In this document: piece after piece, positions 1-64,000 of the stretch | Numbering within the stretch: the first letter of the stretch is position 1 | Layout: every line of letters begins with the position of its first letter | Sequence record: LC592711.1 | DNA length: 64,000 nucleotides | Strand: one strand, 5' to 3' | The notes under the pieces: model-generated | What the model was told of the DNA's origin: nothing | The model's database searches: none | What the model saw: the letters and a program-made list of their open reading frames with translations, nothing else | Made by a program: the position numbers and the translations under genes

Positions 1-1575
1 CGCGTACTGACGCAGCGTGTCGACTTCCGACAGCAGTTGCGTCACAGCCAGGTTCGACTGACGGACCTTGCACAGGTACGACAGAGCAGCTGCGTGCAGT
101 GCGTCTTGCGCATCGCCGTTCGTGATCGGACGTTGCACCGACAGCGGGCTGCCGAGCGAAACGCCGTAGATCTGGCGATACGTGTTGAAGTCAGCCAGCT
201 GGCCGAGTTCACGCAAGTTGCTGTTCACGCGGCGAACGTCGATGTCCACGCCGATGATCTTGCCGCCTTCGAGCAGCGTGACCATTGCAGCCTGGCCAGC
301 GTCGGTCACGTCGAGCGACACGCCGTTGATGTTCTTGATCGTGTTGACGACGATCGAACCCGTGATGATTTCGTAGGACGAATCTTGCAGGTTGATGTCG
401 CCGCGGACCGAGAACGACAGCCATGCGGTGTTTGCCGATGCGCCTTGGAACGCGCCGAGCAGCTGCGTGGCAGCGTTGTTGAACAGCGTCGTGTTCGGGC
501 CGATCATTGCCGAGTCCGTCGTGAACTGGAGGTCCATACGACGGGTTTGGCCTTGCAGGGCTTCCGTGAACTGGTTCAGCGGGCTGTTCGACGTGTCGAA
601 ACGGACCACTTCCTTCTTGCTGCCGTCGGCGTTCGAGAACACGACGTACACGCCCTTCAGGACGGCACCCGGGTCCAGCGCGTCGGTCTGGTCCAGCACG
701 CCCTTCGCGAGTTGCGTGTCGGTCAGAGCCAGGCGGAACAGCGACGTGCGGTAGTTCGTCTTCAGCGGAGCCGTCTGGATCGCTTCGCCTTCGTCGGTCG
801 TTGCCGCGTACGGTGCGACCAGCGCCGGATCGACGAACGCATCTGCCGTCTGAGCGCGCACGACCGGGATGATCTTCAGCGTGTCGTTCTTCAGGATCGT
901 CGCGTCGATTTCAGCGTTGACGATGTTGCGACGGTTGTAGTCCGTCAGGCGCTTTTCGAGCTCGTAGCGCACTTGATCGTACACGGAAATCAGCGGGATT
1001 TCCATTTCGATCGCGTACTGGTCCGGCGACAGGTTCACCGTCTTGTAGAACATTTCGCCGAAGCGGTTCTGCGTTGCGGTCGCGAGCGCGAAAGCTGCCG
1101 TGAAGTTCAGCGTTTCGTCGTTCGGCTTCGTGTCGTACGCTTCCATCGAGCGCTGACCGAGCTTGGCCGGATCCAGGCCGCTGTTGTCGGGAATGAACAC
1201 TTCGAAAGCGTTCGAACCCTTCATGCCCTTCATCGCCACGCGGCGCGCGAGCGAATCCTTCGGGGCCATGGCCGACGCCAGAGCGAACGACACAGCTTCT
1301 TGTTGCTGCGGGGTAACCTTCACGCCGAGCTTGGCGCCGTCCATCTTGAAGAACGATTCGACGCTGGCTTGCACGTCGCCGAGCATCTTGAACGCGGCTT
1401 GTTCGATGTCAGCCGAGAACGACTCGTTCGAGACGAGTGCTTTGCCGATTGCGGGGTCGTTGCGGAGCGAGCCTTCACGGCTCAGGTGTTCGACCATCTT
1501 GAACGCAGCACCAGCAACATTGACATGTTCCTGGTCCGCGCGCTTGGCGAACTTCGAAGTGGTCACGAAAGACAT
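1..1575 (-). CDS. Major capsid protein, phiKZ gp120-like (5' part; runs off the window start)
   Basis: My translation from ATG 1575 (RBS AAGAGG): MSFVTTSKFAKRADQEHVNVAG...SMEAYD..., open for 525 codons to position 1. Strong codon bias, S-x-E maturation-type motifs, next to the DnaB helicase as in phiKZ-like phages. Missing from the ORF track because it has no stop inside the window. Confidence 0.85.
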   Translation of the reverse strand, partial: MSFVTTSKFAKRADQEHVNVAGAAFKMVEHLSREGSLRNDPAIGKALVSNESFSADIEQAAFKMLGDVQASVESFFKMDGAKLGVKVTPQQQEAVSFALASAMAPKDSLARRVAMKGMKGSNAFEVFIPDNSGLDPAKLGQRSMEAYDTKPNDETLNFTAAFALATATQNRFGEMFYKTVNLSPDQYAIEMEIPLISVYDQVRYELEKRLTDYNRRNIVNAEIDATILKNDTLKIIPVVRAQTADAFVDPALVAPYAATTDEGEAIQTAPLKTNYRTSLFRLALTDTQLAKGVLDQTDALDPGAVLKGVYVVFSNADGSKKEVVRFDTSNSPLNQFTEALQGQTRRMDLQFTTDSAMIGPNTTLFNNAATQLLGAFQGASANTAWLSFSVRGDINLQDSSYEIITGSIVVNTIKNINGVSLDVTDAGQAAMVTLLEGGKIIGVDIDVRRVNSNLRELGQLADFNTYRQIYGVSLGSPLSVQRPITNGDAQDALHAAALSYLCKVRQSNLAVTQLLSEVDTLRQYA

Positions 1576-1684
1576 GTTGTATTACCTCTTATTCCTAGGA
1601 AAAAGGTTTTCTGGGAAAACGAAAACTACGATTCTGTACAAAACCGGTTTTGGCAGTGATTACCACCAAACTATTGAGACTGTT

Positions 1685-2326
1685 TTATTTCAAGAGATCC
1701 AGTTCGGTGAGATACCATTCGAACCAGTTCGTCTTATGTACCACGTTCAGGTCGTAGTACTGCTGCAGCTTTTCGACCACGGACCGCAGGATCGACAGGC
1801 GCAGCTCTTCTTTGCGGTTGAAAATCACCGGCGACAGAATTCCCTGATTGAGGGCCACAACAATCAGTTTGCTCGATGCCGAATAAACGCTATAAGATTG
1901 ATGAAGATCAACCTTGTTAGCCGCCTCTTGCTTGAGGTGATCCAGAACATACTGGTTCACCAGCTTGAGGCTGTATTCTTTTTTGTCTGCGAGTTCCGAG
2001 ATCTGGTTCCTCGCATATTTATCTGCTTCAGTTCCGTTGACGGACTGCCCGGCTTCTTCCGGGAAGAACCACAGGTAACCGAGACTCTTCGTGTACTTCT
2101 GGCGACGGTCCGACACATGCGGGATCGTACCATTAGTCCAGAAAATGGAAAGGCCGTCACCGGAGAATGCGTCCAGTGCCACCAGCTGCTCCTGAGTGAA
2201 CCATTGGCGCATCAGGGAGAAGTTGAGGACATCCTCGATCTTGCCTTTCTTGGCAAGCTGCCGGTAAGCCCAGTCCGGAATCACCACGACCTGGTCACCA
2301 GGATTCACGTTCATGAACAAACTCAT
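1685..2326 (-). CDS. Hypothetical protein between capsid and helicase genes (possible virion protein)
   Basis: 213-aa ORF filling the gap, co-oriented with the capsid gene; function inferred from position only. Confidence 0.65.
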   Translation of the reverse strand: MSLFMNVNPGDQVVVIPDWAYRQLAKKGKIEDVLNFSLMRQWFTQEQLVALDAFSGDGLSIFWTNGTIPHVSDRRQKYTKSLGYLWFFPEEAGQSVNGTEADKYARNQISELADKKEYSLKLVNQYVLDHLKQEAANKVDLHQSYSVYSASSKLIVVALNQGILSPVIFNRKEELRLSILRSVVEKLQQYYDLNVVHKTNWFEWYLTELDLLK

Positions 2327-2425
2327 GCTCTTCGCCTTTATCCGGTATGAAAATAAAATAAAAAACTTGCCCGTTCTTATTTGAACGCTGCAACAGAAAT
2401 CCTACCAATCCAGCAGGTCTAGACA

Positions 2426-3949
2426 ATGACCCCAAGACTTCTTCTTCTCAAGATCATCACGCTCCTGCACCTCGAATCACAAATCGAAGGTGAGAATGCA
2501 CGATCGTCTGACTTGGCTACCAGCCTGCTCGCCACCGTCAAAATTCCTGAGGCCGACGTGGGCCTCATAGACAGTGAACGAGAGATTATTGGCTCGCTCT
2601 ACAACATATGTCGCAAACTCGCCACCGCTACGCCGGGCGACGAGATGGACAAATCAGACCTCCTTCAGGAAGTCCGGTTGCATTGTGGCAGTGAAATCGA
2701 TCTGTTCGAATCCTTCAAAGAAGGGATCGCGATTGAACTATCACAAGATGGTCTCAAAAAGCGTGTTGGCTTCATCCGTAAAGAGCTCAAATCGTATCTA
2801 CATTACGAGGGTACGAAAAAGCGCATCATGGATGCTGCCCATGCTTTGCGTTTCAAGGAGAACTCGATTGAAGATATGGACAAGTATCTTCGCGACTTCT
2901 CAACTGACATTGAATCATCGCTCAGTAAATCCAGCAAGCAGGACGAAGCTATTCTCGGCACAATCGACATGGCAGATAAAGAGTCGGTTGTGAAAGCTGC
3001 ATGTTCCGTGTCAGATGAGCAATCGGGTGCCGGTAAGCTCAAGACGCATTTGCAAGATCTGAATGACATGATGAATGGCGGCATGCGCCGTGGTGAATTC
3101 GTCTGTACTTCGGCTCTTCCGCACAACAACAAGACCGGCTTTTCGTTGGACATCTTCGCTGGTGTCGCAATCAACAACGATCCGTATCTGATTGATCCGA
3201 AGAAGAAGCCTTTGCTTCTGCGCATCTCGTTCGAAGATGACGTCGAAATGAACTTCAACCACCTCTATAAGCACTTCTGGGAACAGGAGCATGGCGAGGT
3301 GGCAGTGATGGTCGGCAAATCGGAAGACGAAATCGCCCAGTACGTCATGGACAAGATGACGGCACGTGGCTGGCATGTTCGCATGTACAAGGTTGACCCT
3401 TCGATGTGGTCGATCTTCGATCTGTTTGCATTCGTGCGTGATCTGGAATCGCAGGGTTATGAAATTGCTCTGTGTATGCTGGACTACATGCGTAAGATGC
3501 CGACTACGGGTTGCGTACAAGGCATTGCAGGCGCTGACGTCAGAGACATGGCTCGTCGTTGCCGTAACTTCTTCAATGCCCGTAAAACGGCGTTTTACAC
3601 GCCGCACCAGATCTCGACTCAGGCTAAGGAAATCCAACGTTCAGTTCCGAAAGACTTTGTCAAGATGCTGCCGGGTGGTGGTTACTATGACGGTTGTAAG
3701 AGTCTGGACGCAGAAATCGATCTGGAGATCTTCCAACACATCGAGAAACACAATGGTCATTCGTATCTGACCTTGCAGCGCGGCAAACATCGTAACGCTC
3801 CGGTGCTGGCAGAAGAACTGAAGTATCTGGTTTACCAATTTTACGACATCGGCGGAATTCCTCCTGACATTGGCGGAGAGCGTTCCGGTTTGCGTAAGGT
3901 TGGTGGCAAGCGTGCTTCGGAAGCTGAAACCGATTTCGATTGGCTTTAA
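2426..3949 (+). CDS. dnaB: DnaB-like replicative helicase (phiKZ-type)
   Basis: LNDMMNGGMRRGEFVCTSALPHNNKTGF variant Walker A; CMLDY Walker B; TPHQIS and QRGKHR DnaB-like motifs. Confidence 0.88.
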   Translation: MTPRLLLLKIITLLHLESQIEGENARSSDLATSLLATVKIPEADVGLIDSEREIIGSLYNICRKLATATPGDEMDKSDLLQEVRLHCGSEIDLFESFKEGIAIELSQDGLKKRVGFIRKELKSYLHYEGTKKRIMDAAHALRFKENSIEDMDKYLRDFSTDIESSLSKSSKQDEAILGTIDMADKESVVKAACSVSDEQSGAGKLKTHLQDLNDMMNGGMRRGEFVCTSALPHNNKTGFSLDIFAGVAINNDPYLIDPKKKPLLLRISFEDDVEMNFNHLYKHFWEQEHGEVAVMVGKSEDEIAQYVMDKMTARGWHVRMYKVDPSMWSIFDLFAFVRDLESQGYEIALCMLDYMRKMPTTGCVQGIAGADVRDMARRCRNFFNARKTAFYTPHQISTQAKEIQRSVPKDFVKMLPGGGYYDGCKSLDAEIDLEIFQHIEKHNGHSYLTLQRGKHRNAPVLAEELKYLVYQFYDIGGIPPDIGGERSGLRKVGGKRASEAETDFDWL

Positions 3950-3952
3950 AGC

Positions 3953-3993
3953 AAAAAAATAAGAGTCTCTACTCCCTCACGGGAGTAGAGCTC
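3953..3993 (-). terminator. Intrinsic terminator hairpin between convergent genes
   Basis: CTCTACTCCC-tcac-GGGAGTAGAG stem followed by a T-tract on the minus strand. Confidence 0.75.
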
Positions 3994-3998
3994 TGGCC

Positions 3999-4502
3999 TT
4001 ATGTCGGCTTTTTAGGCTCGTCGACATAAAACCAATCTTTCCATTTCTCAGATGTACTCCTGGCAAACTTTGAAACGCAGCTACGATCGATACCTACTGC
4101 TAATCCTGCAGCTTTGGCCGATGGGTAAACGACTCCGTTAATAGAAACGGGTTTGAATTGAGCCTCGGCAATTTTCTTTTTATGACTTTCTGAATGCTTT
4201 TTACCTAATTTACTAGCTATAACCCTGGCAATAGCATCGGGAGATCTTTTCTTGCCAGTATTACCTTCTTTCATTCTTCTGACGACGTCTTCTGGTCGTT
4301 TCCGACCTTTAAGCGATTGCCTAATCTTTTCCTTATGTTCATCAGTTAGCGCTGGTCGACGCTGACCGGTCTTAGATAACCCGCATTTAGCGCCTCTAGT
4401 TTTAGCCAGAATTTTCTTGTCGTAATTTGGATCCCAGGTCTCATTGATATTGGAGATAACATCATTGATTTCTTCTGTCGTCAATGTTTTCGATTCTTGC
4501 AT
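3999..4502 (-). CDS. NUMOD3-repeat DNA-binding protein with C-terminal NUMOD1-like HTH, no visible nuclease domain
   Basis: Repeats EHKEKIRQSLKGRK / GKKRSPD / GKKHSESHKKKIAEA then KPVSINGVVYPSAKAAGLAVGI; start moved to ATG 4502 with GAGGA RBS. Confidence 0.8.
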   Translation of the reverse strand: MQESKTLTTEEINDVISNINETWDPNYDKKILAKTRGAKCGLSKTGQRRPALTDEHKEKIRQSLKGRKRPEDVVRRMKEGNTGKKRSPDAIARVIASKLGKKHSESHKKKIAEAQFKPVSINGVVYPSAKAAGLAVGIDRSCVSKFARSTSEKWKDWFYVDEPKKPT

Positions 4503-4568
4503 TTTGTCCTCGCAAATCAAAGACAGATCTAACAAACCCTCTCCGAAGAAAGAGTTTGTAAAACTGTC

Positions 4569-5420
4569 TTAGTTCAAATGGGTTTCCCAGTAATCGGGAT
4601 AATCGCTGGGATGATTGATCATTTCAGCAGCAAGCTCCTTGATCGCACGCATACTGACCGAACCCAGTCGATCCCAGTTATGATCCAGCCAATGCAACAG
4701 TTCCTGCTTTTGCGCCTTCGTCAGATCGAAGATCTTGTTCTTCATTGTCACTGATGCAGTCCAGCCCCAGCTGACATCGCGATCGTACTTGAATTCCGTG
4801 TAAACAACGCGATCGCGTATTGCTGATTCGTCGATCTTGCGAGCGCCCTTAGGAGCCGGATTGGACGGAGCAAGAGACTGGTTGCTGGTGATGATGAAGT
4901 TAATGTTGTCGGTCGGAATCTGGATACCGACACCGTCCGCCGTCTGGAAAGCGCGCAGTGCTTCTGCAACGCGTTGCTCGTGGACCGATTCGCTCTTTTC
5001 ATAAAGCTGAATCATCGCCGTCATGTTCTTGTTCCATGCGAACATATTGCGATCTTCATCTAGAGCACCCTTCATGACCGACAGACTGGTACGATCAGCA
5101 AAAACCGAATCACAGTCATCGATCCAAACGTAGGTTTTCTTCCCACGAGAATTATGAACAGCCAAAGCTAGAGCGATGGCGATGGCATTCATGCTGGCCA
5201 CGCCGATGATTTCGATCAGAGGAATACGATGTTTCTTTGCCGTGTTCCGAACAGTCACGGACTTACCGATACCTGCGGGACCGACGATGTAGTGGTGTCG
5301 TTTCGGCACGATAAGGGCATCCGACTTGTCGAAAGCCGCCGTGACTTTACCAACGAGTTGATTGGTCAGGATTTCGCCGCGCTCGATGTTTTGTTTTTGT
5401 TTGAGGGTAAACGGTTGCAT
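4569..5420 (-). CDS. AAA+ family P-loop ATPase
   Basis: Walker A GPAGIGKS, Walker B VWIDDCD, sensor-1-like IITSN, SAIRDR arginine-finger-like segment. Confidence 0.8.
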   Translation of the reverse strand: MQPFTLKQKQNIERGEILTNQLVGKVTAAFDKSDALIVPKRHHYIVGPAGIGKSVTVRNTAKKHRIPLIEIIGVASMNAIAIALALAVHNSRGKKTYVWIDDCDSVFADRTSLSVMKGALDEDRNMFAWNKNMTAMIQLYEKSESVHEQRVAEALRAFQTADGVGIQIPTDNINFIITSNQSLAPSNPAPKGARKIDESAIRDRVVYTEFKYDRDVSWGWTASVTMKNKIFDLTKAQKQELLHWLDHNWDRLGSVSMRAIKELAAEMINHPSDYPDYWETHLN

Positions 5421-5431
5421 CTTCTACTCCA

Positions 5432-5439
5432 TTTTAAAA
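5432..5439 (-). promoter_or_regulatory. TTTTAAAA box upstream of RBS (one of 12 copies, see findings)
   Basis: Same palindromic 8-mer lies within about 30 nt upstream of 12 minus-strand start codons. Confidence 0.55.
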
Positions 5440-5442
5440 AGA

Positions 5443-5484
5443 TTAATCACAGACAGATGCCTTCGGGCATCTGTCTGTGATTAA
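5443..5484. terminator. Perfect 19-bp stem-loop (terminator or processing site)
   Basis: TTAATCACAGACAGATGCC-ttcg-GGCATCTGTCTGTGATTAA. Confidence 0.7.
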
Positions 5485-5488
5485 GAGG

Positions 5489-5674
5489 TTATGCGCCTTT
5501 AACTTGCTTCTCTCGAATCAAGCGAACCATCCGCTTATAGACTTCGACGAAGGTAAAACGATATCCTGCTTTAGCCAGAGCGTTTTCAACGTCTTCGGCC
5601 GGAGTCAGAATACCGTTCTTGTCCATCGTGTCGAGAATGATCTTCTCGATCTTATCTTCTTCACTCAGAGACAT
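5489..5674 (-). CDS. Small winged-helix-like protein (array member 6)
   Basis: IEKIILDTMDKNG...AEDVENALAKAGYRFTFVEVYKRMVRLIREKQV three-helix pattern, wing truncated. Confidence 0.6.
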   Translation of the reverse strand: MSLSEEDKIEKIILDTMDKNGILTPAEDVENALAKAGYRFTFVEVYKRMVRLIREKQVKGA

Positions 5675-5984
5675 CCTTCACCTCAGCAGAAGCCGATACA
5701 ACCGGTTCCGGAGGCGTCAGATACTCGCCAATCAGTTCCATCATGCTGTCGGTCAGCCACCAGCCTTGACCCTTATGACGAGTCGCCACGCCTTCGAGCA
5801 ACAGATCCACCAGCAGATTGTTGATGTTCAGCTGCGGCATGAAGACATGGGCTTCACGCAGCTTCTTGAGCAGCAGGTTTTCGTTGATGGGTTTGTTGTC
5901 GCTCAGATACAGCGTACGAACGATGAAGCCCGACGCCGTGATATTGGCATGGGTCGAGGCATCGCCTTTCACCACGCCGCTCAT
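5661..5984 (-). CDS. Winged-helix-like protein (array member 5)
   Basis: FIVRTLYLSDNKPINENLLLKKL...INNLLVDLLLEGVATRHKGQGWWL; start moved to ATG 5984 just after the upstream stop. Confidence 0.6.
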   Translation of the reverse strand: MSGVVKGDASTHANITASGFIVRTLYLSDNKPINENLLLKKLREAHVFMPQLNINNLLVDLLLEGVATRHKGQGWWLTDSMMELIGEYLTPPEPVVSASAEVKDVSE

Positions 5985-5994
5985 GATGGACTCT

Positions 5995-6396
5995 TCAGCC
6001 CGAAAGCACGCTGCCGCCATCGACTGGATCCGTCGGAAGCCCTTGCCGTTTCGATCGATTTTTAGCATTTTTAATTGATACCTCAAAAATAAGTTCTCTC
6101 ATGTCCTGCGTTAGCTTGAACATGTTTCCCGGAAGGGAGTGTACTGCACCACGGTCTTTCAGAAACCGAAACGCCTTTTTGACATTATAGTCGGTGGCGC
6201 TGGTAATCTTTGCATGCCTCAGGTCAACTGCTACCTGAATGAAGTTATAGGGCTGGTCAGGAAAAACCAGTAAGCGTTTTAAAACCAGGACGTTTAGTCC
6301 GCCCTGAAAGCCTGATACCATTGTTGCTTGTTGGGCTAACTCACGCATCTGCGCGTCTGCTTTATTGAGCTTAGGTTGTTCTTTCAGGGCCGACAT
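5995..6396 (-). CDS. Winged-helix-like protein (array member 4)
   Basis: LVLKRLLVFPDQPYNFIQVAVDL...VKKAFRFLKDRGAVHSLPGNMFKL. Confidence 0.62.
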   Translation of the reverse strand: MSALKEQPKLNKADAQMRELAQQATMVSGFQGGLNVLVLKRLLVFPDQPYNFIQVAVDLRHAKITSATDYNVKKAFRFLKDRGAVHSLPGNMFKLTQDMRELIFEVSIKNAKNRSKRQGLPTDPVDGGSVLSG

Positions 6397-6405
6397 TAGT
6401 CGCTC

Positions 6406-6735
6406 CTAGTGTTTAGTCATCGCCTGAGAAAGAATCAGGTCGAAGATCGACGTCATCTCCGGATGGAGGCGATATGCCACGTTCGGAAACGAAGTCTTGG
6501 TTGCGAGAATGCCCTTCTGCAACAGATCCGTACATGCGTCACGCAGCATGTCGGTGATATGGATACTGTCGCATCCATAGATAGCGAATGCCATGTCTTG
6601 AAGCGACTTGGATTCACCATCCTTATCCTTCAGGTAGAACACTACCTTATGCTGGGTATCCCAGTTGTCTTGCGGCTTTGCTGCAATGATGACGGCTTCT
6701 GCCATCTGGCGACGCCACATTTGTTGTGCTGACAT
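6406..6735 (-). CDS. Winged-helix-like protein (array member 3)
   Basis: KVVFYLKDKDGESKSLQDMAFAIYG...LRDACTDLLQKGILATKTSFPNVAYRL. Confidence 0.65.
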   Translation of the reverse strand: MSAQQMWRRQMAEAVIIAAKPQDNWDTQHKVVFYLKDKDGESKSLQDMAFAIYGCDSIHITDMLRDACTDLLQKGILATKTSFPNVAYRLHPEMTSIFDLILSQAMTKH

Positions 6736-6744
6736 TTTATCCTC

Positions 6745-7293
6745 TTATTCAAAAGCCTTCTGTTTTTTGAGGACGGCGTAAAGATCGATAGCTTCCTGTT
6801 TAGTAAGCTTCGACCTGCCGACATGGATGTGTTCGAGGTTTTGCTGTGTCTCGAACAACCACAAAACATTCTTGTAAAACTGATACAGGTCGCCGATCTT
6901 GACGTTGTTGTCTTTGACCTTGATGTTGACATCAAGTAAGACTTGCTTACCCTTCTCACCCGTGTAGCTCGACATCAAACTCACGAAATCAAGCGTCAAT
7001 GAATAAAGCGTTGGGCGATCGCCTATAATCGAGCCCATCGGCTCCCAGCCTTTCAGAATCCCAGCATCGAGCAGGTCCTGCAAAGCAGTCTCAACTTCTG
7101 TTGTCGAGTACTTACCAAATGCCGTAAGACGATGGATGATTTCTTTACCATCATGTCCTTCCGGATGGCGACTTTGTTCCGATACCAGCTGAACGATACA
7201 TTCTTCAGCCGTCAGATCGCTACCATACTTGATCGATGCACATGCTTTTACTACCAGGTTCATAATGACCTTGTTGGTTTTATCGAGTGCCAT
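6745..7293 (-). CDS. Winged-helix-like protein with extra C-terminal domain (array member 2)
   Basis: EECIVQLV...GKEIIHRL...STTEVETALQDLLDAGILKG...PTLYSL; start ATG 7293 with AGGAG RBS downstream of an early-type promoter. Confidence 0.68.
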   Translation of the reverse strand: MALDKTNKVIMNLVVKACASIKYGSDLTAEECIVQLVSEQSRHPEGHDGKEIIHRLTAFGKYSTTEVETALQDLLDAGILKGWEPMGSIIGDRPTLYSLTLDFVSLMSSYTGEKGKQVLLDVNIKVKDNNVKIGDLYQFYKNVLWLFETQQNLEHIHVGRSKLTKQEAIDLYAVLKKQKAFE

Positions 7294-7342
7294 TTTAGCT
7301 CCTAATAAGGAATTGTAAAGTTTACAACAGGGATTCACGAGA

Positions 7343-7351
7343 GTTATATAT
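7343..7351 (-). promoter_or_regulatory. Putative phiKZ-type early promoter core (ATATATAAC)
   Basis: Matches ATATAT(T/A)AC seen at six intergenic sites with upstream TTT; resembles the TATTAC early element of phiKZ virion RNAP. Confidence 0.6.
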
Positions 7352-7372
7352 GTCTGAAATAAAGTGCATACT

Positions 7373-7402
7373 CATACACACTGGCGCAAGCCAGTGTGTA
7401 TG
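7373..7402. terminator. 13-bp stem-loop
   Basis: CATACACACTGGC-gcaa-GCCAGTGTGTATG. Confidence 0.7.
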
Positions 7403-7410
7403 ATGGGCGC

Positions 7411-7731
7411 TTATGCTGCGATTTTAAAATTACAAATACGGTCGATCTCCAGCCTTGTCCGCAAACGCAGACGCGACTCCTTATGCAGGCGTACGTGATT
7501 GATGGAGAAGATACGACGTTCAACCTTGTATCCCTCCGGAGTCACGAAACGACTCTTCAGGTAACCCCGTTTTTCAAGAAGCTCCATCGTCTCCATCAGA
7601 CCGTCAGCAGACAACTTACCTTCTGCATCGCGGACAATATCGGACGAAGTCTTCTCGACCCCATAAGGCGCTTTAAGAAGATCAAGAATCTGTTCTTCCA
7701 GCGCTGTTAGTTTTTGTTGGTCCAGTTCCAT
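7411..7731 (-). CDS. PadR/BlaI-like winged-helix protein (array member 1)
   Basis: LTALEEQILDLL...SSDIVRD...LMETMELLEKRGYLKSRF...RRIFSI. Confidence 0.72.
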   Translation of the reverse strand: MELDQQKLTALEEQILDLLKAPYGVEKTSSDIVRDAEGKLSADGLMETMELLEKRGYLKSRFVTPEGYKVERRIFSINHVRLHKESRLRLRTRLEIDRICNFKIAA

Positions 7732-7760
7732 TTTCTAAGGTCTCGTAGAAGTTCTTGTTA

Positions 7761-7937
7761 TTAGACCCGTGCGGTGTTGTTCATGGACTTCTGGTCACCG
7801 TGCCTGTTGCGGCTCGTAAGACCATTGGGATGAACATCCGATTTCTCGGTTTGTTTGATGTCCTGCCTGATTGCAGGGCTGAGTGGATTCTCGGCTTTAA
7901 AGCCGCCCCACTTTGTGGTGCCGTTTCCTGGTGACAT
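7761..7937 (-). CDS. Small hypothetical protein (58 aa)
   Basis: My translation MSPGNGTTKWGGFKAENPLS...NNTARV; AAGGA RBS; below the ORF track length cutoff. Confidence 0.5.
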   Translation of the reverse strand: MSPGNGTTKWGGFKAENPLSPAIRQDIKQTEKSDVHPNGLTSRNRHGDQKSMNNTARV

Positions 7938-8030
7938 TTTTATTACCCGTCCTTACTGGTGAAAAACCACAGGATCAGCGAAAAAAATAATAGTCCGCCC
8001 CGTTAAGAGCGGACCCTCCATTAACGTAGA

Positions 8031-8198
8031 TTAACTACGCTTCTTAGCTGCCCGGCTTTTGCTGATGTGGGCTTCGATGCGCCTATCTTCTTCCATGAGT
8101 TTTCGGGCTTGTTCCTGAGTCATGTGATGCCGTTTCGCAATATCTTCATTGTGAGCGGCAGCTTGGAACAACTTTCTCTGACTAGGTGAGTACGGCAT
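8031..8198 (-). CDS. Small basic hypothetical protein (55 aa)
   Basis: My translation MPYSPSQRKLFQAAAHNEDIAKRHHMTQEQARKL...KKRS; strong GGAGG RBS; followed by hairpin and T-tract. Confidence 0.7.
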   Translation of the reverse strand: MPYSPSQRKLFQAAAHNEDIAKRHHMTQEQARKLMEEDRRIEAHISKSRAAKKRS

Positions 8199-8285
8199 TT
8201 TCAAACCTCCTCAACGGAAAAAATGCGACCGAACCCCGAAGGATCCAGTCGCCCAACTTACCGGGCTGAGGCTCCCGGTAATCCT

Positions 8286-9875
8286 TTACTGCTGTTCGCC
8301 ATCCGGACCCGGATAGTCGATCGACGACTTCACCACCCAATCCGAAAGAGGCGGTTTACCTTCCAGGCTGCGAATGAAGTTCTTCACTCGTACTTCGAAC
8401 GGCATTACACGTCCGTCATACGTTTCGTACAGATGGTCGACCAATGCTGCGATGAACGCGTTCAGCTTCGTTTCACGATCCGGATCAATCGGATCGATCT
8501 TCAGCATGTTCGGGTTGATGTAGTGTTCAACTGCTGCACGAATGAAGTACTTCGGGTCTTCCGGGTTAGCGAAACGGCTGAACTTCTGATCCGTCTCTTC
8601 AAGCAAAGGACCAGGTTCGACGCCCGGGAAAGTTCCCCAGACGTGAGCAATCAACGTACGCTTGATCGTTTCGAATTGCGACATGCGTTCTTCTTCCGTA
8701 CCTTCCAGATAGAAGAGACTCGGCGACAGGTAGTTCTCGACGGCCTGACGGACCAGCAGGAGCTGCTTGTAGTCCGGATACTGCTGAAGCTTAACGCCTT
8801 CATGACCTGCCGTTTGACGCATTTCGCTCAACGCCAGCTTTTTGGCAGAAGAACGCGATGCGACCATCGTGTCGTAGACGGTTTTGAACTTCGTATCGTA
8901 AGCAACCATCTGGTCCTTGTAGACAACGTTCGGAACCAGATTCTTCTCGACGATACGAACAGTCGCACCGACACACTGTTGCTGGAACAAAGATTCCCAC
9001 GGTTCGGGCTTCACCGCCGTCTCGTATTGTTCATCGTTCCAGGTAACCGGGATACTCAGCACCCGAAGCTTATCGGCGATGATACCGCACAATGCCGACT
9101 TACCCACGCCGGTACGACCCATCACCACGACACGAATGTCCCCACCATTCAAGTAGTCGAGCGGAAGACCCTGACGACCCAGAACAGCCAATGTCCATGC
9201 CACGGCACCATCCCACATGACGCGAGCATTCTTCGTGTCATAATGACCGTACTGATTAGGATAGTGCGGATGGTCCGGATCGTAACGCTGGACATCCTTG
9301 ATGAAGTTCTGCTGACGTGCGAACGATTCGAACGCCTTGGTATCGTCGACGATGACGTCCGGCCGCTGTTCGATCAAACCGGTCTGCCAGCCATATGGCT
9401 CGATCTTGACTTCATGATAGCGGGCCAGTTGACGAACGTAAGCGACCGCATCGGACTCGTGCCAGAAATCGACGGAGTGTTTTACCATTCCGTTTTCGTA
9501 GCGCGAATAGACGCCGTAGCCTTTCGTTTCATCATTAGCGCCGTCCATCTGAATTTCGATGGAACCCTGCTCCAGTTCCTTAAACGGAGCAAGCTGAAGA
9601 CCGATGATCTTACCCGCCTTTTTATCGACGGTATGTTGGCCGATGTAGACAGGTATTTTGTATTCGTAGGCGAGGTTGGTCGCCGTTGCTGCAGCCTGAC
9701 CGATGTCGGTGAAGTAATTCGGATCGACTGGACTCAGGCTGCCGTCTTCGTGTTCCCAGAACAGAATCCAGCCAGCGAACCCGCGTTCGCCCTTCGCTTC
9801 AAATGCACCGACTACTTCACCATCGAGGTTTTTCACTGCGGGAATAACGCGAACCGACTTTGCTTTGTTCTGCAT
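8286..9875 (-). CDS. Mosaic hypothetical protein with duplicated N-terminal module and short P-loop
   Basis: VVVMGRTGVGKS Walker A-like motif; start moved to MQNKAK with AAGGTG RBS. Confidence 0.7.
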   Translation of the reverse strand: MQNKAKSVRVIPAVKNLDGEVVGAFEAKGERGFAGWILFWEHEDGSLSPVDPNYFTDIGQAAATATNLAYEYKIPVYIGQHTVDKKAGKIIGLQLAPFKELEQGSIEIQMDGANDETKGYGVYSRYENGMVKHSVDFWHESDAVAYVRQLARYHEVKIEPYGWQTGLIEQRPDVIVDDTKAFESFARQQNFIKDVQRYDPDHPHYPNQYGHYDTKNARVMWDGAVAWTLAVLGRQGLPLDYLNGGDIRVVVMGRTGVGKSALCGIIADKLRVLSIPVTWNDEQYETAVKPEPWESLFQQQCVGATVRIVEKNLVPNVVYKDQMVAYDTKFKTVYDTMVASRSSAKKLALSEMRQTAGHEGVKLQQYPDYKQLLLVRQAVENYLSPSLFYLEGTEEERMSQFETIKRTLIAHVWGTFPGVEPGPLLEETDQKFSRFANPEDPKYFIRAAVEHYINPNMLKIDPIDPDRETKLNAFIAALVDHLYETYDGRVMPFEVRVKNFIRSLEGKPPLSDWVVKSSIDYPGPDGEQQ

Positions 9876-9906
9876 GTTGTACACCTTTTAAAAAGAGACA
9901 TAGAGC

Positions 9907-9936
9907 ATAGACAGATGCCCGAAGGCATCTGTCTAT
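9907..9936 (-). terminator. 13-bp stem-loop with UUCG loop on the transcribed strand
   Basis: ATAGACAGATGCC-cgaa-GGCATCTGTCTAT; stem core shared with the 5443-5484 hairpin. Confidence 0.7.
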
Positions 9937-9949
9937 TCGCGCTTCGACG

Positions 9950-11164
9950 TTAGTCGTTGGTTTGCGGCTTGGCACGCTTTACTGCAGGCTTCTTGATCGG
10001 CGTTTTCTTCACCGGCACCGAAGCTTTCGACGGTTTCTTAGCCGCCGTGGTCGTAGCGGTTGCACCGCCTTCACCCAGGAGCGTTACCTTGAAGCCGAAC
10101 TTCTCGGCAAACGCCGCGGCTTGCTTCTGGGTAAGCTTCGACGTCATCGTCGGGTTCTTCAGACCGACCCCAGCAGCCATGCGGATCACCAGAGCGTGCT
10201 CGATGATGCCCATGCTGCGAACCAGCTGGTCGAGCTTGATGGTCTTCGGGATCTCGATGGTCGGCTGTTTACGACGAGCGCCTGCCAGACGATCGATTGC
10301 CTTCTGGAGCTCCGAGCCTTCCGGAAGCGGAGACTTTTTACCGAACATCATGCCTGACAGATCCAGCTTCGAGACCGGAGTCACACCTCCTGAGCTTGCT
10401 GCCGTAGATGCGACGGGTCCCGACATGATCGCCATACCGGCGCCAGAAGACGTCGAGAGATCCGTACCACCTTGGGTCTGTCCAACTTCTGCGAAGCCCG
10501 CCTGAGCCGTTTTAAGGCCCTCTGCGAACGTTCCTTGCTGGCCTTCTGTCAAGATCTTCGTATCCTTGAAGATCACGACGACGACATTGCCGATCGGACC
10601 GAGTTCCATGTACTGGATACGGTCGACCTGATCCGGATTTTCGTTGGCGGTGCCTTCGTAAACGCGGATGATTTCCTTTTGCTTCGTGTCGTAACCGACC
10701 CACACGGTGCTGCTGGAAACCTTGTGCAGGCCATCGGTCTGCGAAGCCTTCGGATCCGGATCGCGTTCGGTGACGTCATGCTCGACAACGAGACGACGCT
10801 TCCAGTACGAGATCGGTACTTCGACCGGCGTGTTGCTGCCGTCTTCCGGTTCTTGCTGAACCGAACGGATCGTCGGCGGGAAAGCTTCGTTGACCATCTT
10901 GCCATTGATGAGCTCGAACATCATGGCGTAATGTTGTTCCTGCGCCGAGCGAGCCTGACCGTGGAAGATCGGCGGTTCGTTCGTGTTGAAGCCGATGGTG
11001 TACTGCAGATACGGCAACGACTGGTGTTCGTCGTGGCCGACGGTCGTCGTGAGCTTCAGGTTCTGGCGAAGACACGCGAGCGACAGTTGCTGCTGCATCG
11101 ACAGGATGGTTGCGATACGCGCCGCGGCTTCCGGATTGGAAATGTTTTTGTTCAGGCTTTTCAA
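9950..11164 (-). CDS. Hypothetical protein with IF2_N-like domain and Lys/Pro/Ala-rich tail
   Basis: IPKTIKLDQLVRSMG...LVIRM...GL...TMTSKLTQKQAAAFAEKFGFKVTL resembles the IF2 N-terminal repeat; strong codon bias. Confidence 0.7.
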   Translation of the reverse strand: MKSLNKNISNPEAAARIATILSMQQQLSLACLRQNLKLTTTVGHDEHQSLPYLQYTIGFNTNEPPIFHGQARSAQEQHYAMMFELINGKMVNEAFPPTIRSVQQEPEDGSNTPVEVPISYWKRRLVVEHDVTERDPDPKASQTDGLHKVSSSTVWVGYDTKQKEIIRVYEGTANENPDQVDRIQYMELGPIGNVVVVIFKDTKILTEGQQGTFAEGLKTAQAGFAEVGQTQGGTDLSTSSGAGMAIMSGPVASTAASSGGVTPVSKLDLSGMMFGKKSPLPEGSELQKAIDRLAGARRKQPTIEIPKTIKLDQLVRSMGIIEHALVIRMAAGVGLKNPTMTSKLTQKQAAAFAEKFGFKVTLLGEGGATATTTAAKKPSKASVPVKKTPIKKPAVKRAKPQTND

Positions 11165-11174
11165 AGCGAGCTCC

Positions 11175-11510
11175 TCAGTTTTGATAGGACAGGTCCGTCA
11201 GGCGAACGTATTTTTCGATGAACTGTTCGTCGTTCAGGATCTGGGTGACATCATCGGAAACGACAATCCAATCGCCCTTCTTGCACAGGACGACTTGTTC
11301 GTCGATTTCGAATTCGAGTTCGTCGACCGGGCGTCCGATCAACGACGTGATTTTGCGGCGGGCGAGATGTTTGCAAAAGAGGAAGGGGATCTCATCCGCA
11401 TAGCCACGGTAACGGAAGGCGTAAACCTTCTGGACCGTTTTGGGGACGAAAGCATATTTCAGCATTTCGTCCTCTTCTTTCGTTGCCAAACGTCTTTCTT
11501 GAGACATCAT
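11175..11510 (-). CDS. Hypothetical protein
   Basis: 111-aa ORF in tightly packed operon; C-terminal GDWIV...FIEKY segment of a type common in small phage proteins. Confidence 0.65.
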   Translation of the reverse strand: MMSQERRLATKEEDEMLKYAFVPKTVQKVYAFRYRGYADEIPFLFCKHLARRKITSLIGRPVDELEFEIDEQVVLCKKGDWIVVSDDVTQILNDEQFIEKYVRLTDLSYQN

Positions 11511-11740
11511 TCTCCCTTCAGGGGCGGAACGGTTTGATATTTGGCCAGATCGTGCACATACGTGAGGATCTGGTCATTGAGACCGTGCAGGTAGTACATC
11601 AGAAAGACCGTACAGACGAGCACGACTAGACCAACGGCGCTGATGCGCTTGCGAAAATAAAGCTCGTTGCAAAACAGAACGAGACTGCTCAGCAACAAGA
11701 ACCCGAGTGCGATGATGGCGAAGACTGCTTGCATTTTCAA
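11507..11740 (-). CDS. Small membrane protein (2 TM)
   Basis: Two hydrophobic stretches; first gene after promoter at 11806. Confidence 0.65.
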   Translation of the reverse strand: MKMQAVFAIIALGFLLLSSLVLFCNELYFRKRISAVGLVVLVCTVFLMYYLHGLNDQILTYVHDLAKYQTVPPLKGE

Positions 11741-11805
11741 CTTCCTTTCTATTAATCAACATATCAGGCCGTTCAATTGCTTTTTATTGCATTGGGTTCA
11801 CGTAG

Positions 11806-11814
11806 GTAATATAT
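11806..11814 (-). promoter_or_regulatory. Putative early promoter core ATATATTAC
   Basis: TTTATTTTGGAG-ATATATTAC-CT on the minus strand, intergenic. Confidence 0.68.
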
Positions 11815-11841
11815 CTCCAAAATAAACTACACATAAACACA

Positions 11842-11861
11842 CAGGGAGCCGAAGCCCCCTG
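11842..11861 (-). terminator. Stem-loop with CUUCGG loop
   Basis: CAGGGGG-CTTCGG-CTCCCTG just after the stop at 11866. Confidence 0.6.
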
Positions 11862-11865
11862 CATG

Positions 11866-12873
11866 TCAGAACAGATCTTCAGAGAACAACGGCGTGACGC
11901 TAATCAGGTAACCTCGCTCATCCATATCGCGCTCACGCCAGATGCCACCCATTTTGGGATCTTCCTGGTGAAAGAGTTTGGATGCGCAACGAGTCAGCGT
12001 CACGGACATCGTAGGCGTATCGACGATCATCTTGTTATCAACCGCCATGAGCATTGCCCGATACCGTGTAACGAAATTGCCGTGATTCGTAAGAAAACCC
12101 TGGACTTCGTTTCGCTGCTGCCCGGCGTATGCTTCCTGGTATTCCCGGGACTGCAGGATGTGGTGATGACGATGCGGACGATCGACGTACCACACCACAC
12201 CATCAGCCCAATTCGCAGCCGCTACCGGATACTCGTTCTCACGATCGATCGTGGCTTCCACGGCACGAAGGATCGGAGTACCAAAGTCTTTGAGTAGACG
12301 GAAGTTCGTCTGACTGAAGATTGCATTACGCAGCTTGTACAGCTGAGTAACATCTTCATCATTCTCGTCATAACGAATGATGGTCATCTGCATCGATGAC
12401 TCCACGATATGCGAACACATCGTGCCTTCAGTCTTCTGCCACTTGCGAGGACCAGTCAAGATCGCAATGATCGGTTGTTCGACTTTCCAGAACACGCAGA
12501 TGTACAGGATGTCGTATCCGAACAGTTCGCTGTTGACGATATCCGAATACGGAGTACCATCCATCAGCACGAAGTCACGACCCTTCTTCTCCGGGTTCTG
12601 TCGCATGAACTGCTCGGCGACCAAGATCGCTCGCATGCACAGCGATTCAGTTGTCTGAGGGTTCATGTCGTAAACCGGCTGAGTCAAACCACCCAGTCGG
12701 TAAACGTGCTTGCAGCCCTTCACGAAACGATAGAGCAGATCGTTGATTTTCGGACCCAGACCAATCGCACCGCTAGGGTTCGCACCCCAGTGACCGGAGA
12801 ACTGCGCCGGATAGCGGAAGTTAGTCTTCTTTACCAGCCCCGACAGGAGCTTTTCCGAGCTGTTTTGCGACAT
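11866..12873 (-). CDS. Hypothetical protein
   Basis: ORF with C-terminal RHHHIL...QGFLTNHGNFVTRYRA segment; start moved to MSQNS with AGGGAG RBS. Confidence 0.68.
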   Translation of the reverse strand: MSQNSSEKLLSGLVKKTNFRYPAQFSGHWGANPSGAIGLGPKINDLLYRFVKGCKHVYRLGGLTQPVYDMNPQTTESLCMRAILVAEQFMRQNPEKKGRDFVLMDGTPYSDIVNSELFGYDILYICVFWKVEQPIIAILTGPRKWQKTEGTMCSHIVESSMQMTIIRYDENDEDVTQLYKLRNAIFSQTNFRLLKDFGTPILRAVEATIDRENEYPVAAANWADGVVWYVDRPHRHHHILQSREYQEAYAGQQRNEVQGFLTNHGNFVTRYRAMLMAVDNKMIVDTPTMSVTLTRCASKLFHQEDPKMGGIWRERDMDERGYLISVTPLFSEDLF

Positions 12874-13309
12874 GAGGAGTATGCTCCCTGTTGAGTGCCT
12901 TGCACCACGCTGGGTAACCGGCAAGCGGAAAAGGCTCGATGTCTCTTCCGGGTTCATTTTCCATCGCCAGCAGAAACTCCTGGCGGTTCTTCTGTTCGTT
13001 CGGGTTGTACGGAATCAGACCCAGTCGAATCACCATGTCGTGAACGAAGTCCACGAATTCCGGTTCAGGCCAGCCCGTTTCACGAGCGACATCCATGATG
13101 AGATTCTGACGCCACTTCCAGCCCATGAGGTAGGCCATGGCGTAGAAGTTCTCGACCTGAGGTTGGTTATCGTCTTCTTCGACGACTGCTCCCCCATTGA
13201 AGCGAACCGCCGCACAACAGAGGTTCGCTAGCTCATGGATGAAGCGTTGTTTGACTTCTTCCGACAACGGCGGATTGAAGGTATTGACTTTGGCTTCTTT
13301 GTAGAACAC
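12821..13309 (-). CDS. Hypothetical protein
   Basis: 162-aa ORF with GAGG RBS; 3' end overlaps next gene. Confidence 0.6.
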   Translation of the reverse strand: MFYKEAKVNTFNPPLSEEVKQRFIHELANLCCAAVRFNGGAVVEEDDNQPQVENFYAMAYLMGWKWRQNLIMDVARETGWPEPEFVDFVHDMVIRLGLIPYNPNEQKNRQEFLLAMENEPGRDIEPFPLAGYPAWCKALNREHTPHVAKQLGKAPVGAGKED

Positions 13310-13379
13310 GGTTCGCCTCTCGAATGAAGCAAAAAAAATGGTGAGAGGATTTCCCTCTCACCACCAACGCGCTTCTCGC

Positions 13380-14822
13380 TTAAGCGCGGAGGAAAGCGTT
13401 CATCGCGTAGAACTTCAGCGACGGATCGAAGATCTGCGAGATCGTGCCGATCTTCCAGCGGTCTTCAGCCGGAATCTTGGCGATGAACTCGGGATCGCTC
13501 GGATGCGAGCCGCCATTGGACATGGAGTCCATGACGAAGCGACTGCTGATGGCCGGACGATGCGGATTGAGCGACAGCATTTCCAGCGTACCGATGAGCG
13601 AATCGATGACCGAACGCGACCAGCATTCCAGCGGAGTCGGCAGGAGCGAATCGTCTTGCAGGTCTTCGAGCCACTTGAAACCGACGTCGTTGAGTTCTTC
13701 TTCGTTCGTCGAGAGCTCGTAGTCTTCCGGCACCTGGATGGCGATCATCATTGCCAGGTGCTGCTTTTCGACATCGCCCGAAGCGTAGTCGAGGAAGAAT
13801 GTGGTGCGCTGATGCAGCCATTGTTCCGGCGAGCACATTGCATCCTGGGCGCCTTGAGCGATCAGGTCCATGATGTCCTTCGTCTCGTACGTCTCGACGA
13901 CTTGTGCATTTTGCACGCCACGGCCGTAGACACGCATTTCGATTTCTTCGCGCCCTTCGCGAATCACGTTGTTCATGATGCCGGTCCAGAAGCCTTCGCA
14001 CAGCAGACGACCCGAGAACGTATTGATGAGTTCGCTGCCGCCCGGGAAGGCATGCTTCACGAGCTTCGATTGCGTCGACAGGAAATCGTGCGGATTGATG
14101 TGGCCGCCCACGCCGACCGAACAGCCCAATGCCAGACGTTCTTCACCGACACCCTTGCCGCGCTGATACACGAAGATGCGATAGCGCTTGCCGATCTTCT
14201 TGTAGAACACGATGTACGGCAGCAGCTGGATGTAGCGGCTGTCGTTTTCGCACCAGCCGCGACGGATGAAGTTCAGAGCCCAGTAGACTGCTTCGTTCAG
14301 TTCGTTCGGACGCACTTCTTCTTGCGGGACCATCGTCATCATGTCGATGAAGTCACGGGCGGCGATTGCCAACACTTGTTCGACAGGCTTCTTCTGACCT
14401 TCGACCGAATCACACAGATCGGTGTAGGTCGGCAGACGACCGAAATCGTGTTCCTTCATCAGGTCGTGTTCGACCGGCGGCTTTTCGTCGACCATCAGCG
14501 GAATCTGGCCCGGATAGAGCAGCGTGCCGAAAAGCGGAACCGGCGCGATGTCGTCCATGATCTGTTCGCCGAACTGGTTCTTGAACCCGAGCGACACTTG
14601 TCCGCCGATCGGCGTGATGACTGCGTTCTCGTCGTCGCGCATCTTGGCTGCGCGTTTGATGATTTCGGTCTGCACCGGCAGCAACGGAACGTATGCACGC
14701 GCCGACAACGGGGGCATTTGCAGATCGTCGATTTCGTCTTGTTGGTTCGCTGCGGGCGTGATCAGAACGCGAGTAGCCTGGTCAGCTGCTTCGGCTTGGT
14801 CGAATTTTTCTTGCAGAGACAT
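13380..14822 (-). CDS. NUDIX-family phosphoesterase (COG4112-like) with N- and C-terminal extensions
   Basis: ENDSRYIQLLPY...VYQRG...EERL...SVGVGGHIN...REGREEI...HLAM pattern. Confidence 0.72.
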   Translation of the reverse strand: MSLQEKFDQAEAADQATRVLITPAANQQDEIDDLQMPPLSARAYVPLLPVQTEIIKRAAKMRDDENAVITPIGGQVSLGFKNQFGEQIMDDIAPVPLFGTLLYPGQIPLMVDEKPPVEHDLMKEHDFGRLPTYTDLCDSVEGQKKPVEQVLAIAARDFIDMMTMVPQEEVRPNELNEAVYWALNFIRRGWCENDSRYIQLLPYIVFYKKIGKRYRIFVYQRGKGVGEERLALGCSVGVGGHINPHDFLSTQSKLVKHAFPGGSELINTFSGRLLCEGFWTGIMNNVIREGREEIEMRVYGRGVQNAQVVETYETKDIMDLIAQGAQDAMCSPEQWLHQRTTFFLDYASGDVEKQHLAMMIAIQVPEDYELSTNEEELNDVGFKWLEDLQDDSLLPTPLECWSRSVIDSLIGTLEMLSLNPHRPAISSRFVMDSMSNGGSHPSDPEFIAKIPAEDRWKIGTISQIFDPSLKFYAMNAFLRA

Positions 14823-14934
14823 GGAAAATCCTTATCTAAAAAGTACTACCGGTTTAGGTCAAACCATCCGGTCTTGTAGTAAAAAATAAATTGAGCCGAG
14901 ATAGCCGAAGCTATCCCGATCTCATTTTCAAAGG

Positions 14935-15516
14935 TTACGTCTTGGGAAAGTTAACGCGTTCCCCACGCTGCTTCTGAGCCAGATACATCCGGAATGCGGT
15001 GATCTGTTGCGAGAATCTTTCTCGCGCTTGTTGCGTTTGCCCATAATTGACCGCAATAGCCGTACAAGCATTTACGAGCTTTGCGAAATCGTTATCGAAC
15101 CGCTTGTCTGCAAATGAAGCACGAATGCGAGTGATGTTTTCTTCGTCGATCTGATTGTCAACGCCGTAACGCATTTGCATCGCTTTCCCTGACGTCGAGG
15201 TAGCAATGTCATATCCGTCACGCCACTGGACCTGGCTGAGATTGTACAAATCTGAAGCACGAATCAAAATGACGAGATCGGGATCAAGTGGTCGCCGATT
15301 GATGACTTCTTTGGCATGATCTGACCAGACCATATGCTTGTTGTCCATATAGGACCTCAGCAGCTCATTGTCAGCCCACGCTTCTTTGTAGAACTTGTCC
15401 TGAGCAGCAACAGCTGTTCTGATGCGTTCTATCTCACGTTTGTGGTATTGTCGGACAATGATGAGCAGGATGATAAAAACGAGGCTGATTCCTCCGAACA
15501 TCAGTCCATTTTGCAT
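14935..15516 (-). CDS. Hypothetical protein with N-terminal membrane anchor
   Basis: LMFGGISLVFIILLIIV TM; start moved to MQNG with GGAG RBS. Confidence 0.65.
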   Translation of the reverse strand: MQNGLMFGGISLVFIILLIIVRQYHKREIERIRTAVAAQDKFYKEAWADNELLRSYMDNKHMVWSDHAKEVINRRPLDPDLVILIRASDLYNLSQVQWRDGYDIATSTSGKAMQMRYGVDNQIDEENITRIRASFADKRFDNDFAKLVNACTAIAVNYGQTQQARERFSQQITAFRMYLAQKQRGERVNFPKT

Positions 15517-15588
15517 ATTTGAATCTCCGTTATAAAAGGAAAACATAGTCCACAGGATGAGGCAATGCCTCATCCTGGGAGAAGTCGT

Positions 15589-16041
15589 TTACTTCTTCTT
15601 GACGACCTTGACGGGAGCCTGCGCAATTGCGCCGATTACCACACCAGAGCGAATGTCATCATGACGCATCTTGATGAGGATGCGATTGCTACCAGTGACA
15701 GGTGGCAGGATGATGACGTTCGTCCAGCCATCTACGTCGAGCACTTCACGGACGATGTTCGCAATGAAACGATCGTCCGAACCTTCCAGACGAGAGAACA
15801 GATCGATCTCGTGTTCCTTGCCGATATACCAGGCGATTTCACCGATCGTGGGGTCGTACGAGTACAGACCCAGTTTCAGTGCTTTGGCTAGCAGGTCGAA
15901 GAATACATCCTTGACCTCTTGTTCCGACTTGAATCGACGGAACGGCTTACCGCTGAATTCGGTAAGCTCTTTCTTGAGCATCTTTTTGACTGCGTCGAGG
16001 GAATTCATGTCAACCATTTTCCTGGCCACCCTTTTTGTCAT
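15589..16041 (-). CDS. Hypothetical protein
   Basis: 150-aa ORF, operon packing. Confidence 0.62.
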   Translation of the reverse strand: MTKRVARKMVDMNSLDAVKKMLKKELTEFSGKPFRRFKSEQEVKDVFFDLLAKALKLGLYSYDPTIGEIAWYIGKEHEIDLFSRLEGSDDRFIANIVREVLDVDGWTNVIILPPVTGSNRILIKMRHDDIRSGVVIGAIAQAPVKVVKKK

Positions 16042-16291
16042 CTGCGGGTTTCTGAACGCGAATGCGTTCAGTTTCGGGATGGATCGGCACGTAGTTCACG
16101 CCGAATTCGAGAAGCACGCGAGTTGCTTCATCGATGTATTTCTTTTTGCCTTCGTCCGAAAGCTGATCGAAGCTCTCTTCAGAAATCACATGCAACGTAT
16201 AGTCACGACGCACGTTTTGTTCGGCCGCTTTCTGAATTGCTTCTTCCAGCGGATATTCCTTTTCTTCGATAGTCAGGATCTGACCCGGCAT
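16010..16291 (-). CDS. Hypothetical protein
   Basis: 93-aa ORF with TTTTAAAA box and GAGGAG RBS. Confidence 0.68.
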   Translation of the reverse strand: MPGQILTIEEKEYPLEEAIQKAAEQNVRRDYTLHVISEESFDQLSDEGKKKYIDEATRVLLEFGVNYVPIHPETERIRVQKPADDKKGGQENG

Positions 16292-16382
16292 TAGCCTCTC
16301 CTCATTTTAAAAAGTTGGTGTTTCGGTACAAAATAAAAAGCCCCGCTATGAAAAATAACGGGGCCTAACATCACCTCCCTAA

Positions 16383-16757
16383 CTACTGGAAGGTCGGTTG
16401 TTGCTGTTGGAATCTACGATCGGGCGGAGTGGGCAGATCATGGATCGCCACTTGCCAACGCCTGCTGAGTACATCCGGTAAGAACAGCGAGCGCTTTTCG
16501 CAATACGGATTGCCCCAATGATCCTTCTTGGGGACATCTTCCCAACCAAACTCGATTTTCGGAGCTTCAAACGTAGACGGCACATTTTCCATCGTACCGT
16601 TAGTCTGATCGACCTTGCTTATGAAAGCAAAGGGATAACTACAGTGGACGCAGTATAAACCCTGCGCCTCACGTCCTTCGAAGTTTTCGTTGCTGGATCT
16701 TACCGTCCAGTAATGTCCGTTATCGCAGAGGTACTCTGTGTAACCTTCGTAAGACAT
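16383..16757 (-). CDS. Putative zinc-ribbon protein
   Basis: LCDNGH and CVHC metal-ligand pairs; GAGGAG RBS. Confidence 0.65.
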   Translation of the reverse strand: MSYEGYTEYLCDNGHYWTVRSSNENFEGREAQGLYCVHCSYPFAFISKVDQTNGTMENVPSTFEAPKIEFGWEDVPKKDHWGNPYCEKRSLFLPDVLSRRWQVAIHDLPTPPDRRFQQQQPTFQ

Positions 16758-16800
16758 TATTAGCTCCTCTATCTGAGTAGTTGACTACCCAGACTTTCGT

Positions 16801-17157
16801 TTAAATGAAGTTGTTACAAGGGTTGTACTCCAATTGCCCGGTGGTCCTACGATCCGGATAAACTTCGCTACTACTCGTACCACGAAACCCCGAGTACGAT
16901 ACCGATTTCAACTTGAAGACTTCTTCCCTGGTCAGGGGATTACCATGCTGGTCCATCTCAGCATGGATTTGGAATCGACGGAATGCTTCGTCGGCTGCTT
17001 TTTTCGTGTCCTCTGCTGCAATGAGTCCACGTGACTCTGCGGTCAGCTGATATAAAAAACCACCTGGCTGAGCCGACTCCCAATGTTGTTTCTCTTGGGC
17101 AAACCGCTGCCGGAACCGTTCGATTGATTCCTGGCGTTTCTGTTCCTTAGTCTTCAT
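16801..17157 (-). CDS. Hypothetical protein
   Basis: Start moved to MKTKEQ (AAAGGA RBS, TTTTAAAA overlapping the ATG). Confidence 0.6.
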   Translation of the reverse strand: MKTKEQKRQESIERFRQRFAQEKQHWESAQPGGFLYQLTAESRGLIAAEDTKKAADEAFRRFQIHAEMDQHGNPLTREEVFKLKSVSYSGFRGTSSSEVYPDRRTTGQLEYNPCNNFI

Positions 17158-17314
17158 TTTAAAAGGTATTCCTTTCAAACGTTTCAGGATATGACGGATT
17201 GTCCCCGTCATACCAGATTACTTCAGGTGGTTCTTCTTCAGATGCTTTTTAATCCGAGCCTCTCTTGCAAGCAGGACCGGATCCACGTAGTGAGCACCAA
17301 CGCTGCGCGTTACA

Positions 17315-17806
17315 TCATGGCGCAAGTGCGAAGGTTTCGTCGTGCGCCGATTCTTCATCACGTTTTGCATCTTCCCGTTCCTTGAGCGTTTGAGCTTCAA
17401 AGGAGCATTCCGGATATTTACCCGGAATGCGATCAGGATACAGCCTCTTCAACCGGCGGATGTATTGCAGCGCATGCCACTCGGTTACGAAGATCAGGTT
17501 TTGTGCCTCCGGCCATGCCGGCAAGGCGCGGAGTTCCGCTTTTTGCTGCGGAGTGTCCACGCCAAAGTCGGCGAAGTGATGAGACTCCATTTCGTTGGTG
17601 TGTTTACGACCAACGATCTTCTTTCCTTCGAACCATTCGAAGAGTTCTGGGAACGGTCCGTCGGTCCTACGGTTGTCCTCGAACGCATACGGAACGGTTA
17701 CGAAGATTTTGATAATCTCCTCAGACATCAAGTAGCCGTTAACGAGATAAAGCTTCGCGCCTTTCTTGAAGTCTTCGAACTTAGCACGACCTGCTTTAGT
17801 TGCCAT
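17315..17806 (-). CDS. Hypothetical protein
   Basis: 163-aa ORF coupled to upstream gene, GGAGG RBS. Confidence 0.65.
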   Translation of the reverse strand: MATKAGRAKFEDFKKGAKLYLVNGYLMSEEIIKIFVTVPYAFEDNRRTDGPFPELFEWFEGKKIVGRKHTNEMESHHFADFGVDTPQQKAELRALPAWPEAQNLIFVTEWHALQYIRRLKRLYPDRIPGKYPECSFEAQTLKEREDAKRDEESAHDETFALAP

Positions 17807-18308
17807 TCCCAGATTCCTCCTTCGTTTGTTTCGCGATCAAGCCCAGTTCATACAGCTGGTCGAGGATTTGCCAGACTTCGTCTTCATTCACCTGGATTCC
17901 CTCGAAGGCTGCCGAGAATACCGGCGGCCCAGAGTCCTTTACGTGTCCAGCCGCAATGTTGGAATTGCGGATTTTACGCATGGTGTCGATGGCACGTCTA
18001 GCCTGAAGCGCCCAATCAGCAATTTCCTTGATCGGAGCAGCTTTACCCTTGACCTTCATCACCGATTCGAAAAGAACCGGCGGTGCTGGTTCTGCGGCCT
18101 GTTTCACGAATGCGTTGTACTGCTCGATCAGCAGGTTGATCGGGTTGCGTTTGATCGCGAGACCTTTGAGATCCAGATTCCGCGTAACTTGCAACTCACG
18201 AATGAGATATCCCGGTCCAGTCAAAGCATGCAGAAGCTCCCCCAGAGCCTCCACATCTACGGATACCATCGCACGTTCTTCAACTTCAGCTGAGACTTGT
18301 TCCGACAT
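17796..18308 (-). CDS. Hypothetical protein
   Basis: 170-aa ORF with TTTTAAAA box and GGAG RBS. Confidence 0.68.
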   Translation of the reverse strand: MSEQVSAEVEERAMVSVDVEALGELLHALTGPGYLIRELQVTRNLDLKGLAIKRNPINLLIEQYNAFVKQAAEPAPPVLFESVMKVKGKAAPIKEIADWALQARRAIDTMRKIRNSNIAAGHVKDSGPPVFSAAFEGIQVNEDEVWQILDQLYELGLIAKQTKEESGNGN

Positions 18309-18330
18309 TTTCTTTCTCCGTTTTAAAAGG

Positions 18331-19692
18331 TTAGTTCCAATGGCGCGCCAGTTCCTCGGACTGCTGACGATCCATCTCCTCTTCCAGCTTCTCCACTTGC
18401 CGCAGGGTCATGAAGAGCTGGTGTTGGTGGTCGCGAATCCATGCGACCATTTTCTTGATGTTGAAGACGTAGAAGCTTTCGTACTTATCATCATTCGGTC
18501 CATACAACGTGACGAATCGTCCGAAATTACGCTGAACCATGTAACGATGAAACTTACCTTCATCGAGCCACTTGCCCTGATTGTCAGGCTGACGACCCAC
18601 CGAGTTCAGAATGCAGCTGACGAGACGGCTGAGATTGACAACGAGACGCTCGTCCTTGTTCAGATGAGGCAATCGAAGCGAATTTTCACGAGCGAACATT
18701 TCGATCGTGGCTTCTTCGGCAGCCAGGAGCTCGTCGATCGCAACCGGTCGATACTGCGGAAACTCATCGCGCAGATCCACCTTACCATCGCCGCGCTCGA
18801 TGATCTTCCAGACATGGTGCATGTTGTACTGACGTGGTTCATCCTTAATGAACGCACTGCCGAGAACACCCGGTTTGATTTCCTGCATCACCAGCAGGTA
18901 ATTGCGAGCCCCCATCACGACGATATGATCGACCGTGAAACGATTGTTGCCGAGATGATCCGGATGTTCAGGATTGACTTCGACAATGGTCCCTTTCGGA
19001 AAGTGAGCCGGACCGTACTTGATGTCCATTTCCGCATGACCATGGCGGCCGAAACGCTTTTCGTAATTGATCAGCGCGTACGGATACTTGTCTTCGAAGT
19101 CGTGAAGCCAAGGCAATTCAGCCACACAAACACCGTACGGATCAGTCAGTGCCCAGAGTTCTTCACCAGGAATATCTTCCTTCTCAATCTTCCAGCCATC
19201 GGCACTCGTATAGACGCCGAGTTTACGTTCGACGAACGTACGATGGAAACGCTCGTTCCAGATCACCTGTTCCCAATACTCATTCGGGAGAACGAGACTC
19301 GATTGCATCCAGGCACTCAACCAACGATCGAACAACTGAAAGTCGTTGACCGATCTAGCCTGGTCGCGCAGAAAAGCACGAGCATAATTGATGTCGCCGC
19401 CCGCCATGTGCTTGGCTTTCTTCGTGATGCAGCGATGCACTTTCAGACCCTGGCGCATGTACTTGATACTGATATTCGACATGTACGACGGATCCATCGA
19501 CTTCGCTCCATAAAGCACACTGCTCGGAAGAGCAATTGCGTCGTGAATGATCTTGCGCATGTGATCCTCGAACTCACGGGTATCTTCAATTCCATGATTC
19601 GAAAACATCTGCTTGCGGCTATAATGAATCTCAGGCCGAAACGGATCGAGGTTATTGAAACCCGACAACTCATACATTTGCTTGTTATCCAT
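18331..19692 (-). CDS. Hypothetical multidomain protein
   Basis: 453-aa ORF with TTTTAAAA box and GAGG/AAGG RBS. Confidence 0.7.
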   Translation of the reverse strand: MDNKQMYELSGFNNLDPFRPEIHYSRKQMFSNHGIEDTREFEDHMRKIIHDAIALPSSVLYGAKSMDPSYMSNISIKYMRQGLKVHRCITKKAKHMAGGDINYARAFLRDQARSVNDFQLFDRWLSAWMQSSLVLPNEYWEQVIWNERFHRTFVERKLGVYTSADGWKIEKEDIPGEELWALTDPYGVCVAELPWLHDFEDKYPYALINYEKRFGRHGHAEMDIKYGPAHFPKGTIVEVNPEHPDHLGNNRFTVDHIVVMGARNYLLVMQEIKPGVLGSAFIKDEPRQYNMHHVWKIIERGDGKVDLRDEFPQYRPVAIDELLAAEEATIEMFARENSLRLPHLNKDERLVVNLSRLVSCILNSVGRQPDNQGKWLDEGKFHRYMVQRNFGRFVTLYGPNDDKYESFYVFNIKKMVAWIRDHQHQLFMTLRQVEKLEEEMDRQQSEELARHWN

Positions 19693-19712
19693 CCTTACCT
19701 CATTTTAAAAGT

Positions 19713-20138
19713 TTACGGCTTGTGGAACTTGGCGATGTGTACGCCGGGAGCACCCTTCAAGTCGTCATAAAAACCACGCTGAAACACCCGCTTCATTTCG
19801 TCAGCGGATGCCAGCCTGGTGCAATGAATTTCCGGATCCACATCGATGAACCCGATCTCGCCCTTGGTCGAAAACCTGCCTGCTTCTTTATCCAGAGATG
19901 AGAGAATGCATCCCAAGAACCGTTTCGTCTTCTTTTCGAAGACCGACTTGTGGCACATGGGTGGCAAGTTCCACGGCCTTAGGGCCTGACAATACTCCTC
20001 TTTCGATACCAGCTTTCCGTTGATCCCGAATTCCTGCCCCATCGGCCCCATCCGAAAGAAGAAGCTCGGTTTCTCCGCAGTTTCCACTCTGCGCCTTGCT
20101 GCATCCGTCAGAACCATGGGAATTCGATGCTTCGACAT
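19713..20138 (-). CDS. Hypothetical protein (5' part overlapped by the QueC-like ORF)
   Basis: GAGGTAGAAG-ATG start; 141 aa. Confidence 0.55.
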   Translation of the reverse strand: MSKHRIPMVLTDAARRRVETAEKPSFFFRMGPMGQEFGINGKLVSKEEYCQALRPWNLPPMCHKSVFEKKTKRFLGCILSSLDKEAGRFSTKGEIGFIDVDPEIHCTRLASADEMKRVFQRGFYDDLKGAPGVHIAKFHKP

Positions 20139-20886
20139 CTTCTACCTCATTGGCGAGATTTAGAGAATTCAAGTACTCCATCCGCTCATCGATGGCATCC
20201 TTGAGTGTTCGTTTCTTTCGGCGTTCCCAGATAAACACGGTCTTCGCCATGGTCTCGCACGCAGCACAGCGTTCGCACGGAACAAACTTCACATCGTCGG
20301 GCTGGTCATCTCCAGCAGCGACAGGAAGTTCACAGATCCAGAGATCCCGAATGATTTCCAACGGCATTTCTTTCAGGATCCGATCCTTCGAGTGATGCAT
20401 CAGGGGGAATTCCAGCGGCACCTGTTCGTACCGCGCGAATGCGCTGGTGTGTTGCCAAGCCAACACCAGATCCCCGAGATGCATTGAGATCTGATCCCCC
20501 ATTACGATGCCCATACAGACTTTCGAATGCTTCCGACCGTCTACTGCATACTGCAGCCCGAACTGCCACAACGGTGCCTGAGCAAACGTGTGATCGGGAA
20601 TGAGATTATTCCAGCTTTTGACGGTATGTCCGCTATGCGGATCTTTTTCCATCACGTTGAAGAAGTTACCCAGATCGACGATCGTATCCGAGATAACATA
20701 ATGTCCGGTCTTCTTCTCGAAGAAGTCGATGATCTTCTTTCGGGCAGCCAGTTCCATCGGGATCTTGTCCTGGCATTGTTGTGCCTTGATGTAGCAGGTA
20801 TAAACGTCACCCTGCTCCAAAGCTTTCCAGAGCATGAACGAGGAGTCCAGGCCGCCCGAAAATACGAGAAGGGGTTTCTTATTCAT
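19888..20886 (-). CDS. queC: QueC-like PP-loop ATP pyrophosphatase
   Basis: LLVFSGGLDS PP-loop and WICELP...PCERCAAC zinc motif. Confidence 0.8.
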   Translation of the reverse strand: MNKKPLLVFSGGLDSSFMLWKALEQGDVYTCYIKAQQCQDKIPMELAARKKIIDFFEKKTGHYVISDTIVDLGNFFNVMEKDPHSGHTVKSWNNLIPDHTFAQAPLWQFGLQYAVDGRKHSKVCMGIVMGDQISMHLGDLVLAWQHTSAFARYEQVPLEFPLMHHSKDRILKEMPLEIIRDLWICELPVAAGDDQPDDVKFVPCERCAACETMAKTVFIWERRKKRTLKDAIDERMEYLNSLNLANEVEDVEASNSHGSDGCSKAQSGNCGETELLLSDGADGAGIRDQRKAGIERGVLSGPKAVELATHVPQVGLRKEDETVLGMHSLISG

Positions 20887-21802
20887 TATTCATTCCCCCC
20901 TTCTTCTCTTCGAACTCGGAATGAGAATCGATGTTGGAATACGTCGGCGCATCCCGCAGAACGATTTTCCCTTCGTCGTACATCTTCCTGGTCTCTGGTG
21001 CCATTTGTTCGATCATCTTTTCTTTCGTCGTACCTGGAAGCACGTACATGATGAGGGTCGAGTCAGGTATGACGTTTTCCAACTTGTGTTCCGGCCGAAG
21101 CTTGCCGACCTGATACTTGCGATGCAGATTGAGTGGATCACCTTCACCGCGTGTCATCGGAACATTCGTCGGTTTCAAACGACCCGTCAGACATTCGCCG
21201 ACCAATGGCAATGCCGGACGATTCGGATTCATATCTTGTCTTTTGACCTTATCCGAATAACCGCCTACTTCCATCAGCACCGGATCCATCGGATGATTCT
21301 GTCGATGTTTCATGACGTACCTCACCTTAGGGAGAATCGAATAGATGTATTCCTTGACTGCAAGAGAAAGTCTGCGTTCAACCATTCGAATCGGGCGACG
21401 ATACTGCTGGCCGTCGAACGGACGAGAGCGACGGAACGAATCCGGGAACACCACATACTTCGATATTCCCAGAACCCTTTCTTTCATTTCGTCATCGGAC
21501 ATTTCCATCGGAATCTTCACTCCGATTCCAGCTTCTCTTGCCTCAGCCTGCACCATCGCCGACTTCCGTTGAGTAACGGGATGAACGATAAGAGGATAGA
21601 GGCTTCCACGATGGATGTCGGGATCGCGCGGGACGAAGGGTGTAGGACCGGGCGTCGAGAAGATCACCATTTCGCCTTTCTTGAAACCGCCACCCCAGTC
21701 TTTCATGATCTGCTCTGGGATGGAGTTACGACAAGCCTCTGTCAGTTCGTCATGCATCTTCGGATCGAACAGAGGCGTAATGATTTTTGTCTTATCGTTC
21801 AT
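20879..21802 (-). CDS. Hypothetical protein
   Basis: 307-aa ORF with TTTTAAAA box and GAAGG RBS. Confidence 0.68.
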   Translation of the reverse strand: MNDKTKIITPLFDPKMHDELTEACRNSIPEQIMKDWGGGFKKGEMVIFSTPGPTPFVPRDPDIHRGSLYPLIVHPVTQRKSAMVQAEAREAGIGVKIPMEMSDDEMKERVLGISKYVVFPDSFRRSRPFDGQQYRRPIRMVERRLSLAVKEYIYSILPKVRYVMKHRQNHPMDPVLMEVGGYSDKVKRQDMNPNRPALPLVGECLTGRLKPTNVPMTRGEGDPLNLHRKYQVGKLRPEHKLENVIPDSTLIMYVLPGTTKEKMIEQMAPETRKMYDEGKIVLRDAPTYSNIDSHSEFEEKKGGMNNE

Positions 21803-21811
21803 TCTTTACCT

Positions 21812-22264
21812 TCATTTTAAAATAATTGAGGACAACGCAGCGATGGCGTACTTATCACCTGCCATACTTTCACACGTTGCTCTAAGTGCTTCTACATCAC
21901 AAGCCCGCTCCATCGCCAGACGTTCATCATCCGCTTTCATCTGGATGAATTTCAGCTTCGCACGAATGGCGCGGTAATACGGACGGATTTCGTTCACACA
22001 TGCTCTCAGCACGGTCAGGATATCTTTGCCCGGACCATCTTCGTAAAACAGCTTATGCAAGAGAGGTTGGTTTTCATCGTTGGGCGGCAGCAACAACAAT
22101 TCCCGACATACCGCCATGCGTATGTATTCGTAGCGCGCATGAACCGCGGCTACGCTAATGCCGAAATCCTTGCCGACACGGGCAAACCCTTTACCTTCGA
22201 AAACGATTTCTTCGAAGATACCGAAATAGCCATTCAGGTTTTCCAATGTCTGCATGGCGATCAC
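21812..22264 (-). CDS. Hypothetical protein
   Basis: 150-aa ORF, translational coupling with upstream gene. Confidence 0.62.
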   Translation of the reverse strand: MIAMQTLENLNGYFGIFEEIVFEGKGFARVGKDFGISVAAVHARYEYIRMAVCRELLLLPPNDENQPLLHKLFYEDGPGKDILTVLRACVNEIRPYYRAIRAKLKFIQMKADDERLAMERACDVEALRATCESMAGDKYAIAALSSIILK

Positions 22265-22455
22265 CGATTTAGATGTGAGACGAGGGCTTCAGCTTCGGCC
22301 TGCGAATACACCACAGCCAGCTGATCACCATCTTCATCGATGATTTCAAACTGTTCGACATCCTGCAATTCGTCGACAGTTACCGGTTCACCACTCTCAT
22401 GCTTGAAGACGTGTTCTTCAACTGCGTCTTCATCGATCTTAGCCCATTTGTACAT
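22261..22455 (-). CDS. Small acidic hypothetical protein
   Basis: Start moved to MYKWAK with TTTTAAAA box and GAGGAG RBS. Confidence 0.65.
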   Translation of the reverse strand: MYKWAKIDEDAVEEHVFKHESGEPVTVDELQDVEQFEIIDEDGDQLAVVYSQAEAEALVSHLNR

Positions 22456-22489
22456 TTTGTTACTCCTCAGTTTTAAAAAGACCTGGTAA

Positions 22490-22729
22490 TTACTTCGAAC
22501 GTTGCGGCACTTTCGGAAACTCTGCTTCTTTACCATCCGCATCGCGAATGATAATGGTCTTCCCGCTCGCCTGTAAATCGACGATGTAGCTATACGTACC
22601 GAGTGCGTGACGAATCACATCTGCCAAGCCAGTTGCTGCAGTTTGCATCTGAAGCTTTTCAATCTCAACATGCGTTTCGGGCGACATGTCGAGTTGGAAG
22701 CCCTTCTTCTTCGATTTGCTCTTAAACAT
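22490..22729 (-). CDS. Ribbon-helix-helix (CopG/Arc-like) DNA-binding protein
   Basis: KGFQLDMSPETHVEIEKL...LADVIRHAL strand-helix-helix pattern; GAGGAG RBS. Confidence 0.65.
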   Translation of the reverse strand: MFKSKSKKKGFQLDMSPETHVEIEKLQMQTAATGLADVIRHALGTYSYIVDLQASGKTIIIRDADGKEAEFPKVPQRSK

Positions 22730-22778
22730 TACATCTCCTCAGATTGAATTAGGAGGGGAGCCGCAGCTCCCCATGACT

Positions 22779-23417
22779 TTAATACCGCCACGGATTGCGC
22801 GGATAGTTGTCTGCCTGCCGGTAAGCGTAGTCAGGACGGACATAGCGGTCGACGTAACCCGGCGGATAACCGCGCGGATACGGACGAACTGCCGGCTGAA
22901 TCACTACCTGCGTCGGACCGTAATACGGTCTGTTGTACTGAACGGGCGGCGGTGCGTAATACACCGGCGCCGGAGAACGAACGAGGTGCGGTGGTTCTTG
23001 CTGGATGTATGCTTGTTGCGGATACTGCTGCACATACGGAGGATCGTCGGCGTCGACTTCTGCGACTTGGTTGGGATCATACGTCTGCTGCGGCGCAGGC
23101 GCGTCGGAATACGTGTACGTGCGAGACTGCAACGGAGCCTGGGGTCGTTGCTGTTGTTGCTGATCGTACAACTGCGCGTAATTACGGGCATCGTAGTCTC
23201 CGCGTTGAATCCAACCATTGCGGAATGCTCGGGCACGATCCGACATGGGACTGTCGGGATCTTCAGCGCGATTATCCGCGTTACGAGTCCAGTCATCGGG
23301 CGTAATCTGCCGAGGCTGTCCATTGGCGTCCGGTACGCTATAAGCGTAGAACGGACCATCGGCCCAAGCCGACATACTGACAAGCAGTAATGCGCAAAGC
23401 GCGATTCGAGTTTTCAT
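22779..23417 (-). CDS. Exported Pro/Tyr/Gln-rich protein
   Basis: Signal peptide MKTRIALCALLLVSMSAWA; low-complexity PVYYAPPPV / YPRGYPPGY tail. Confidence 0.7.
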   Translation of the reverse strand: MKTRIALCALLLVSMSAWADGPFYAYSVPDANGQPRQITPDDWTRNADNRAEDPDSPMSDRARAFRNGWIQRGDYDARNYAQLYDQQQQQRPQAPLQSRTYTYSDAPAPQQTYDPNQVAEVDADDPPYVQQYPQQAYIQQEPPHLVRSPAPVYYAPPPVQYNRPYYGPTQVVIQPAVRPYPRGYPPGYVDRYVRPDYAYRQADNYPRNPWRY

Positions 23418-23444
23418 TTTTCTTCCCCGTGTTTTAAAAAGGAA

Positions 23445-23999
23445 TTACTTCTGCTTCGGAAACAGATAGAAGATCGCCAGAAGCCTGCAATCTTTATCCA
23501 GCTTGATGGACTGGTCGCCGAGCAACAACCGTGAAGCGTTTTCGAAACCACGACTGCATGCCGAGATATAGTCGTCCATGGACATGATCATCGTGCCAAA
23601 GCACTCAGTCGTTCGGACCACCGAGTCATCAGACTCTGAAGCGAAGTTCAGAGGACAGACCTTTTGATCGATGGGATCCGAGTCGGTGTGAACCGGACAG
23701 ATCCAGTTGCTCCCCCGCTGATCCTGAATCACCATGAAAGCACAGAGATTTCGGATCTTGTTTGTGTCTTTATCCAGATACTCCAAATATTCCCCTTGCT
23801 CACGAGCCTTGAGGATATCCTCATAGATCGTGGAGAAAGTATCGGAGTCCATGATCAACTTCCCGAAGAAGATCAATGGATTCTGCAGAGGCTCGGGATC
23901 TTCCTTAAGCAGAAGGGAATTCTTCCACTGTATCGCCGCGCCAGGATTTACGGGTTTATCTTTCTCGTTAGGTTTATTTACAACAGGGTTCATGATCAC
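23445..23999 (-). CDS. Hypothetical protein
   Basis: 184-aa ORF downstream of promoter at 24119 and structured leader. Confidence 0.68.
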   Translation of the reverse strand: MIMNPVVNKPNEKDKPVNPGAAIQWKNSLLLKEDPEPLQNPLIFFGKLIMDSDTFSTIYEDILKAREQGEYLEYLDKDTNKIRNLCAFMVIQDQRGSNWICPVHTDSDPIDQKVCPLNFASESDDSVVRTTECFGTMIMSMDDYISACSRGFENASRLLLGDQSIKLDKDCRLLAIFYLFPKQK

Positions 24000-24118
24000 T
24001 CACCTGTAATTATTTTAAAAACGGACTGTCCCTTTGTTAGGACAGGCTTTTCCCCCCAGGTTCAAACATTATCGCAGACGAGTTAGTTTTACTCGCTTGT
24101 CTACAGAACTTCAGTTGG

Positions 24119-24127
24119 ATGATATAT
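24119..24127 (-). promoter_or_regulatory. Putative early promoter variant ATATATCAT
   Basis: TTTCTTTTCGGAA-ATATATCAT downstream of a hairpin, same layout as the other copies. Confidence 0.45.
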
Positions 24128-24150
24128 TTCCGAAAAGAAATACAGCAAAC

Positions 24151-24187
24151 ATAATCCCAGGGAACCCTTTCGGGCCCCTGGGATTAT
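24151..24187 (-). terminator. Stem-loop terminator
   Basis: ATAATCCCAGGG...CCCTGGGATTAT with GAAA loop on the minus strand. Confidence 0.65.
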
Positions 24188-24209
24188 AGTCTTTATGCTT
24201 CTTACCTAC

Positions 24210-24653
24210 TTACGCAGCAGGTGGCGGCGTACCAGCAGCCGGCTGTGCCGGCGTCTGTGGTGCTGCAGCAACAGACGGCGCTGCGGCCGTCGATACTGCG
24301 GTTGCTGAAGCCTGTGATGTAACTGCGGAAATAAGGGCTTCAGCGTTGGCGACTGCCTGCGCGTCATTCGCAGATGTCGTCAATGTATCGAGACGTTTCT
24401 GTTTGATCAGGCGAGATGCTGCGCCGACAAACGAGACGATCGCGATGATGTGCGCCAGTTGCGGAGGAGCACTTGCGCCGGTCAGCAAACCCGACTGGAG
24501 AGCCAGGTTGTACAGATCCGGGGCAGCGCCTACGATGGCGAAGAACCACACCGAGTACATCGTGTAGAACTTGCGCCATTCGGTGACGAGTTCGAGACCG
24601 ATCTTGTTCAGACCAGCTTCGATCTTGTCTCCGAGTGCGGAGAAAAAGCTCAT
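24210..24653 (-). CDS. Putative holin-like membrane protein
   Basis: LVTEWRKFYTMYSVWFFAIVG and IIAIVSFVGAASRLIKQ hydrophobic segments resembling small phage holin-like families; Ala/Pro-rich tail. Confidence 0.5.
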   Translation of the reverse strand: MSFFSALGDKIEAGLNKIGLELVTEWRKFYTMYSVWFFAIVGAAPDLYNLALQSGLLTGASAPPQLAHIIAIVSFVGAASRLIKQKRLDTLTTSANDAQAVANAEALISAVTSQASATAVSTAAAPSVAAAPQTPAQPAAGTPPPAA

Positions 24654-24660
24654 GGTTACC

Positions 24661-25146
24661 TCACTTGATATCAAACGTTTTACTACCATCGCCTTCCTCT
24701 TTCGGAGGTAGGACTTCCCACTGAACGAGGATCTCGCGCAGCTTCACCCAGTCAACGCAGGGTTTACCGTTACTACCCATCTTGAGCGGAATGCCAATAC
24801 CGGCATCATCCACATAGATGGAAGCGTAGACTTTGGGAGAATTGGACCACTTCTCCTGCTCGGGGTTTTCGTTGATCCCCCAAAAGTCGATGTTGTTCTT
24901 GTTGCAGTAGACGACAGCTTCGTGCAGCTTGTCTTCCGATCGCATGGTCAGAAGAATGAGTTTGATACCCACCTTCTTCAATTCTTGCAGGACCTCAATA
25001 GCCCCTTCGTTCGGTTTACCGATGTACGGAAAATCGTTCTCGACGATGGTGCCGTCGAAGTCGATTGCGAAGATAGTCTTTTCGAATTTCTTCTGCGACT
25101 CTGCTTCGTCGACCTGCGTCACTTCGTTAGTGTTAAGCCACGGCAT
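24661..25146 (-). CDS. HAD-superfamily hydrolase (BT0820-like)
   Basis: AIDFDGTIV motif I, LILLTMR motif II, KVYASIYVDD motifs III/IV. Confidence 0.82.
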   Translation of the reverse strand: MPWLNTNEVTQVDEAESQKKFEKTIFAIDFDGTIVENDFPYIGKPNEGAIEVLQELKKVGIKLILLTMRSEDKLHEAVVYCNKNNIDFWGINENPEQEKWSNSPKVYASIYVDDAGIGIPLKMGSNGKPCVDWVKLREILVQWEVLPPKEEGDGSKTFDIK

Positions 25147-25197
25147 ATCTTCACCCTGTTATTTGTCACAAGATCAGCCAAAAAAAATATAGGACAT

Positions 25198-25227
25198 AGA
25201 ATGGATGGGCTTTCGCCCATCCATTCT
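25198..25227 (-). terminator. 13-bp stem-loop, GAAA loop
   Basis: AGAATGGATGGGC-tttc-GCCCATCCATTCT then TATG and a T-tract on the minus strand. Confidence 0.72.
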
Positions 25228-25237
25228 GTACATCGGG

Positions 25238-25585
25238 TTACTTCCCTTCAGCAGCCATGCGCTCGCGATTCTTCCGACGGATTTTCACGACCGTCCGGAT
25301 ACACACGAGAGCATGTATCAGGCGATCTCTTTCGGTCTGAGTGCGAGCTTTCAACGTAACGCCACGAGGAACCATGACTGAAACGGGAGCGTTGTTTTCG
25401 TCACGGTATGCATACTCATACCAGCCTCGCCCGACTTTAGCAGTCGGTTTCATCTTAAGCGTACAGGATCTCGAATAACCTGCAAGATCCTTATCCGTAA
25501 CATTGCCACGGATTGTTGTGCTGAAACACGGAGTATGTGTTCTAGCCAAACGTTTCAAACGCAGACGGGAATGACTAGCTTTCAT
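25238..25585 (-). CDS. Basic hypothetical protein
   Basis: 115-aa ORF in operon. Confidence 0.6.
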   Translation of the reverse strand: MKASHSRLRLKRLARTHTPCFSTTIRGNVTDKDLAGYSRSCTLKMKPTAKVGRGWYEYAYRDENNAPVSVMVPRGVTLKARTQTERDRLIHALVCIRTVVKIRRKNRERMAAEGK

Positions 25586-25586
25586 T

Positions 25587-26057
25587 TTATTGCTCCGTGA
25601 TCAGAACGTATTCCCATTTATCGGCGTTGGGAATGCACCGGTCCTCTGCTGCCTTGTAGGCTTTCGCCTGATCCCACAGCGATGACTGTTCGATCAGAGT
25701 GTGAATAATCGAACATGCCGTGCCAACCTTATCGTACTCTTCACGCGACAGAACACGAATCAGTTTGTTCCTGCTGTCCCAGGACTTGTGGACAATTTCC
25801 TGAGCTTCTTCCAGGATATCCTGGATGCCGACAGACTCGAAGTTCTTGAGCAACTCCAGACCCACATACATCCGGATCTTCAGCGTAATGCGATCGCCCA
25901 GGTTGGCGAAACCATCACGATAGGCGAGCAGCCGGAAGTAGCAGTTCAGCGTCATCGTAGTGGAATCGTCTTCCGAGTACTCGAACGTCTTTGCTGAGTA
26001 TTCGACGATGTTATCTTGCTTCGGACGGAAGCCTTTGCGGATTTGTGTTTTAGCCAT
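25587..26057 (-). CDS. Hypothetical protein
   Basis: 156-aa ORF with TTTTAAAA box upstream. Confidence 0.65.
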   Translation of the reverse strand: MAKTQIRKGFRPKQDNIVEYSAKTFEYSEDDSTTMTLNCYFRLLAYRDGFANLGDRITLKIRMYVGLELLKNFESVGIQDILEEAQEIVHKSWDSRNKLIRVLSREEYDKVGTACSIIHTLIEQSSLWDQAKAYKAAEDRCIPNADKWEYVLITEQ

Positions 26058-26068
26058 GTTGTATTATC

Positions 26069-26953
26069 TTACTTCGTTTTAAAAAGGTTTACGACGTTTT
26101 GGGGTTTGGGACGAACCTTCAGATCCGGAATGCTGTCTTTCGTTTGCATCAGAACCTTGGTAGCCCAATGGAAAACTTTTGAGGGTTTGTCTTCCGTATA
26201 GCCGCGCGGAATCGAAACACCGGTTGCCATGCTAAATGCCATAGCGCATTGCCGGAAGAAAGTTTCGTCCAGCAAATGGTAAAACTTGACCAGATGGGCG
26301 GGATCCTGATACAGGCCGTGCAATTCTGCCTGATGGATGCTGCCAATGATGCGATCCAGTTCGATCGTGTTGAACATCTTGATCGGCCAGTCAGCGGGTG
26401 CTTCTTCGTCAGTATGGTAGACGATTCGGTCACGCTGCGTAATCACCATCGAGACGAGATAGTCCAGCACCTGCAGACCTTCGTAAGCCATGCGCTTCGG
26501 GATATGAGAACCCGTGAACATCGCGTTCGCATTGAAGTACGAGATCTGGCTAAGCTTCGCCATGATGTTAGCCGAAGTCTCCATCAATGCCGTGCCGAAT
26601 TCTTCGTCACCTGGGCGCATAGCACGAGCTTCGATTTCGTCGAGCAACAGCTTCGACATAGGCTCGCGTGCAAGAACCAGTTGTTCTACTTCCAGCAACC
26701 AGCCAGGTTGAACCTGCGTCGGATAAACTGCGACGCCTTTGAAGCCGAGCGTACGATGCTGGATCAGACCATCCTTACCCGGCTTTACCGCTTCGAGTAC
26801 AGGAGGTGTAATCTCACTACTTCCCATCCATTCATAAAGGCGAATGGAGTTAGATGACTGATGGAACTTGCCATCGAAGTCTTTAATGCATCCTTCAATG
26901 CTTGGTAGTACATATTCTTGTTGTCCGAGATTGATTGTCAAAGGTGTGTTCAT
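26069..26953 (-). CDS. Hypothetical protein
   Basis: 294-aa ORF abutting upstream stop. Confidence 0.68.
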   Translation of the reverse strand: MNTPLTINLGQQEYVLPSIEGCIKDFDGKFHQSSNSIRLYEWMGSSEITPPVLEAVKPGKDGLIQHRTLGFKGVAVYPTQVQPGWLLEVEQLVLAREPMSKLLLDEIEARAMRPGDEEFGTALMETSANIMAKLSQISYFNANAMFTGSHIPKRMAYEGLQVLDYLVSMVITQRDRIVYHTDEEAPADWPIKMFNTIELDRIIGSIHQAELHGLYQDPAHLVKFYHLLDETFFRQCAMAFSMATGVSIPRGYTEDKPSKVFHWATKVLMQTKDSIPDLKVRPKPQNVVNLFKTK

Positions 26954-27487
26954 TTAATAACTCCGATTCGATAGGCGCTGAGCCGTTACCACGTTTTGTG
27001 GAAAGTCATTCAGTTCGTCGAAATGACTCTCATGTACGTCCACCCTGAAGGTGAAGTTATTGATCTTGGTGATCTCGGTGACAGCAGTAAGATCGCTTGT
27101 GTAATGAGGATCGTCCTCATGACCACGAGGCATCTGGTGAGGCGCGAAGTAATAGCCTGCACCTTGCAGTTCTGAAAACACTTCTTCACCGCAGAACAGA
27201 ATCAGATCCCTTAAGCGATCACGATCCAGATGGGAGAGATGGTATCGACCAATCCCAAACTGACTCATGATGCTGTACGACAGATCTTCGAGATTCTGCT
27301 CGCATGCAGCCATCGACCGCGGAAACATTGCACACGCGGTCATGACTTCTTCCATGAAAGCATAGAAAGTCAATGCTCTCAGAAAGCGTAGATACTCAGG
27401 CCACGGTTCACGGGCTGCTTTTTTAACTTCATTCTCGTACGCGTCGTAGGAGCGTTTGAGCCTTATAACAAAAGTGAGATGTGCCAT
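26954..27487 (-). CDS. Hypothetical protein
   Basis: 177-aa ORF. Confidence 0.65.
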   Translation of the reverse strand: MAHLTFVIRLKRSYDAYENEVKKAAREPWPEYLRFLRALTFYAFMEEVMTACAMFPRSMAACEQNLEDLSYSIMSQFGIGRYHLSHLDRDRLRDLILFCGEEVFSELQGAGYYFAPHQMPRGHEDDPHYTSDLTAVTEITKINNFTFRVDVHESHFDELNDFPQNVVTAQRLSNRSY

Positions 27488-27896
27488 TTCGCAGGGGATG
27501 TTTTACAACGATTGCAAAATTGGAACGAGAGACTGGAATGACCCTGACGGGCCGAGTTCCTCTCTCACGGATGTAATCGAAAAGATGAATGTCTTCAAAC
27601 ATCTCCACGATAGATTCGCAGATTGCGTAAAGAATACCGCAGATCTTCACATACGGTTCGTCTTGCGAGAAAACGTATTCCTGGATGATCCCCTTATCGT
27701 AGAGTTTACCGATCAGGTACTCAATCTCATTTATTTGTTGCCGTGCTTCTTTAGCATTTTCCATTCCTTCGGTCAGGAACTTAACTAACTCCTCCAACAG
27801 ATCGCGACGGTTAACGTCCTCGAACATCCCGGTCGTATCGAAACGACGTATATGGCGATCAATGTTGAAGATCACACCGAATCGATATTTCGCCAT
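27429..27896 (-). CDS. Hypothetical protein
   Basis: Start moved to MAKYRFG because the track start lies inside a terminator-containing leader. Confidence 0.62.
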   Translation of the reverse strand: MAKYRFGVIFNIDRHIRRFDTTGMFEDVNRRDLLEELVKFLTEGMENAKEARQQINEIEYLIGKLYDKGIIQEYVFSQDEPYVKICGILYAICESIVEMFEDIHLFDYIRERGTRPVRVIPVSRSNFAIVVKHPLRNGTSHFCYKAQTLLRRVRE

Positions 27897-27909
27897 GATT
27901 ACCCAATTA

Positions 27910-28066
27910 GAAAAAGATCCCCGTCCAGACCCGAATGGGTCTGGATCGGGGCGACACTTATGACACGACAGGATCAACGGCTAAATCGGATCGCTCACCA
28001 TGCCATTAGTCCCGAGAGAATAGCACCCGAGTCGAGGAGAAGACTCTGGAGATGGGCAGCTATTCA
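27910..28066 (-). ncRNA. Candidate ~155-nt structured small RNA or attenuator leader
   Basis: Early promoter at 28072, 5' hairpin 28018-28065 with UUCUCCUC loop, terminator hairpin 27919-27951 plus T-tract; only 3- and 6-codon AUG-initiated ORFs inside. Confidence 0.45.
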
Positions 28067-28071
28067 ATTAG

Positions 28072-28080
28072 GTAATATAT
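28072..28080 (-). promoter_or_regulatory. Putative early promoter core ATATATTAC
   Basis: GATTTCACCG-ATATATTAC-CT immediately after the thyA stop. Confidence 0.68.
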
Positions 28081-28092
28081 CGGTGAAATCAG

Positions 28093-29334
28093 TTACACCG
28101 CTGCCGGCTTGAAACGGATCGGCGGATGCGACTTGTAGTACACCGTCAGGCGAGTGGAGTCGAACTTCGTCACGTCTTCCAGCGTCGGGTCGACGATGAT
28201 GCGTGCCGGTGCCATCGGCGTGCGTTCGAGTTGCTTATTCACGCCTTCATGCTGGTCGTGGTAGATGTGGTAGTCGCCCATGAAGTGGGTGTATTCCCAC
28301 GGCACGAAACCCGTGACTTCAGCGAGCAGATGAGCAAGCAGCGAGTACATGCCGACGTTGAACACCGTACCGAGCGGCACATCCTGCGAACGCGCGAAGC
28401 ATGCGAGCGAAAGCTTGCGTGCAGTGAAACCACCGTCGAGGATCTTGTCGACTTCCAATTGACCTGCTTCGGTGAGTTCCAGTTCGCCGTCATTGCCCAG
28501 GTTGTACTGCATGGACTTGCCGACAAGCAGACCACGGTTAACCAGTTCGCTGTTGATGCGCGTCTTGTAGTACTGTTCCTGAGCTTCGTGGTTCAGGCCA
28601 CGCATGCCTTCGAAAACTTCCTTGAAGATTGCCACAGCGAAGTCTTCCTGATCCATCGAGTAGCGCAGGACTTCGAACGCGGACATCGGAGCCGTGTTGA
28701 CTTGCCACATCGAATGACACGGAGCGAGCGCCATGCGACCAGCGTCTGCGTTCTGTGCAGGCGTCATCTTGGTGTCGGGCAACAGACCTGCGTGCCATAC
28801 ATTCACGACCAGACGACGGCTGTCCGGGTTGTTCTTCAGTTCGTTGACGATGTTCATCAGCTGATCGACACCACCACGCCCGCCGCTTTCGAACGGCGTC
28901 ATCTTCTTGGCTGTTTCCTTCAGGAAGTATTCGCGGATTTCCGGCAGGTTCAGATCGAGCGTGCCGTAGTCGTTTGCGATCTTATCGAAGATCGCATTGA
29001 CATCGCCTTCGTCCAGACCGGTCGTCCAGTTGCGCCACTGTTCGCCGTACATCGGCCCGATCGTTCCGCTTTCCGGACCCATCCACGAGTTCCAGATCTT
29101 GTTATCGCGGTCTTGCAGCCAGTCGACCGAGATGATGCCCTTGAGCATCCATTCCAGTTCTTCGGCGATCTTCTTGTACGCCACTTCACGCGTGGTCGGA
29201 ATCGGCCAGATGCCGTGACGAAGCGAGAACTTCATCATGCCGCCGAACTTCGAAGTCGTACCCGTGCCGGTACGATCGGTCTTCACATCGCCCGTTTCCA
29301 GGATGTCTTTCAAAACGTCGAGATACTGTTTCAT
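28093..29334 (-). CDS. thyA: Thymidylate synthase with two large insertions
   Basis: DRTGTGT, GPMYGEQWR, DSRRLVV, ALAPCH catalytic Cys, RSQDVPLGTVFN, GDYHIY. Confidence 0.95.
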   Translation of the reverse strand: MKQYLDVLKDILETGDVKTDRTGTGTTSKFGGMMKFSLRHGIWPIPTTREVAYKKIAEELEWMLKGIISVDWLQDRDNKIWNSWMGPESGTIGPMYGEQWRNWTTGLDEGDVNAIFDKIANDYGTLDLNLPEIREYFLKETAKKMTPFESGGRGGVDQLMNIVNELKNNPDSRRLVVNVWHAGLLPDTKMTPAQNADAGRMALAPCHSMWQVNTAPMSAFEVLRYSMDQEDFAVAIFKEVFEGMRGLNHEAQEQYYKTRINSELVNRGLLVGKSMQYNLGNDGELELTEAGQLEVDKILDGGFTARKLSLACFARSQDVPLGTVFNVGMYSLLAHLLAEVTGFVPWEYTHFMGDYHIYHDQHEGVNKQLERTPMAPARIIVDPTLEDVTKFDSTRLTVYYKSHPPIRFKPAAV

Positions 29335-29368
29335 TTATTTTTCACCAAAAAAAAATACTGCTGTTAAG

Positions 29369-29749
29369 TTACAGACGAATTTCCATGACCGACAATCGAG
29401 TGCCGGGCTTAATGATTACTCTCTCGGGAAGAGGAATGCAACTGATCTGTTCCAGATACTTTTTAAAGTAATACATCGTCTCTTCAACTCGCAGCAGATA
29501 GGACATTACGTCTGCTGGGAGCCTGCCGAGTCTTTCTCTGATGTCGATTTCAACATCGTCCAGGAACTCACACAGGACGTAATCAAAATCGTCGCCATCT
29601 CGAACCATTTGCCCTTGTAGTCTTTCGACCAATTCCTCACAGAGTTCGAGATAATCGTATTCTATAAAAATCGGCTGTTCTTCTCTTAACAGCCGACTGA
29701 TGCGTCTTTTCTCGTAAGTATCACCGACGAGGTAGCGGGTTTCTCGCAT
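29369..29749 (-). CDS. Acidic hypothetical protein
   Basis: 126-aa ORF. Confidence 0.6.
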   Translation of the reverse strand: MRETRYLVGDTYEKRRISRLLREEQPIFIEYDYLELCEELVERLQGQMVRDGDDFDYVLCEFLDDVEIDIRERLGRLPADVMSYLLRVEETMYYFKKYLEQISCIPLPERVIIKPGTRLSVMEIRL

Positions 29750-30099
29750 TTGCGTATCAATCCGAAAAGCGACAACGGACTAACGTTGTGGATCTCGAAG
29801 TCTCCTAATGAATCTAGAAGTTCGAACTGTTGCAACTGTCTAACCATTTGCTTAGCCAACTTCGCAAGCTTCCGTAGAATCTTGTTGGCCTTTTCAAAAG
29901 TATTTCCTTGAGCATAAAGATAGCGACGGGTGCCTTCCAGGTAGTATCTTAAACTTTTGGAAGACTTCTTCACGCCGAATACTCGGCTCACCCGAAGGTG
30001 TTCGTAAAATCCTTCCAGAAGTTTAAAATATCGCCGCTTAAAGCGAACGAGCTTTGGAACAGGCTTTTTAAAGCCAAAAAGAAGAATGTCTGTTTTCAT
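29686..30099 (-). CDS. Basic hypothetical protein
   Basis: Open frame in AT-rich DNA just downstream of promoter at 30141; no clear RBS; overlaps next gene. Confidence 0.4.
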   Translation of the reverse strand: MKTDILLFGFKKPVPKLVRFKRRYFKLLEGFYEHLRVSRVFGVKKSSKSLRYYLEGTRRYLYAQGNTFEKANKILRKLAKLAKQMVRQLQQFELLDSLGDFEIHNVSPLSLFGLIRKCEKPATSSVILTRKDASVGC

Positions 30100-30140
30100 G
30101 CCAATGAAAGGTTGATATGAAATCAACTTACAACAAAGTT

Positions 30141-30149
30141 GTAATATAT
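30141..30149 (-). promoter_or_regulatory. Putative early promoter core ATATATTAC
   Basis: TTTGATCAGCC-ATATATTAC. Confidence 0.65.
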
Positions 30150-30185
30150 GGCTGATCAAAACTGGAATAAAATGGACATAAAGGA

Positions 30186-30212
30186 TACCAGGAGGCACGA
30201 AGCCTCCTGGTA
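30186..30212 (-). terminator. Stem-loop terminator
   Basis: TACCAGGAGGC-acgaa-GCCTCCTGGTA. Confidence 0.68.
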
Positions 30213-30237
30213 CTCTCACTCAGTCCTGACTAGCAGG

Positions 30238-30327
30238 TTACTTCACGAACAACCACGGAAAGCACATTTCCCAACATGCTTGTACCATGATGCCGTAGGC
30301 AAGGCCTATCTGTGCCGGAAGCCACAT
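30238..30327 (-). CDS. 29-aa hydrophobic peptide
   Basis: My translation MWLPAQIGLAYGIMVQACWEMCFPWLFVK; ATG 1 nt after upstream stop, GAGGTG RBS. Confidence 0.45.
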   Translation of the reverse strand: MWLPAQIGLAYGIMVQACWEMCFPWLFVK

Positions 30328-30328
30328 G

Positions 30329-30652
30329 TTACACCTCTCGTTCGTTGATCTGCTTGTGTTGCAGACCGAGCAGTTCGCGAGCAACATCCTTGGGAATGCC
30401 GACAACACGAACTGCGAACCAGTAAGCGTGGGGCATCGGTTTCATGCTGATGGGACCCATGCTCTCGACGTACGCGTCGTACTTGGACTTCATGATGCCT
30501 GAGTTCAGGAAGTCCTTCAGCTTCTGGCGATTGGCCGGATCTTCGCTGTTGATCAGGAAGCTCATCCCCGTGATGTACGCCGATTTCTCGATGTCCGTCA
30601 ACAGGTCAAAAGCTTCCGGCGTCAGCGCTGCATCGGTGACGATCACTGCCAT
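30329..30652 (-). CDS. Hypothetical protein
   Basis: 107-aa ORF, strong codon bias, coupled to upstream gene. Confidence 0.68.
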   Translation of the reverse strand: MAVIVTDAALTPEAFDLLTDIEKSAYITGMSFLINSEDPANRQKLKDFLNSGIMKSKYDAYVESMGPISMKPMPHAYWFAVRVVGIPKDVARELLGLQHKQINEREV

Positions 30653-30655
30653 GAC

Positions 30656-31951
30656 TTACGCCTTTTCGAGCGCGTTGAATTCGCCGGTGATCTTGGCGAA
30701 CTGGTCGTTGGTCAGCTGGAAGATGACGCGAGCGATGTACAGTGCGTGCGAGATCTTTTCGCCGGGTTCGAGCGTTTCGTTCAGGCGTTGGTATTCGCCT
30801 TCCAGAATGCCCGAGTTCAGCACGTCACGCACCAGCGGCCACTTGCTTTCATCGCTGCACTGCTTCTCGATGACGGCCAAGTACACACCCTTCTCTTCCA
30901 TCGACAGATCGTCGAACTCTGCCTTGGTCAGGAGGTATTCACCCAACACGCCGCGCTGCGAGGCGTACGAGACCACGGCACCCGTTTCTTCACGCGGTAC
31001 TGCGATCGTGTCGCCTGCGAAGTCGTCAGCGACCTTCTCGACCGTAGCTTCCGGAGTCGGATCGTTCTCGTCCAGCTGAACGTTCACTTGCGTGCGTTCG
31101 ACGGGTTCCATGCCTTCTTGCAGACGGGCGACTTCGTCAGCCAGCGTGCGCGGCGGTTCTTCGATTTCCGAAGCCGGGTTCTGCGGAGCAGGCTGTTCCT
31201 TCTTGGCCTTTTCCTTCTTCTTGCCCGCGCCGTTCTGCTGACCGTTGTTGAACTTCTCGCCGAGAGCTTGCAGGCCCGCGCCGACATAGTTCTTGAACTG
31301 ACCATCGCTGAACGTCAGCTTCGGGTTGAACGCGAGTGCCGGCAGGTTCTGCTTGATCTTCGACAGGATTTCCGCTTGCAGGCGGTCCGGACCGATGAAG
31401 TCCGCGAGATCGACGACGGGCGAGACGATCGTGAATTCGAAAGCTTGATCAGCGTCGCTGCCTTCCTTCAGCCAGAGCTTGCCCTTGATGCCGTCGACCT
31501 TCGGGCCGTTTTGCACGCCGCGGATGGCGTTGAACCACACGAGGTTGCCCAGCGGAACCTGGATGGTTTCGACGAGCGGCTTGTTGCGACCGTGCGAGAC
31601 CGACGAGTAGTCGACGCGGTTCGTGTTCAGTTGCAGCAGGTTGCGAAAGAGCGTGGTCAGCTGGCTTTCCGACGGCAGGGACGGCGCTTCGGTCAGACCG
31701 TAGTGGTTCTTGAACGAGTCGCTGTTGACGAGTGCCGACAAAGCGTTCGCGAGCTTCGTGACGAGGTCCTTCACGTTCTTGCGATGCTTCTTCAGTTCCG
31801 CCAGGTTGCGGTGCAGGCGCCAGTAAGCGACTTCGCCGTTGGGCAGCTTGACAGCACCCGAGGGCAGGTCGGCCGACAGCGTGTTGAAGATCTTCGGCAG
31901 CGGCAGGAACTGGATGGTCTGGCCTTCGACGGTGCGTTGGAGTTTGCTCAT
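30656..31951 (-). CDS. Hypothetical protein, probably highly expressed
   Basis: 431 aa, capsid-like codon bias, charged linker; long 5' leader. Confidence 0.75.
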   Translation of the reverse strand: MSKLQRTVEGQTIQFLPLPKIFNTLSADLPSGAVKLPNGEVAYWRLHRNLAELKKHRKNVKDLVTKLANALSALVNSDSFKNHYGLTEAPSLPSESQLTTLFRNLLQLNTNRVDYSSVSHGRNKPLVETIQVPLGNLVWFNAIRGVQNGPKVDGIKGKLWLKEGSDADQAFEFTIVSPVVDLADFIGPDRLQAEILSKIKQNLPALAFNPKLTFSDGQFKNYVGAGLQALGEKFNNGQQNGAGKKKEKAKKEQPAPQNPASEIEEPPRTLADEVARLQEGMEPVERTQVNVQLDENDPTPEATVEKVADDFAGDTIAVPREETGAVVSYASQRGVLGEYLLTKAEFDDLSMEEKGVYLAVIEKQCSDESKWPLVRDVLNSGILEGEYQRLNETLEPGEKISHALYIARVIFQLTNDQFAKITGEFNALEKA

Positions 31952-32147
31952 GATGTACTCTTGAGTGAGATTTTTGAAAGTCCCGAATATCGGGCACGGT
32001 AAATGACTGGATACGCTCAGTCAGCTTTTCCAGCGAATGGATCGGTTTTAAGTCAGCACGTGAAACAGATGCGTATCATGCCAAATCATAACGACATCTC
32101 AATAGAAAATAACTTTAGACAAGAGGCCGAAGCCCCCTGTCTTTTTG

Positions 32148-32561
32148 TTATAGTGAATGGTACAGATGCACGGCCCAGTACATGATCTTGCGCTTCCACC
32201 ACGAGGTACCCAGTACCTTCATGGCTTTCTCGAAAATCAGATCGACTTCGTCTTGCGAAATCTTCAGAACCGGATTATCCCCGTTCCTCGTCAGTGCGAG
32301 AGTCGTGCACAGGTAATCGTGCGTAACTGCTGCCTGACCGTACACGCCCCAGGGAGGAAAGATTCCCCACAGAAGACGCGGAACAGTTGCGCCATCCGTG
32401 ATGAACCCTTTCGGGACGGTAACGTATTTTTGGTCTGTGACCTCTCCGATGAAAAACGTAAACGTATCATCGGTATGCCAGAGGTCTTTGTCTTTTGCTT
32501 TCGACTGTGCTTCGTCGTAAATGATGCCGACGTCGTTGTCGAATGAACCCACGATTGCCAT
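32148..32561 (-). CDS. DUF1353-family protein
   Basis: VTVPKGFITDGATVPRLLW...AAVTHDYL...DLIF...MKVLG..WKRKIMYWAV. Confidence 0.8.
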   Translation of the reverse strand: MAIVGSFDNDVGIIYDEAQSKAKDKDLWHTDDTFTFFIGEVTDQKYVTVPKGFITDGATVPRLLWGIFPPWGVYGQAAVTHDYLCTTLALTRNGDNPVLKISQDEVDLIFEKAMKVLGTSWWKRKIMYWAVHLYHSL

Positions 32562-32597
32562 ACTCTCTCACTTGGCTGTTAAACCAAATGATCATAA

Positions 32598-32625
32598 ACT
32601 AGAGAGGGCTTTCGCCCTCTCTAGT
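32598..32625 (-). terminator. 12-bp stem-loop, GAAA loop
   Basis: ACTAGAGAGGGC-tttc-GCCCTCTCTAGT. Confidence 0.7.
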
Positions 32626-32642
32626 CTACGTTTCGTTATGAA

Positions 32643-33311
32643 TTACGACGGAAGCGTGATCTCATTCGGAACTGCCGGGAGGTCTGCTGCCGTAACAGCT
32701 TTCGTCACAGCGTCCTTCAGTGCCCAGCCCGCGCCCAAGAAGCCAAGATACGCTTCGTAGGCTGCATCCGACAAGTCCACGATCTGTGCCGGAGTACACA
32801 TGTGGGTCACGTTCTCCCAGTCACGGAAAGGCATCACCGGATCGGTAACACCCTGAGTGACCAGCTTGTCCGCGCGAATGCGGGCGCTGGCGATATTACC
32901 GCGATCACCATCCCGCAACTGCACATGGCCAGCCACATCGGAGAACGCGAACGAGAAGCCCTTTTCCAGAGCAGCCGTCAGTTTGTTGGTGATGTCCGTC
33001 ATCATGGCCGCCTTCGTGACATCCAGCTGCGATGCCACTTCGTCGGCTGTGAACGTGCGAACATTCCAGACTTGAGACCACACGCCGTTTGCGAAGACAG
33101 GATCGCCTTCGGTCACGACGTCTCCCGTCGGTTGAGCTACTTCCTGAACGATGAAGTAACCCAGACCGTTGAGGTATTCCTCTTCGGTTTCGTCCGGGAA
33201 CGAGATGTTGGGGTTGTCCTGCCGCACTTGACCCATGTACACGGGATAGGTGTTGGCTTGACCTTCCGCACCGATCTTGATCAGGCGGATAGACGCGTTG
33301 ATGGTCGTCAT
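32643..33311 (-). CDS. Tail fibre assembly/chaperone-like protein (DUF4376-like C-terminus)
   Basis: Directly after tail fibre; QLRDGDRGNI...FRDWENVTH...LKDAV..A pattern. Confidence 0.65.
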   Translation of the reverse strand: MTTINASIRLIKIGAEGQANTYPVYMGQVRQDNPNISFPDETEEEYLNGLGYFIVQEVAQPTGDVVTEGDPVFANGVWSQVWNVRTFTADEVASQLDVTKAAMMTDITNKLTAALEKGFSFAFSDVAGHVQLRDGDRGNIASARIRADKLVTQGVTDPVMPFRDWENVTHMCTPAQIVDLSDAAYEAYLGFLGAGWALKDAVTKAVTAADLPAVPNEITLPS

Positions 33312-33326
33312 GTTTGTTAGCTCCTA

Positions 33327-36300
33327 TTAGTTCGGAACCGAGCCGACCCATTCCGTACCGTCCCAGTTCAGGACAACGGTGGTCGTGCTGTTGGTCAGCG
33401 GAGGCGCCGAGCCGTCGAACCAACGGATGGTGTTGGTCCAGGTCATGGCGTTCGTCTTGCCGTAGATCTTCACGATCACGGTCGTCGTGCGGTCCGCTGC
33501 CGGGAGGTTCGTCATCGTGATCGCAGCAGCAGCCGTATTCTGGATACGGAAGGTACGCGCGACGTTCAAGTCAAGCGTAACCGCACCAGCGGAGATCGCG
33601 GCGTCGACAGCCTTCAGAGTGTAGGTATCCAGACGAGTCCAGGCACCGCTCTTCATGATGTACGTGCCCGTATCTGCCGGGATCGTATCGATCAGGGTAT
33701 CTTGCACCCACAGACCGTTGGACAGCACGTAATGCTTGCCCGTATTGTCCGTCGGCAGGGCGTTCACGACAGAAGGCAGGTCTACCCAGCCCGAATCGTT
33801 GTACGCACGGTATTTACCCGTGGCCGCAGGAGCATTGAGGTTACCCCCACCGATGTGACCCAGCGATGCCCAGGTGGACGTCGAGGTCTTACGGAAGAAC
33901 TCTTGCGTGTTGCTGTTGAAGAAGTAGTCGCCGACGTTACCGTCTTGCGCTTGCGGATCGCGCGTGAGCACAATCCAGAGCGTACCCTGCGGACCAGTCG
34001 GACCTGCAGGACCCGTGAGACCTTGCAGACCACGCAGACCCTGAATACCCTGCGGACCCTGAGCACCAACCACGTGACCGAGGTTGAACCACTGCGAAGT
34101 GGTCGACAACCAGATCCAGCAGTTGTAAGTGCCAGGCGAGGATGAATCCGGAATCGCATAGCCCGTACCAGCGGTACCCGTTCCCGGGAGTTGGCTGGAA
34201 TCGCTCAACTGACCGATGATCGAGATCGCCGGACCAGTCTGACCTTGCGGACCAGTTGCACCATCAGCACCTGCAGGACCTCGCGGACCCGTGGTCAGGG
34301 TGATGTAGTCGTTGATGGTTGCGCCAGGAGCGAGCTTTCCGGCTGCGATGGCGTCTTGGACCGCAGAAGCGCCGGTAGGACCGACGAGCGAGGCGAGCCA
34401 CTGGGCTTGCGTACCCACAAATCCGCCAGCGACGGCTGCTTGGTAGGCGCTTTGGCCTGTTGCGCCAGTTGCGCCAGTGTCACCTTTAACACCTTGGATA
34501 CCTTGGGGACCTTGAGCAACCGGACCTGCATCGACCCAGGTGGTGCCATTGTTGATGAAAATGTGACCACCAGCCGTTGCCACTTGCGAAAGCGTACCTG
34601 CCGGAATAGCACCCGAGTTTGCGAAATCGCCGATGTAAGCCAGGCTCACACCCTGAGCGCCCGTGTCACCCTTGGCACCCTTCAGAGAAGCGAGCCATGC
34701 ATTGATGTCGCCGACAAAGCCGGCGGCAACAGCTGCCTGATACGCACTCTGACCGGTTGCGCCAGTTGCACCCGTCGTACCTTGTGCGCCGGTATCGCCT
34801 TTGGCACCAACCAGCGACGCAAGCCATTGAGCCTGAGTGCCAGCGAAACCTTGAGCAACCGCGACCTGGTAAGCCGAGTCACCTTGCAGACCCTTGAGCG
34901 AAGCCAACCACTGAGCCTGGGTACCAGCAAAGCCGCCAGCGACAGCAACGTCGTAAGCGGATTTACCATCGGCACCCGTCGGGCCTTGCAGGCCTTGCGG
35001 ACCCTGCACGCCGATTTGACCGTTGTCCTTCCAGCCGTTGGTCGCGTCCCACAGGTAAATGTGGTTGGTATCTGCCGTGGTAGCAGCAGCACCCGTATGC
35101 GTACCCGTCGGAAGAGCAGCAGCGTTTGCAAACTGACCGATGTACGTGAAACTCACGCCATCTGCGCCCTTAAGCGAAGCCAGCCATTCCGTCACGGTGC
35201 CTGCGAAACCAGCAGCTTGCGCTTGCTGATAAGCCGACAGACCGTTGGTACCATTCGTACCGTTGGCACCACGCCACTGACCCATGTTGACGAACTGAGC
35301 GCTCGTCGAGTTGTAGACGTAGATGAAACCACCGATTTCGTAAGCATCGCCATTGGCGTTGCCAGAAGTCGGGAGAGCCGCAGTGTTTGCGAGCGAGCCC
35401 TTTGCGTTCACAGGTTGACCGACCGGACCTTGAGCACCAGTAGCGCCGGCAGGACCAGTCAGGTTGCCCATATCCACCCAGGCAGCACCATCCCACGAAT
35501 ACAGATGGCCTTGGACGCCGTAGGAGTCACCCACGCTGTTACCAGACGAAGGCAGAGCACCCACGTTTGCCACAGTACCCTTCGGTTTCATCGGGTTACC
35601 GGCAGGACCTTGACCGCCTTGAGGACCCGTTGCACCCGTATCGCCCTTCGGACCGACGTTGCGGCCGAGGTTAACGAATGCCGAGTTGATCCAGACCCAG
35701 AAGTCGTAGCCGTTCGTGTTGTCGCCAACCAGATAACCGTGGTTGTTGGTGCCCGTTGCCGGCAGATCGCCAGTCGTTGCTACCGTGCCATCTGCCACGA
35801 AGGAGATCGCCGTATCACCCTTGGCGCCTTGCGGACCAGTGATGTAGGTAACGAACTTCGCGATCGTGTCGATTTCCGGATGTTGGCCGCGAACCACGTC
35901 CCATGCCGATTGACCTTGCGGGCCAGTCGGACCAACAGGACCGGTGTCGCCTTTCAGACCTTGTTGGCCTTGCAGCTGCCAGGTCGTACCCTGCCACACA
36001 TACATGACCGTGCCAATCAGCCAGGCGTCGCCGTTGCGTTGACCGGAAACAGGCAGGTAGTCAGGCGAAGGAAGCGAGCCGAGCACCGTGATACCCGAGC
36101 CGTCCTTACCAGGCGTGCCCTGGAAGTCACCCATGTCGGTCCATTCACCGTTCAGGTTCATCCAGACATGGGTGCCGACGAAGAAGTAGTCAGCTTGCAG
36201 GAATCCCGAAGGATCCGGCAAATCAGCAGACGTATTCACCGAACCGACGAGATGACCGAGTACCGAGCTTTGGCCTGCGGGTCCTACAGCACCCGTATCG

Positions 36301-37356
36301 CCCTTGGCGCCCTTCAAGCTGGCGAGCCATGCGGTGAGGTTGCCAACAAAGCCTTGTGCGACAGCATCTTGGTATGCCGAATTGCCGTGCAGCGAAAGCA
36401 GCCACGTGGGTTCATCGCCAACGAAACCATCGGCCACAGCTACTTCGTATGCCGACTTACCATTGGTACCTGCTGCACCCGTTGCGCCATCGGCGCCTTT
36501 GAGGCTTGCAAGCCACTGCGTGAGTGTGCCGACATAACCCTGAGCCACTGCGTCCTGATACGCGGAATTACCCGTCGCACCAGCAGCGCCTGCCCTGAGC
36601 CACTGCGTCCTGATACGCGGAATTACCCGTCGCACCAGCAGCGCCTGCGGCACCAGTGTCGCCCTTCGGGCCTTTGATGACAGCACCAGCAGGCCATGCA
36701 CCGCCCGCTTTCGGACCGTAGAACGTGAACGTACCCGGATCGTAGGCATAGTCGCCATTCTGACCCACACCAGCAGCAGGCGCGCCACTCGTCGTGATCA
36801 GTGTGTTGCCGTTCGTACCAGCAGCACCGGTATTACCGGTATCGCCTTTCGCACCTTTCAGTACGACGCCTGCCGGCCATGCGCCTGCGGACTTCGGACC
36901 ATAGATGGTCGAGGTGGCTGCATCGAATGCGAGGTCGCCGTTGTTACCGACGCCTGCTGCCGGAGCACCACTGGTAGCGATGATGGTCTTACCATCTGCG
37001 CCTGCAGCGCCAGTTGCACCTGCGGCACCTGCCGTACCGGTAGCACCCTTGAGAGATGCCACCCACGCTGCTTCAGTGCCAACGAAGCCTTGGTCGAGTG
37101 CCGACTGGTAAGCGGACTTACCGTTTGCACCCACGAGGCTTGCCAGCCATTGTGCCTGAGTTCCAGCATAACCCGCGTCTTGTGCGACTTGATAGGCCGA
37201 CTTACCATTAGCCGCAACGCCGCTCAGCGGCACCTTCTGGCTGCTGGTCTGTCCGACCACGTGAACTTCGATGTACGAGTTCGCGAGATCGATTTGGCCA
37301 GTCAGTGGGTCGAGCTGGAGGATGGTTTTACCCACCACATTTGTCGAATCCGTCAT
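33327..37356 (-). CDS. Collagen-like tail fibre protein, split by a frameshifting 55-bp duplication (1324 aa if one copy is removed)
   Basis: Gly-X-Y runs alternating with about 10 SAYxxAVxxGFxGTxxxWLASLxG repeats; track ORFs 36568..37356 and 33327..36788 join in frame after deleting 55 nt. Confidence 0.82.
36538..36647. repeat. Exact 55-bp tandem duplication
   Basis: CCCTGAGCCACTGCG...CAGCAGCGCCTG at 36538-36592 and 36593-36647. Confidence 0.95.
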
Positions 37357-37409
37357 GGACCGCTCCCATTTCCTGTAAAAAATTATCTATCGATTGCGAA
37401 AAAAAAATG

Positions 37410-38468
37410 CTACGCGTAGACCCGCGGAACCCCGTCCGCACGCACGCGATAACTTCCGTCACCAACCAGGCGAACGTTCGCAGGCATATTCGACTGGTAG
37501 TTGACCTTCAGGGTGTAAGTGCCCGACAGCCAAGCGAGAGACGTCTTTTTAAACGTGATCGGATATTCGCTAGCGCCCGGCTGGAAAGCCGTATTTTCGA
37601 TGTCATCTGCGGTGAGTTGCAGGTTGAGGGCAGCGTTGATCTGATCGAGTATGCTGTATACCGTGAAGGCTTCGTTGGGCACCGTCACCGACGGAATGAT
37701 ACCGTCTGTGAATTGGTCATTGATCGTAGCAGGACTGACGCGAGTGATATACAACCACTGATCCACATACCCTTGCTTATGCGCATACACATAAACTCGG
37801 GTATTGCGTCCGGCAGGAGCGACAGACACCGTTTCGATAGCACCGAAATCGAAGTCAATCATCTCTTGCCAACTCACGGCGTTATCGTGGTTGGCAATGC
37901 TCGTCAGTTGCGCTTTTTTGTCGGCCTGAATGCTGGTCGCGGAAAGGAAACCAAACAGCAGGTAATTCGGGTACAACAGGTTTTTCTTACCGCCGCCGAG
38001 GACATTGATGTAACGCCATCCTGTCCAGATTTTCGAAGTCGGCTTTGCGGTGATGACGAAGTCGTCATCCATTGTGGTATACTCGGTATTTTCCAGATCG
38101 TTTTCCGTCAGCCGGACACCCAGCTGCTGGTTGATCTGGTCGAGTATGTCATACGTTTTGAAAGGAATTGCGAGAGGCTGGATAATCGAGTTATCTACGA
38201 CCCGCAGTGCCGCGAGAGGAATCCGGTGATAGAGAAAACCGGTTTCATTCGGGAACATGCGATGATCGAACTTCGGGTTGATCTTCGCAGGAATGTATGC
38301 GTTGGGATCGTCTTCGATGTCGGGACGCTGGTCCAGTTCCTGAGGAGTACCGAATACCACCATGGGCGGCGGCAGTTTGTACTTGTTCGAAACGTAAACC
38401 AGGTCGCAGAGAATTTCATCCTCCGGACGATCGAAGTCGTATGTCAAGATGAACTGGAAGATCGACAT
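37410..38468 (-). CDS. Virion structural protein with two internal repeats (tail-fibre associated)
   Basis: ILDQINQQLGVRLTENDLENT / ILDQINAALNLQLTADDIENT duplicated module; upstream of tail fibre. Confidence 0.65.
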   Translation of the reverse strand: MSIFQFILTYDFDRPEDEILCDLVYVSNKYKLPPPMVVFGTPQELDQRPDIEDDPNAYIPAKINPKFDHRMFPNETGFLYHRIPLAALRVVDNSIIQPLAIPFKTYDILDQINQQLGVRLTENDLENTEYTTMDDDFVITAKPTSKIWTGWRYINVLGGGKKNLLYPNYLLFGFLSATSIQADKKAQLTSIANHDNAVSWQEMIDFDFGAIETVSVAPAGRNTRVYVYAHKQGYVDQWLYITRVSPATINDQFTDGIIPSVTVPNEAFTVYSILDQINAALNLQLTADDIENTAFQPGASEYPITFKKTSLAWLSGTYTLKVNYQSNMPANVRLVGDGSYRVRADGVPRVYA

Positions 38469-38538
38469 ATGACTCCGTTCTGGGTTAAAAAATCAAAAAA
38501 AAATATACTCGGCTCAAACGATTAATACCGCAGACATA

Positions 38539-38564
38539 CTATCCGGGACCGAAGTCCCGGATAG
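38539..38564 (-). terminator. Stem-loop, UUCG loop
   Basis: CTATCCGGGAC-cgaa-GTCCCGGATAG. Confidence 0.68.
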
Positions 38565-38581
38565 CATTCATGCAGTTTTAC

Positions 38582-38902
38582 TTAGCGGGAATGCGCCATC
38601 GTCCGATGCACAGGACGCACTGGTGCGAGTCCGGCGTACGAATACAGATGCGTCGGATCGATTCCTGCCATCTTGGCATGGTGGAACAGTTCCGTGATCA
38701 CTTCCGGCGTCATCTTCGGAGCGTGAGTATGGCCCTTGAAGAAGAACGAGATGGTGATCGGATTGCGTGCGCCTTCCTTGAGCCAGGTGCCGACGATCGC
38801 GCCATGCTCACCCTTGCCTGCTGCTTCCGGTCCGAACAGAACTTCGTACTTGTTTTGACGGTCGGTGTTGATGAAACCCAGTTTGCCCAGAATCGTTTTC
38901 AT
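38582..38902 (-). CDS. Hypothetical protein
   Basis: Start moved to MKTILG (AAAGGA RBS, TTTTAAAA box). Confidence 0.62.
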   Translation of the reverse strand: MKTILGKLGFINTDRQNKYEVLFGPEAAGKGEHGAIVGTWLKEGARNPITISFFFKGHTHAPKMTPEVITELFHHAKMAGIDPTHLYSYAGLAPVRPVHRTMAHSR

Positions 38903-38961
38903 TTGGAATATCCTTTCAGTCATTTTAAAAAGTAGGGGACCGTAGTCCCCCGGTATACTAC

Positions 38962-39336
38962 TTACGACGCGACGTTGCCGTCCTTGTCGTAATACTGCGC
39001 CCGCGGGTGACCCTTGAACGTCACCCACCAACCAGGTTTATCGTCCCTGGCGTACGGAGCCAGATTCTCCTGTTCGATATCCACGAACTTGAGAACCTCT
39101 TCCAGATCCCGAGCCTTGAAAATCGGAATCCACTCACTGGTCGTATACAGATACTGCCAGATAGTATCTTTCAAACCAGGCAGAGCCAGCATCTGCTCGA
39201 TCGTCAGGTCGCTATCCTGGATCGTAGCCGTCTGACCCTGATACTCAAACTGAAGGAATGCAGAGTCTTTCAGAATGAGATGGTTCTGTACCTGCTCAAG
39301 TGTATAAAACGCATTCATACGCGGCATTTCACGCAT
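38962..39336 (-). CDS. Hypothetical protein
   Basis: 124-aa ORF with AGGAG RBS. Confidence 0.62.
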   Translation of the reverse strand: MREMPRMNAFYTLEQVQNHLILKDSAFLQFEYQGQTATIQDSDLTIEQMLALPGLKDTIWQYLYTTSEWIPIFKARDLEEVLKFVDIEQENLAPYARDDKPGWWVTFKGHPRAQYYDKDGNVAS

Positions 39337-39399
39337 GGTGTTGCTCTCCTAAAAGGTTATAAGCGGGAGCAGGAATTGTTCCCATTTTGGCCCAACTGT

Positions 39400-39888
39400 T
39401 TACATCCCGTACTTCACGAGGAAGTCGTCGAACTGACGGAAGAACTCTCCACGGATATAAGTAACACCATGGAACTCCCGCGCGCTAATCCGAGATTCCG
39501 GATCTTTGCGATACGCTTGTAACATGATCTCACTGATCATACCTTCGCAGCGGCGCGCGAAATCTCTGGAATACGGAGCATCGAAACCGAAATAACTCAG
39601 TACTGCCAGATAGGCATTGACTTCGAATTCGTCACGAAAACCATCGTGATAAAATTCTTCCGTATGAGCCTGACCGATGAAACGACTCGACATCAGCCAT
39701 TTGTCGACCGTGACCTTCGCCAGTTCGAAAGTCCTCATATCGTCGTTTCGTTCAGCGAAAGCCTGGAAACGAAGATCGATTTGCTGATTGTCGAAATGAC
39801 TTCGTGGATGCTGAGCGTTCATCGACCTCAGAACTTCGCCGTCGTAAACAACATGAACCACGTACTTCTTATCCATTACAAACTCCAT
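39400..39888 (-). CDS. Hypothetical protein
   Basis: First gene after promoter at 39932; real start may be the second Met. Confidence 0.65.
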   Translation of the reverse strand: MEFVMDKKYVVHVVYDGEVLRSMNAQHPRSHFDNQQIDLRFQAFAERNDDMRTFELAKVTVDKWLMSSRFIGQAHTEEFYHDGFRDEFEVNAYLAVLSYFGFDAPYSRDFARRCEGMISEIMLQAYRKDPESRISAREFHGVTYIRGEFFRQFDDFLVKYGM

Positions 39889-39931
39889 TGTAAAAGGAAG
39901 TTCAAAGCCTTTGATTGGCTTTATCCTTTTC

Positions 39932-39940
39932 GTTATATAT
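39932..39940 (-). promoter_or_regulatory. Putative early promoter core ATATATAAC
   Basis: TTTTTCAAAG-ATATATAAC. Confidence 0.6.
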
Positions 39941-39966
39941 CTTTGAAAAAATCTAAAGCGGCATAC

Positions 39967-39997
39967 GACGAGGATAGGGCTTTCGCCCTATCCTGTC
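39967..39997 (-). terminator. Stem-loop, GAAA loop
   Basis: AGGATAGGGC-tttc-GCCCTATCCT. Confidence 0.68.
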
Positions 39998-40003
39998 TTT
40001 CGT

Positions 40004-41386
40004 TTAGTCCAACCCTGTCAGACCAGCCTGATTGGGATCGTCCGCTTTCACGAAGATCACCATTGCGACGAATGAACGATAGCCATTTGCCATCAGGCCC
40101 TTGCCGTTCATCTTGGTTTGGATGTGCGCTTTCAACAACACGCCATTGACTTCTTTCACTTCACCCTGATCGAGGAACATGATCTTCACGTTCAGACCAG
40201 GCTTGATGATTTCGGGATTAGCGTTTTCCCATTCGAGCGTGTAGAAGTGTCCTTGTCCACGAGCGAGTCGAGAAGTCGCCAGATACGGATTTGCCGTAAT
40301 CCCTTCAGGCGAGAGTCGAACATTGTTCTTTCCGTTAGGAGCTTGCTCACCAACGAATTCATTGTTGTTCTGACTACGCCTAGCCAACGCCGTATTGTTG
40401 CCGCCCTTGGAGAATCCTTGGACGATCTGGTTAGCATCTGCGAACATGACGCCATTACCAGCATTGTCCTGAATCTGACTCTTGTCGGATTCGATCTTCT
40501 TGTTACCCGTCGACAGAATGGTCGTGATGCCATTTTGCGTAAGGTAAGTCTTCTCAACCTGGGGAAAGCGCTTGGCAGGAACTGAGATGATGATCAGCTT
40601 TTCCTTCGCCTCATCAAAGCCTGCGGTGTCGTACGGCGGATACACGTACCAGATACGCTCATGAACAAACTGAGCCATACCGGTCGGGAAGATACCACCG
40701 CACTTGGTTTGAACGTAGTCCGCCAGATCCGAGAGCATGACGCCGTGATCGATCACGACCTGGCTTTGCTTATCGGTAGCTGCTGACGGATGCATGTTCA
40801 CGCCCAGGAGCTTATTGTCGTCATCGACTTCCAGCTGACCGCAGTTCATCGTGATCAGGTGCTTGACGAGATCTGCATTGGTCGTGTTGGTAAAGTTACC
40901 ACCCACACTCACTTTACTGATGTCATCAAGCAACTTGGGTTTTAGCTGAATATCGACTTCAACGAAGTCAAGCAGGTTCTGAACCTCTCGACTCAAATTC
41001 TCGTTGTTGTTATCTTCCGACATGAAGGGACGAGCCTTCGGATCGATAGACACATTAAACGTTTCGACAGTCACCGATCCAGCAGCATCGGATTTGTCGT
41101 AACTGGTAGGATTGAGCAATTCTGTTTTCAGAATGAACTCAAGATTACCTTTGGCTGGATAAACGAAAGCCGTATAGTCACCCAACATCATGACCACACG
41201 AATCATCTTCACCGCGCCATAGTTCAGTTCGTAGTCAGCATGCTCGTCGATGTCCGTAATCTTGATCACGTCATACGTCTGCGTGCCAACCTTGAACTGT
41301 CCCGTATAGCTGTAGAAGTTAGGCTGGAAGCTGGAATTCAATACCCGCTGGATATCAAAGTCCAATGGAGAGCTGTCGATGTTCAT
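40004..41386 (-). CDS. Putative virion structural (baseplate/tail) protein
   Basis: 460 aa in the structural block; assignment from context and phiKZ-like synteny. Confidence 0.55.
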   Translation of the reverse strand: MNIDSSPLDFDIQRVLNSSFQPNFYSYTGQFKVGTQTYDVIKITDIDEHADYELNYGAVKMIRVVMMLGDYTAFVYPAKGNLEFILKTELLNPTSYDKSDAAGSVTVETFNVSIDPKARPFMSEDNNNENLSREVQNLLDFVEVDIQLKPKLLDDISKVSVGGNFTNTTNADLVKHLITMNCGQLEVDDDNKLLGVNMHPSAATDKQSQVVIDHGVMLSDLADYVQTKCGGIFPTGMAQFVHERIWYVYPPYDTAGFDEAKEKLIIISVPAKRFPQVEKTYLTQNGITTILSTGNKKIESDKSQIQDNAGNGVMFADANQIVQGFSKGGNNTALARRSQNNNEFVGEQAPNGKNNVRLSPEGITANPYLATSRLARGQGHFYTLEWENANPEIIKPGLNVKIMFLDQGEVKEVNGVLLKAHIQTKMNGKGLMANGYRSFVAMVIFVKADDPNQAGLTGLD

Positions 41387-42087
41387 TGAATACGTCCGTG
41401 AATACCTGAACGATCCATGTACGACAAGAAGATGTCGCGCATGGATGGACGCTCCGGCAACTTCTTCTCTTCCACATTTTCCGGCTTGGGCTGATCGGTA
41501 ACCGGTACTGTCGAGTACTTGTTGCGAACGGTGTACTGATCCTGCTTTGCCTTGCCTCGATCCCTGACGCGTTTGTCGACTGCATCGAACATTGCGTTGA
41601 GGTTGACGATTTCTCTTTGAAGACCTTCCGGAATAAACGTGCGAGCAAACTCTTCGCCATACTCATGACCAGCGTACTGATACACGGCTTCAGCGAATTC
41701 GTCGATCTGCACGAGATCTTCAAACGGCACATTGTGGTTGAACACAGTCGACTGGATGCGTTTAGCCCAATCGAACGTATAGTCCTGGCAGATCTCGTAG
41801 ATCGCTTTCGTATCGTCACGTTTAACGATACTGACCATTGTGTGTTCGTGATAGTACTCCACCATCTGAGCGATGGGAATGTACACGGGAGCCTGCTGCT
41901 TCATGAGCTCCCGGTCTACGTTTTGATTACCCGATGTGTGCAGGCCGTAGCGTTCAAGGTACGCCGTACCAAAACGAGCAATACGAGGTACCTTGCACAA
42001 CCAGACCCGCCCCCACAACGGATACCGAGGATCATCGAAAGGGATGCTACTCGGGTTAGGTGCGGGGCGTTTCTTTTGTTCCGTCAT
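41383..42087 (-). CDS. Conserved-type hypothetical protein of the structural block
   Basis: 234 aa, overlapping stop/start coupling on both sides. Confidence 0.6.
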   Translation of the reverse strand: MTEQKKRPAPNPSSIPFDDPRYPLWGRVWLCKVPRIARFGTAYLERYGLHTSGNQNVDRELMKQQAPVYIPIAQMVEYYHEHTMVSIVKRDDTKAIYEICQDYTFDWAKRIQSTVFNHNVPFEDLVQIDEFAEAVYQYAGHEYGEEFARTFIPEGLQREIVNLNAMFDAVDKRVRDRGKAKQDQYTVRNKYSTVPVTDQPKPENVEEKKLPERPSMRDIFLSYMDRSGIHGRIQ

Positions 42088-43433
42088 AGCCTTCTGAGGT
42101 TGTACTTGATCAGCAACAGGAGAAGCGGAATGTAGTAGAACCGTTCCACATGTCCCCAGTTGAGAATGTCGTCACACACTTTCAGAATATCGCCAGCGGC
42201 GATAATTTTAAAGTCGATGTAATCCAGCAGCAAACTTTCGAGCAACGACAGATTCGTGTTGTCGCGCGTATAGAAGGCGCTGGAGAGGACGTAGCCGTTG
42301 TCCATGTCGATGGGCTTGATGATGGGCATCGGAGCGATGGAGCCATCCGTAGGCGGCGTGGGAGGCACGTACGCAGGCATTGTCGACTTGATGTTGACCG
42401 GAAGCAGAGGTTTCTGGATTTCCTTGGCCATCATGAAGTCAACGTTCGTCTTCGGATCGACCGGATACACGACTTGAGCAATGCCCGAGTAGCGCATCGA
42501 AGCGAGAAGTGCCGAACGATGGAAGTTCACGCGCGACGTAACACCGGTCTTCGTGTAGATGAAGTTCATCAACTTCGGGTCACGATTGGATAGCATCGTC
42601 CACAGACTCATGGACGAAATCGCGCCATCGTCACCGATGTTCAATTCACGAATCGACTGGATATGAACATCATCGAATGAGTTCATGATCGACTTGACGA
42701 AATCGACCAACCCATGATCGTAAGTCGGCACGTCTTGCATCGGCACGACAATCGTCATGTACTCGCGACTGAAATACTGGTTGAAGTACAACTGGATGTA
42801 GTCGTACCAGTAGCCGGCCAACTTCTTGCTGTTCTGATAGTCGTCCTCAACGAGCAAGGGATTCTGCAGGTTAAGCAGGAAGTCCTTGACGAAGTAGTAG
42901 GTTACGATCGTCTTCTGATCCAGGTCGAAGATACGAGTCTGATCATTGATCGCAATCAGCTGATATTCGATCTGGTGGGCATGGTCCACGAAGATCTGCA
43001 TCGCCTGCACTTTCGTGACCTTGAAAATACCTTCACGGCCATCAGCAATGCCAGCGCGGAACATGTCACCTTCCTGAGGAACCAGGAAAGGATAGACGTT
43101 CGCCATACCCTGCATCGTCATTTCGTTGGTTTGCGGATCTTGAGAAACCTGCGTCAAGTCCTGCGTCACTTTCAGTTCCATCGACCAGATGCGACGGTAC
43201 TGTTGGAGAACAGCAGGCAAGGACGTATCCTGGCCTTTGATCTCACTATTCTTGTCGAGGATCTGTGAGTAGTAATCCACTACCCACGGCGAGCCTTCGA
43301 TATACGCAAGCAGATCGCTCTGAGGCGTATATTCGGTATCGATGACAGCGGTCTTCACACCCGGCTTGAAAGGACGGACAATGTCCTGTCTGGGCTGGGT
43401 AGGAGCCTTGTCGGTATCTGTCCAAAGCGGCAT
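42084..43433 (-). CDS. Putative virion structural protein
   Basis: 449 aa; structural block context. Confidence 0.6.
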   Translation of the reverse strand: MPLWTDTDKAPTQPRQDIVRPFKPGVKTAVIDTEYTPQSDLLAYIEGSPWVVDYYSQILDKNSEIKGQDTSLPAVLQQYRRIWSMELKVTQDLTQVSQDPQTNEMTMQGMANVYPFLVPQEGDMFRAGIADGREGIFKVTKVQAMQIFVDHAHQIEYQLIAINDQTRIFDLDQKTIVTYYFVKDFLLNLQNPLLVEDDYQNSKKLAGYWYDYIQLYFNQYFSREYMTIVVPMQDVPTYDHGLVDFVKSIMNSFDDVHIQSIRELNIGDDGAISSMSLWTMLSNRDPKLMNFIYTKTGVTSRVNFHRSALLASMRYSGIAQVVYPVDPKTNVDFMMAKEIQKPLLPVNIKSTMPAYVPPTPPTDGSIAPMPIIKPIDMDNGYVLSSAFYTRDNTNLSLLESLLLDYIDFKIIAAGDILKVCDDILNWGHVERFYYIPLLLLLIKYNLRRL

Positions 43434-43442
43434 TGCGTCCTC

Positions 43443-45008
43443 TTATTTCTTCGATTGGAACACGCCATTGACAGTGCTGAACTGCACGGTCTTCATGGCA
43501 CGATTGATGGTTCGGCCTTTGAGACATTCAGCGAATGAGTCATAGGTACGCGGTGTCAAGCCGTTAGCGATGATGTTATCGCACGGACGATAGTTACCGG
43601 CAGTCGTCGGTGCAATGTACTGAACGATCTGATCGAACGCACAGCGGGCATTGCGAAGACGAGCTTTCGCATCTTCCGTGATGTAGGTCAGGTCAGTGGT
43701 CACCGAAATACGCAGATGCCAGACCTTACGCTTATTGAGAGGCTGAGTCGAATAGATGTTCAGATTCTCATCCATGCGAATCCAGGTAGGATCTACCAGC
43801 AGTCGACCCATGTAAAGGGCCACGTTCACCGCAGACTGTCGAGGCTTTGTCACATACTGGGCTTCCGCTGCCATGAACTGCTTCATGCAGTCACTGAACT
43901 GGAAACCATACGAATCCGCTTCGAGATCCGTCAGGTTCATGAGCAGGTTCGGATCCATTCCCGCTGCCACCTGATCGTCAGTCGGCAACAGAACGAGAGT
44001 CGTGACCATGCGCATCGTTCTCTCAGGAACATTGCGAGGCATAAACTCATCGAACGTCGGGAAGTAACGCCCCGGGAAATCCTGATAGACAGGATTCACA
44101 TTCTGCATCGACTCGAACGACTTCAGATGCGCCATCGACCAGCTACGCGATTGCTGGTGATCTTGCAAACGCTGAAAGCCTGTTTCGTTCCGGAACTTCT
44201 TGCTCAGGATCTGATTGTGAATCGAGATCGGATACATGAAGTGAATGTCCTTCGGCTTTTCGTAACGCAGCACGTAAGGAATTTCCACTTCCCACACATC
44301 CGTCTCATCTTTACGCTGACCGAAGTCAGGCTCAGAGCCGATGTCAAAGAAGCCAAGACAACGCATCTGGGTTTCCTTGAAGACACCCAATGTGTTCTTT
44401 CCTGCCTGATCCGTCAATAGACCATAGCGGGGATTGACCCATTTCTGGAAGAACGTGTCAAAGTCCTCACCATAGCCTGCTACAGCTTCCTGGAGGCGAT
44501 GGATCTCTCTGAGGATGACCATGTAGGACTCCGGCATCGCAAACGAATACTGAAGCGTATGGAGCCACGTATCCTCACGATTGGGGATCTTCATGATCAT
44601 GTAATCGTACCAGCGACGAGCATCCGTCTTGTTCTTGGCACGATAGTGGATCGTGAACTTCATTTCCACCGATGCATAAATCGGACGCATCTCGATTTCG
44701 AGGTCACGATTCAGAAAGAGCGGAATTTGTTCAGGTTGTTTGGTCACCATTGCAGGCAGCCAATCATTGACATAGTTCTCCGTGATTTCGATGAAGATCT
44801 TGTCAGTCGTCGGCAGGCGAATGGTTTCGTATTTGTTCGAGATGTAGCCATGAGGCTGAGCGACCGTATCCGCATAACCCGGATAGTTGATATTCATGTC
44901 TGCAGGCAGACCGAGTCGATCGATCAGAATTTCCTGGACCGTGGCTACAGCGATGGCACGACTCACCGACTGATCGGATTCCAGGATAGGTCTTTGAATC
45001 TTGGGCAT
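43443..45008 (-). CDS. Putative virion structural protein
   Basis: 521 aa; structural block context. Confidence 0.6.
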   Translation of the reverse strand: MPKIQRPILESDQSVSRAIAVATVQEILIDRLGLPADMNINYPGYADTVAQPHGYISNKYETIRLPTTDKIFIEITENYVNDWLPAMVTKQPEQIPLFLNRDLEIEMRPIYASVEMKFTIHYRAKNKTDARRWYDYMIMKIPNREDTWLHTLQYSFAMPESYMVILREIHRLQEAVAGYGEDFDTFFQKWVNPRYGLLTDQAGKNTLGVFKETQMRCLGFFDIGSEPDFGQRKDETDVWEVEIPYVLRYEKPKDIHFMYPISIHNQILSKKFRNETGFQRLQDHQQSRSWSMAHLKSFESMQNVNPVYQDFPGRYFPTFDEFMPRNVPERTMRMVTTLVLLPTDDQVAAGMDPNLLMNLTDLEADSYGFQFSDCMKQFMAAEAQYVTKPRQSAVNVALYMGRLLVDPTWIRMDENLNIYSTQPLNKRKVWHLRISVTTDLTYITEDAKARLRNARCAFDQIVQYIAPTTAGNYRPCDNIIANGLTPRTYDSFAECLKGRTINRAMKTVQFSTVNGVFQSKK

Positions 45009-45042
45009 AAGTTGTCCAGTGTTGGTTCTATGTCAAAAGATG

Positions 45043-45459
45043 TCACTCGTTTCGCTGCATGTATTCAGGCAGATCGGGAAACGGCAAGATCTTTCCTTTC
45101 AATTCGTGCGAACAGTCGCCCAGGAAATACACTTCTCCCGGTTTAGCTCCGTTGCAACCTACCCAGGTATGGCACTGCTGACATTCGAAGTCACGCTCGT
45201 CTTCAGGATGCTTCTCATTAAACGTACACCAGCAATCATCCCCAGGTTTGTGGGAATCCATGTAATGTCCAGAACGAGTCAGGACGCTCGGACCGAAGAC
45301 GGGTTTGTTCACGTCTCCATTCCACGTCCAGTTCTGACCCGGAGGACCACCTTGAGTCGTGATCTGGTGACAAGTCTGACAACCCTGACACCAATAGGTC
45401 AAACCACTACGACCGCGATTGTCGGACCAGCTACGAAGTTTTGAAGACAGAAGTCCCAT
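45043..45459 (-). CDS. DUF6527-like Cys/His-rich protein
   Basis: YWCQGCQTCH, WTWNGDVNKPVFGPSVL, CHTW, FLGDCSHELKG pattern. Confidence 0.6.
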   Translation of the reverse strand: MGLLSSKLRSWSDNRGRSGLTYWCQGCQTCHQITTQGGPPGQNWTWNGDVNKPVFGPSVLTRSGHYMDSHKPGDDCWCTFNEKHPEDERDFECQQCHTWVGCNGAKPGEVYFLGDCSHELKGKILPFPDLPEYMQRNE

Positions 45460-45494
45460 GATGTTCTCAATAAAGATTAACCAAAGGATCAACA

Positions 45495-45522
45495 CTACCA
45501 GTAGCCTTTCGGCTACTGGTAG
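45495..45522 (-). terminator. 12-bp stem-loop, GAAA loop
   Basis: CTACCAGTAGCC-tttc-GGCTACTGGTAG. Confidence 0.68.
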
Positions 45523-45534
45523 AGGATCTGCTGT

Positions 45535-45813
45535 TTAGTCGTCGTGACCACGAGTACGTTCGCGGAAGGAACTGTGTCCCGTCATGCGGGCTTTCAGATC
45601 CTTGTTGCTGCTGCTGCCCGTACCGTAAGCATCGTTGATGGTCCTGACTGCACGTACGGCCGCATGGCCGACGTTCTTGGCCGAGCCCACCACTGCTTCC
45701 TTGACGTCATGCGCGGCGTTCTTCACACCTTGCTTGGCGTTTTCCTTGGTGTCCTGCCACGAGCTCAAGGAAACCTGGCTCTTACGCGGTTTGTCGATCT
45801 GATAGAAGCCCAT
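45535..45813 (-). CDS. Small hydrophilic protein, possible head component
   Basis: 92 aa coupled to head-protein gene; LEA-like helical repeats. Confidence 0.55.
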   Translation of the reverse strand: MGFYQIDKPRKSQVSLSSWQDTKENAKQGVKNAAHDVKEAVVGSAKNVGHAAVRAVRTINDAYGTGSSSNKDLKARMTGHSSFRERTRGHDD

Positions 45814-45815
45814 GA

Positions 45816-47126
45816 TCAGTGTCCGTCCTTCTTCAAGTCAACGTGGTTGCCGCTACGGTTGTTGAAAGCCAACACGTATTGGGCAAGATTGATGAACGAG
45901 TTCACCACCCCATCCACCAGGCCGTAATACATCAGAGCAGGCTGGTCCATCGTCTTCTGGAAGAACTTCAGATCGTAAAGCATGATGTCACGGTCGTTCT
46001 TCTTCTCTTTGGTGGAGAAGAGGTTTGCGCCGATCTTCTTGATCTTGGCTTCCATGCCCTTGATGAATGCTTCCTTGTCAACCTGATACTGCTTGACCTT
46101 ATCTGCGCACGCTTTCAGCTGCGAGTTCAGATACTGGATGTTTTCGATGAGTTTGTCGGGATTGGCGAAATCGCCTTCGAGCACAGCGTACTTGTTCAAG
46201 TTGATGATGCCTTCGACTTTCGTCTTCTGGATCTTCAGGCCGTCGACCCAACGCAAGTTCTGCTTCATCACGTCATCGCTCTTCGCATCGTACTTCGGAG
46301 GCGGGAGCATCTGAACAGTCACGAAGGTGTTGTCGCCGAATTCTTCCGACGCATACACCTTGAGTTCACCATTCTTGCCGCGAGCAGCGGTGAGAACTTT
46401 ACCCTCACGGGTTTCCTCGAAAGGAACCGGCATCGAGTCGTCAGTCGGTTTATCGCCAAGCATGCTTTCTTTGGCCTTGCGGTTCATCTCATGCTGGGCA
46501 CCAAACACCTTCAGCATTTCAGAACCGATCTTGCCGAGGTACGGACCATCCATGATGCCGTGGGTGGTCACGATATGCTTGAGGATCTCCGGCTTGGACA
46601 AATCGCACTTGGTGTAAAAGCCATTGGAGCCAATCGGATACGGACCATCTTTCTTCTGCTCGTCGGTCTTTTTCTCGTTAGCAGCTTTGACTTCTTCAGC
46701 TTTGTGCTTCAGATCCGCGGTCTTTTCTTCGTGGTCCTTGTTGCGCGTGAAGATACGCTTAATCAGGCCCCACACCCACTGGAACGCTTTCTTGATCGCA
46801 TTGATGATCGACATGAAAACGTTCTTGATTCCTTCACCGAATCCTTCGAGAGCGGCATGACTAATGTCGTGCGTCTTGAAGGACTGCAAGTCAGGAATCA
46901 CTTTGTTCGGTTCACCGCCAATGCGACCCAGACGCAGGAAGCATTCAACGGAGTGCTGGACGAGTTTGTACGCTGTCTCATCGAGTCCCTTATCGCCGTC
47001 GGTCATCAGTTCCTGGGTATAGGTGAGACTTTCCAGAGTCTGAATAGCCGTTTCGACTTTCTCGTTATCGTGAGCATAAGCCTGGAGGTCCAGATCCAAG
47101 CTGTCGCTATAGGTGAGTGAGCTCAT
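45816..47126 (-). CDS. Internal head (ejection-type) protein, phiKZ paralog family
   Basis: AALE cleavage-type motif followed by amphipathic IKNVFMSIINAIKKAFQWVWGLIKRIF. Confidence 0.72.
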   Translation of the reverse strand: MSSLTYSDSLDLDLQAYAHDNEKVETAIQTLESLTYTQELMTDGDKGLDETAYKLVQHSVECFLRLGRIGGEPNKVIPDLQSFKTHDISHAALEGFGEGIKNVFMSIINAIKKAFQWVWGLIKRIFTRNKDHEEKTADLKHKAEEVKAANEKKTDEQKKDGPYPIGSNGFYTKCDLSKPEILKHIVTTHGIMDGPYLGKIGSEMLKVFGAQHEMNRKAKESMLGDKPTDDSMPVPFEETREGKVLTAARGKNGELKVYASEEFGDNTFVTVQMLPPPKYDAKSDDVMKQNLRWVDGLKIQKTKVEGIINLNKYAVLEGDFANPDKLIENIQYLNSQLKACADKVKQYQVDKEAFIKGMEAKIKKIGANLFSTKEKKNDRDIMLYDLKFFQKTMDQPALMYYGLVDGVVNSFINLAQYVLAFNNRSGNHVDLKKDGH

Positions 47127-47153
47127 CGGATTCCTTAATTAGACGTCATAAGA

Positions 47154-47187
47154 GAATACTCAGGAGCCCGAAGGCTCCCGAGTATTC
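47154..47187 (-). terminator. Stem-loop, UUCG loop
   Basis: GAATACTC-AGGAGCC-cgaa-GGCTCC-CGAGTATTC. Confidence 0.65.
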
Positions 47188-47231
47188 CCAGTGACAACTA
47201 ACCGAAGTCAGTTACCGGCACGAAACGAGGA

Positions 47232-48548
47232 TTACTCCTTGTTTTCGTACTGGCGTGCCGACAGTTCAGCGTACTGCAGCGATGCGCTCATGCCGCGGAT
47301 CGAGTGCGAAGCGAACGAAGCCGCCGGCTCGTCCATCAGCTTGCGGAACAGCGTTGCCGAAGCCTTCGCCTTCTTCTCGGCGTCGCCCTTCGAATCGCCG
47401 CCTTCGCGCGATTGACCGGCCGCGAACTTTTCGAGCTTCGCGATGAACTTCGCCTTGTTGTTGTTGATGTCGGTGAGGTTGCGCTTGTACTCGCTCACTT
47501 CACCGGCGAACTTCTCGATCGCTTCCGCGAAGCCGCGGATTTCGTCCGGCGTCAGGACCTTCAGCGTCTTGCCTTCGTCCTTCTTGTCGGACAGCGAGAC
47601 CGAGCCGGCCTTGACCTTGTTCGCAGCTTCTTGAGCAGCCTTCACGTCGGCGCCGCCTTGTGCCTTCGGCACTGCGATGTACACGACGGATTCGCCCGGG
47701 AAGCGCGAGGTCACGAACACAGCGACGTCGCTTTCAGCCGTCACGCGCTTGGCCGTACCGGCGTCAGCTTGCTTCAGGCCGTATTCAGCCGGCGACACGC
47801 CTTCCGTACGGTCGTTCGCGAGGTCCGTTGCCTTGCCGAAGACGTCCGAGAACGCCTTTTGCTGGCTGAACAGCTTCTTCGCTTCAGCAGCCAGACCTTG
47901 CAGGTCGGCGGTCTTGACCGGCTGGCCGTTCACGCGCACGCTGTTGTACAGCGAGTCGTTTTCGAGGTTCGGCTCGGTAGCCTGGCCCGACAGCTTCGTG
48001 GTCGATTCCTTCAGCTTCTGAGCACGCGATTGCAGACGCTCGGCCGCGCCGAAGATCTTGTTGAAGAAGTTGCGGACCCACTCGATCGACTTCTTGATCG
48101 CGTCGACGATCGATTGCCAGATCTTCTTGGCGGAGATTTCGAGCGCTTCGACCGTGGCCTTGCCCAGTGCCGCGCGGTTCGTGCGCGTACGGAACGATTC
48201 CGACGACGGGATGCCGAGTTGCTTGTACGTCACGCCGATGCGTGCGACCTTGAGCAGCGTTTCGACGGACGTTTCGATGATCTCGGCCGTGTTCTCGTCG
48301 ATGCCTTCGCCTTCGTTCGCTTCCGCGACTTGTTCGGCGATGGTTTCCAGGCCGTCGGCTGCAACAGCAGCTGCGTCGATCTGATCGTTGCCCGTGTTGA
48401 TCGCTGCTTCGTCGGCGTTGATTTCGCTGACGGCCGATGCCAGGGTGTTGGTTTCGTCCGGAGCGATTGCGTCAGCGCCGGTCATGGTGTCTGCGGCGTC
48501 GAAGTTTTCGTTCGAGTGCAGGATGCCGCTTTGCGGAAGGAAAGACAT
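47232..48548 (-). CDS. Abundant internal head protein, phiKZ paralog family
   Basis: Acidic propeptide with SNE/SSE/ALE motifs, then AKKIWQSIVDAIKKSIEWVRNFFNKIFG; strong codon bias. Confidence 0.78.
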   Translation of the reverse strand: MSFLPQSGILHSNENFDAADTMTGADAIAPDETNTLASAVSEINADEAAINTGNDQIDAAAVAADGLETIAEQVAEANEGEGIDENTAEIIETSVETLLKVARIGVTYKQLGIPSSESFRTRTNRAALGKATVEALEISAKKIWQSIVDAIKKSIEWVRNFFNKIFGAAERLQSRAQKLKESTTKLSGQATEPNLENDSLYNSVRVNGQPVKTADLQGLAAEAKKLFSQQKAFSDVFGKATDLANDRTEGVSPAEYGLKQADAGTAKRVTAESDVAVFVTSRFPGESVVYIAVPKAQGGADVKAAQEAANKVKAGSVSLSDKKDEGKTLKVLTPDEIRGFAEAIEKFAGEVSEYKRNLTDINNNKAKFIAKLEKFAAGQSREGGDSKGDAEKKAKASATLFRKLMDEPAASFASHSIRGMSASLQYAELSARQYENKE

Positions 48549-48680
48549 GTTGGATTACTCCATTGCAATGAAGGTTACTAAGAGGCCCTTAGTTTAAAAC
48601 ACCTACTCTCGTAGGATCCTGAAAAACGTGCATTCTAAACTATATGCCTAAAATACACGTTTTAGTTTCTCACCAAACAA

Positions 48681-49265
48681 TTAAGAGCCAAAGAACACGC
48701 GAAGGGTGAAAAGCATATCGCTCAAACCATCCCGTTGTCCCAGCCATGTACGCAGGAAGTCCCGGATGAGAACGGGTTCGTTGTTGTAGCGCCCCAAGAG
48801 GAACTCGCGTGTTGCGATCCCAATCGTCCAGGCATTGTGCTTACCGATGTCCAGTGTGTCCACATAGATCATCGGATGATACTTCCGGAACCCCGTGTAC
48901 ACGTAGCAGACCGTCTCGTCAACGAAACGATTTTGCATCGTGTCAAAATATGGGTTCTGTTTCTGTTTTTCGATCCATTCGTTGATGGTCAAGGTGCCAA
49001 ACGAGCCGAGGGCAGCTCGATACAGGCGTTCGCGAAAAGCGAAATCCCGCTTGAGCATGTCCTCGTGCTTCGTGACCTCTTTCCAGAGTTCCTCGATGTC
49101 CGCGTTCGGAGTGAGGTCATTAGCCTCAGACTCCAAAGTGATACGCCGAGTTGCGGCACCTATAAGATCCACCTGAATGGGTTTGTTCACCTGAGCCTTA
49201 CGGTACTCGATGGGGGCACCGAGAAAACCGTTCGGATAGAGTTTCAACCCACCGAAGATCTTCAT
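48681..49265 (-). CDS. Putative virion head protein
   Basis: 194 aa in head block. Confidence 0.58.
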   Translation of the reverse strand: MKIFGGLKLYPNGFLGAPIEYRKAQVNKPIQVDLIGAATRRITLESEANDLTPNADIEELWKEVTKHEDMLKRDFAFRERLYRAALGSFGTLTINEWIEKQKQNPYFDTMQNRFVDETVCYVYTGFRKYHPMIYVDTLDIGKHNAWTIGIATREFLLGRYNNEPVLIRDFLRTWLGQRDGLSDMLFTLRVFFGS

Positions 49266-50155
49266 TACTGCATCTCCTCTTCGGCCTTGTTGATTTTGTA
49301 AATCAAGCCTTCCGACTTATCGCGCAGGAGTTTGATCTCCTTCTCGACTTGCGGGTTGGACTTGCCGGCTTGCGCTTCTTCCAGCAACAGGATACGCGAC
49401 TGGATGCGACGCAGGTCTTCCTGCGCCTCTTTGTAGCGCCATGCCTGGAACTCGACGATCCACTTGCCGATATGGAAGAACGGGTTCAGGCTGACCGGGA
49501 TGAAGCCCATCTTGAACGGGTCCATCTTCAGACGGCCGAAGAGCGCGTTGTTGTCGTCGCTTTCCACGTCGACCTTCACGTTCGGGATCTCGTCGAACTT
49601 CGACTTGAACTTGTCGTCCGACAGCGCTTCGAGGGTTTCCAGGAAGAACGGGAAACGTGCGTCGACCCAGGCAGCTTCGCCCTTGGACATGTTCTCCTTC
49701 TGGTAGTCCTCGTACATGCCGATGGCTTCGGTTTCGTAGATCGTGACTGCCTCGACGAACTTGCGAAGGAAACGATTCAGGAACGAAGCGTTGTCCACCA
49801 GTTGCATCATGACAGCCGAGCGATGGTCGATCGTGGCCTGCGACACCGTTTCGGGCATCGACTTGCGGATTTCCTGAGCCAGGATATCCAGGTTCTTCTG
49901 AACCTTATGCAGACGATCCTTCAGGTCTTCGATCACGCTCGCGTTGCGTCCCAGGCGGAATGCTTCGCGATACTTCTCTTCGTAACCGAGGACCATTTCC
50001 GACTTGGCCTTGCGGGTTTTGAACGCCGCAGCAGCGGTGTTGTAGATCGGCATGACCTTGGTGCTCAGATCTTGCTGAACCACTTCCAGCGAGGCCAGTA
50101 CTTCATCCTTGCTGGTCACACCTTTGAGCGACTTGACGTATGCGTTGATATTCAT
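49265..50155 (-). CDS. Putative virion head/inner-body protein
   Basis: 296 aa, helical, strong codon bias, head block. Confidence 0.62.
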   Translation of the reverse strand: MNINAYVKSLKGVTSKDEVLASLEVVQQDLSTKVMPIYNTAAAAFKTRKAKSEMVLGYEEKYREAFRLGRNASVIEDLKDRLHKVQKNLDILAQEIRKSMPETVSQATIDHRSAVMMQLVDNASFLNRFLRKFVEAVTIYETEAIGMYEDYQKENMSKGEAAWVDARFPFFLETLEALSDDKFKSKFDEIPNVKVDVESDDNNALFGRLKMDPFKMGFIPVSLNPFFHIGKWIVEFQAWRYKEAQEDLRRIQSRILLLEEAQAGKSNPQVEKEIKLLRDKSEGLIYKINKAEEEMQ

Positions 50156-50171
50156 GTTGGCGGCCTTGCTG

Positions 50172-51272
50172 TTAGAAGCTCGGAGCGTTGCCGAGCTGGT
50201 AAGCTTTCAGAATATCGGTGATCGAGGCGCTTTCCTTCTGGTTGGCCGCCTTGCACTCGCGGATCGACAGATCCGACACCGACGGGATACCGGTCGTGTA
50301 GAACTGCACACGGTCGTATTCCGTATCCATCACGGCCACGATGAACAGCCCCGTTGCATCGAACAGCTTCTGGCGAGCCTTGAAGTTGCTGAACTTGTCG
50401 TTCATCGCCAGTTCGACCTTCTTGATGGTTTCCGTCGTGGTCACCACCAGGTTCGTCGAGTTTGCCACCGACGGGTTGAGCGAGAGCAGGCCGGAGAGCT
50501 TGTTGCCGCGACGCTGGTTGGCCAGTGCCGTGTACACGCCCGACTTGTCTTGCATCAGGTTCTTCTTGTGTTCCTTCACGAGATCGCGCGCCGTGAGCAG
50601 ATCGACCAGGTTGATCTGGCCGCTGCGGTACTTGATCCAGCGCGAGGACACATCGTTGTCGACATGACCCGTCGAGAGCAGCTTCGAGAGCAGATCCGGA
50701 ACCATCGTCGAGGCTTGCAGACGAATGAGAACCGGGAGCGTGCCCTTGTTGCCGCCAGCGGAGATCTGAACTTCCAGCAGCTTGCCGACAGACAGATTGC
50801 TCGCTTCCTTGATCACTTCCGTCGAACGCGATGCCAGACCACCCGGTTCCGAGATTTCATTCTCGCCGCCGAGCATCTGCGAAGCTTCGTTCGAAATCGA
50901 CTTGAACGACGGCAAACGATGCTTGAAGCTTTCGTTGGACATCGTCCAGATCGCGCCGGCAGTGTCGATGGCGCTGTCTTTCGGATTGCGGTTGGGATTG
51001 AGCTTGTCCAGGTGACGAGCCACTGCGATGTTGTCGATGCTTGCCTGGAGCATGTTCCAGGACAGCAGATAGTATGCCGAAAAAGCCGAATGCAGTGACT
51101 GGGTCACTGTGGGCGTATTTTCGTTGAAGAGCACACTGGAGTCGACGATCATCAGGGGTTCGACGCGGACATTGCGCGTGTAGTCGACGTACGAATCGGC
51201 AGTGCCGGAACGCATTGCGTCGATTACTTTGCCAGCGGTAACGAGGCCGGCTTCTCCAAGCTTTTCAAGCAT
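50172..51272 (-). CDS. Putative virion head/inner-body protein
   Basis: Start moved to MLEKLGE (GAGGA RBS); SNE motifs; strong codon bias. Confidence 0.65.
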   Translation of the reverse strand: MLEKLGEAGLVTAGKVIDAMRSGTADSYVDYTRNVRVEPLMIVDSSVLFNENTPTVTQSLHSAFSAYYLLSWNMLQASIDNIAVARHLDKLNPNRNPKDSAIDTAGAIWTMSNESFKHRLPSFKSISNEASQMLGGENEISEPGGLASRSTEVIKEASNLSVGKLLEVQISAGGNKGTLPVLIRLQASTMVPDLLSKLLSTGHVDNDVSSRWIKYRSGQINLVDLLTARDLVKEHKKNLMQDKSGVYTALANQRRGNKLSGLLSLNPSVANSTNLVVTTTETIKKVELAMNDKFSNFKARQKLFDATGLFIVAVMDTEYDRVQFYTTGIPSVSDLSIRECKAANQKESASITDILKAYQLGNAPSF

Positions 51273-51304
51273 GATTTTATTCCTCGGGATAACAGGACTT
51301 TTAA

Positions 51305-52573
51305 ATGGATAACAGATTAGATCTAACGATCGACCAGATCTATTCACTCGGGAAAAACGGGTCGGAGACCTTGCAAGCCGGGTTGGATCGAATCTACAAT
51401 TCGACGCCTCTCGGTCCGTTGCCGAGTAACATGGTCAACACGATTTACGGTATCAACCACCGACAGACTCAGTTGGCTTTGCCTTTCAACCGCGACAATT
51501 ATGGTTTAACATTCTTTACGCGGCCGAGGTTGAACCTGACCACAAACAACATTCGTTTTGTTCGGCAAATGTATCCGTTGTTGAACACGGAGCCACGGTC
51601 TATTCAGCGGATCATCCGTTGCCTGCTGGATCCCTCACTGGCCTATCCAGACACGCAATACACTCAGATCCAACCTGTCAAGTCGCCCTATGTGGACGAC
51701 CTGAATATGTTTATTCCACTGCTGTCCAACCTCTGTCTGACTATTTCGGGGTGGCCTGATTACGTCGTCGATACGCATACGACGCCCGAGGGTCACTACC
51801 GGGAATCGCACAGCATGGTCGACAGCAGTATTGAAGTTAAAAACACATACGAATTGTCGGCTTCCTTTCGGAACATACCGAATAATCCGGTCACATTATT
51901 GTTTTATTTCTGGATCTTCTACGCATCGAAGGTCTTTGAAGGTGAAATGATTCCGTATGGCTCCTCGCTGTACGAAAATGAGATCGATTACAACACCCGA
52001 ATCTACCGTCTGGTGCTGGATCCGACCAAGCGTTACGTTCAGCATATCTTGTCGACCGGGGCGTCTTTCCCCCTCAATGCGCCGGTTGGTGCGCTGGGTA
52101 ACTTCGACCACGATCAGCCCTTCAATGAATCAGGGGATAACGTCAACATCCGCTTCCAATGTATCGGAATGGATTACAACGATCCGATCCAGATTCAGGA
52201 GTTTAACTCCGCTGTGACGATCATGAATCCTGGCATGGGCGATGGTTACCGTGACCAGTTCTACATCAAGATTCCTTACCAGATCCTCTCGTTCTTCAAT
52301 ATGCGTGGTTATCCTCGTATCGAGAAGAGCACGATGGAACTGGAATGGTACGTGTCCTACGCGATGTTCCAGTCGTATGCCGCTCAGTTGAGTGACTTCG
52401 CCAATATCCAGGGCATGCGCAACCAGACATTCTTGCAATATATTTCCGCAGGCGACACCTCTAATTATAAGAAAGCCTTGGAAGACCTGGATACCGAGAA
52501 CCTGAATCAGACGTTTAACGGCGGCATCATTAAAGCTGATGTCAACGCGAACTCTGGTTCCTCACAGACTTAA
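51305..52573 (+). CDS. Putative virion structural protein (tail tube/baseplate-related)
   Basis: 422 aa, divergent from head block, co-oriented with the 972-aa gene; function from context. Confidence 0.55.
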   Translation: MDNRLDLTIDQIYSLGKNGSETLQAGLDRIYNSTPLGPLPSNMVNTIYGINHRQTQLALPFNRDNYGLTFFTRPRLNLTTNNIRFVRQMYPLLNTEPRSIQRIIRCLLDPSLAYPDTQYTQIQPVKSPYVDDLNMFIPLLSNLCLTISGWPDYVVDTHTTPEGHYRESHSMVDSSIEVKNTYELSASFRNIPNNPVTLLFYFWIFYASKVFEGEMIPYGSSLYENEIDYNTRIYRLVLDPTKRYVQHILSTGASFPLNAPVGALGNFDHDQPFNESGDNVNIRFQCIGMDYNDPIQIQEFNSAVTIMNPGMGDGYRDQFYIKIPYQILSFFNMRGYPRIEKSTMELEWYVSYAMFQSYAAQLSDFANIQGMRNQTFLQYISAGDTSNYKKALEDLDTENLNQTFNGGIIKADVNANSGSSQT

Positions 52574-52587
52574 CTGGAGCCATTTTA

Positions 52588-55506
52588 ATGGGCACTATCC
52601 GTGACATCATGAACGACGCGCTGGCGGCGTCCTATGACCCTAGCGGTCAGTTCAGAGCGTCGATGCGCACGCTCGTAGCAATCATGAATGGGGAGATCGA
52701 TGACGTCTCTCCAGCCAACCCCGTGGTGATGACCATCGAGAACACGGGCGCGTTGATCGCGGCGTTCACTGAGAGCATGCAGACTCAGACTCAGCGACTC
52801 TTGCAGGTGAACGCTCTGACGCCTGAGGACCTCTATCCTCACATGGCGGACGTACACTTCACCAACATCTTCAACCTGCCGGCCAAGTCGACATTCACTC
52901 TGATTCTGGATAAGAAAGAGATCCTGAACCAGATGAAGCCGATTCCTGGCACGATGTCGAGCAAGGTGACGATTCCTCGCAACTCGTACTTTACGGTCTC
53001 GGATTATGTCTTCGGTATTCACTATCCGATCGATATCATCCAGCAGGTGCATGGCGGCATTCGTGTTCAGTATGACACGAGTATGCCGACTGCTCTGGAA
53101 GCGTTGTCGACCAACATCCTGAATACGCGCGAAGTTCAGCGTGACGGGGTGACGTATCTGGCAATCGACATCGACGTCTTCCAGTTCGACATTGCGAGCA
53201 AGACACCGGTAGTGACGCAAGGTACTACCTTCAGCTTCAACGTGGCGATCACGGATCTGTATTACGCGACCCGTGTCTACATGACGAATGCTGACGGCTC
53301 GTACACCGAGATCCCGGTAACGTACAGCGAGAAGATCTATGACCCTCTCAAGCCGTGTGCTGTGGTGAAACTGAGTGATGGGAACGTCAATGTTTCCATC
53401 CCGCAGATCTACATCAACCAGGGCATCATTCTGGGCACGCTGCGCATCGATGTCTACACCACGAAGGGGCCTCTCCAGACCGATTTCTCCAGTTTCGCTA
53501 TTGGTTCGGTAGGATACCGCTTCAGAGACCTCGATAAGAACGCTGTAACGACGTATACGGCCCCGATGACGCAGTTGGATACCTGCATCATACTGGCGGA
53601 GCAGCCTGTCTCTGGCGGCGCTTTGGCGATGACCTTCGACGAGCTGCGCACAGCCGTGATTGCTGATGCGATTGGTGATCCGAACCTGCCGATCACGCCT
53701 GCCCAGATTCAGAACTTCATCACGCGTCTTGGCTACGACGTCATCAAGAATACCGACATCGTGACTGACCGAGTGTTCCTGGGCACGAAGAACATGCCGG
53801 ACCCGACTGATCCGTCTTTGCTCACTGCTGCGAACGCTTCTATCGAAACGATGAATGCGGCGTTCACCGATCTGATCGGTAACTCGGCCGTGATCGACAA
53901 CACAGCGGATTCGAACTCCATTACCTTGACGCCTAAGGCTATCTACCAGTTGGTCGATGGCATGCTCAAGCTGGTGGACGATTCGACTCTTGCTTCGATC
54001 AATGCAATGCGCAGCGATCTGAAGGCAACGTACATCACCAATGGCGGTTTCCTCTATTCACCGTACTACTACGTGCTGGATAAGAGCAACAACCAGTTCC
54101 GTCTTGCGCCTTACTACCTGGATAATCCTCAGGTGCTGTCGCAGACGTTCGTCGAAGACAATGAAGGTACGCTCCTGCAAGTCAACACCAACGGGTACAC
54201 GCTGGTGAAGACGGACTCGGGCTACACACTTCGTCTGACAGTCAAGTCCAATGACGACTACAAGGCTTTGCAGAACACGGACGTACAGTGTCTGCTGGGC
54301 TTTAAATCGCCCACGGAAGAAGATCCCTGCTGGCTCACGGGCACGCTTTACGGAACGGATCCCACGAGCAAGGAACGGATCTGGGAATTCGATCTCTCGT
54401 CCAAGTTCGCTATGGACGTCACCGATCGGATTGACTTCCGTAACTTCAAGATGTACGACACGACCGACAAGACGATCTTCGCAAGCCTCACGCAAGACTT
54501 CACGGTTATCTACGCGACTCAGTCGCAAATGGGTAACCTCTTCGTGCCTGGTCTGATCGACGCATTGCTTCCGCGTTATCTGGTCGGCCTGAATAGCAAG
54601 GCGATCTGTCAGGAGAAGCTGACGTTGCAGTTCGGCCAAGCTTTGTCCAACCTCTGGGCACGTGCTCGTTCGGTTGCTTCCACGATCGAATACGAAACGT
54701 ACCCGACTGACGTTATCCTGCGTTACACGGACGACGTCTGGAAGGTGGACCCGGCAACCAACAGCACGATCTTCATGGTCGACGGCAAGCCGACACGTAT
54801 TCTTCTGCATGCGAAGAATGATCCGATACTGGATGCCAATGGCAATCAGCAGGTTCAGTATCCGGCTGGCTCGATCGTGTATGACTACACGCAGAATCCG
54901 CCTGTGCCGATCGTCAAGAACGTTCGTTATCTGAAACATCGCTTCGAGCTCTTCCTGATCGAAGGCGTCTATGCGTTCAGTAACGACGACATCGCTGTTG
55001 CCTATCGTAATACTGTTGCTCAGACGGTGGCTTCGTGGGTGACAACCGACATGGTAAACGTTCAGAAGGCTTCGATGGATAAGACGCGAGTCTACTTCTA
55101 TCCGAAGACGATCTTCGGCACCATCGAGGTTGTGGTGGCCGATGGCATCATCCAGCAGATCTCGGCAGGTCAACGTTTCGACGTTGCTCTGACTGTGACC
55201 AAGGAAGTCTATCAGGACGACGTTAAACGTCAGCTGCTGACCAATCAGACTACGACGGTGATTGCCGCCTATCTGAAAGGCCAAACGCTTTCCAACAGCG
55301 ACATCGTGGAACAGCTTCGTGCAAGTTATGGCGAAGACGTTCTTGATGCTCAGGTATCGCTCTTTGGCGACGCTGCGAACATTCCGGTGATGCAGTTGGT
55401 CAATGAAGTTCACTGTTGCGGTATTCGTAAACGACTGGTGTCGCGTGACGACAACAAGCTGGTCGTGCAGGAAGACATCAACGTGACCTTCACGATGATT
55501 CAGTAA
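52588..55506 (+). CDS. Large virion structural protein (baseplate wedge-like)
   Basis: 972 aa, beta-rich composition, GGAG RBS; function from phiKZ-like synteny. Confidence 0.6.
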   Translation: MGTIRDIMNDALAASYDPSGQFRASMRTLVAIMNGEIDDVSPANPVVMTIENTGALIAAFTESMQTQTQRLLQVNALTPEDLYPHMADVHFTNIFNLPAKSTFTLILDKKEILNQMKPIPGTMSSKVTIPRNSYFTVSDYVFGIHYPIDIIQQVHGGIRVQYDTSMPTALEALSTNILNTREVQRDGVTYLAIDIDVFQFDIASKTPVVTQGTTFSFNVAITDLYYATRVYMTNADGSYTEIPVTYSEKIYDPLKPCAVVKLSDGNVNVSIPQIYINQGIILGTLRIDVYTTKGPLQTDFSSFAIGSVGYRFRDLDKNAVTTYTAPMTQLDTCIILAEQPVSGGALAMTFDELRTAVIADAIGDPNLPITPAQIQNFITRLGYDVIKNTDIVTDRVFLGTKNMPDPTDPSLLTAANASIETMNAAFTDLIGNSAVIDNTADSNSITLTPKAIYQLVDGMLKLVDDSTLASINAMRSDLKATYITNGGFLYSPYYYVLDKSNNQFRLAPYYLDNPQVLSQTFVEDNEGTLLQVNTNGYTLVKTDSGYTLRLTVKSNDDYKALQNTDVQCLLGFKSPTEEDPCWLTGTLYGTDPTSKERIWEFDLSSKFAMDVTDRIDFRNFKMYDTTDKTIFASLTQDFTVIYATQSQMGNLFVPGLIDALLPRYLVGLNSKAICQEKLTLQFGQALSNLWARARSVASTIEYETYPTDVILRYTDDVWKVDPATNSTIFMVDGKPTRILLHAKNDPILDANGNQQVQYPAGSIVYDYTQNPPVPIVKNVRYLKHRFELFLIEGVYAFSNDDIAVAYRNTVAQTVASWVTTDMVNVQKASMDKTRVYFYPKTIFGTIEVVVADGIIQQISAGQRFDVALTVTKEVYQDDVKRQLLTNQTTTVIAAYLKGQTLSNSDIVEQLRASYGEDVLDAQVSLFGDAANIPVMQLVNEVHCCGIRKRLVSRDDNKLVVQEDINVTFTMIQ

Positions 55507-55517
55507 CATAGATGAAC

Positions 55518-55551
55518 CATACACACCTGGGCTTACGCCCAGGTGTGTATG
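55518..55551. terminator. 15-bp stem-loop between convergent genes
   Basis: CATACACACCTGGGC-ttac-GCCCAGGTGTGTATG. Confidence 0.75.
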
Positions 55552-55562
55552 TGCTCTTTCGT

Positions 55563-57338
55563 TTATTCGTCTTTTTTCTCTTGACCCGTCACAATACGGA
55601 GAGCGTTCTCAGCTTCCGACGTGGACATGGTAATCGAAGGACGATCGTCGTCTTCTTCATCCGCGCCACCGAACGACACCTTCAGGTGCTTAACGGAGAC
55701 GAACGGCAGCATGTGTTGGTTGACTGTCGATTCCTGGGCTTCCTTGCTCAGATCCGACAGATCATCCACGAGCTCTTCCAACGAAGGCGGAACCATCTCA
55801 CCCACCTTGTTGTAAAGCGCCACAAGACCAGCTGCGTTCTTCTTCAGTGTACTCACGACGTCTGCTGCGTTCTTGGTGACTTCCGTGTAAACACGGGAGA
55901 TCTCCGCATACACACGCATCAAGCCGGCGTAGTTCTCCGTCAGGATACGCTGCAAACGAATGATTGCTTCTGCCTCTGCTTTACGCTGGGGGCGGGAAGG
56001 ATCGCGTGCTGCGGTTTTCTGAAGACCACGAGCAGCTTCTTCGAGGTGCTGCAGGACAGGTTGCGACTTCTTCAGCAGTTCGATGAAGACGATCATACCG
56101 CGCCAGTTGACTTCCTTCAAGCGGCGCACACCGATCTGGTAACCGGACAACAGTTCTTCCAGATCGTTGAAGTTCGGTTCTTTCGAACCAGCATCATGAA
56201 TGCTGTTGCGAAGCGTGCCTGCCCATTCGCCAGCCGACATGAACGTATGGGAACCGATCTTGAAAGCAGCCAGCCGTTCATCCGAAATAGCCGCCAACGA
56301 GAGAAGACCCGTGCGTTCCTTATTCCAGCCGGAACCACCTTCTTCGGAGAAAGCAGAGGCAGCTTCCTTGCCAGCAGCAAATGCTGCTTCAAGCGCATCG
56401 AGTTCCGACGCCATGATCTTGCTGTAGTCGTTGAAGCCTTCGAACGACGCGGTGATGAGAGCCATCGCATCGCTACGTTCTTGAGCGAAAACAACACGAG
56501 CGTAACGGCTCGGCTTTCTCATGTACTCCAGAACTTCTTTGCCGCCTTCAACGCCCATCAGTGCTTCGCCCAGGTCGATCTTCAGGAAGTGCTCGCGCTT
56601 TGCCTTCGGATCGATCTTGGTGTTGTCCAGCAGGTCGGGGATTTCAGCGATGATCTGGTCTTGAACCGACACAGGCAGCGAGGACTTGCGGATTTCCTCG
56701 TGACTGATCGCATTGGGCATGCGAATGTTCAGTTCTTTACCCCGCGTAGCTCGGACCTTGCTGACGGTGCGATCGAGGACCTTCTCCTGCTTGTCCACTT
56801 TCTTCTCGGATTCACGGACACCCTGCTCCGCTTTATCCAGAGTACCGCCACCGCTACCACCACTCGATCCACCACCACTGCCAAACAGCCAGTTGATGAA
56901 CTTGTAGATGATAGCGACAAGGAAAGCTGCTGCTGCTGCGATCACCACCCACATCTGGGTCGAGAGCGCTTCGAGACTCGGCTCGTAGCCGACACCCGAC
57001 ACGTCTTCGGTGAAGTAGTTGGGCTTGATATGGGATTCGAGCGACGGAACGAGTTCCAGAAGCTCGTAAGCCATCCCACGGCTCATGCCCTTATTCTTCT
57101 TCATCCGACGTTCCAGATCCACCAGACGCTGGACGTAGGATTCGGTCGAGATGATTAGATCGATGTCGTCTTTCATCTCCGGGAACTGGTTAGCCAATTC
57201 CGGTTGTTTGAAGAAGTTCGTATCCGGCATCTCGAAGCCGCTGTTGGGACCGCCCTCAGCTGCGGACTGCATAGCCTGAGCGCGGATCTCCTCGTTGTCG
57301 TTGAACTTGTCCCACGTGAAAAGCGAATCACCACGCAT
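55563..57338 (-). CDS. Internal head protein with hydrophobic helix after maturation motif
   Basis: PSLEALS then MWVVIAAAAAFLVAIIYKFINWLFG and Gly/Ser linker. Confidence 0.68.
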   Translation of the reverse strand: MRGDSLFTWDKFNDNEEIRAQAMQSAAEGGPNSGFEMPDTNFFKQPELANQFPEMKDDIDLIISTESYVQRLVDLERRMKKNKGMSRGMAYELLELVPSLESHIKPNYFTEDVSGVGYEPSLEALSTQMWVVIAAAAAFLVAIIYKFINWLFGSGGGSSGGSGGGTLDKAEQGVRESEKKVDKQEKVLDRTVSKVRATRGKELNIRMPNAISHEEIRKSSLPVSVQDQIIAEIPDLLDNTKIDPKAKREHFLKIDLGEALMGVEGGKEVLEYMRKPSRYARVVFAQERSDAMALITASFEGFNDYSKIMASELDALEAAFAAGKEAASAFSEEGGSGWNKERTGLLSLAAISDERLAAFKIGSHTFMSAGEWAGTLRNSIHDAGSKEPNFNDLEELLSGYQIGVRRLKEVNWRGMIVFIELLKKSQPVLQHLEEAARGLQKTAARDPSRPQRKAEAEAIIRLQRILTENYAGLMRVYAEISRVYTEVTKNAADVVSTLKKNAAGLVALYNKVGEMVPPSLEELVDDLSDLSKEAQESTVNQHMLPFVSVKHLKVSFGGADEEDDDRPSITMSTSEAENALRIVTGQEKKDE

Positions 57339-57349
57339 GGCGTGTCACC

Positions 57350-57826
57350 TCACGAGAGCGAGATCTTGTTGCACTCGCGCAACTTGCAGATGAGCAGGTT
57401 GGCCAGTTGGAGAACCGACGATGCCTGCATGCCGACTTCCTTGATGGCGTTCCACACTTCGACTGGCATGATCGGAGCGATACCCAACGCGGTAGCCAAG
57501 AATTCGAATTCCGGGTTCACGTTGTAGTCGCACGCTTCGCCGTTCAGGATACGGCTGCGCAGCAGGAACATCATCTTCGCGGCTTCGCAAGCTGCTTGCA
57601 CGTCGATGAGCATTTCTTCGTTCAGGAACGAGACCGTGCGCGCGACGTTTGCTGTGTGTGCATCTGCGAACACCGTCATCGGGTTCAGTTCGTTGCCGAT
57701 CTTCGGAACGAGGTGGTTGCCGATTGCCATGCCGATGATGACCGGCAGGATCAGGCGACGCTTGGCGGAATCGGGCAGCATGAGGCTGACCTTGCCAGCG
57801 AATTCTTGGACTTCGAAATTCTGCAT
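57350..57826 (-). CDS. Putative virion protein
   Basis: 158 aa, strong codon bias, head block. Confidence 0.58.
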   Translation of the reverse strand: MQNFEVQEFAGKVSLMLPDSAKRRLILPVIIGMAIGNHLVPKIGNELNPMTVFADAHTANVARTVSFLNEEMLIDVQAACEAAKMMFLLRSRILNGEACDYNVNPEFEFLATALGIAPIMPVEVWNAIKEVGMQASSVLQLANLLICKLRECNKISLS

Positions 57827-57841
57827 GATGGTGACCTGTGG

Positions 57842-59152
57842 TTAAGCGTTACGGAACTTGTTTGCGTAGTAGAACAGCTTGTTGGACGCCATGTCTTCGA
57901 GCTGTTGCTGGAATTCGATCTGTTTGCGTTTGTTGACGCCCGACGGAATCAGGTAGTCATAAACCAGACCCACGAGCTGGGTATGGTCCTTGAAGTGATC
58001 GTTGGTCTTGTCGATGATCTCGATGTCTTCGCGAATGCGAGCCGAGTCTTCCTTCGTCAGGCCAGGTTCCTTCAGTTCGTTGATCAGGTCATTGCGGATG
58101 CGGATGAAACGACGACCTGCCTTGTCGTACCAGTCGTGATGGGCGTCTGCCAGCAGGAGACCTGCGAGCAGCACGAACGTCGTGTATGCGCCGTACACTT
58201 GACCGATTGCGATTTCGAAGATACCGAGCGCGAGCACACAGACCTTCACGAATTCCATGAAGAAGTAGCCGACCCAGCCGCGACGATAGATCGTGCCCTT
58301 GTACATCTTGTCGAGCGCCGTCACGAGATCACGGCCAGCGCCATGACGCGTTGCGAACTGATCCGACAGAGCTTCGAAGCTGTTGATGTCGTAGCCTTCC
58401 ACGCCCGACTGGCTGCGGTTCTTGCGTGCCAGGTTCGAGATGATGACCGTGTAGATCGTCGTGTTGTTCTTGTTGCCGAGATCCTGAGCATCCAGATTCG
58501 TGATCGCCAGCATATCGCCAGCTTCCTTGATGATCAGTTCACGTCGGCCATGGTCGGTCGTGCCGTCCAGTTCACGCACCATCGTGATGAGGATCTGGTT
58601 GGTCGTACGGAAACGGATCAGGTGTTCGAAGAACGACCACACGTGACCGACTTCATGCAGGATGATCGCCGAGAGTTCCGGGCTGGAATATTCACGACCG
58701 TCGAAGAGCTTGTAGAGCAGGCCCTTGTTGCCGTAGATCATCGCAGCATTCAGGTACATCTTGATCGGCGGCAGTTCTGCCAGGTAGCCGTCCACCCAGC
58801 CTGCGTTCGTATCGATGAACGTACGCACTTCCTTGTTCTGGCTCTTGCGGATGTCGGCGAGCGAGCGCTTGGAGAGCGTCGTGTCCTTCCAGCCGTAACC
58901 TTCGAGCAGCGGGCTGTTCTTGTCCAGATGCGGGGGTTCCGTCATCATGGGCATGTCGCTCACGCTGATTTCGAAGTTGATGTTCGTGTTGTCCTTGATG
59001 CACTTGGCAACTGCGATCTCGAACTCGGTGCGAGTGTTACCGTCGCTCTTGGTACGGTACTTGTCGATGATCGCCGTCATCTCGCGGTGAAAGCGATCGT
59101 TCTGGAACGAAATGCTCTCCGGCGAGTAGATGGGATTGATGGTGGTAAACAT
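57842..59152 (-). CDS. Zincin-like metallopeptidase with membrane segment, probable head protein
   Basis: ILHEVGH (HExxH) and EALSDQFATRHGAGRDLVTALDKM (M48-like); hydrophobic region near C-terminus. Confidence 0.68.
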   Translation of the reverse strand: MFTTINPIYSPESISFQNDRFHREMTAIIDKYRTKSDGNTRTEFEIAVAKCIKDNTNINFEISVSDMPMMTEPPHLDKNSPLLEGYGWKDTTLSKRSLADIRKSQNKEVRTFIDTNAGWVDGYLAELPPIKMYLNAAMIYGNKGLLYKLFDGREYSSPELSAIILHEVGHVWSFFEHLIRFRTTNQILITMVRELDGTTDHGRRELIIKEAGDMLAITNLDAQDLGNKNNTTIYTVIISNLARKNRSQSGVEGYDINSFEALSDQFATRHGAGRDLVTALDKMYKGTIYRRGWVGYFFMEFVKVCVLALGIFEIAIGQVYGAYTTFVLLAGLLLADAHHDWYDKAGRRFIRIRNDLINELKEPGLTKEDSARIREDIEIIDKTNDHFKDHTQLVGLVYDYLIPSGVNKRKQIEFQQQLEDMASNKLFYYANKFRNA

Positions 59153-59249
59153 GTTTTGGCCGACCTTTTGTCAACGGTAATTAAAAATCAGACGACACAA
59201 TGTTGTGCCTGAAATTGTCCTACGCCTCATAAAAAAGGTGCGAAATAGA

Positions 59250-61346
59250 ATGGATAATATTCTGTTGCTCAACAAGAGGAACAAAACAGCAGTTTACCCA
59301 AGTGATCTGCTGGTCATTGACATTGACAGAACCTGTCCGATTCTCGGAAATCCGTTTCCGATGAAGGACAAAGACGACGATGAAGAACGCTCTTTTGTGA
59401 TCGATTCATACCGTCGGTATTTTGAAAAAGAGTATACCAATAATGGGATACTCACCAAACGAATTCATGAACTTGCAGACCTGGTTCGCTCTGGTAAGCG
59501 GATCGGTCTTCGCTGCTGGTGTCACCCTAAACCGTGTCACGGCAACATCATCATCTCCAAGATCAAAAAACTACTGGAAGGAAACATGTCTGAATCGCCT
59601 CAACAACCCAGTAAAGAGTTTCTGAACTATCCCTTCGCAAAGGAAGACATCGATTACGTCGAATGTCGTTTCGCTATCCACATTCCGAAGGATCGAAACA
59701 ACGAGAAAGGTATCGACCTTCATGCAGTTAAGGAAATCATTCACTTCAAGGATGGCACGACCAAGCCGTGGGTGAAGTACATTCCGAACTACCAGTGCAA
59801 ATTCTGGACGACGAAGCCTCATGTTCGTAACGGCAAGTTTGCACACAAGCAGAAGAAAGAATGGGAGTCGCTCGATAACCTGATTGAAGGTCAGGCTACC
59901 GCTTCCGGCATGGGCTTTGCTGTTGCTCGTGCGCTGGATCAGATGCGTCTGGCTGATCGTTATTTCGATCTGAAGGATTCGCCCTACGTCTACGGTCTGG
60001 ATATTCCGTCGACGGTGCAACTCAAGCACGACTACACCGTGCGTATGCAGGGTAAGGCTGATACGCCGTTTACCATCGCCTATTCTGATACTGAAACGAA
60101 CATGCTCGGTATCGAAGAAGGTGCTTCGAAACACATCATCATGCAGTCGCTCTTCCATCAGGATGGACGTCTGTTCACGGTGATTCTCGAAGACTTCGTG
60201 AAGACGCTGCCTAATCCGCAGAAAGATCTTCGCGCCCTCTATGACGAACACATGCCTGAGCAAGGCAAGGAACTCGTCAAGGATTGGGAAATCGCAATCG
60301 TCAAAGAACCGATCGACATCGTCAAGGCAATTTTGCAACGTTGCCATACGTGGCAGCCTGACTTCCTGTCGTTCTGGAACATGATCTTCGACTTGGACAA
60401 AATGATCCAGTGCGTTGAAGACGCCGGTTATCGTCCCGAAGACATCTTCTGCGATCCTCGCCTGCCGCGTGAGTTGCGCTATGCATACCTGAAGCGCGCT
60501 AACCCGAGCAAGACGTCGGCATCGGGTCGTCTGATGACCAAGAAGCCTGCCGACCAGTGGCATAGCTGGCTATGTCCTGCCTCGTTTTACATCATTGACC
60601 AGATGGCCACCTACCGCTTCGTTCGTAAATCGAAGCAGCTGGAAAAGTCTTACGGTCTGGATGACATTCTGGGCAAGGAACTCGAAGGTCTGGGTAAGCT
60701 CAAGCACAAGCCTGCTGAAGGTTTGACTAAAGCTGAATTCCACATCTTCATGCAACAGAAATATCCTGGCGAGTATGTGATCTATCACATCTGGGATGCG
60801 GTCTGTATGCACCTGCTGACGCTGAAGACGAAGGACTTGTCATTCTCGTTGCCAGGTACGACGGAGTTCTCGGACTTCATGAGCTTTGAATCGGAACCGA
60901 AACGCTACATCCACAAGTTCCATTTCTACGCATTGGAAAACCATCGATGCGTGACTGGTGTATCCAGTAAAGCTCTGGTGCAAGAATACGACGACATGAC
61001 CATCTCCACCAAAGGTCACATCGTTACTCTTGAACCACATTTGACTGTGGATTCTGGGATGAAGATCTTCAATGATTATCCCGAGCTACAGACAAACTTC
61101 TACGGCCACAATGCTGACTTGGACGTTAAGTCCAGTTATCCATACGGCCAGTGGGTTTTCAACATGTCGCGTACCACGACTGTTCGAGAACTCGTTGAGA
61201 TCGAAGGTGTGCGCGATCATGTTCGCCGCATCCAGGGTCTTAACATCTCTGGTGGACGCAGTAATGCAGTTGAATTCTGTACTGAGATCTTCGGTCTTCC
61301 GAGCCTCGCTGAACTCGACAAGATTTACGATCAGGCACATGCATAA
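59250..61346 (+). CDS. Split PolB subunit (3'-5' exonuclease plus motif A) with in-frame N-terminal DUF4326-like domain
   Basis: YSDTETN (ExoI), FWNMIFD (ExoII), YHIWD (ExoIII), DLDVKSSYP (PolB motif A); N-terminal LGNPF...LRCWCHPKPCHG; second RBS and ATG at 59586. Confidence 0.78.
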   Translation: MDNILLLNKRNKTAVYPSDLLVIDIDRTCPILGNPFPMKDKDDDEERSFVIDSYRRYFEKEYTNNGILTKRIHELADLVRSGKRIGLRCWCHPKPCHGNIIISKIKKLLEGNMSESPQQPSKEFLNYPFAKEDIDYVECRFAIHIPKDRNNEKGIDLHAVKEIIHFKDGTTKPWVKYIPNYQCKFWTTKPHVRNGKFAHKQKKEWESLDNLIEGQATASGMGFAVARALDQMRLADRYFDLKDSPYVYGLDIPSTVQLKHDYTVRMQGKADTPFTIAYSDTETNMLGIEEGASKHIIMQSLFHQDGRLFTVILEDFVKTLPNPQKDLRALYDEHMPEQGKELVKDWEIAIVKEPIDIVKAILQRCHTWQPDFLSFWNMIFDLDKMIQCVEDAGYRPEDIFCDPRLPRELRYAYLKRANPSKTSASGRLMTKKPADQWHSWLCPASFYIIDQMATYRFVRKSKQLEKSYGLDDILGKELEGLGKLKHKPAEGLTKAEFHIFMQQKYPGEYVIYHIWDAVCMHLLTLKTKDLSFSLPGTTEFSDFMSFESEPKRYIHKFHFYALENHRCVTGVSSKALVQEYDDMTISTKGHIVTLEPHLTVDSGMKIFNDYPELQTNFYGHNADLDVKSSYPYGQWVFNMSRTTTVRELVEIEGVRDHVRRIQGLNISGGRSNAVEFCTEIFGLPSLAELDKIYDQAHA

Positions 61347-61356
61347 AGCATAGGCA

Positions 61357-61386
61357 CCTACTCCTACCCGCAAGGGTAGGAGTAGG
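61357..61386. terminator. 13-bp stem-loop between convergent genes
   Basis: CCTACTCCTACCC-gcaa-GGGTAGGAGTAGG. Confidence 0.75.
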
Positions 61387-61397
61387 ACTATGTCTGC

Positions 61398-61970
61398 TTA
61401 CCATACGCTGTAACCGCTAGGCATATATTGGAATGTGTCAGGAATCTTCACAATCGAAGACTGGACACTGCCGTAAGGGTCCGCAGCACAGCCCCAAAAC
61501 GACGAAACGCCAGGGACATAACTGGTGAGGTTCACACTCGTCATAGCCACACCATCCCGATAGAACACCAGGAGTTTAGCGTCCAGATCTACTGCCACAC
61601 CGATTACGTTACCTGTGGTGAACGAGCTATAACCGATGCGGCTATTAGCGCCGAAAATAAGCTGTGGTCCTGAACCATACCAAAGCAGTTCGCCTGAACT
61701 GGTCCAAGGCTGGTTGTAGGTTGTACTGATAGAAGCTAGTCCGATCAAAGGTGTATACGGACCATTTGGCTGAACGATAAGTACTTCGAAATACCATTTC
61801 CCGCTACTGTGCGAATTGGTAGTAAAGGCAGAAGGTCCGCCGGTCGAAGCAAACGTTGCAGTCTTATTGTTGTTTGACAGAGTAGCGCCGGCACTTTTCA
61901 TCGTTGGACTGAAGGCGGTACCACCCGACGCAGTGACTTTCTTTTTTAACAACAGGGAGGCAGCTAGCAT
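61398..61970 (-). CDS. SPRY/B30.2 domain protein
   Basis: SGKWYFEV, IGLAS, VIGVAVDLDAKLLVFYRDG. Confidence 0.8.
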   Translation of the reverse strand: MLAASLLLKKKVTASGGTAFSPTMKSAGATLSNNNKTATFASTGGPSAFTTNSHSSGKWYFEVLIVQPNGPYTPLIGLASISTTYNQPWTSSGELLWYGSGPQLIFGANSRIGYSSFTTGNVIGVAVDLDAKLLVFYRDGVAMTSVNLTSYVPGVSSFWGCAADPYGSVQSSIVKIPDTFQYMPSGYSVW

Positions 61971-61971
61971 C

Positions 61972-62574
61972 TTACCACCGTGAGAAACCAGACGGAATCG
62001 AATACGTCAGCGACGTTGATGCCAAATCCACGATGCCTGCTGTACCGGTTGCATAAGGACTTCCCGCAATCGGATAGAAGGTATGTCCTGGAGTACTGTA
62101 TGTCGACATGCTCAGTTTACCTTTAGCTACTCCATTGATTGAAAACTCAAGCTGCAAGTTATCAAGATCCATCGCTATACCGATGACGGCGCCAGCCGTG
62201 AAGAACGTACCGTAAGTAATGGATTTAGCATTATTGTAATACATCGTACAATTGCTAGGTCCATTGGCATATAGCACCATTTCATCAGGGCCGTTATTAA
62301 ACGGATTCGTGAGATCGGTACGTTCAGAACAGATTCCGATAGCCGGCGATGCTCCGCCAGGCCAGCCGCTTTCTACTTGAACGATATTGATTTCAGTGTA
62401 CCACTTGCCGGAAGTCTTGCCTAATGTCCCACGCGCTGACGCATGCGACGATGAATTCATTGTAAGTCGGAGATTGCTATTCGAAAGAGAAGAGCCGCTA
62501 CTCATTGTGGATGAATCCCACGTTTGAGTAGAAGATACAATCTTCTTCTTGGCGGCGAGGATTAACTCATGCAT
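61972..62574 (-). CDS. SPRY/B30.2 domain protein (paralog)
   Basis: SGKWYTEI, IGIC, VIGIAMDLDNLQLEFSING, FYP. Confidence 0.8.
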   Translation of the reverse strand: MHELILAAKKKIVSSTQTWDSSTMSSGSSLSNSNLRLTMNSSSHASARGTLGKTSGKWYTEINIVQVESGWPGGASPAIGICSERTDLTNPFNNGPDEMVLYANGPSNCTMYYNNAKSITYGTFFTAGAVIGIAMDLDNLQLEFSINGVAKGKLSMSTYSTPGHTFYPIAGSPYATGTAGIVDLASTSLTYSIPSGFSRW

Positions 62575-62610
62575 AAGTAACCCATGTTTGTAAGTATAAA
62601 GTCATAGGAT

Positions 62611-62636
62611 CGTATCAGGGCGCGAGCCCTGATACG
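62611..62636. terminator. 11-bp stem-loop
   Basis: CGTATCAGGGC-gcga-GCCCTGATACG. Confidence 0.65.
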
Positions 62637-62642
62637 TATCCG

Positions 62643-63338
62643 TTATTCGATGTACTGGATGATATTGTCGACCGATTTCTGTACTTCACTGATCGAGCGG
62701 GTTGCATCGACAGTGAAAAGAGGCCCGGCTTCCTGCATGATTCGCTGGCTGAACTGCGCACGGAAGTTCTGGATGAGGTTCTCGAAGAATTCGTCCGGCT
62801 TCGTTTCGAATGCGTCCTTCACATCACCGGCCGCACTTACGCGTTCGTCGACACGAGCGCGAGAAGTCGCCAGATCGATGTCCAGAAAGATCGTGGCGTA
62901 GCCTTTGATCTGGCTGTAGAGCCATGCCCGCGTTTGAAGCGGATATGAAGCCAGAATGTTGGGCAGATTCAGATGGTAGTCGAACATCTGATCACAGAGC
63001 TTCTTAGGGATTCCCTGAGTGAAGTGCTGGTATACCCATGTCGTGTCGTTCCAACGGTCACTGATGACCACCTGGCCAGCCAGAAGGGCAGGTATGATGT
63101 TCTCGACCAGTACCCGGCGACGCAGATACAGAATACACGACAAAACTGCCGGCATCGGGATTTTCTGATGAATCCATGCATCGCGCATGAACGATGCTTC
63201 TTCGTCTTTCGGATATGCCGCGACAACGACATTCGGAATGCCTTTAGCCGTCAGGTATTCGCCGATGTATTTCGAAATGCTACTCTTACCGCTCCCGTCG
63301 ATGCCTTCAACGGTCCAGAAACGATTGTCACTTGCCAC
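62643..63338 (-). CDS. tmk: Thymidylate (dTMP) kinase
   Basis: VEGIDGSGKSS P-loop, VVISDRWNDTT (DR motif), IFLDID, VDATRSISEV. Confidence 0.9.
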   Translation of the reverse strand: MASDNRFWTVEGIDGSGKSSISKYIGEYLTAKGIPNVVVAAYPKDEEASFMRDAWIHQKIPMPAVLSCILYLRRRVLVENIIPALLAGQVVISDRWNDTTWVYQHFTQGIPKKLCDQMFDYHLNLPNILASYPLQTRAWLYSQIKGYATIFLDIDLATSRARVDERVSAAGDVKDAFETKPDEFFENLIQNFRAQFSQRIMQEAGPLFTVDATRSISEVQKSVDNIIQYIE

Positions 63339-63373
63339 GTTGGTCTCCCAGGTTTAACCAGGCTATCTGGCCT

Positions 63374-63420
63374 AAAAATAAAAAAATAAAACAAAAAAAA
63401 AATCCCCGGACGAACCGGGG
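63374..63420 (-). terminator. Intrinsic terminator with long T-tracts
   Basis: CCCCGG-ttcgt-CCGGGG followed by T-rich tracts. Confidence 0.7.
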
Positions 63421-63443
63421 AAAAATACACGCGCCGCCGAGGG

Positions 63444-63971
63444 CTACATGCGGCGCATGTAGAGGCTCAGTGGCACGTAGGACGGATTCACGAAACGATA
63501 CATTGCTGCAGCGCTCTGTTCCTTCTCGCGACAGTTATTCGCGAAACGAACGAAGTGCTCCAACTCACCCTTGGTTTTGGCAGTGCCGACATACACACTG
63601 TTCTGCTCCTTAAGCGAACTGTAGTAGACTTCGACACCGCCTTCCTTCGAGCGAGCATAGGCTTGTACGCCATCGGGTATGATGACGTCATGCACAGTCT
63701 TGATATAGTTCCGGTTGTACTTCACCGGATACCACAACGACTTATTGACCTCGTCGGTGAACTGACGCAGATTCTCGAAGTAGTAGTTCGCAGCTTCCAG
63801 GACCATGTTCTTGTAATCCGGATTGTGGAACTCCTGCGCAATGCTGCTACCGCTGAATACTCGGATAACAACCTTACGAGGACCCCGCATTGCTGCGACC
63901 ATCTTCGAAGGAAGAATGAAAACGCCATGGCCGGGAATGACCTTGACGCCTTCTTCTTTTTTATCAAACAA
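63444..63971 (-). CDS. Hypothetical protein
   Basis: 175-aa ORF ending before the terminator. Confidence 0.62.
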   Translation of the reverse strand: MFDKKEEGVKVIPGHGVFILPSKMVAAMRGPRKVVIRVFSGSSIAQEFHNPDYKNMVLEAANYYFENLRQFTDEVNKSLWYPVKYNRNYIKTVHDVIIPDGVQAYARSKEGGVEVYYSSLKEQNSVYVGTAKTKGELEHFVRFANNCREKEQSAAAMYRFVNPSYVPLSLYMRRM

Positions 63972-64000
63972 CTGACGTAGCTTGCCGCGCTGGGCGAAAG

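Follow-up and report, generated by a model that had tools for sequence, protein, structure and literature searches.

The region under study lies in a 64,000-nucleotide stretch of sequence record LC592711.1 (the window) from Burkholderia phage FLC6, a Chiangmaivirus. FLC6 is a jumbo phage belonging to the nucleus-forming Chimalliviridae (PMC11898562). Six consecutive small ORFs are present on the minus strand at positions 5489-7731, as the preliminary description had reported, and correspond to FLC6 gp135, gp134, gp133, gp132, gp131 and gp130. All six are annotated as "hypothetical" and each is assigned to a separate PHROG; a family name for them was absent from Pfam, PHROGs function, NCBI annotation and PADLOC. 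The genes and associated features, in order along the minus strand, are as follows.

7411..7731, minus strand: gp135, 106 aa, from the ORF call; conserved gene upstream of the operon, probable diverged winged-helix (wHTH) protein
7372..7403, minus strand: terminator hairpin 3' of the gp135 stop codon, with a 14-bp stem and a 4-nt loop, then a T-rich run
7343..7363, minus strand: phiKZ-type early-promoter-like motif TTTATTTCAGACATATATAAC, from motif count and conservation
7313..7327, minus strand: leader palindrome TTGTAAAnTTTACAA, after the promoter motif and ahead of the ribosome-binding site
6745..7293, minus strand: gp134, 182 aa, with wHTH at approximately residues 1-112 and a C-terminal alpha/beta domain at approximately residues 131-182
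6406..6735, minus strand: gp133, 109 aa, family member by HMM, hhalign and ortholog model
5995..6396, minus strand: gp132, 133 aa, family member by hhalign
5661..6068, minus strand: gp131 in its long form, 135 aa, family member (annotated as 5661-5984)
5489..5674, minus strand: gp130, 61 aa, last gene of the operon, from the ORF call; family membership unproven
5443..5484, minus strand: strong terminator-like hairpin closing the operon, with a 19-bp stem and a 4-nt loop, then a T run

The motifs by which the six proteins had originally been aligned (LLEKRGYL, DLLDAGIL, DLLQKGIL, FLKDRGAV, DLLLEGVA and RLIREKQV) were each found in the translations, with an aromatic-containing stretch following the motif in five of the six ORFs. 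The very low mutual identity that had been reported was likewise observed, as all-against-all BLASTP of the six proteins returned no match below E 0.1 (best E 0.13). The all-against-all profile comparison proposed for establishing paralogy was performed, and it linked gp131 through gp134. The gp131 and gp132 profiles matched each other with an hhalign E of 1.3e-5 and those of gp133 and gp134 with 1.3e-3, while gp134 and gp132 each matched a seventh family found in relatives (E 7.5e-5 and 1.8e-4, respectively), and the resulting five families could be aligned end to end. The shared domain layout consists of an N-terminal helix, an H1-strand-H2-H3-hairpin core and a C-terminal YxLTxxMxxLI helix, and its signature comprises the N-helix LnKxDpxIrxLA, a wHTH with L-x3-G-[IV], and the YxLTxxMxxLI helix. 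When every ORF of the window was scanned with the family HMM, only gp131-gp134 scored (E 1e-30 to 1e-36, with gp133 at 4.9e-36) and the next-best ORF was at E 0.29; gp131-gp134, gp133 included, were among the sequences used to build this HMM, and independent support is provided by the hhalign links. A further 63 domains in relatives and fusions matched the family HMM.

Accordingly, gp131, gp132, gp133 and gp134 are one previously unnamed winged-helix family of approximately 100 residues, and the profile links support their being true paralogs despite very low identity. The alternative, that the six are unrelated small helical proteins with a coincidental similarity, draws on the lack of BLASTP matches among them, on the one separate PHROG per protein, and on gp130 and gp135 not being significant by HMMER. 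For gp131-gp134 it is rejected by the profile-profile scores and the in-register full-length alignment, and also by the common C-terminal motif, the structure models and the fused relatives described below. Coincidence is thereby refuted for four of the six members and could still apply to gp130 and, weakly, to gp135, leaving it very improbable as an account of the array. These results show that gp131-gp134, probably gp135 and possibly gp130, arose by lineage-specific expansion of one winged-helix family, and a paralogous wHTH family within a single operon is highly probable. The expanded, six-member array of the preliminary description therefore stands for four certain members and one probable member (gp135), and falls short for gp130, which is unverified and not demonstrably a member.

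In order to examine the fold, structure prediction was combined with Foldseek searches. The AF2 model of gp134, built from a 4-sequence alignment, had a pLDDT of 70.6; block means were 77-91 for residues 11-80, falling to 66-77 in the wing region. Its secondary structure (H29-37, E46-48, H49-59, H64-76, E80-83, E96-99) follows the canonical H-strand-H-H-hairpin order. Among the top 50 PDB matches to this model nearly all were wHTH proteins at probability 0.9-1.0, including MarR, Fur, ArsR, PadR, GntR and SSV1 F-93, with none at E <= 1e-3 (best E 8.9e-3), and its BFVD matches comprised phage HTH, PadR and wHTH proteins. Furthermore, the BFVD model of the RSL2 ortholog of gp133 (A0A0A8J8B2) compared with the gp134 model at TM 0.64 and rmsd 4.2. 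The wHTH fold is thus supported by modelling for gp134 and, through the ortholog model, for gp133, and it is predicted for gp131 and gp132 because of their homology to the modelled members (hhalign). Structure prediction, which had been proposed as a check on all six, returned a wHTH topology for gp134 and a low-confidence model for gp135; taken with the profile links, the fold claimed for six proteins is retained for gp131-gp134, is likely for gp135, and is not upheld for gp130.

Pfam scans of the six proteins and 20 relatives yielded no match reaching threshold (best HTH_45 at E 0.038 and RPA_C at 0.24). The gathering thresholds of MarR (PF01047), PadR (PF03551), BlaI/MecI (PF03965) and Fur were reached by 0 of the six proteins and 0 of the 20 relatives, and the suggested PadR/BlaI/Fur membership was not borne out. 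The family profile matched cellular proteins at library-wide E values of 1e-6 to 1e-3, and these matches coincide with Pfam AbiEi_4, MarR_2, TrmB, Rrf2, HTH_45, PadR and MCM4_WHD. Nothing significant was matched in the PDB by sequence or by profile, and the sub-threshold profile matches were rich in Crp, BlaI, MCM-WH, cullin-WH and AdcR. MarR/PadR-type regulators (ZitR, AdcR, TcaR and B. subtilis PadR) ranked highest among the Foldseek matches of the gp134 model, at probability 0.9-0.98 and E of only approximately 1e-2, and have the same wHTH topology with helices before and after the core. In MarR and PadR the flanking helices form the dimer interface, and the arrangement of flanking helices in the phage family recalls both. 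In contrast to these regulators, the phage domains are approximately 100 aa long, occur as tandem paralogs and fusions, and have no Pfam match at threshold; several have acidic recognition helices, and a ligand or metal site is not evident. SSV1 F-93 of crenarchaeal viruses (TMt 0.61, rmsd 5.8) is likewise a small viral wHTH protein of unknown targets, but it has no sequence relation to the phage family, and the crenarchaeal proteins do not form a tandem paralog operon or multi-domain fusions.

The two outermost genes are less firmly placed. gp135 is probably a diverged family member, its 12-sequence profile aligning in register with the 63-domain family alignment at an hhalign E of 1.2e-4 and a probability of 55%; it shares the wHTH core only, without the YxLT helix. 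The AF2 model of gp135 (pLDDT 51.8) contains three helices, a coil and a long helix; all of its Foldseek matches had E >= 0.97 and were left out of the evidence, the model being of low confidence. gp135 is 77-100% identical across the genus, with a pI of 8.8 and a basic C-terminal helix. For gp130, which overlaps gp131 by 14 nt, hhalign and HMM comparisons with the family reached E values of only 0.01-0.3; on visual inspection its pattern is one of three helices, and the chain ends before any wing. In a word-indexed protein search, gp134, gp130 and gp135 were confined to Chiangmaivirus-like phages.

Individual members carry additional features. The gp134 C-domain HMM matched 304-aa and 181-aa proteins of the related locus L015 (E 1.7e-5). 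A shared C-domain ending all of the fusions was considered and dropped, as this HMM reached only E 0.49 against the C-termini of the large fusions. gp132 has a pI of 10 and a KNAKNRSKRQ tail. gp131 is the most widespread subfamily, with an ENLILKRIRE motif, and approximately 12 of 44 matches in the library search were gp131-like. Its predicted start is corrected here to a position upstream of the annotation (5661..6068, not 5661-5984); the N-terminal extension aligned with the family N-helix, and tblastn of the distant homolog P0027 extends to window position 6062.

The genes gp134-gp130 are tightly packed or overlapping, and sequence features show them as one predicted transcription unit running from the promoter motif at 7343-7363 to the terminator at 5443-5484. 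The single array of six is consequently divided: gp134-gp130 form a contiguous operon, from which gp135 is split off by its terminator. The latter is inverted repeat I25, with 100% complementary arms, and compensatory substitutions were observed in both arms across seven phages. The operon-closing hairpin is inverted repeat I5, also 100% complementary, and has a near copy at 9906-9934; gp129 and gp138, each of which follows a copy of the repeated hairpin, were considered as kin and found to be unrelated.

The early-type promoter that had been placed inside the array is a real and conserved motif, and it sits between gp135 and gp134. The motif at 7343 reads ACATATATAAC on the minus strand. Five copies of TATATWAC are present in the window, compared with 0.65 expected; each is on the minus (coding) strand, and they share a T-rich upstream block (TTTATTTC-N4-ATATAT[TA]AC). 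The 7343 motif is invariant in seven related phages and also precedes the array in L015, L016 and L018, giving 10 related loci in all; the operon layout is the same in these last three. An AT-rich motif of approximately 10 nt precedes the early operons of RNA polymerase-encoding jumbo phages (PMC7598289), and the 7343 motif is AT-rich, over-represented and strand-specific, as phiKZ-type early promoters are defined (PMC7598289). From this promoter motif, early expression of the operon appears somewhat probable; the rifampicin sensitivity of RSL2 and RSF1, which is unusual (PMC5468394), counts against it. A sigma-70-like match at 7319-7292 was rejected as the gp134 promoter, its -10 element ending beside the start codon at 7293. 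TTGTAA/TTACAA inverted pairs number three in the window versus 0.02 expected, each following a TATATWAC motif. The leader palindrome may serve as an operator or form a hairpin in the 5' UTR, an RNA hairpin being feasible too, and the three leader palindromes are unlike in spacing and orientation. No iterons or repeated binding sites were found around the locus.

Charge was compared across the family, whose members the preliminary description had inferred to be nucleic-acid binders. Mean net charge is -0.8, and H3 plus wing is positive in only 40% of domains. gp132 and gp135 are clearly basic; gp131, gp133 and the N-domain of gp134 range from neutral to acidic, and H3 of gp131 and of gp134 is acidic with zero basic residues. 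Such a charge profile is atypical of DNA-binding wHTH proteins. H3 surface positions are unconserved around a conserved hydrophobic core. Nucleic-acid binding was therefore an assumption, and DNA binding is not assured because several members have acidic recognition helices; that DNA-binding regulation is the main activity falls a little short of an even chance. The same observations bear on a rival reading, in which the family would supply protein-binding adaptors or decoys for host takeover or counter-defence, a winged-helix scaffold with variable surfaces binding host (defence, nucleoid, transcription) or phage proteins. Acidic or neutral recognition helices and unconserved surface columns around a hydrophobic core favor such a role, and the clearly basic gp132 and gp135 count against it.

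A Z-alpha-like function of gp131 and its kin, as sensors of left-handed DNA or RNA, was also weighed. The winged-helix fold is common to both, with ADAR1 and E3L as Z-alpha representatives, and the spacing that had prompted the comparison is that of wHTH domains generally; one histone H5/Z-alpha chimera was present among the non-significant PDB profile matches (E 0.49). The Asn-Tyr-Trp contact set of Z-alpha is absent or unconserved in the phage proteins. The gp131 helix NINNLLVDLLLEG is without the Tyr, and the WW of the FLC6 wing is GY in RSL2, RSF1, RsoM3USA and SURPRISE13. This wing position is a family-wide structural aromatic, occupied in most orthologs by Tyr and not Trp. Searches against the Z-alpha Pfam family and against Z-alpha structures returned nothing significant. 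The likeness claimed for the fifth member is thus generic, with the Tyr absent and the wing Trp unconserved, and a Z-alpha-like function is extremely improbable.

In the searches performed, Chiangmaivirus and allied uncultured phages were the sole carriers of the family. Array copy number in related phages, a further point raised at the outset, was examined: the promoter is followed by between four and seven genes, and FLC4-4C, RSF1 and L013 have additional paralogs; the syntenic locus of RP12, beside DnaB, is without a family member. In related contigs two to four family domains are fused in proteins of 452-941 aa, and three fusion genes occupy the same locus, adjoining DnaB; no counterpart of the fused proteins P0043 and P0033 was matched by tblastn among GenBank phages. 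Since two to four domains are fused at the same locus in relatives, the paralogs probably act together. Pol III C82/RPC3 and cullin WH-B are multi-winged-helix proteins like these relatives with two to four tandem domains per chain, and structural matches to the gp134 model include Pol III chain O, which we take to be C82/RPC3, and one chain from the pre-initiation complex of yeast Pol II. The likeness is at the level of fold, homology not being shown, and the phage N-helix and YxLT helix are family-specific.

The array is flanked by conserved core genes, on the MCP/DnaB side and on the gp135-137 side, and its genes fall to 37-39% identity while DnaB is at 89-95%. Between diverged phages, dN/dS for gp132 and gp134 was 0.24-0.53 versus 0.05-0.06 for DnaB, consistent with real but fast-evolving genes, and the raised dS together with mosaic identity suggests allele or cassette exchange between phages. 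The varying number of copies, the exchange of cassettes and the lack of the family in the neighboring genus point to a function that is accessory, adapted to host or lineage, and outside the core. Other jumbo phages have expansions in their variable regions that likewise consist of small tandem genes, diverging fast and varying in copy number, between core genes; here, in contrast, the unit is a wHTH domain, a conserved early-type promoter lies ahead, and fused multi-domain versions exist.

Tandem winged-helix initiators are known from plasmid Rep, lambda O and DnaD, and the proteins might instead be replication-origin binding or helicase-loading factors working with the adjacent DnaB-like helicase. 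The array always adjoins a convergent DnaB gene (Chiangmaivirus; L015, L016, L018), two replication proteins, one lambda-O-like and one from a phage, are among the BFVD matches, and one profile match has DnaD_N among its Pfam families. An essential initiator should be conserved, however, and the array varies in number, diverges far beyond DnaB, and is missing next to DnaB in RP12. The lack of iterons near the locus also opposes this reading, and the locus takes up unrelated insertions too, namely gp128 and gp129 (PMC8066314). A replication role is accordingly considered decidedly unlikely.

The same evolutionary evidence adds to the case for protein-binding adaptors or decoys: a copy number of four to seven with extra paralogs, the signs of cassette exchange, dN/dS values 4-10 times that of DnaB, and absence from the RP12 syntenic locus. 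In addition, the fusions resemble multi-winged-helix scaffolds, with Pol III C82 and the Pol II pre-initiation-complex chain among the Foldseek matches. Against this, no match to PADLOC or known anti-defence families was obtained, gene-wide dN/dS is below 1, so that positive selection is not evidenced, and no host target is known. Taken alone, a family dedicated to such adaptors or decoys appears somewhat unlikely.

The best explanation overall, about as likely as not, is that the operon encodes early accessory regulators or adaptors. The virion RNA polymerase would transcribe gp134-gp130 right after infection, and the proteins would serve as homo- or heterodimeric early-phase regulators or adaptors. 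The basic gp132 and gp135 may bind DNA, with the leader palindromes at three early promoters as candidate targets, while the neutral or acidic gp131, gp133 and gp134 N-domain may act as partner subunits or protein-binding modules. A bolder reading, and a rather unlikely one, is that of a modular multi-winged-helix adaptor system acting at the start of infection in this clade of nucleus-forming phages. Its interchangeable domains, as heterodimers or as beads on a chain, would each have a target of its own in host or phage, with cassettes being swapped between phages as hosts change. If true, this would constitute a module for host takeover or counter-defence of a new class, constructed from a fold that is normally interpreted as a 'transcription factor'.

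Among phage proteins, those of the wHTH type are some of the most common, and the ranking of the locus as top candidate for a new system was overstated: the locus represents a very common fold that has expanded in one lineage, and no new kind of system. To our knowledge, most of the early accessory genes in nucleus-forming jumbo phages are uncharacterized, and such genes decide how infection is set up before the phage nucleus exists. The analysis unites a number of orphan PHROGs annotated as "hypothetical" in a single definable domain family, provides operon boundaries and corrects the gp131 gene start. Furthermore, Chiangmaivirus phages are under development as biocontrol agents for rice and tomato pathogens, and an operon absent from the neighboring genus offers a handle on the host-specific functions that these phages need.

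The window was identical (100%) to Burkholderia phage FLC6 (LC592711.1), with window position 1 corresponding to record position 124001. FLC6 belongs to the RSL2/RSF1-like jumbo phages of the genus Chiangmaivirus, placed in the nucleus-forming Chimalliviridae, with homologs of the shell protein and PhuZ (PMC11898562; see also bioRxiv 10.1101/2024.03.21.585822). The sole remark on gp130-gp135 in the FLC6 paper is that gp130 is without a database homolog (PMC8066314). The locus comprises the following features:

7411-7731, minus strand, gp135, annotated "hypothetical protein"
7372-7403, hairpin after the gp135 stop, 14-bp stem followed by a T-rich run
7343-7363, early-promoter-like motif TTTATTTCAGACATATATAAC, just downstream of that hairpin
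7313-7327, palindrome TTGTAAAnTTTACAA in the operon leader
6745-7293, minus strand, gp134, annotated "hypothetical protein"
6406-6735, minus strand, gp133, annotated "hypothetical protein"
5995-6396, minus strand, gp132, annotated "hypothetical protein"
5661-5984 as annotated, minus strand, gp131, annotated "hypothetical protein"
5489-5674, minus strand, gp130, annotated "hypothetical protein"
5443-5484, terminator at the operon end, 19-bp stem

The preliminary description read all six proteins as a tandem array of divergent winged helix-turn-helix (wHTH) proteins. The motifs it quoted were all present in the translations, and the very low mutual identity was borne out by all-against-all BLASTP (best E-value 0.13). 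A Pfam scan of the six proteins gave no match, and in PHROGs they fell in separate orphan families, one each. Family alignments were built from the orthologous loci of the related phages RSL2, RSF1, RsoM3USA, SURPRISE13, and FLC4-4C and the uncultured relative L013. Profile-profile comparison (hhalign) linked gp131 with gp132 (E-value 1.3e-5), gp133 with gp134 (1.3e-3), and a seventh family, the RSL2 ORF120-like proteins absent from FLC6, with gp134 (7.5e-5), gp132 (1.8e-4), and gp131 (1.6e-3). The register was identical across these alignments, and the five families align end to end in plain MAFFT, sharing an N-terminal helix (LnKxDpxIrxLA), H1, a conserved Pro, H2, H3 ending in L-x3-G-[IV], a short wing, and a YxLTxxMxxLI helix. 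The array reading thus stands for gp131, gp132, gp133, and gp134, which these links show to be members of one family. When a five-family HMM was searched against every ORF of the 64-kb window, only gp131-gp134 matched (E 1e-30 to 1e-36); since these four are in its training set, the scan mainly shows that no other ORF in the window is alike. The next best ORF was gp130 (E 0.29), with gp135 further down (E 1.4). With 12 more diverse gp135 sequences as its profile, gp135 aligned to a 63-domain family alignment (hhalign E 1.2e-4, probability 55%) in register across H1-H2-H3-wing, and is a probable diverged member. The sixth protein, gp130, ends directly after the third helix and did not match the family profiles or HMM (E 0.01-0.3), leaving its membership unverified.

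A structure model of gp134, derived from a 4-sequence alignment, had a mean pLDDT of 70.6 (77-91 for residues 11-80) and comprised H4-18, H29-37, E46-48, H49-59, H64-76, hairpin E80-83/E96-99, and H101-110, followed by a disordered linker and a small alpha/beta C-terminal domain. Foldseek matches in the PDB were almost only wHTH regulators (MarR-type ZitR, AdcR, and TcaR; Fur/PerR, ArsR, PadR, GntR, and SSV1 F-93), along with an RNA polymerase III chain, at probabilities of 0.9-1.0 and a best E-value of just 8.9e-3. In BFVD the model matched its own entry, phage HTH, PadR, and wHTH proteins, and A0A0A8J8B2 (TMt 0.64, rmsd 4.2). The latter is RSL2 ORF122 by exact look-up and shares a 90% cluster with FLC6 gp133, giving the fold of gp133 independent, model-based support. 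The gp135 model was of low confidence (pLDDT 51.8), with three helices, coil at the wing position, and a long basic helix, and gave no significant Foldseek match.

A search of the family profile against 1.84 billion representative proteins yielded 44 matches at E <= 1e-3, the weaker ones being cellular multi-wHTH proteins in which the profile aligns to segments that Pfam assigns to AbiEi_4, MarR_2, TrmB, Rrf2, HTH_45, PadR, or MCM4_WHD. Sub-threshold PDB profile matches were enriched in Crp, BlaI, MCM-WH, cullin-WH, and AdcR. No family member reached a Pfam gathering threshold; the proposed PadR/BlaI/Fur-type assignment was accordingly not upheld, and the proteins constitute a new family inside the wHTH superfamily rather than members of MarR, PadR, BlaI, or Fur. 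A Z-alpha reading was essentially refuted.

The library search also recovered phage proteins, 452-941 aa long, in which the family domain is repeated two to four times in tandem and Pfam finds no match. In all three contigs with recovered context (L015, L016, and L018, from uncultured relatives; DnaB 73-81% identical to FLC6), the fused gene occupied the same locus, in the order small wHTH gene, terminator, ATATATAA[CT] motif, array or fusion, convergent DnaB, and gp126-like gene, with a phiKZ-type MCP next in L016. The small ORFs beside the fusions are also family members. It is chiefly this pattern of fusion that argues for joint action of the separate paralogs in FLC6. Two genes upstream of the fused gene in L018, a 184-aa ORF (1795-2349) carries a precomputed Pfam match to RNA_pol_A_CTD, the RNA polymerase alpha subunit C-terminal domain.

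The hairpin at 7372-7403 shows compensatory substitutions in both arms across seven phages. The early-type promoter noted at 7343 was corroborated as a conserved, over-represented, and strand-specific motif: TATATWAC occurs at five sites in the window against 0.65 expected, all on the minus (coding) strand and sharing a T-rich upstream block. The other copies lie at 11806, 28072, 30141, and 39932 (minus strand), that at 11806 being preceded by a hairpin resembling 7372-7403. Motif and whole leader are near-invariant across the genus regardless of which paralog is first downstream, and more distant contigs also carry the motif in front of the array. In jumbo phages that encode an RNAP, early promoters are described as having a conserved, AT-rich stretch some 10 nt long (PMC7598289); the TTTATTTCAGACATATATAAC motif fits this description as a candidate early promoter. 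RSL2 and RSF1 are, unusually, rifampicin-sensitive (PMC5468394). Genes are spaced by 9 nt at gp134/gp133 and gp133/gp132, and gp131/gp130 overlap by 14 nt. The annotated gp131 start is probably too short (5985-6068, minus strand): an in-frame stretch (MLKIDRNGKGFRRIQSMAAACF...) 5' of it is conserved, lines up with the N-helix of the family, and falls within the tblastn match of a distant homolog. The long form is probably 5661-6068 (135 aa), in which case it overlaps the gp132 3' end by 74 nt. Hairpin, motif, tight packing, and closing terminator indicate that gp134-gp130 form one operon, with gp135 in the upstream unit. The last ~30 residues of gp135 (HVRLHKESRLRLRTRLEIDRICNFKIAA; 7411-7500) and the leader (7294-7410) are almost invariant genus-wide in protein and DNA, far more so than their surroundings. 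Two nearly identical copies of a GC-rich hairpin, (C/T)AGACAGATGCC-loop-GGCATCTGTCT(G/A), are present (5443-5484 and 9906-9934), each intergenic and just upstream of a P-loop gene; the proteins of these two genes, gp129 and gp138, are unrelated.

By tblastn and protein searches, gp134, gp135, and gp130 were found only in the nine cultured Chiangmaivirus genomes and a few metagenomic relatives. Family genes after the promoter number five in FLC6, RsoM3USA, and SURPRISE13, six in RSF1, and seven in FLC4-4C and L013, with extra gp134 paralogs in the last two and RSF1. RSL2 has four annotated genes; an unannotated gap in its record (locus L008, 1226-1561) contains a further gp132 homolog by tblastn (71% identity, 99% query coverage), which is a gene missed in annotation or else a pseudogene. 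Amino acid identity to FLC6 drops as low as 37-39% in gp134 and gp133 in phages whose DnaB retains 89-95% and whose gp135 retains 89-91%. The dN/dS ratio was 0.24-0.53 for gp132 and gp134 versus 0.05-0.06 for DnaB between diverged phages, so that both are genuine genes on which purifying selection acts, though in relaxed form. In several phage pairs dS at gp134 and gp133 reached two to four times the DnaB value, a sign that diverged cassettes have been exchanged and that fast local change is not the whole cause. The syntenic locus of RP12, in the next cultured genus (DnaB 40% identical), contains no family member. Proximity to DnaB could indicate a replication role, which is quite unlikely because the array is variable and absent from RP12. 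Between array and DnaB, gp128 and gp129, the latter an AAA ATPase, are an FLC6-lineage insertion (3999-5420; PMC8066314), replaced in relatives by unrelated 286-aa or 329-339-aa genes or nothing. A domain scan of gp128 detected NUMOD3 and I-TevI-type DNA-binding domains and no nuclease domain, and PADLOC gave a homing-endonuclease match.

MarR and PadR dimerise via helices flanking the wHTH core, which the flanking N- and C-terminal helices of the family recall. On the preferred reading, the proteins would be expressed early and dimerise, serving as regulators or adaptors, and the basic ones would bind DNA. The proteins gp132 (pI 10.0) and gp135 (pI 8.8) are basic, and gp131, gp133, and the N-domain of gp134 acidic or neutral; H3 has no basic residue in either gp131 or gp134, and averaged over the family the net charge is -0.8. 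The columns that are conserved belong to the core (L, G, I/V, Y, L, T), whereas in H3 the exposed positions are freely variable. These features argue against a plain DNA-binder label for the family. A role as DNA regulators is given somewhat under an even chance, and the main rival, that the proteins are purely protein-binding adaptors or decoys, is somewhat less likely. A possible target is the leader palindrome (7313-7327), one of only three TTGTAA/TTACAA inverted pairs in the window (the others at 30128-30144 and 39876-39893) against 0.02 expected, each immediately 3' of one of the five TATATWAC motifs, with unlike spacing and orientation; in L015 the corresponding places hold another complementary pair. 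Such pairs could be operators or 5'-UTR RNA hairpins.

At fold level the family is an ordinary winged helix, whereas at family level it is undescribed and new. What is new is that the genes have expanded in tandem downstream of a conserved early-type promoter, that multi-domain fusions exist, and that the flanking helices are specific to this wHTH family.

What the first reader, a model, noticed from the sequence alone, without database searches (positions are those of the whole stretch)
9950..11164. Phage protein with a translation initiation factor 2 N-terminal-like domain and histone-like basic tail
Seen at about 10074-10258: IPKTIKLDQLVRSMGIIEHALVIRMAAGVGLKNPTMTSKLTQKQAAAFAEKFGFKVTL. From memory this aligns with the bacterial IF2_N repeat pattern (ETITVxELAxKM...VIK...G...TINQxIDQETAxLVAEExGHKV). 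It is followed by an AKKP/KKTP-rich tail and preceded by a ~290-aa unknown region; no GTPase domain. Known: the IF2 N-terminal region contributes to ribosome binding. Inferred: a captured module that could tether a phage protein to ribosomes or compete with host IF2.
Basis: partly seen in the sequence, partly recalled or inferred. Interest (0 to 1): 0.75.

Follow-up and report, generated by a model that had tools for sequence, protein, structure and literature searches.

The report
Jumbo-phage protein with IF2-like domain
A gene of the jumbo phage FLC6 encodes a protein of unknown function whose last third is a real but very divergent copy of the small ribosome-anchoring 'N2' domain of bacterial initiation factor IF2, followed by a lysine-rich tail. 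Whether it touches ribosomes is untested.

Summary
The window is Burkholderia phage FLC6, a 227-kb Chiangmaivirus. The finding is gp139, annotated as hypothetical: 404 aa, coordinates 9950-11164, minus strand. The ORF, the quoted peptide (10079-10252) and the Lys/Pro-rich tail are all present.

FLC6 gp139 itself gives no Pfam hit. The IF2_N call still holds up:
- Three positional orthologues pass the Pfam IF2_N gathering score (81.6, 56.5 and 25.7 bits; cut-off 25.3).
- The FLC6-clade module aligns to their repeats (hhalign probability 96%).
- A profile of five cultured-phage modules has Pseudomonas IF2 residues 261-322 as its best PDB hit (E 0.006).

The module is N2-like, not N1-like. The ribosome reading remains inference:
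- The IF2 residues that contact 16S helix h16 are not kept.
- Module charge differs between clades.
- Orthologues swap the module for LysM or other segments.

The constant parts are a 230-aa N-terminal domain with no known relative and, often, the basic tail. A conserved phiKZ-early-type promoter motif precedes the gp141-gp140-gp139 unit.

Verdict: observation confirmed, interpretation partly supported, moderate interest.

The parts
11799..11822 (-). phiKZ-early-type promoter-like motif (TTT-N6-TATATTAC-N4-GTG) upstream of gp141, just after a small GC hairpin at 11859-11843
   Evidence: TATATWAC occurs 5 times in the window, all on the gene strand, against 0.65 expected. The extended motif occurs 3 times against 0.01 expected. 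An invariant ATATAT.A block follows a GC hairpin upstream of the orthologous unit in five phages (alignment A5). The same motif lies about 50 nt upstream of PHIKZ005, 006 and 011. Literature: PMC7058600 Table 2, PMC7598289.
11507..11740 (-). gp141, a small (75-77 aa) hydrophobic protein that is probably in the membrane; first gene of the unit
   Evidence: ORF, annotation. Only weak hits to membrane DUFs. A 75-aa gene sits at the same place in the orthologous loci.
11175..11510 (-). gp140, about 110 aa, unknown function (phrog_419); second gene of the unit. Its stop codon overlaps the Shine-Dalgarno sequence of gp139.
   Evidence: A 108-122 aa gene precedes every orthologue examined.
11171..11176 (-). 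Shine-Dalgarno sequence GAGGAG, 6 nt before the TTG start of gp139
   Evidence: Read directly from the sequence.
9950..11164 (-). gp139 coding sequence (404 aa plus stop), member of PHROG 36087
   Evidence: (E 1.5e-205).
10475..11164 (-). N-terminal conserved alpha/beta domain, aa 1-230. It is the constant core of the family and has no detectable relative of known structure or function.
   Evidence: pLDDT above 90 in model m22003a00985f. It is N-terminal in all 41 family members. G88, P96, P97, W121, W155, G157 and N174 are invariant in 38 sequences. No PDB or BFVD relative apart from orthologues.
10313..10474 (-). Disordered Ser/Ala/Gly/Thr-rich linker, aa 231-284
   Evidence: pLDDT 28-50. 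S+T+A+G+P fraction 0.63. Poorly conserved and indel-rich.
10067..10312 (-). Conserved helix (aa 285-296) plus the IF2_N-type, IF2-N2-like module (aa about 297-366; beta-alpha-alpha-beta-alpha-beta; net charge +7)
   Evidence: pLDDT 79-97. Foldseek top hit 7UIU, the IF2 N2 sub-domain: probability 1.00, TM (target) 0.65, rmsd 2.0 A, 66 columns, 27% identity. Profile hits to IF2. hhalign to orthologue IF2_N repeats. Charge.
9953..10066 (-). Gly/Ala/Thr spacer and Lys/Pro-rich basic tail, aa 367-404, net +9. It ends in a clade-conserved Q-[ST]-N-D.
   Evidence: pLDDT below 50. A basic tail (at least 9 K/R in the last 40 residues) is found in 24 of 42 retrieved sequences, including several without the IF2-like module.
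9907..9936 (-). Perfect 13-bp hairpin with a TTCG loop, 14 nt after the gp139 stop. It is the likely end of the unit; the T-run is not adjacent to the stem.
   Evidence: Read from the sequence. The scan lists only a weaker overlapping hairpin at 9920-9903. A CTTTTTAAAA motif for gp138 follows at 9886-9895.

Best explanation
Shown. gp139 is the FLC6 member of a protein family confined to Chiangmaivirus-like jumbo phages (PHROG 36087). It has four parts: a conserved 230-aa N-terminal alpha/beta domain with no known relative, a disordered linker, a 70-aa C-terminal module, and a Lys/Pro-rich tail. The module is a divergent homologue of the IF2_N domain and is closest to the N2 sub-domain, which anchors IF2 on helix h16 of the 30S shoulder. 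The gene is last in a conserved three-gene unit (gp141, gp140, gp139) that is preceded by a conserved phiKZ-early-type promoter motif.

Inferred. The protein is made early and acts inside the cell as a tethering protein. The basic C-terminal third (module +7, tail +9) binds a structured nucleic acid, and the small ribosomal subunit or its rRNA is the leading candidate because that is what the closest structural relative binds. This would place the acidic, conserved N-terminal domain, which carries the family's real and still unknown activity, on that target. The binding mode is probably not a copy of IF2's, because the contact residues are not kept.
For: Homology of the module:
- Pfam IF2_N scores 81.6, 56.5 and 25.7 bits (cut-off 25.3) in P0020, P0019 and P0021, and a sub-threshold 15.2 bits in the 64%-identical P0004.
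- These proteins are positional orthologues with the same upstream gene block.
- hhalign of the FLC6-clade module against their repeats gives probability 96.3%, E 1.6e-9.
- A profile of five cultured-phage modules has P. aeruginosa IF2 261-322 as its top PDB hit, E 0.0063. With two P0020 repeats added, E is 2.5e-8, and E. coli IF2 310-367 scores 9e-8.
- TIGR00487 positions 2-58/66 match P0020 and P0019.
- The top Foldseek hit is 7UIU in two independent models.

N2 function: it binds h16 of 16S rRNA on the 30S shoulder (PMC9192638).

Charge: module +7, tail +9, N-domain -7.

Early-type promoter: with PMC7058600 and PMC7598289.

Precedent: early jumbo-phage proteins bind ribosomes, as PhiKZ014 does (PMC10914614). 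Homologues of PhiKZ014 are found only in Pseudomonas phages.
Against: - There is no experimental datum on this family.
- FLC6 gp139 alone has no Pfam, NCBIfam or PDB sequence hit.
- The h16-contact residues of IF2 N2 are not conserved. They map to G319 to E322 in FLC6 and to E-V-E in P0020 repeat 2. The loop is indel-prone.
- The bona fide IF2_N repeats of the distant orthologues are acidic, -4 to -7, which does not suit an RNA-binding surface.
- The module is dispensable across the family. It is replaced by an unrelated roughly 110-aa segment in P0010 and P0011, by LysM in P0024, or is absent.
- IF2_N also occurs in non-translation proteins, for example a DGR target with an FGE-sulfatase domain (PMC5758913).
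- The early timing is inferred from a motif, not measured.
Confidence: 0.38

Rival explanations
1. General DNA-binding protein. The HTH-like module plus the lysine-rich tail bind double-stranded DNA without sequence specificity. The protein would then be a phage-genome or nucleoid-associated factor, for example in the phage nucleus or in host-nucleoid remodelling, and not a ribosome ligand.
For: The last 108 residues carry net +16. The tail is the more widely kept C-terminal feature, present in 24 of 42 sequences including proteins without the module. The IF2_N-type repeats give weak HTH-family cross-hits: HTH_Crp_2 at E 0.001, and Rv2175c wHTH and NirDL HTH at E 0.08-0.02. PDB hits to the tail are basic low-complexity extensions of SigA and ribosomal proteins.
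Against: No DNA-binding family passes its threshold. The best structural and profile relative is an rRNA-binding sub-domain. The repeats in distant orthologues are acidic.
Confidence: 0.2
2. Virion-associated or cell-envelope-directed protein. The conserved N-domain would be a structural anchor, and the variable C-terminal region a swappable binding module, as in decoration or receptor-binding proteins.
For: The C-terminal region is highly variable, 0-532 aa with at least 12 unrelated types. One orthologue carries LysM, a peptidoglycan-binding module (NCBIfam E 4.7e-11; Pfam 20.7 against 20.9 bits). Two carry ALTTAQ repeats. A small membrane protein (gp141) is co-transcribed.
Against: There is no signal peptide or transmembrane segment in gp139. 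It is not among the 16 proteins that the FLC6 authors list as structural (PMC8066314). The unit has an early-type rather than a late-type promoter motif. There is no structural similarity to any virion protein in PDB or BFVD.
Confidence: 0.12
3. Protein-protein adaptor to the host transcription machinery. Like the N1 copy of IF2_N in E. coli IF2, which binds the KH2/AR1 region of NusA, the module would dock on NusA/RNAP. This is relevant because RSL2 and RSF1 need host RNA polymerase.
For: E. coli IF2 Domain I (N1 plus residues 57-90) binds NusA directly (PMC12297416). A basic module would suit the acidic repeats of NusA. RSL2 and RSF1 are rifampicin-sensitive, while RP12 and RP31 are not (PMC5468394). 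RP12 has no tblastn match to gp139 although it is in the collection.
Against: The module matches the N2 copy, not N1. For P. aeruginosa IF2 the scores are N1 -2.5 bits and N2 37.4 bits; for E. coli IF2 they are -3.7 and 35.6 bits. The beta-strand extension (57-90) that takes part in NusA binding has no counterpart here. The presence/absence correlation rests on two genera.
Confidence: 0.1
4. Chance resemblance. The C-terminal segment is a generic small helical module unrelated to IF2_N.
For: FLC6 gp139 alone gives no Pfam hit at E up to 10 and no IF2 hit by phmmer. The clade-only profile hit is marginal on its own: E 0.0063, domain E 0.022. Foldseek E-values are only 0.008-0.02.
Against: Four independent lines converge on the same 60 residues of IF2: orthologues above the Pfam cut-off, hhalign at 96%, IF2 ranked first of 177,635 PDB sequences, and the IF2 N2 sub-domain ranked first or second among 350,542 PDB chains at 2.0 A rmsd and 27% identity.
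Confidence: 0.05

Closest known systems
N2 sub-domain of bacterial IF2 (P. aeruginosa IF2 residues about 248-332, PDB 7UIU/7UNV; E. coli IF2 about 304-367)
   Same: Same small fold. It is the best structural match (rmsd 2.0 A over 66 columns, 27% identity) and the best PDB profile match. A basic segment lies immediately before the module in both.
   Different: The phage module sits at the C-terminal end of a protein with no G domain. It follows an unrelated 230-aa domain and precedes a Lys-rich tail. The residues that contact h16 in IF2 are not conserved (PMC9192638).
Pfam IF2_N (PF04760) as a mobile domain
   Same: Orthologues P0020, P0019 and P0021 pass the gathering score with 1-3 tandem copies. 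The domain is already known outside IF2, for example in a DGR target protein (PMC5758913).
   Different: FLC6 gp139 and its close relatives fall below the model's detection limit. The best of them, P0004, scores 15.2 bits.
PhiKZ014 (and Churi gp335), early ribosome-binding proteins of Pseudomonas jumbo phages
   Same: Jumbo-phage origin and early-type expression signal. Comparable layout: N-terminal helix, beta domain, disordered region, small C-terminal helical domain (PMC10914614; model).
   Different: No homology: hhalign probability 0.3% and BLASTP E above 2. PhiKZ014 was not among the top 50 fold hits. It clamps 5S rRNA on the 50S subunit, and its homologues occur only in Pseudomonas phages.
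N1 sub-domain (IF2N) of E. coli IF2, a NusA-binding module
   Same: Same Pfam family and same fold class.
   Different: Profile scores to N1 are negative. NusA binding also needs residues 57-90 of IF2 (PMC12297416), which have no counterpart here.
Lys/Ala/Pro-rich tails of linker histones and bacterial nucleoid proteins
   Same: Composition: K, P and A repeats with net charge +9.
   Different: The likeness is compositional only. No family model matches, and the PDB hits are assorted basic extensions.

Membership tests
Pfam IF2_N (PF04760) | Score at or above the curated gathering cut-off (25.3 bits) | tested here: not met
   FLC6 gp139 has no hit at E up to 10. The close homologue P0004 scores 15.2 bits. 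The feature is met only by the positional orthologues P0020 (81.6), P0019 (56.5) and P0021 (25.7).
Pfam IF2_N (PF04760) | Profile-level homology to sequences that are members | tested here: met
   hhalign of the FLC6-clade module against orthologue IF2_N repeats gives probability 96.3%, E 1.6e-9, 58 columns. The clade-only profile A4 has IF2 as its top PDB hit at E 0.0063. Profile A3 gives E 2.5e-8.
Pfam IF2_N (PF04760) | The fold of the IF2 N1/N2 sub-domains (small helical bundle with short strands) | tested here: met
   The model has pLDDT 79-97 over aa 300-366. Top Foldseek hit 7UIU: TM (target) 0.65, rmsd 2.0 A, 27% identity. This is a predicted structure, not a solved one.
Functional IF2 N2 sub-domain (30S shoulder anchor) | Conservation of the h16-contacting residues (S277, V278, K279, R259 of P. 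aeruginosa IF2) | tested here: not met
   Transitive mapping through real sequences gives S277 to G319, V278 to I321, K279 to E322 and R259 to P301 in FLC6, and E, V, E and K in P0020 repeat 2. The mapping depends on the alignment, and the loop has indels.
Functional IF2 N2 sub-domain (30S shoulder anchor) | Binding to the 30S subunit | not testable with these tools
   No experimental data exist for this family.
Translation initiation factor IF2 (TIGR00487) | GTPase domain, domain II and C1/C2 domains; score at or above 424 bits | tested here: not met
   FLC6 gp139 has no hit. P0020 and P0019 score 36 and 48 bits over model positions 2-58/66 only. There is no GTP_EFTU or other Pfam hit.
PhiKZ014-type ribosome-binding protein | Sequence or profile homology to PHIKZ014 | tested here: not met
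   hhalign probability 0.3%. BLASTP E is 2.8 or higher.
PASTA domain (penicillin-binding protein / PknB type) | Reproducible sequence or fold match | tested here: not met
   There is a single weak phmmer hit to S. aureus PBP1 at E 0.014. It is not reproduced with the module alone or with profiles. It is absent from the Foldseek top 50, and the predicted topology differs.
PHROG 36087 (unknown function) | Full-length profile match | tested here: met
   E 1.5e-205 over aa 23-404 against the whole 387-position profile. 36 of 38 relatives match.

The most novel reading that the evidence does not exclude
gp139 is a phage-made mimic of the IF2 N2 anchor. It is expressed from an early promoter in phages that lack any PhiKZ014 homologue. 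It docks on the 30S shoulder (h16) through its IF2-like module and basic tail and brings a new 230-aa effector domain to the initiating ribosome. There it either displaces the N-terminal anchor of host IF2 or marks ribosomes for phage messages. That would make it a second, independent solution to early ribosome capture by nucleus-forming jumbo phages.
Probability: 0.12. Interest if true: 0.85.

Novelty: new variant of a known kind. Interest (0 to 1): 0.5.

Why it matters
[quoted passage not shown] A phage protein carrying a homologue of the IF2 sub-domain that anchors the factor on the 30S shoulder would give a concrete, testable candidate for a second such mechanism. It comes from a different phage genus that infects plant-associated Burkholderia and Ralstonia. 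The protein also pairs that module with a well-predicted 230-aa domain that has no known relative. If the ribosome link fails, the result is still useful. It shows that IF2_N is a mobile, exchangeable module in a jumbo-phage protein family. It also assigns a domain architecture and a probable early expression class to a gene annotated only as hypothetical.

Tried and rejected
1. Direct Pfam, NCBIfam and PDB sequence searches with FLC6 gp139 or its module alone found no IF2 hit. The signal appears only with orthologues, profiles and structure.
2. PASTA domain: one weak hit at E 0.014. It was not reproducible and is rejected.
3. Homology to PhiKZ014. I fetched it via NC_004629, which PMC10914614 cites. 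It is rejected.
4. Search for a recent donor of the module: a word-based search with the two best repeats of P0020 returned only P0020 itself.
5. N-terminal domain: profiles A1 and A2 against PDB hit only low-complexity matches to the tail. Foldseek against PDB and BFVD gave no convincing match beyond the RSF1 orthologue.
6. Virion proteomics of RSL2/RSF1 (Bhunchoth et al. 2016) is not held in the library. The FLC6, SURPRISE13 and RP12/RP31 papers give no data on this gene.
7. The sigma-70 promoter scan was at chance level.
8. A second copy of the module elsewhere in the window: none found.

At one point I also read residue correspondences off a consensus line printed by HMMER. I then redid that mapping from real sequences only, and I report only the redone version.
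Full report
IDENTITY AND OBSERVATION

The window is 100% identical to Burkholderia phage FLC6 (LC592711.1), a 227-kb Chiangmaivirus related to phiKZ. Record coordinate equals window coordinate plus 124000. The finding is FLC6_gp139 (BCM95175.1, hypothetical protein), the ORF at 9950..11164 on the minus strand, 404 aa. The quoted peptide translates exactly from 10079-10252 and covers aa 305-362.

The TTG start is credible for two reasons. A GAGGAG Shine-Dalgarno sequence lies 6 nt upstream. The first 22 residues and a non-ATG Leu-codon (TTG or CTG) start are also conserved in RSL2, RsoM3USA, RSF1 and SURPRISE13. No GTPase or other curated family is present.

ARCHITECTURE

An AlphaFold model built on 14 close homologues was poor outside the C-terminal module: mean pLDDT 53, with the module at 79-87. 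A model built on 38 sequences that included distant relatives was good, with mean pLDDT 81.6. It shows four parts:
- aa 1-230: a confident alpha/beta domain. It has a long helix (11-33), an alpha-beta-beta-beta-alpha unit, a beta-rich part, and a helix at 213-228.
- aa 231-284: a disordered Ser/Ala/Gly-rich linker.
- aa 285-366: a helix followed by a compact beta-alpha-alpha-beta-alpha-beta module.
- aa 367-404: a disordered tail.

The net charges are -7 for the N-domain, +7 for the module and +9 for the tail.

IS THE MODULE AN IF2_N DOMAIN?

By single-sequence methods it is not. There is no Pfam hit at E up to 10, no NCBIfam hit, and no IF2 hit by phmmer against PDB. Four independent lines nevertheless agree.

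1. Orthologues pass the Pfam threshold. An exhaustive profile search found 33 representatives that share the N-domain. Three of them pass the Pfam IF2_N gathering score of 25.3 bits: P0020 at 81.6 bits with three copies, P0019 at 56.5 bits with two copies, and P0021 at 25.7 bits. The 64%-identical P0004 reaches 15.2 bits over the same residues. These proteins are positional orthologues. The upstream block of roughly 480, 150, 330, 75 and 110 aa genes is the same as FLC6 gp144 to gp140.

2. The modules align to each other. hhalign of the FLC6-clade module (11 sequences) against six of those repeats gives probability 96.3%, E 1.6e-9, over 58 columns.

3. Profiles find IF2 in the PDB. A profile of the module from the five cultured phages alone ranks P. 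aeruginosa IF2 residues 261-322 first among 177,635 PDB sequences, at E 0.0063. Adding two P0020 repeats gives E 2.5e-8, and 9e-8 for E. coli IF2 310-367. That second result is partly driven by the added repeats, which hit IF2 on their own.

4. The fold matches. [quoted passage not shown]

The match is to the N2 copy next to the G domain, not to the extreme N-terminal N1 copy. N1 scores are negative, and TIGR00487 matches at its positions 2-58/66. I therefore accept the module as a divergent IF2_N-type domain while noting that it fails the Pfam threshold itself.

WHAT THAT DOES AND DOES NOT IMPLY

In the P. aeruginosa 70S initiation complex, the N2 sub-domain binds helix h16 of 16S rRNA on the 30S shoulder. 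The contacts are S277, V278, K279 and R259, and an extension lies in the minor groove (PMC9192638).

I mapped those residues through real sequences: P0020 against IF2 and FLC6 against P0020. The contact loop becomes G319 to E322 in FLC6 and E-V-E in P0020 repeat 2, so it holds no basic residue. R259 maps to P301 in FLC6, although R297, R298 and K299 lie just upstream.

Three further points weaken the idea of a shared RNA-binding surface:
- The loop is the most indel-prone part of the module in close homologues.
- The module is basic in the FLC6 clade (+2 to +8) but acidic (-4 to -7) in the distant orthologues whose repeats are the best IF2_N matches.
- The module is not a constant of the family. 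P0010 and P0011 replace it with an unrelated segment of about 110 aa while keeping the basic tail and the terminal Q-S-N-D. P0024 carries LysM instead. P0026 and P0028 carry ALTTAQ repeats. Several members are little more than the N-domain.

The basic tail is more widespread than the module. It occurs in 24 of 42 sequences, including proteins without the module.

The picture is a conserved N-terminal domain carrying the core activity, joined by a flexible linker to exchangeable binding modules and a basic tail. IF2_N is known outside IF2 in at least one other setting (PMC5758913). The N1 copy in E. coli binds NusA (PMC12297416), so the fold can serve protein contacts as well as RNA contacts.

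EXPRESSION CONTEXT

On the gene strand, 60-70 nt upstream of gp141, sits TTT-N6-TATATTAC-N4-GTG (11799-11822).
- TATATWAC occurs five times in the window, always on the gene strand, against 0.65 expected. Four of the five sites are intergenic.
- The extended motif occurs three times against 0.01 expected.
- TATATTAC is the predicted phiKZ promoter, and the longer form resembles the 201phi2-1 consensus (PMC7058600).
- In phiKZ itself the motif lies about 50 nt upstream of PHIKZ005, 006 and 011.
- Aligning the region upstream of the gp141 orthologue in FLC6, RSL2 and three metagenomic phages shows a GC hairpin followed by an invariant ATATAT.A block in otherwise diverged sequence.

The unit gp141 (small hydrophobic protein), gp140 and gp139 ends at a perfect 13-bp hairpin (9936-9907). 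A different over-represented motif, CTTTTTAAAA, then precedes gp138. I infer that gp139 is an early gene. This is inference by analogy, not measurement.

RELATION TO KNOWN PHAGE RIBOSOME BINDERS

PhiKZ014 has a similar layout and is an early protein that binds the 50S subunit (PMC10914614). It is not homologous to gp139: hhalign probability 0.3% and BLASTP E of 2.8 or more. Its detectable homologues are confined to Pseudomonas phages. Conversely, gp139 relatives among cultured phages occur only in the eleven Ralstonia/Burkholderia Chiangmaivirus-type records. They are not found in RP12.

MECHANISM AND WEIGHTING

- Best-supported reading (0.38): an early intracellular tethering protein. Its basic IF2-N2-like module and tail bind a structured nucleic acid, with the 30S subunit as the leading candidate, and so position the conserved N-domain.
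- Rival, general DNA binding: 0.20.
- Rival, virion or envelope-directed protein with swappable binding modules: 0.12.
- Rival, NusA/RNAP adaptor: 0.10.
- Rival, chance resemblance: 0.05.

The homology and the architecture are shown. The target, the timing and the activity of the N-domain are inferred.

NOVELTY AND SCORE

The domain family is known and is known to be mobile. Three things are new: its presence as a C-terminal, exchangeable module in a jumbo-phage protein family, its pairing with an uncharacterised and well-folded 230-aa domain, and its probable early expression. I rate this a new variant of a known kind, with interest 0.5. Its functional claim is a reasonable hypothesis that the conservation pattern weakens but does not exclude.

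Noticed in passing
window, minus strand: 5432-5441, 9886-9895, 16305-16314, 22471-22480, 23432-23441, 26077-26086, 38923-38932 and near-matches: The motif CTTTTTAAAA is strongly over-represented: 27 matches with up to 1 mismatch against 2.5 expected, partly because of palindromic overlap. It lies about 10-25 nt upstream of many gene starts (gp129, gp138, gp147, gp149 and others), often right after a terminator hairpin. It looks like a second class of promoter-like element, distinct from the TATATWAC motif.
   Followed up: partly
window 7336-7359, 28065-28088, 30141-30148, 39932-39939 (minus strand): Further copies of the phiKZ-early-type TATATWAC motif lie upstream of gp134, gp167 and gp180. 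One lies inside the annotated 5' end of gp170, which may mean that start is mis-annotated.
   Followed up: partly
window 8286-9884 (minus strand), gp138: This 529-532 aa protein of unknown function (phrog_31825) has a Walker-A-like GRTGVGKS and a weak ABC_tran hit at E 0.0057, so it is probably a P-loop NTPase. The GenBank note reads 'FLC6_xxxxx' instead of a gp number.
   Followed up: no
P0010, P0011 (metagenomic orthologues); P0024 (L007:649-1530): P0010 and P0011 replace the IF2-like module with an unrelated insert of about 110 aa yet keep the basic tail and the terminal Q-S-N-D. P0024 has the N-domain followed by a LysM domain.
   Followed up: partly
window 10900-11134 (aa 11-88 of gp139): The first sub-domain has alpha-beta-beta-beta-alpha topology. 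Low-probability Foldseek hits to dsRBD proteins (Staufen, MLE, DHX9, DRB7.2, mitoribosomal proteins) and to T7 gp1.2 recur in three searches. The tool gives no alignment ranges, so this dsRBD-like lead could not be confirmed.
   Followed up: no
L003:6001-7230 (RSL2 ORF129) versus P0002: The two RSL2 records disagree on the start of the orthologue. AP014693 annotates 409 aa from the non-ATG Leu-codon (TTG or CTG) start. The 387-aa form (P0002, PHROG profile) starts at the internal Met equivalent to M23. Conservation of the first 22 residues favours the long form.
   Followed up: yes
window 11866-12957 / 12821-13309 (gp142, gp143) and orthologous loci L002, L009, L010: The 326-336 aa gene upstream of the unit gives weak or faint hits to Pfam T4_Y16D in three orthologous loci. 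The whole block gp144 to gp139 is syntenic across distant jumbo-phage contigs and ends near a divergent DnaB helicase gene.
   Followed up: no
window 8223-9953 (+), 13338-14879 (+), 10472-11221 (+): Long mechanical ORFs (576, 513 and 249 aa) lie antisense to gp138, gp144 and gp139. They have no homologues and implausible composition, and they are most likely by-products of codon bias on the coding strand.
   Followed up: no

Follow-up and report, generated by a model that had tools for sequence, protein, structure and literature searches.

Gene and sequence features of the gap between gp168 and gp167

The window analysed is a stretch of 64,000 nt from Burkholderia phage FLC6 (LC592711.1), a member of the genus Chiangmaivirus. 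FLC6 is a jumbo phage of the phiKZ-like type, with genes for multisubunit RNA polymerases of its own. All coordinates are those of the window, where a position is the LC592711.1 record position minus 124000. On the minus strand, the thymidylate synthase gene gp168 is separated from gp167 by a gap of 196 nt, and the element described here lies within this gap. Its features and the flanking genes are as follows.

28093..29334, minus strand: thymidylate synthase gene gp168, from the annotation and Pfam PF00303 (E = 1.7e-71)
28066..28088, minus strand: early promoter of the virion RNA polymerase type, made up of TTTCA, 4 nt, the core TATATTAC (28079-28072) and a 6-nt spacer to the start
28065, minus strand: inferred transcription start G (+/-2 nt), from the published motif spacing and from TG|A at equal spacing in FLC6 sites
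28018..28065, minus strand: hairpin H1, with an 11-bp outer stem, a 7-nt bulge, a 5-bp inner stem and an 8-nt loop
28015..28017, minus strand: linker of 3 nt
27952..28014, minus strand: hairpin H2, long and irregular
27919..27951, minus strand: intrinsic terminator hairpin of 14 bp with one bulged A and a 4-nt loop (-27.7 kcal/mol)
27911..27918, minus strand: U tract AUCUUUUU, with 7 of 8 columns invariant
27897..27910, minus strand: spacer of 14 nt with a weak gp167 Shine-Dalgarno sequence, the ATG being at 27896
27429..27896, minus strand: gp167, encoding a 155-aa protein, the first gene past the terminator, recognised by its synonymous substitution pattern

The substitution pattern indicates that gp167 is a genuine gene, its first codons and its entire frame changing synonymously between relatives. 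Homologues of gp167 are confined to this phage clade. The protein has no Pfam or PHROG match and nothing usable was found for it in the atlas; one of five AlphaFold models was confident, and no PDB fold neighbour was found for that model. The Shine-Dalgarno sequence of gp167 is weak, being GGGU in FLC6 and AGGU in most relatives. Coding potential of the gap was rejected on either strand, as indels of 1-2 nt break every frame.

There is no other terminator between the gp168 stop codon and 27919. The terminator at 27919-27951 is thus the first after the thymidylate synthase stop codon, which makes the element also the 3' UTR of gp168. Only 14 nt lie between the U tract and the ATG, so that gp167 and the genes behind it would be expressible solely by read-through. 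The element would therefore be both the gene of a short RNA and the leader of gp167.

The early promoter and the predicted start of transcription

The core sequence TATATTAC has 3 occurrences in the window, against 0.28 expected, and all are on the gene strand. In the preliminary description of this DNA the promoter word ATATATTAC was placed at 28080-28072 of the minus strand, where it is indeed present. What had been missed is that TATATTAC is a known phiKZ-like early-promoter word, published for phiKZ (PMC7058600 Table 2). The TTTCA at 28088-28084 is at -23 to -19 relative to G28065, and other FLC6 sites are spaced alike. The complete FLC6 genome contains 14 TATAT[AT]AC sites, about 11-13 of them with the full context of TTTYA, 4 nt, core, 5 nt and TG|A. 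The other full-context sites are positioned 21-97 nt upstream of gene starts. Across the 9 lineages compared, the promoter is invariant except for one C>T change. The site is not sigma-70-like, and no sigma-70 promoter was found at 28066-28088.

In the longer early consensus of 201phi2-1 and OBP-like phages, a TTTYA-type element likewise precedes the core and a TG follows it, with the spacing seen in FLC6 (PMC7058600 Table 2). The AT-rich early motif of phiKZ-like phages is placed at about -10 in reviews (PMC7598289), and dRNA-seq has revealed a T-rich element upstream of -19 in early promoters (PMC8244752). Because the spacing is that of the other FLC6 sites and of the literature, transcription is predicted to start at G28065, a position that depends on review statements about motif spacing. 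This base is the first of hairpin H1. A caveat is that rifampicin inhibits the growth of RSL2 and RSF1, and early transcription by the virion polymerase was not confirmed for this genus (PMC5468394).

The paper on FLC6 makes no mention of promoters or non-coding RNAs (PMC8066314). No promoter analysis was found in the Chiangmaivirus literature that was covered, outside which lies the work of Bhunchoth et al. 2016 on RSL2/RSF1. The present analysis supplies an early-promoter consensus for Chiangmaivirus. The leaders behind the other FLC6 early promoters are 21-97 nt and weakly folded; the gp167 leader is 169 nt and folds at -69.6 kcal/mol.

A second feature of the promoter region concerns translation of gp167. 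The sequence ACCUAAUU (28073-28066), just upstream of the inferred start, is complementary to AAUUAGGU, which holds the gp167 Shine-Dalgarno and reads AAUUGGGU in FLC6, within the spacer 27897-27910. Both ACCUAAUU and AAUUAGGU are kept in nine lineages, with single changes only, which are G.U-compatible. The predicted accessibility of the gp167 start region is 0.13-0.35 for an RNA from 60 nt upstream and 0.35-0.65 for an RNA from the inferred start. The lower in silico value is that of the upstream-starting RNA in 8 of 8 lineages. Translation of gp167 could, on these folding predictions, depend on the promoter used.

Architecture of the predicted RNA

The predicted RNA extends from G28065 to 27911, which is 155 nt, and consists of H1, the 3-nt linker, H2, the terminator and the U tract. 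The predicted fold of the whole 196-nt gap has an energy of -79 kcal/mol (z = -5.4), a stability reached by none of 200 shuffles.

The outer stem of H1 (GAAUAGC/GCUAUUC), its inner stem (GAGUC/GACUC) and its loop UUCUCCUC at 28041-28034 are confirmed as first proposed. Within the loop, CUCCUC has a predicted unpaired probability of 0.90-1.00. The 7-nt bulge of H1, AUCUCCA (28053-28047), is a second CU-rich motif. Neither this motif nor hairpin H2 was part of the preliminary description. The top of H2 (27992-27972) has the order GAUCCG, 7-nt loop, CG, UU bulge and GAUC.

The strong terminator at 27919-27951, with its U tract and a nearby ATG that has a poor Shine-Dalgarno, likewise holds as originally described, the spacer being 14 nt. 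The U run starts 3 nt past the terminator stem (AUC, then U5). The offset is conserved and appears to be an imperfection of the kind that makes a terminator leaky. The bulged A and the displacement of the U run by 3 nt caused a simple terminator scanner to miss the 27919-27951 hairpin.

Distribution, covariation and selection

The unit is flanked by the same pair of genes in nine sequenced phages (FLC6, FLC8, FLC4-11C, FLC4-4C, FLC4-5C, RsoM3USA, RSL2, RSF1 and SURPRISE13). It is also present in three metagenomic lineages reached through homologues of gp167 (L017-L020, L021 and L022). Several gene calls in relatives were corrected in the course of the analysis. The DNA sequencing runs that contain relatives are soil metagenomes. 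A single RNA run gave one contig of 151 nt, which covers the end of gp168 and the promoter and reaches into H1. This contig could be derived from DNA and is uninformative as to transcript starts or ends.

In a set of seven sequences, 96.7% of the cells pair and 13 pairs are changed on both sides, against 4.7 in shuffles. In an alignment of ten sequences made with covariance model R1, 98.3% of the cells pair; fitting the alignment to this model gives a slight bias toward structure. The ten-sequence set has 18 compensatory pairs against 6.5 in shuffles, with 0 of 500 shuffles reaching 18, and slid controls give at most 4. The outer stem of H1 pairs in all cells and its inner stem in 98%, with six pairs changed on both sides. 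An alternative form of the outer stem was given by RNAalifold; the bulged form is preferred because of the exchanges GCCC/GGGY, GCUC/GAGC and CACC/GGUG. H2 pairs in 95-99% of cells, with A-U to G-C exchanges near its top. In the terminator all cells pair and 9 of the 14 pairs are changed on both sides.

The fractions of columns invariant across the ten taxa differ between the parts of the locus as follows.

H1: 47-56%
H2: 47-58%
Terminator stem: 32%
Terminator loop: 0%
U tract: 88%
gp167 third codon positions: 5%
Thymidylate synthase third codon positions: 30%

These fractions show that H1 and H2 are constrained in sequence and the terminator in shape only. Comparison of the aligned sequences thus shows that purifying selection acts on the RNA. 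All 10 sequences have the loop motif CUCCUC unchanged, and the loop that was singled out from FLC6 alone is accordingly conserved in its relatives. The bulge motif AUCUCCA reads AACUCCA in L017 and is lost in L021 (AUUGCUA). In H2 the 5' arm, the top stem and the UU bulge are invariant, and the 7-nt loop varies in L017 and L021. Of all parts of the RNA, H2 is the most constrained, and its invariant stem and UU bulge resemble a contact site for a protein or a tertiary interaction more than a seed.

The most distant relative is L023, with 56% identity in its gp167. A promoter-like TATATCAT, a short leader, a terminator hairpin of 13 bp and the MAKYRFG gene are all retained there. Neither H1 nor H2 is present in L023, and model R1 finds nothing there. 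The arrangement of promoter, terminator and gene, or attenuation by it, does not therefore need H1 and H2. This argues for a separate function of their own for the two hairpins.

There is no conserved switch in the element. When the terminator is forbidden, every lineage loses 23-29 kcal/mol of folding energy, and no alternative fold is shared between them. Truncated folds pair the 5' arm of the terminator differently in each lineage, and a candidate UCGGG/CCCGA antiterminator pairing is found in the FLC6 group and RsoM3USA only. Because the arms of the terminator are free to vary whereas the sequence before them stays fixed, there can be no conserved antiterminator. The other suggestion made at first, a switching attenuator controlling the downstream operon, is not upheld, there being no conserved antiterminator, no leader peptide and no riboswitch match.

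Searches for homologues and known families

No Rfam family matches at the locus, either at the gathering thresholds or at E <= 10, and there is no tRNA or tmRNA at the locus. Model R1, which was run over FLC6, its relatives and the metagenome loci only, found no paralogue of the RNA in FLC6. The exact 21-mer of the H2 top is found in IMG/VR in RSL2 and RSF1 only, and in none of the metagenome and bacterial genome collections searched. No similarity to E. coli sequences, rRNA included, was found. A loop-tolerant pattern gave 62 metagenome matches and no new relative: chance accounts for 60, an already known relative for one, and a false positive anchored on the pattern (L077) for the last.

A proposed short early RNA that would also be the gp167 leader

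Taken together with the early consensus, the covariation of the stems and terminator and the invariant loop give comparative support to what was first put forward, a discrete early RNA of about 155 nt from promoter to terminator. The reading preferred here is that of a constitutively terminated early short RNA that doubles as the gp167 leader and acts in trans through its CU-rich loop. As a whole it is given a probability of a little under one half (about 0.45).

By this reading, the phage RNA polymerase carried in the virion would initiate at the canonical early promoter. The RNA would open directly with H1, followed by H2, and most transcripts would end at the strong constitutive terminator, so that a stable short RNA would appear within the first minutes of infection. 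Transcripts of the thymidylate synthase gene would end at the same terminator. A minority of polymerases probably read through, the U run starting 3 nt past the stem. The short RNA would most likely work in trans, its CUCCUC loop pairing with ribosome binding sites of the GAGGAG type and lowering their translation, as CU-rich small RNAs of the Burkholderiales hosts do. In most lineages the AUCUCCA bulge would assist the pairing of the loop.

That the RNA blocks Shine-Dalgarno sequences through its CUCCUC loop is consistent with the conservation of this motif. The seed of 6-7 nt equals a generic anti-Shine-Dalgarno sequence; GGAGA is found 348 times in FLC6, 96 of these before candidate starts. 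A match of 6-7 nt to the generic Shine-Dalgarno has hundreds of possible partners, therefore no single target is named by the loop. The translation start regions of gp147 and gp189 have a genus-wide GAGGAG Shine-Dalgarno, and these are candidate targets. No phage target that is bipartite for the loop and the bulge was found at a gene start. In gp167 itself, a GAGGAG at codons 35-36 was found as a partner in cis for CUCCUC, but it is not conserved.

Alternative interpretations

A function in cis only is the best placed of the alternatives, although it is doubtful as the full explanation. The terminator would then throttle the early gp167-gp164 block, or a trans factor would gate it, and the short RNA would be a by-product. 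H1 and H2 would serve the mRNA, for example as a 5'-terminal stabiliser or as a site for an antitermination or translation factor of the phage or host. The order of promoter, terminator and gp167 is indeed found in every relative, including L023 with neither hairpin, and gp167 has no other possible promoter and only the 14 nt between the U tract and its ATG. H1 begins at +1, as known 5' stabilisers do. The complementarity of ACCUAAUU and AAUUAGGU around the element also favours an action in cis, as does the lower predicted accessibility of the gp167 start in upstream-starting transcripts of all 8 lineages. However, no alternative structure is conserved and there is no leader peptide, the indels not being multiples of three. 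The L023 leader terminator works without H1 and H2, and a function in cis does not explain why an exposed loop at 130 nt from the start codon should be invariant. The downstream mRNA has no conserved GAGGAG partner. A plain leaky leader terminator that limits gp167 expression is likely in itself, and is compatible with the short-RNA reading.

A more far-reaching form of the trans-acting reading is unlikely. The RNA would be an immediate-early regulator in trans that copies the principle of the host NcS27, or 'toxic small RNA', and gp167 translation would in addition be ACCUAAUU-dependent according to the promoter used. Such a regulator would mask ribosome binding sites of the GAGGAG type on certain mRNAs, of host or phage, ahead of assembly of the phage nucleus. 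If true, it would give nucleus-forming phages their first small RNA of defined function.

It is rather improbable that the RNA binds protein or acts as a decoy. In that case the invariant top of H2 and the CU-rich single strands would sequester or recruit a protein, of host or phage origin, with no mRNA pairing. Known sites of single-strand-binding proteins are pyrimidine-rich, and so are the two CU-rich single strands of this RNA. The 5' arm, top stem and UU bulge of H2 are invariant where pairing alone would permit change, and no specific RNA target emerges from the target searches. There is, however, no known partner and no similarity to any Rfam family or to E. coli sequences, rRNA included, and the 7-nt loop of H2 is variable in distant relatives.

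The element might also do no more than close the thymidylate synthase operon, as its 3' UTR and terminator, with TATATTAC inactive and the hairpins protecting the 3' end. This is very unlikely. In its favour, the terminator is the first past the thymidylate synthase stop codon, and the one metatranscriptome contig runs from that gene across the promoter into H1. However, the full 23-nt promoter consensus, and not only its 8-mer, is conserved in all lineages, H1 starts exactly at the predicted start, and the sequence constraint far exceeds what 3'-end protection needs. A riboswitch or attenuator sensing a metabolite or tRNA through a terminator and an antiterminator is hardly credible: the layout of structured leader, terminator and gene is the usual one, but the reading is largely refuted by the null result in Rfam even at E <= 10, the lineage-specific alternative folds and the freely varying terminator arms.

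Comparison with known systems

Small RNAs of the type I 3'UTR class, such as DapZ and MicL, have their own promoter and share the terminator of the upstream mRNA. The FLC6 element is similar in that its promoter is just past the upstream stop codon and its short RNA is predicted to end at the terminator of that gene. It differs in that the promoter belongs to the phage polymerase and in that the downstream gene depends on read-through of the same terminator.

The put RNA of HK022 is a cis-acting RNA for processive antitermination. As in FLC6, a pair of neighbouring hairpins immediately follows an early phage promoter and precedes a terminator, yet the FLC6 RNA has no sequence or structural match to put. 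An antiterminating RNA would, moreover, make the conserved terminator pointless for every polymerase transcribing it.

The double-hairpin 'toxic' small RNAs of Betaproteobacteria (RF02278), among them the NcS27 family of Burkholderia, cover ribosome binding sites with CU-rich motifs and slow growth (PMC5688073, PMC4603805, PMC10987360). They share with the FLC6 RNA the unpaired CU-rich motifs complementary to ribosome binding sites and a terminator hairpin at the end. The class occurs in the host order of FLC6, and overexpression of NcS27 slows growth. The FLC6 RNA differs in its length (155 nt, not 57-92 nt), in having both CU motifs within H1, as bulge and loop, rather than in two short hairpins, and in its extra large hairpin H2. 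Membership of RF02278 was rejected, with no match at the locus (E <= 10) and a best score elsewhere in FLC6 of 21 bits against a cut-off of 50.

The closest likeness in layout is to the leader short RNAs of phiKZ and 201phi2-1. To our knowledge, none of these has a known function and most are without comparative support. In phiKZ, short RNAs arise by termination in 5' UTRs, with 17 candidates, two of which were confirmed by northern blot and one of which is >90% terminated (PMC10914365, Putzeys et al. 2024). In 201phi2-1 there are 11 candidate 5'UTR short RNAs, one of which is conserved across genera (PMC11512511). These phages, like FLC6, are phiKZ-like and encode their own RNA polymerases. 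The start and an intrinsic terminator are within 250 nt of each other and just upstream of a gene, as in FLC6, where the distance is 155 nt from the inferred start. A short structured RNA is accompanied by a minor read-through mRNA, as is predicted for FLC6, and the short RNAs are conserved within the genus, as is the FLC6 RNA.

The differences are that FLC6 belongs to the genus Chiangmaivirus, with Burkholderia and Ralstonia as hosts, and that its unit serves the upstream gene as a 3' UTR as well and carries an invariant anti-Shine-Dalgarno-like loop. The likeness is one of layout, and the support in FLC6 is from covariation rather than transcriptomic. The FLC6 element is nonetheless a real and well-supported new example of the phiKZ-like leader short RNAs. 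With its covarying fold, a clear candidate seed and a natural relative without the hairpins (L023), the FLC6 RNA is a good test case. These three features make it possible to ask cleanly whether such leader RNAs work in trans, in cis or by both routes.

Region upstream of the RNA

Two features lie at the two ends of gp170, upstream of the thymidylate synthase gene (gp168) and the 155-nt predicted early RNA:

Window 30141-30148 (-): full early-promoter match, within the annotated 5' end of gp170
Window 29660-29695 (-): hairpin CGGCUGUU / AACAGCCG, then UUUUUAU, immediately 3' of the gp170 stop codon

The true start of gp170 is more likely to be the ATG approximately 40 nt 3' of this promoter, near 30100, than the annotated start at 30198. 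The hairpin is probably a terminator, in which case gp169 and the thymidylate synthase gene would not straightforwardly belong to the early unit starting at 30148.

An 8-nt complementarity was also observed, between ACCUAAUU at window 28066-28073 (-), upstream of the inferred RNA start, and AAUUGGGU/AAUUAGGU at 27901-27908 (-), in the Shine-Dalgarno region of gp167, the first gene behind the terminator of the RNA. This is kept in all lineages (9 out of 9). The gp167 start is predicted to be less accessible when transcripts originate upstream. Within the RNA gene there are four GATC sites in 80 nt (window 27911-27992), three of which are invariant in the relatives; across the whole FLC6 genome GATC has a density of 8.6 per kb, roughly double what would be expected at 52% G+C.

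Gene models in FLC6 and its relatives

The annotated gp166 is 133 aa, versus 177 aa in its PHROG profile and in metagenomic gene calls, which implies a start at 27487 (window 26954-27487, (-)) and an overlap with the end of gp167. A Shine-Dalgarno sequence is absent from both candidate starts. The thymidylate synthase (window 28093-29334, (-)) is 413 aa and the 266-position Pfam profile is matched in two stretches, so the protein contains a large insertion.

The gp167 homologue is unannotated in the records of RSL2 (L007), RSF1 (L008) and SURPRISE13 (L009), at positions ~433-897 of these loci, and its frame is kept in all three with 57-92% identity. SURPRISE13_166, called on the opposite strand to the homologue, is probably spurious. 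The most distant relative, L023, has the following arrangement:

L023:1910-2025 (+): promoter-like TATATCAT, short leader, 13-bp terminator, then the gp167 homologue

The H1 and H2 hairpins of the RNA are absent ahead of the gp167 homologue in L023, where the start of this gene has been called 25 nt too early.

Other hairpins in FLC6

Hairpins were also found elsewhere in the genome:

FLC6 record 199600-199700 (-), outside the window: intergenic hairpin with a loop containing ACCUCCU, adjoining a terminator
Window 63396-63467 (-): tandem terminator-like hairpins
FLC6 record 9555-9607 (-): tandem terminator-like hairpins, the first with a CU-rich loop

The hairpin at 199600-199700 and the 155-nt RNA are not homologous. 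Both tandem pairs are sub-threshold matches, at 21 bits, to RF02278, the Betaproteobacteria toxic small RNA family (cut-off 50 bits), and are probably double terminators.
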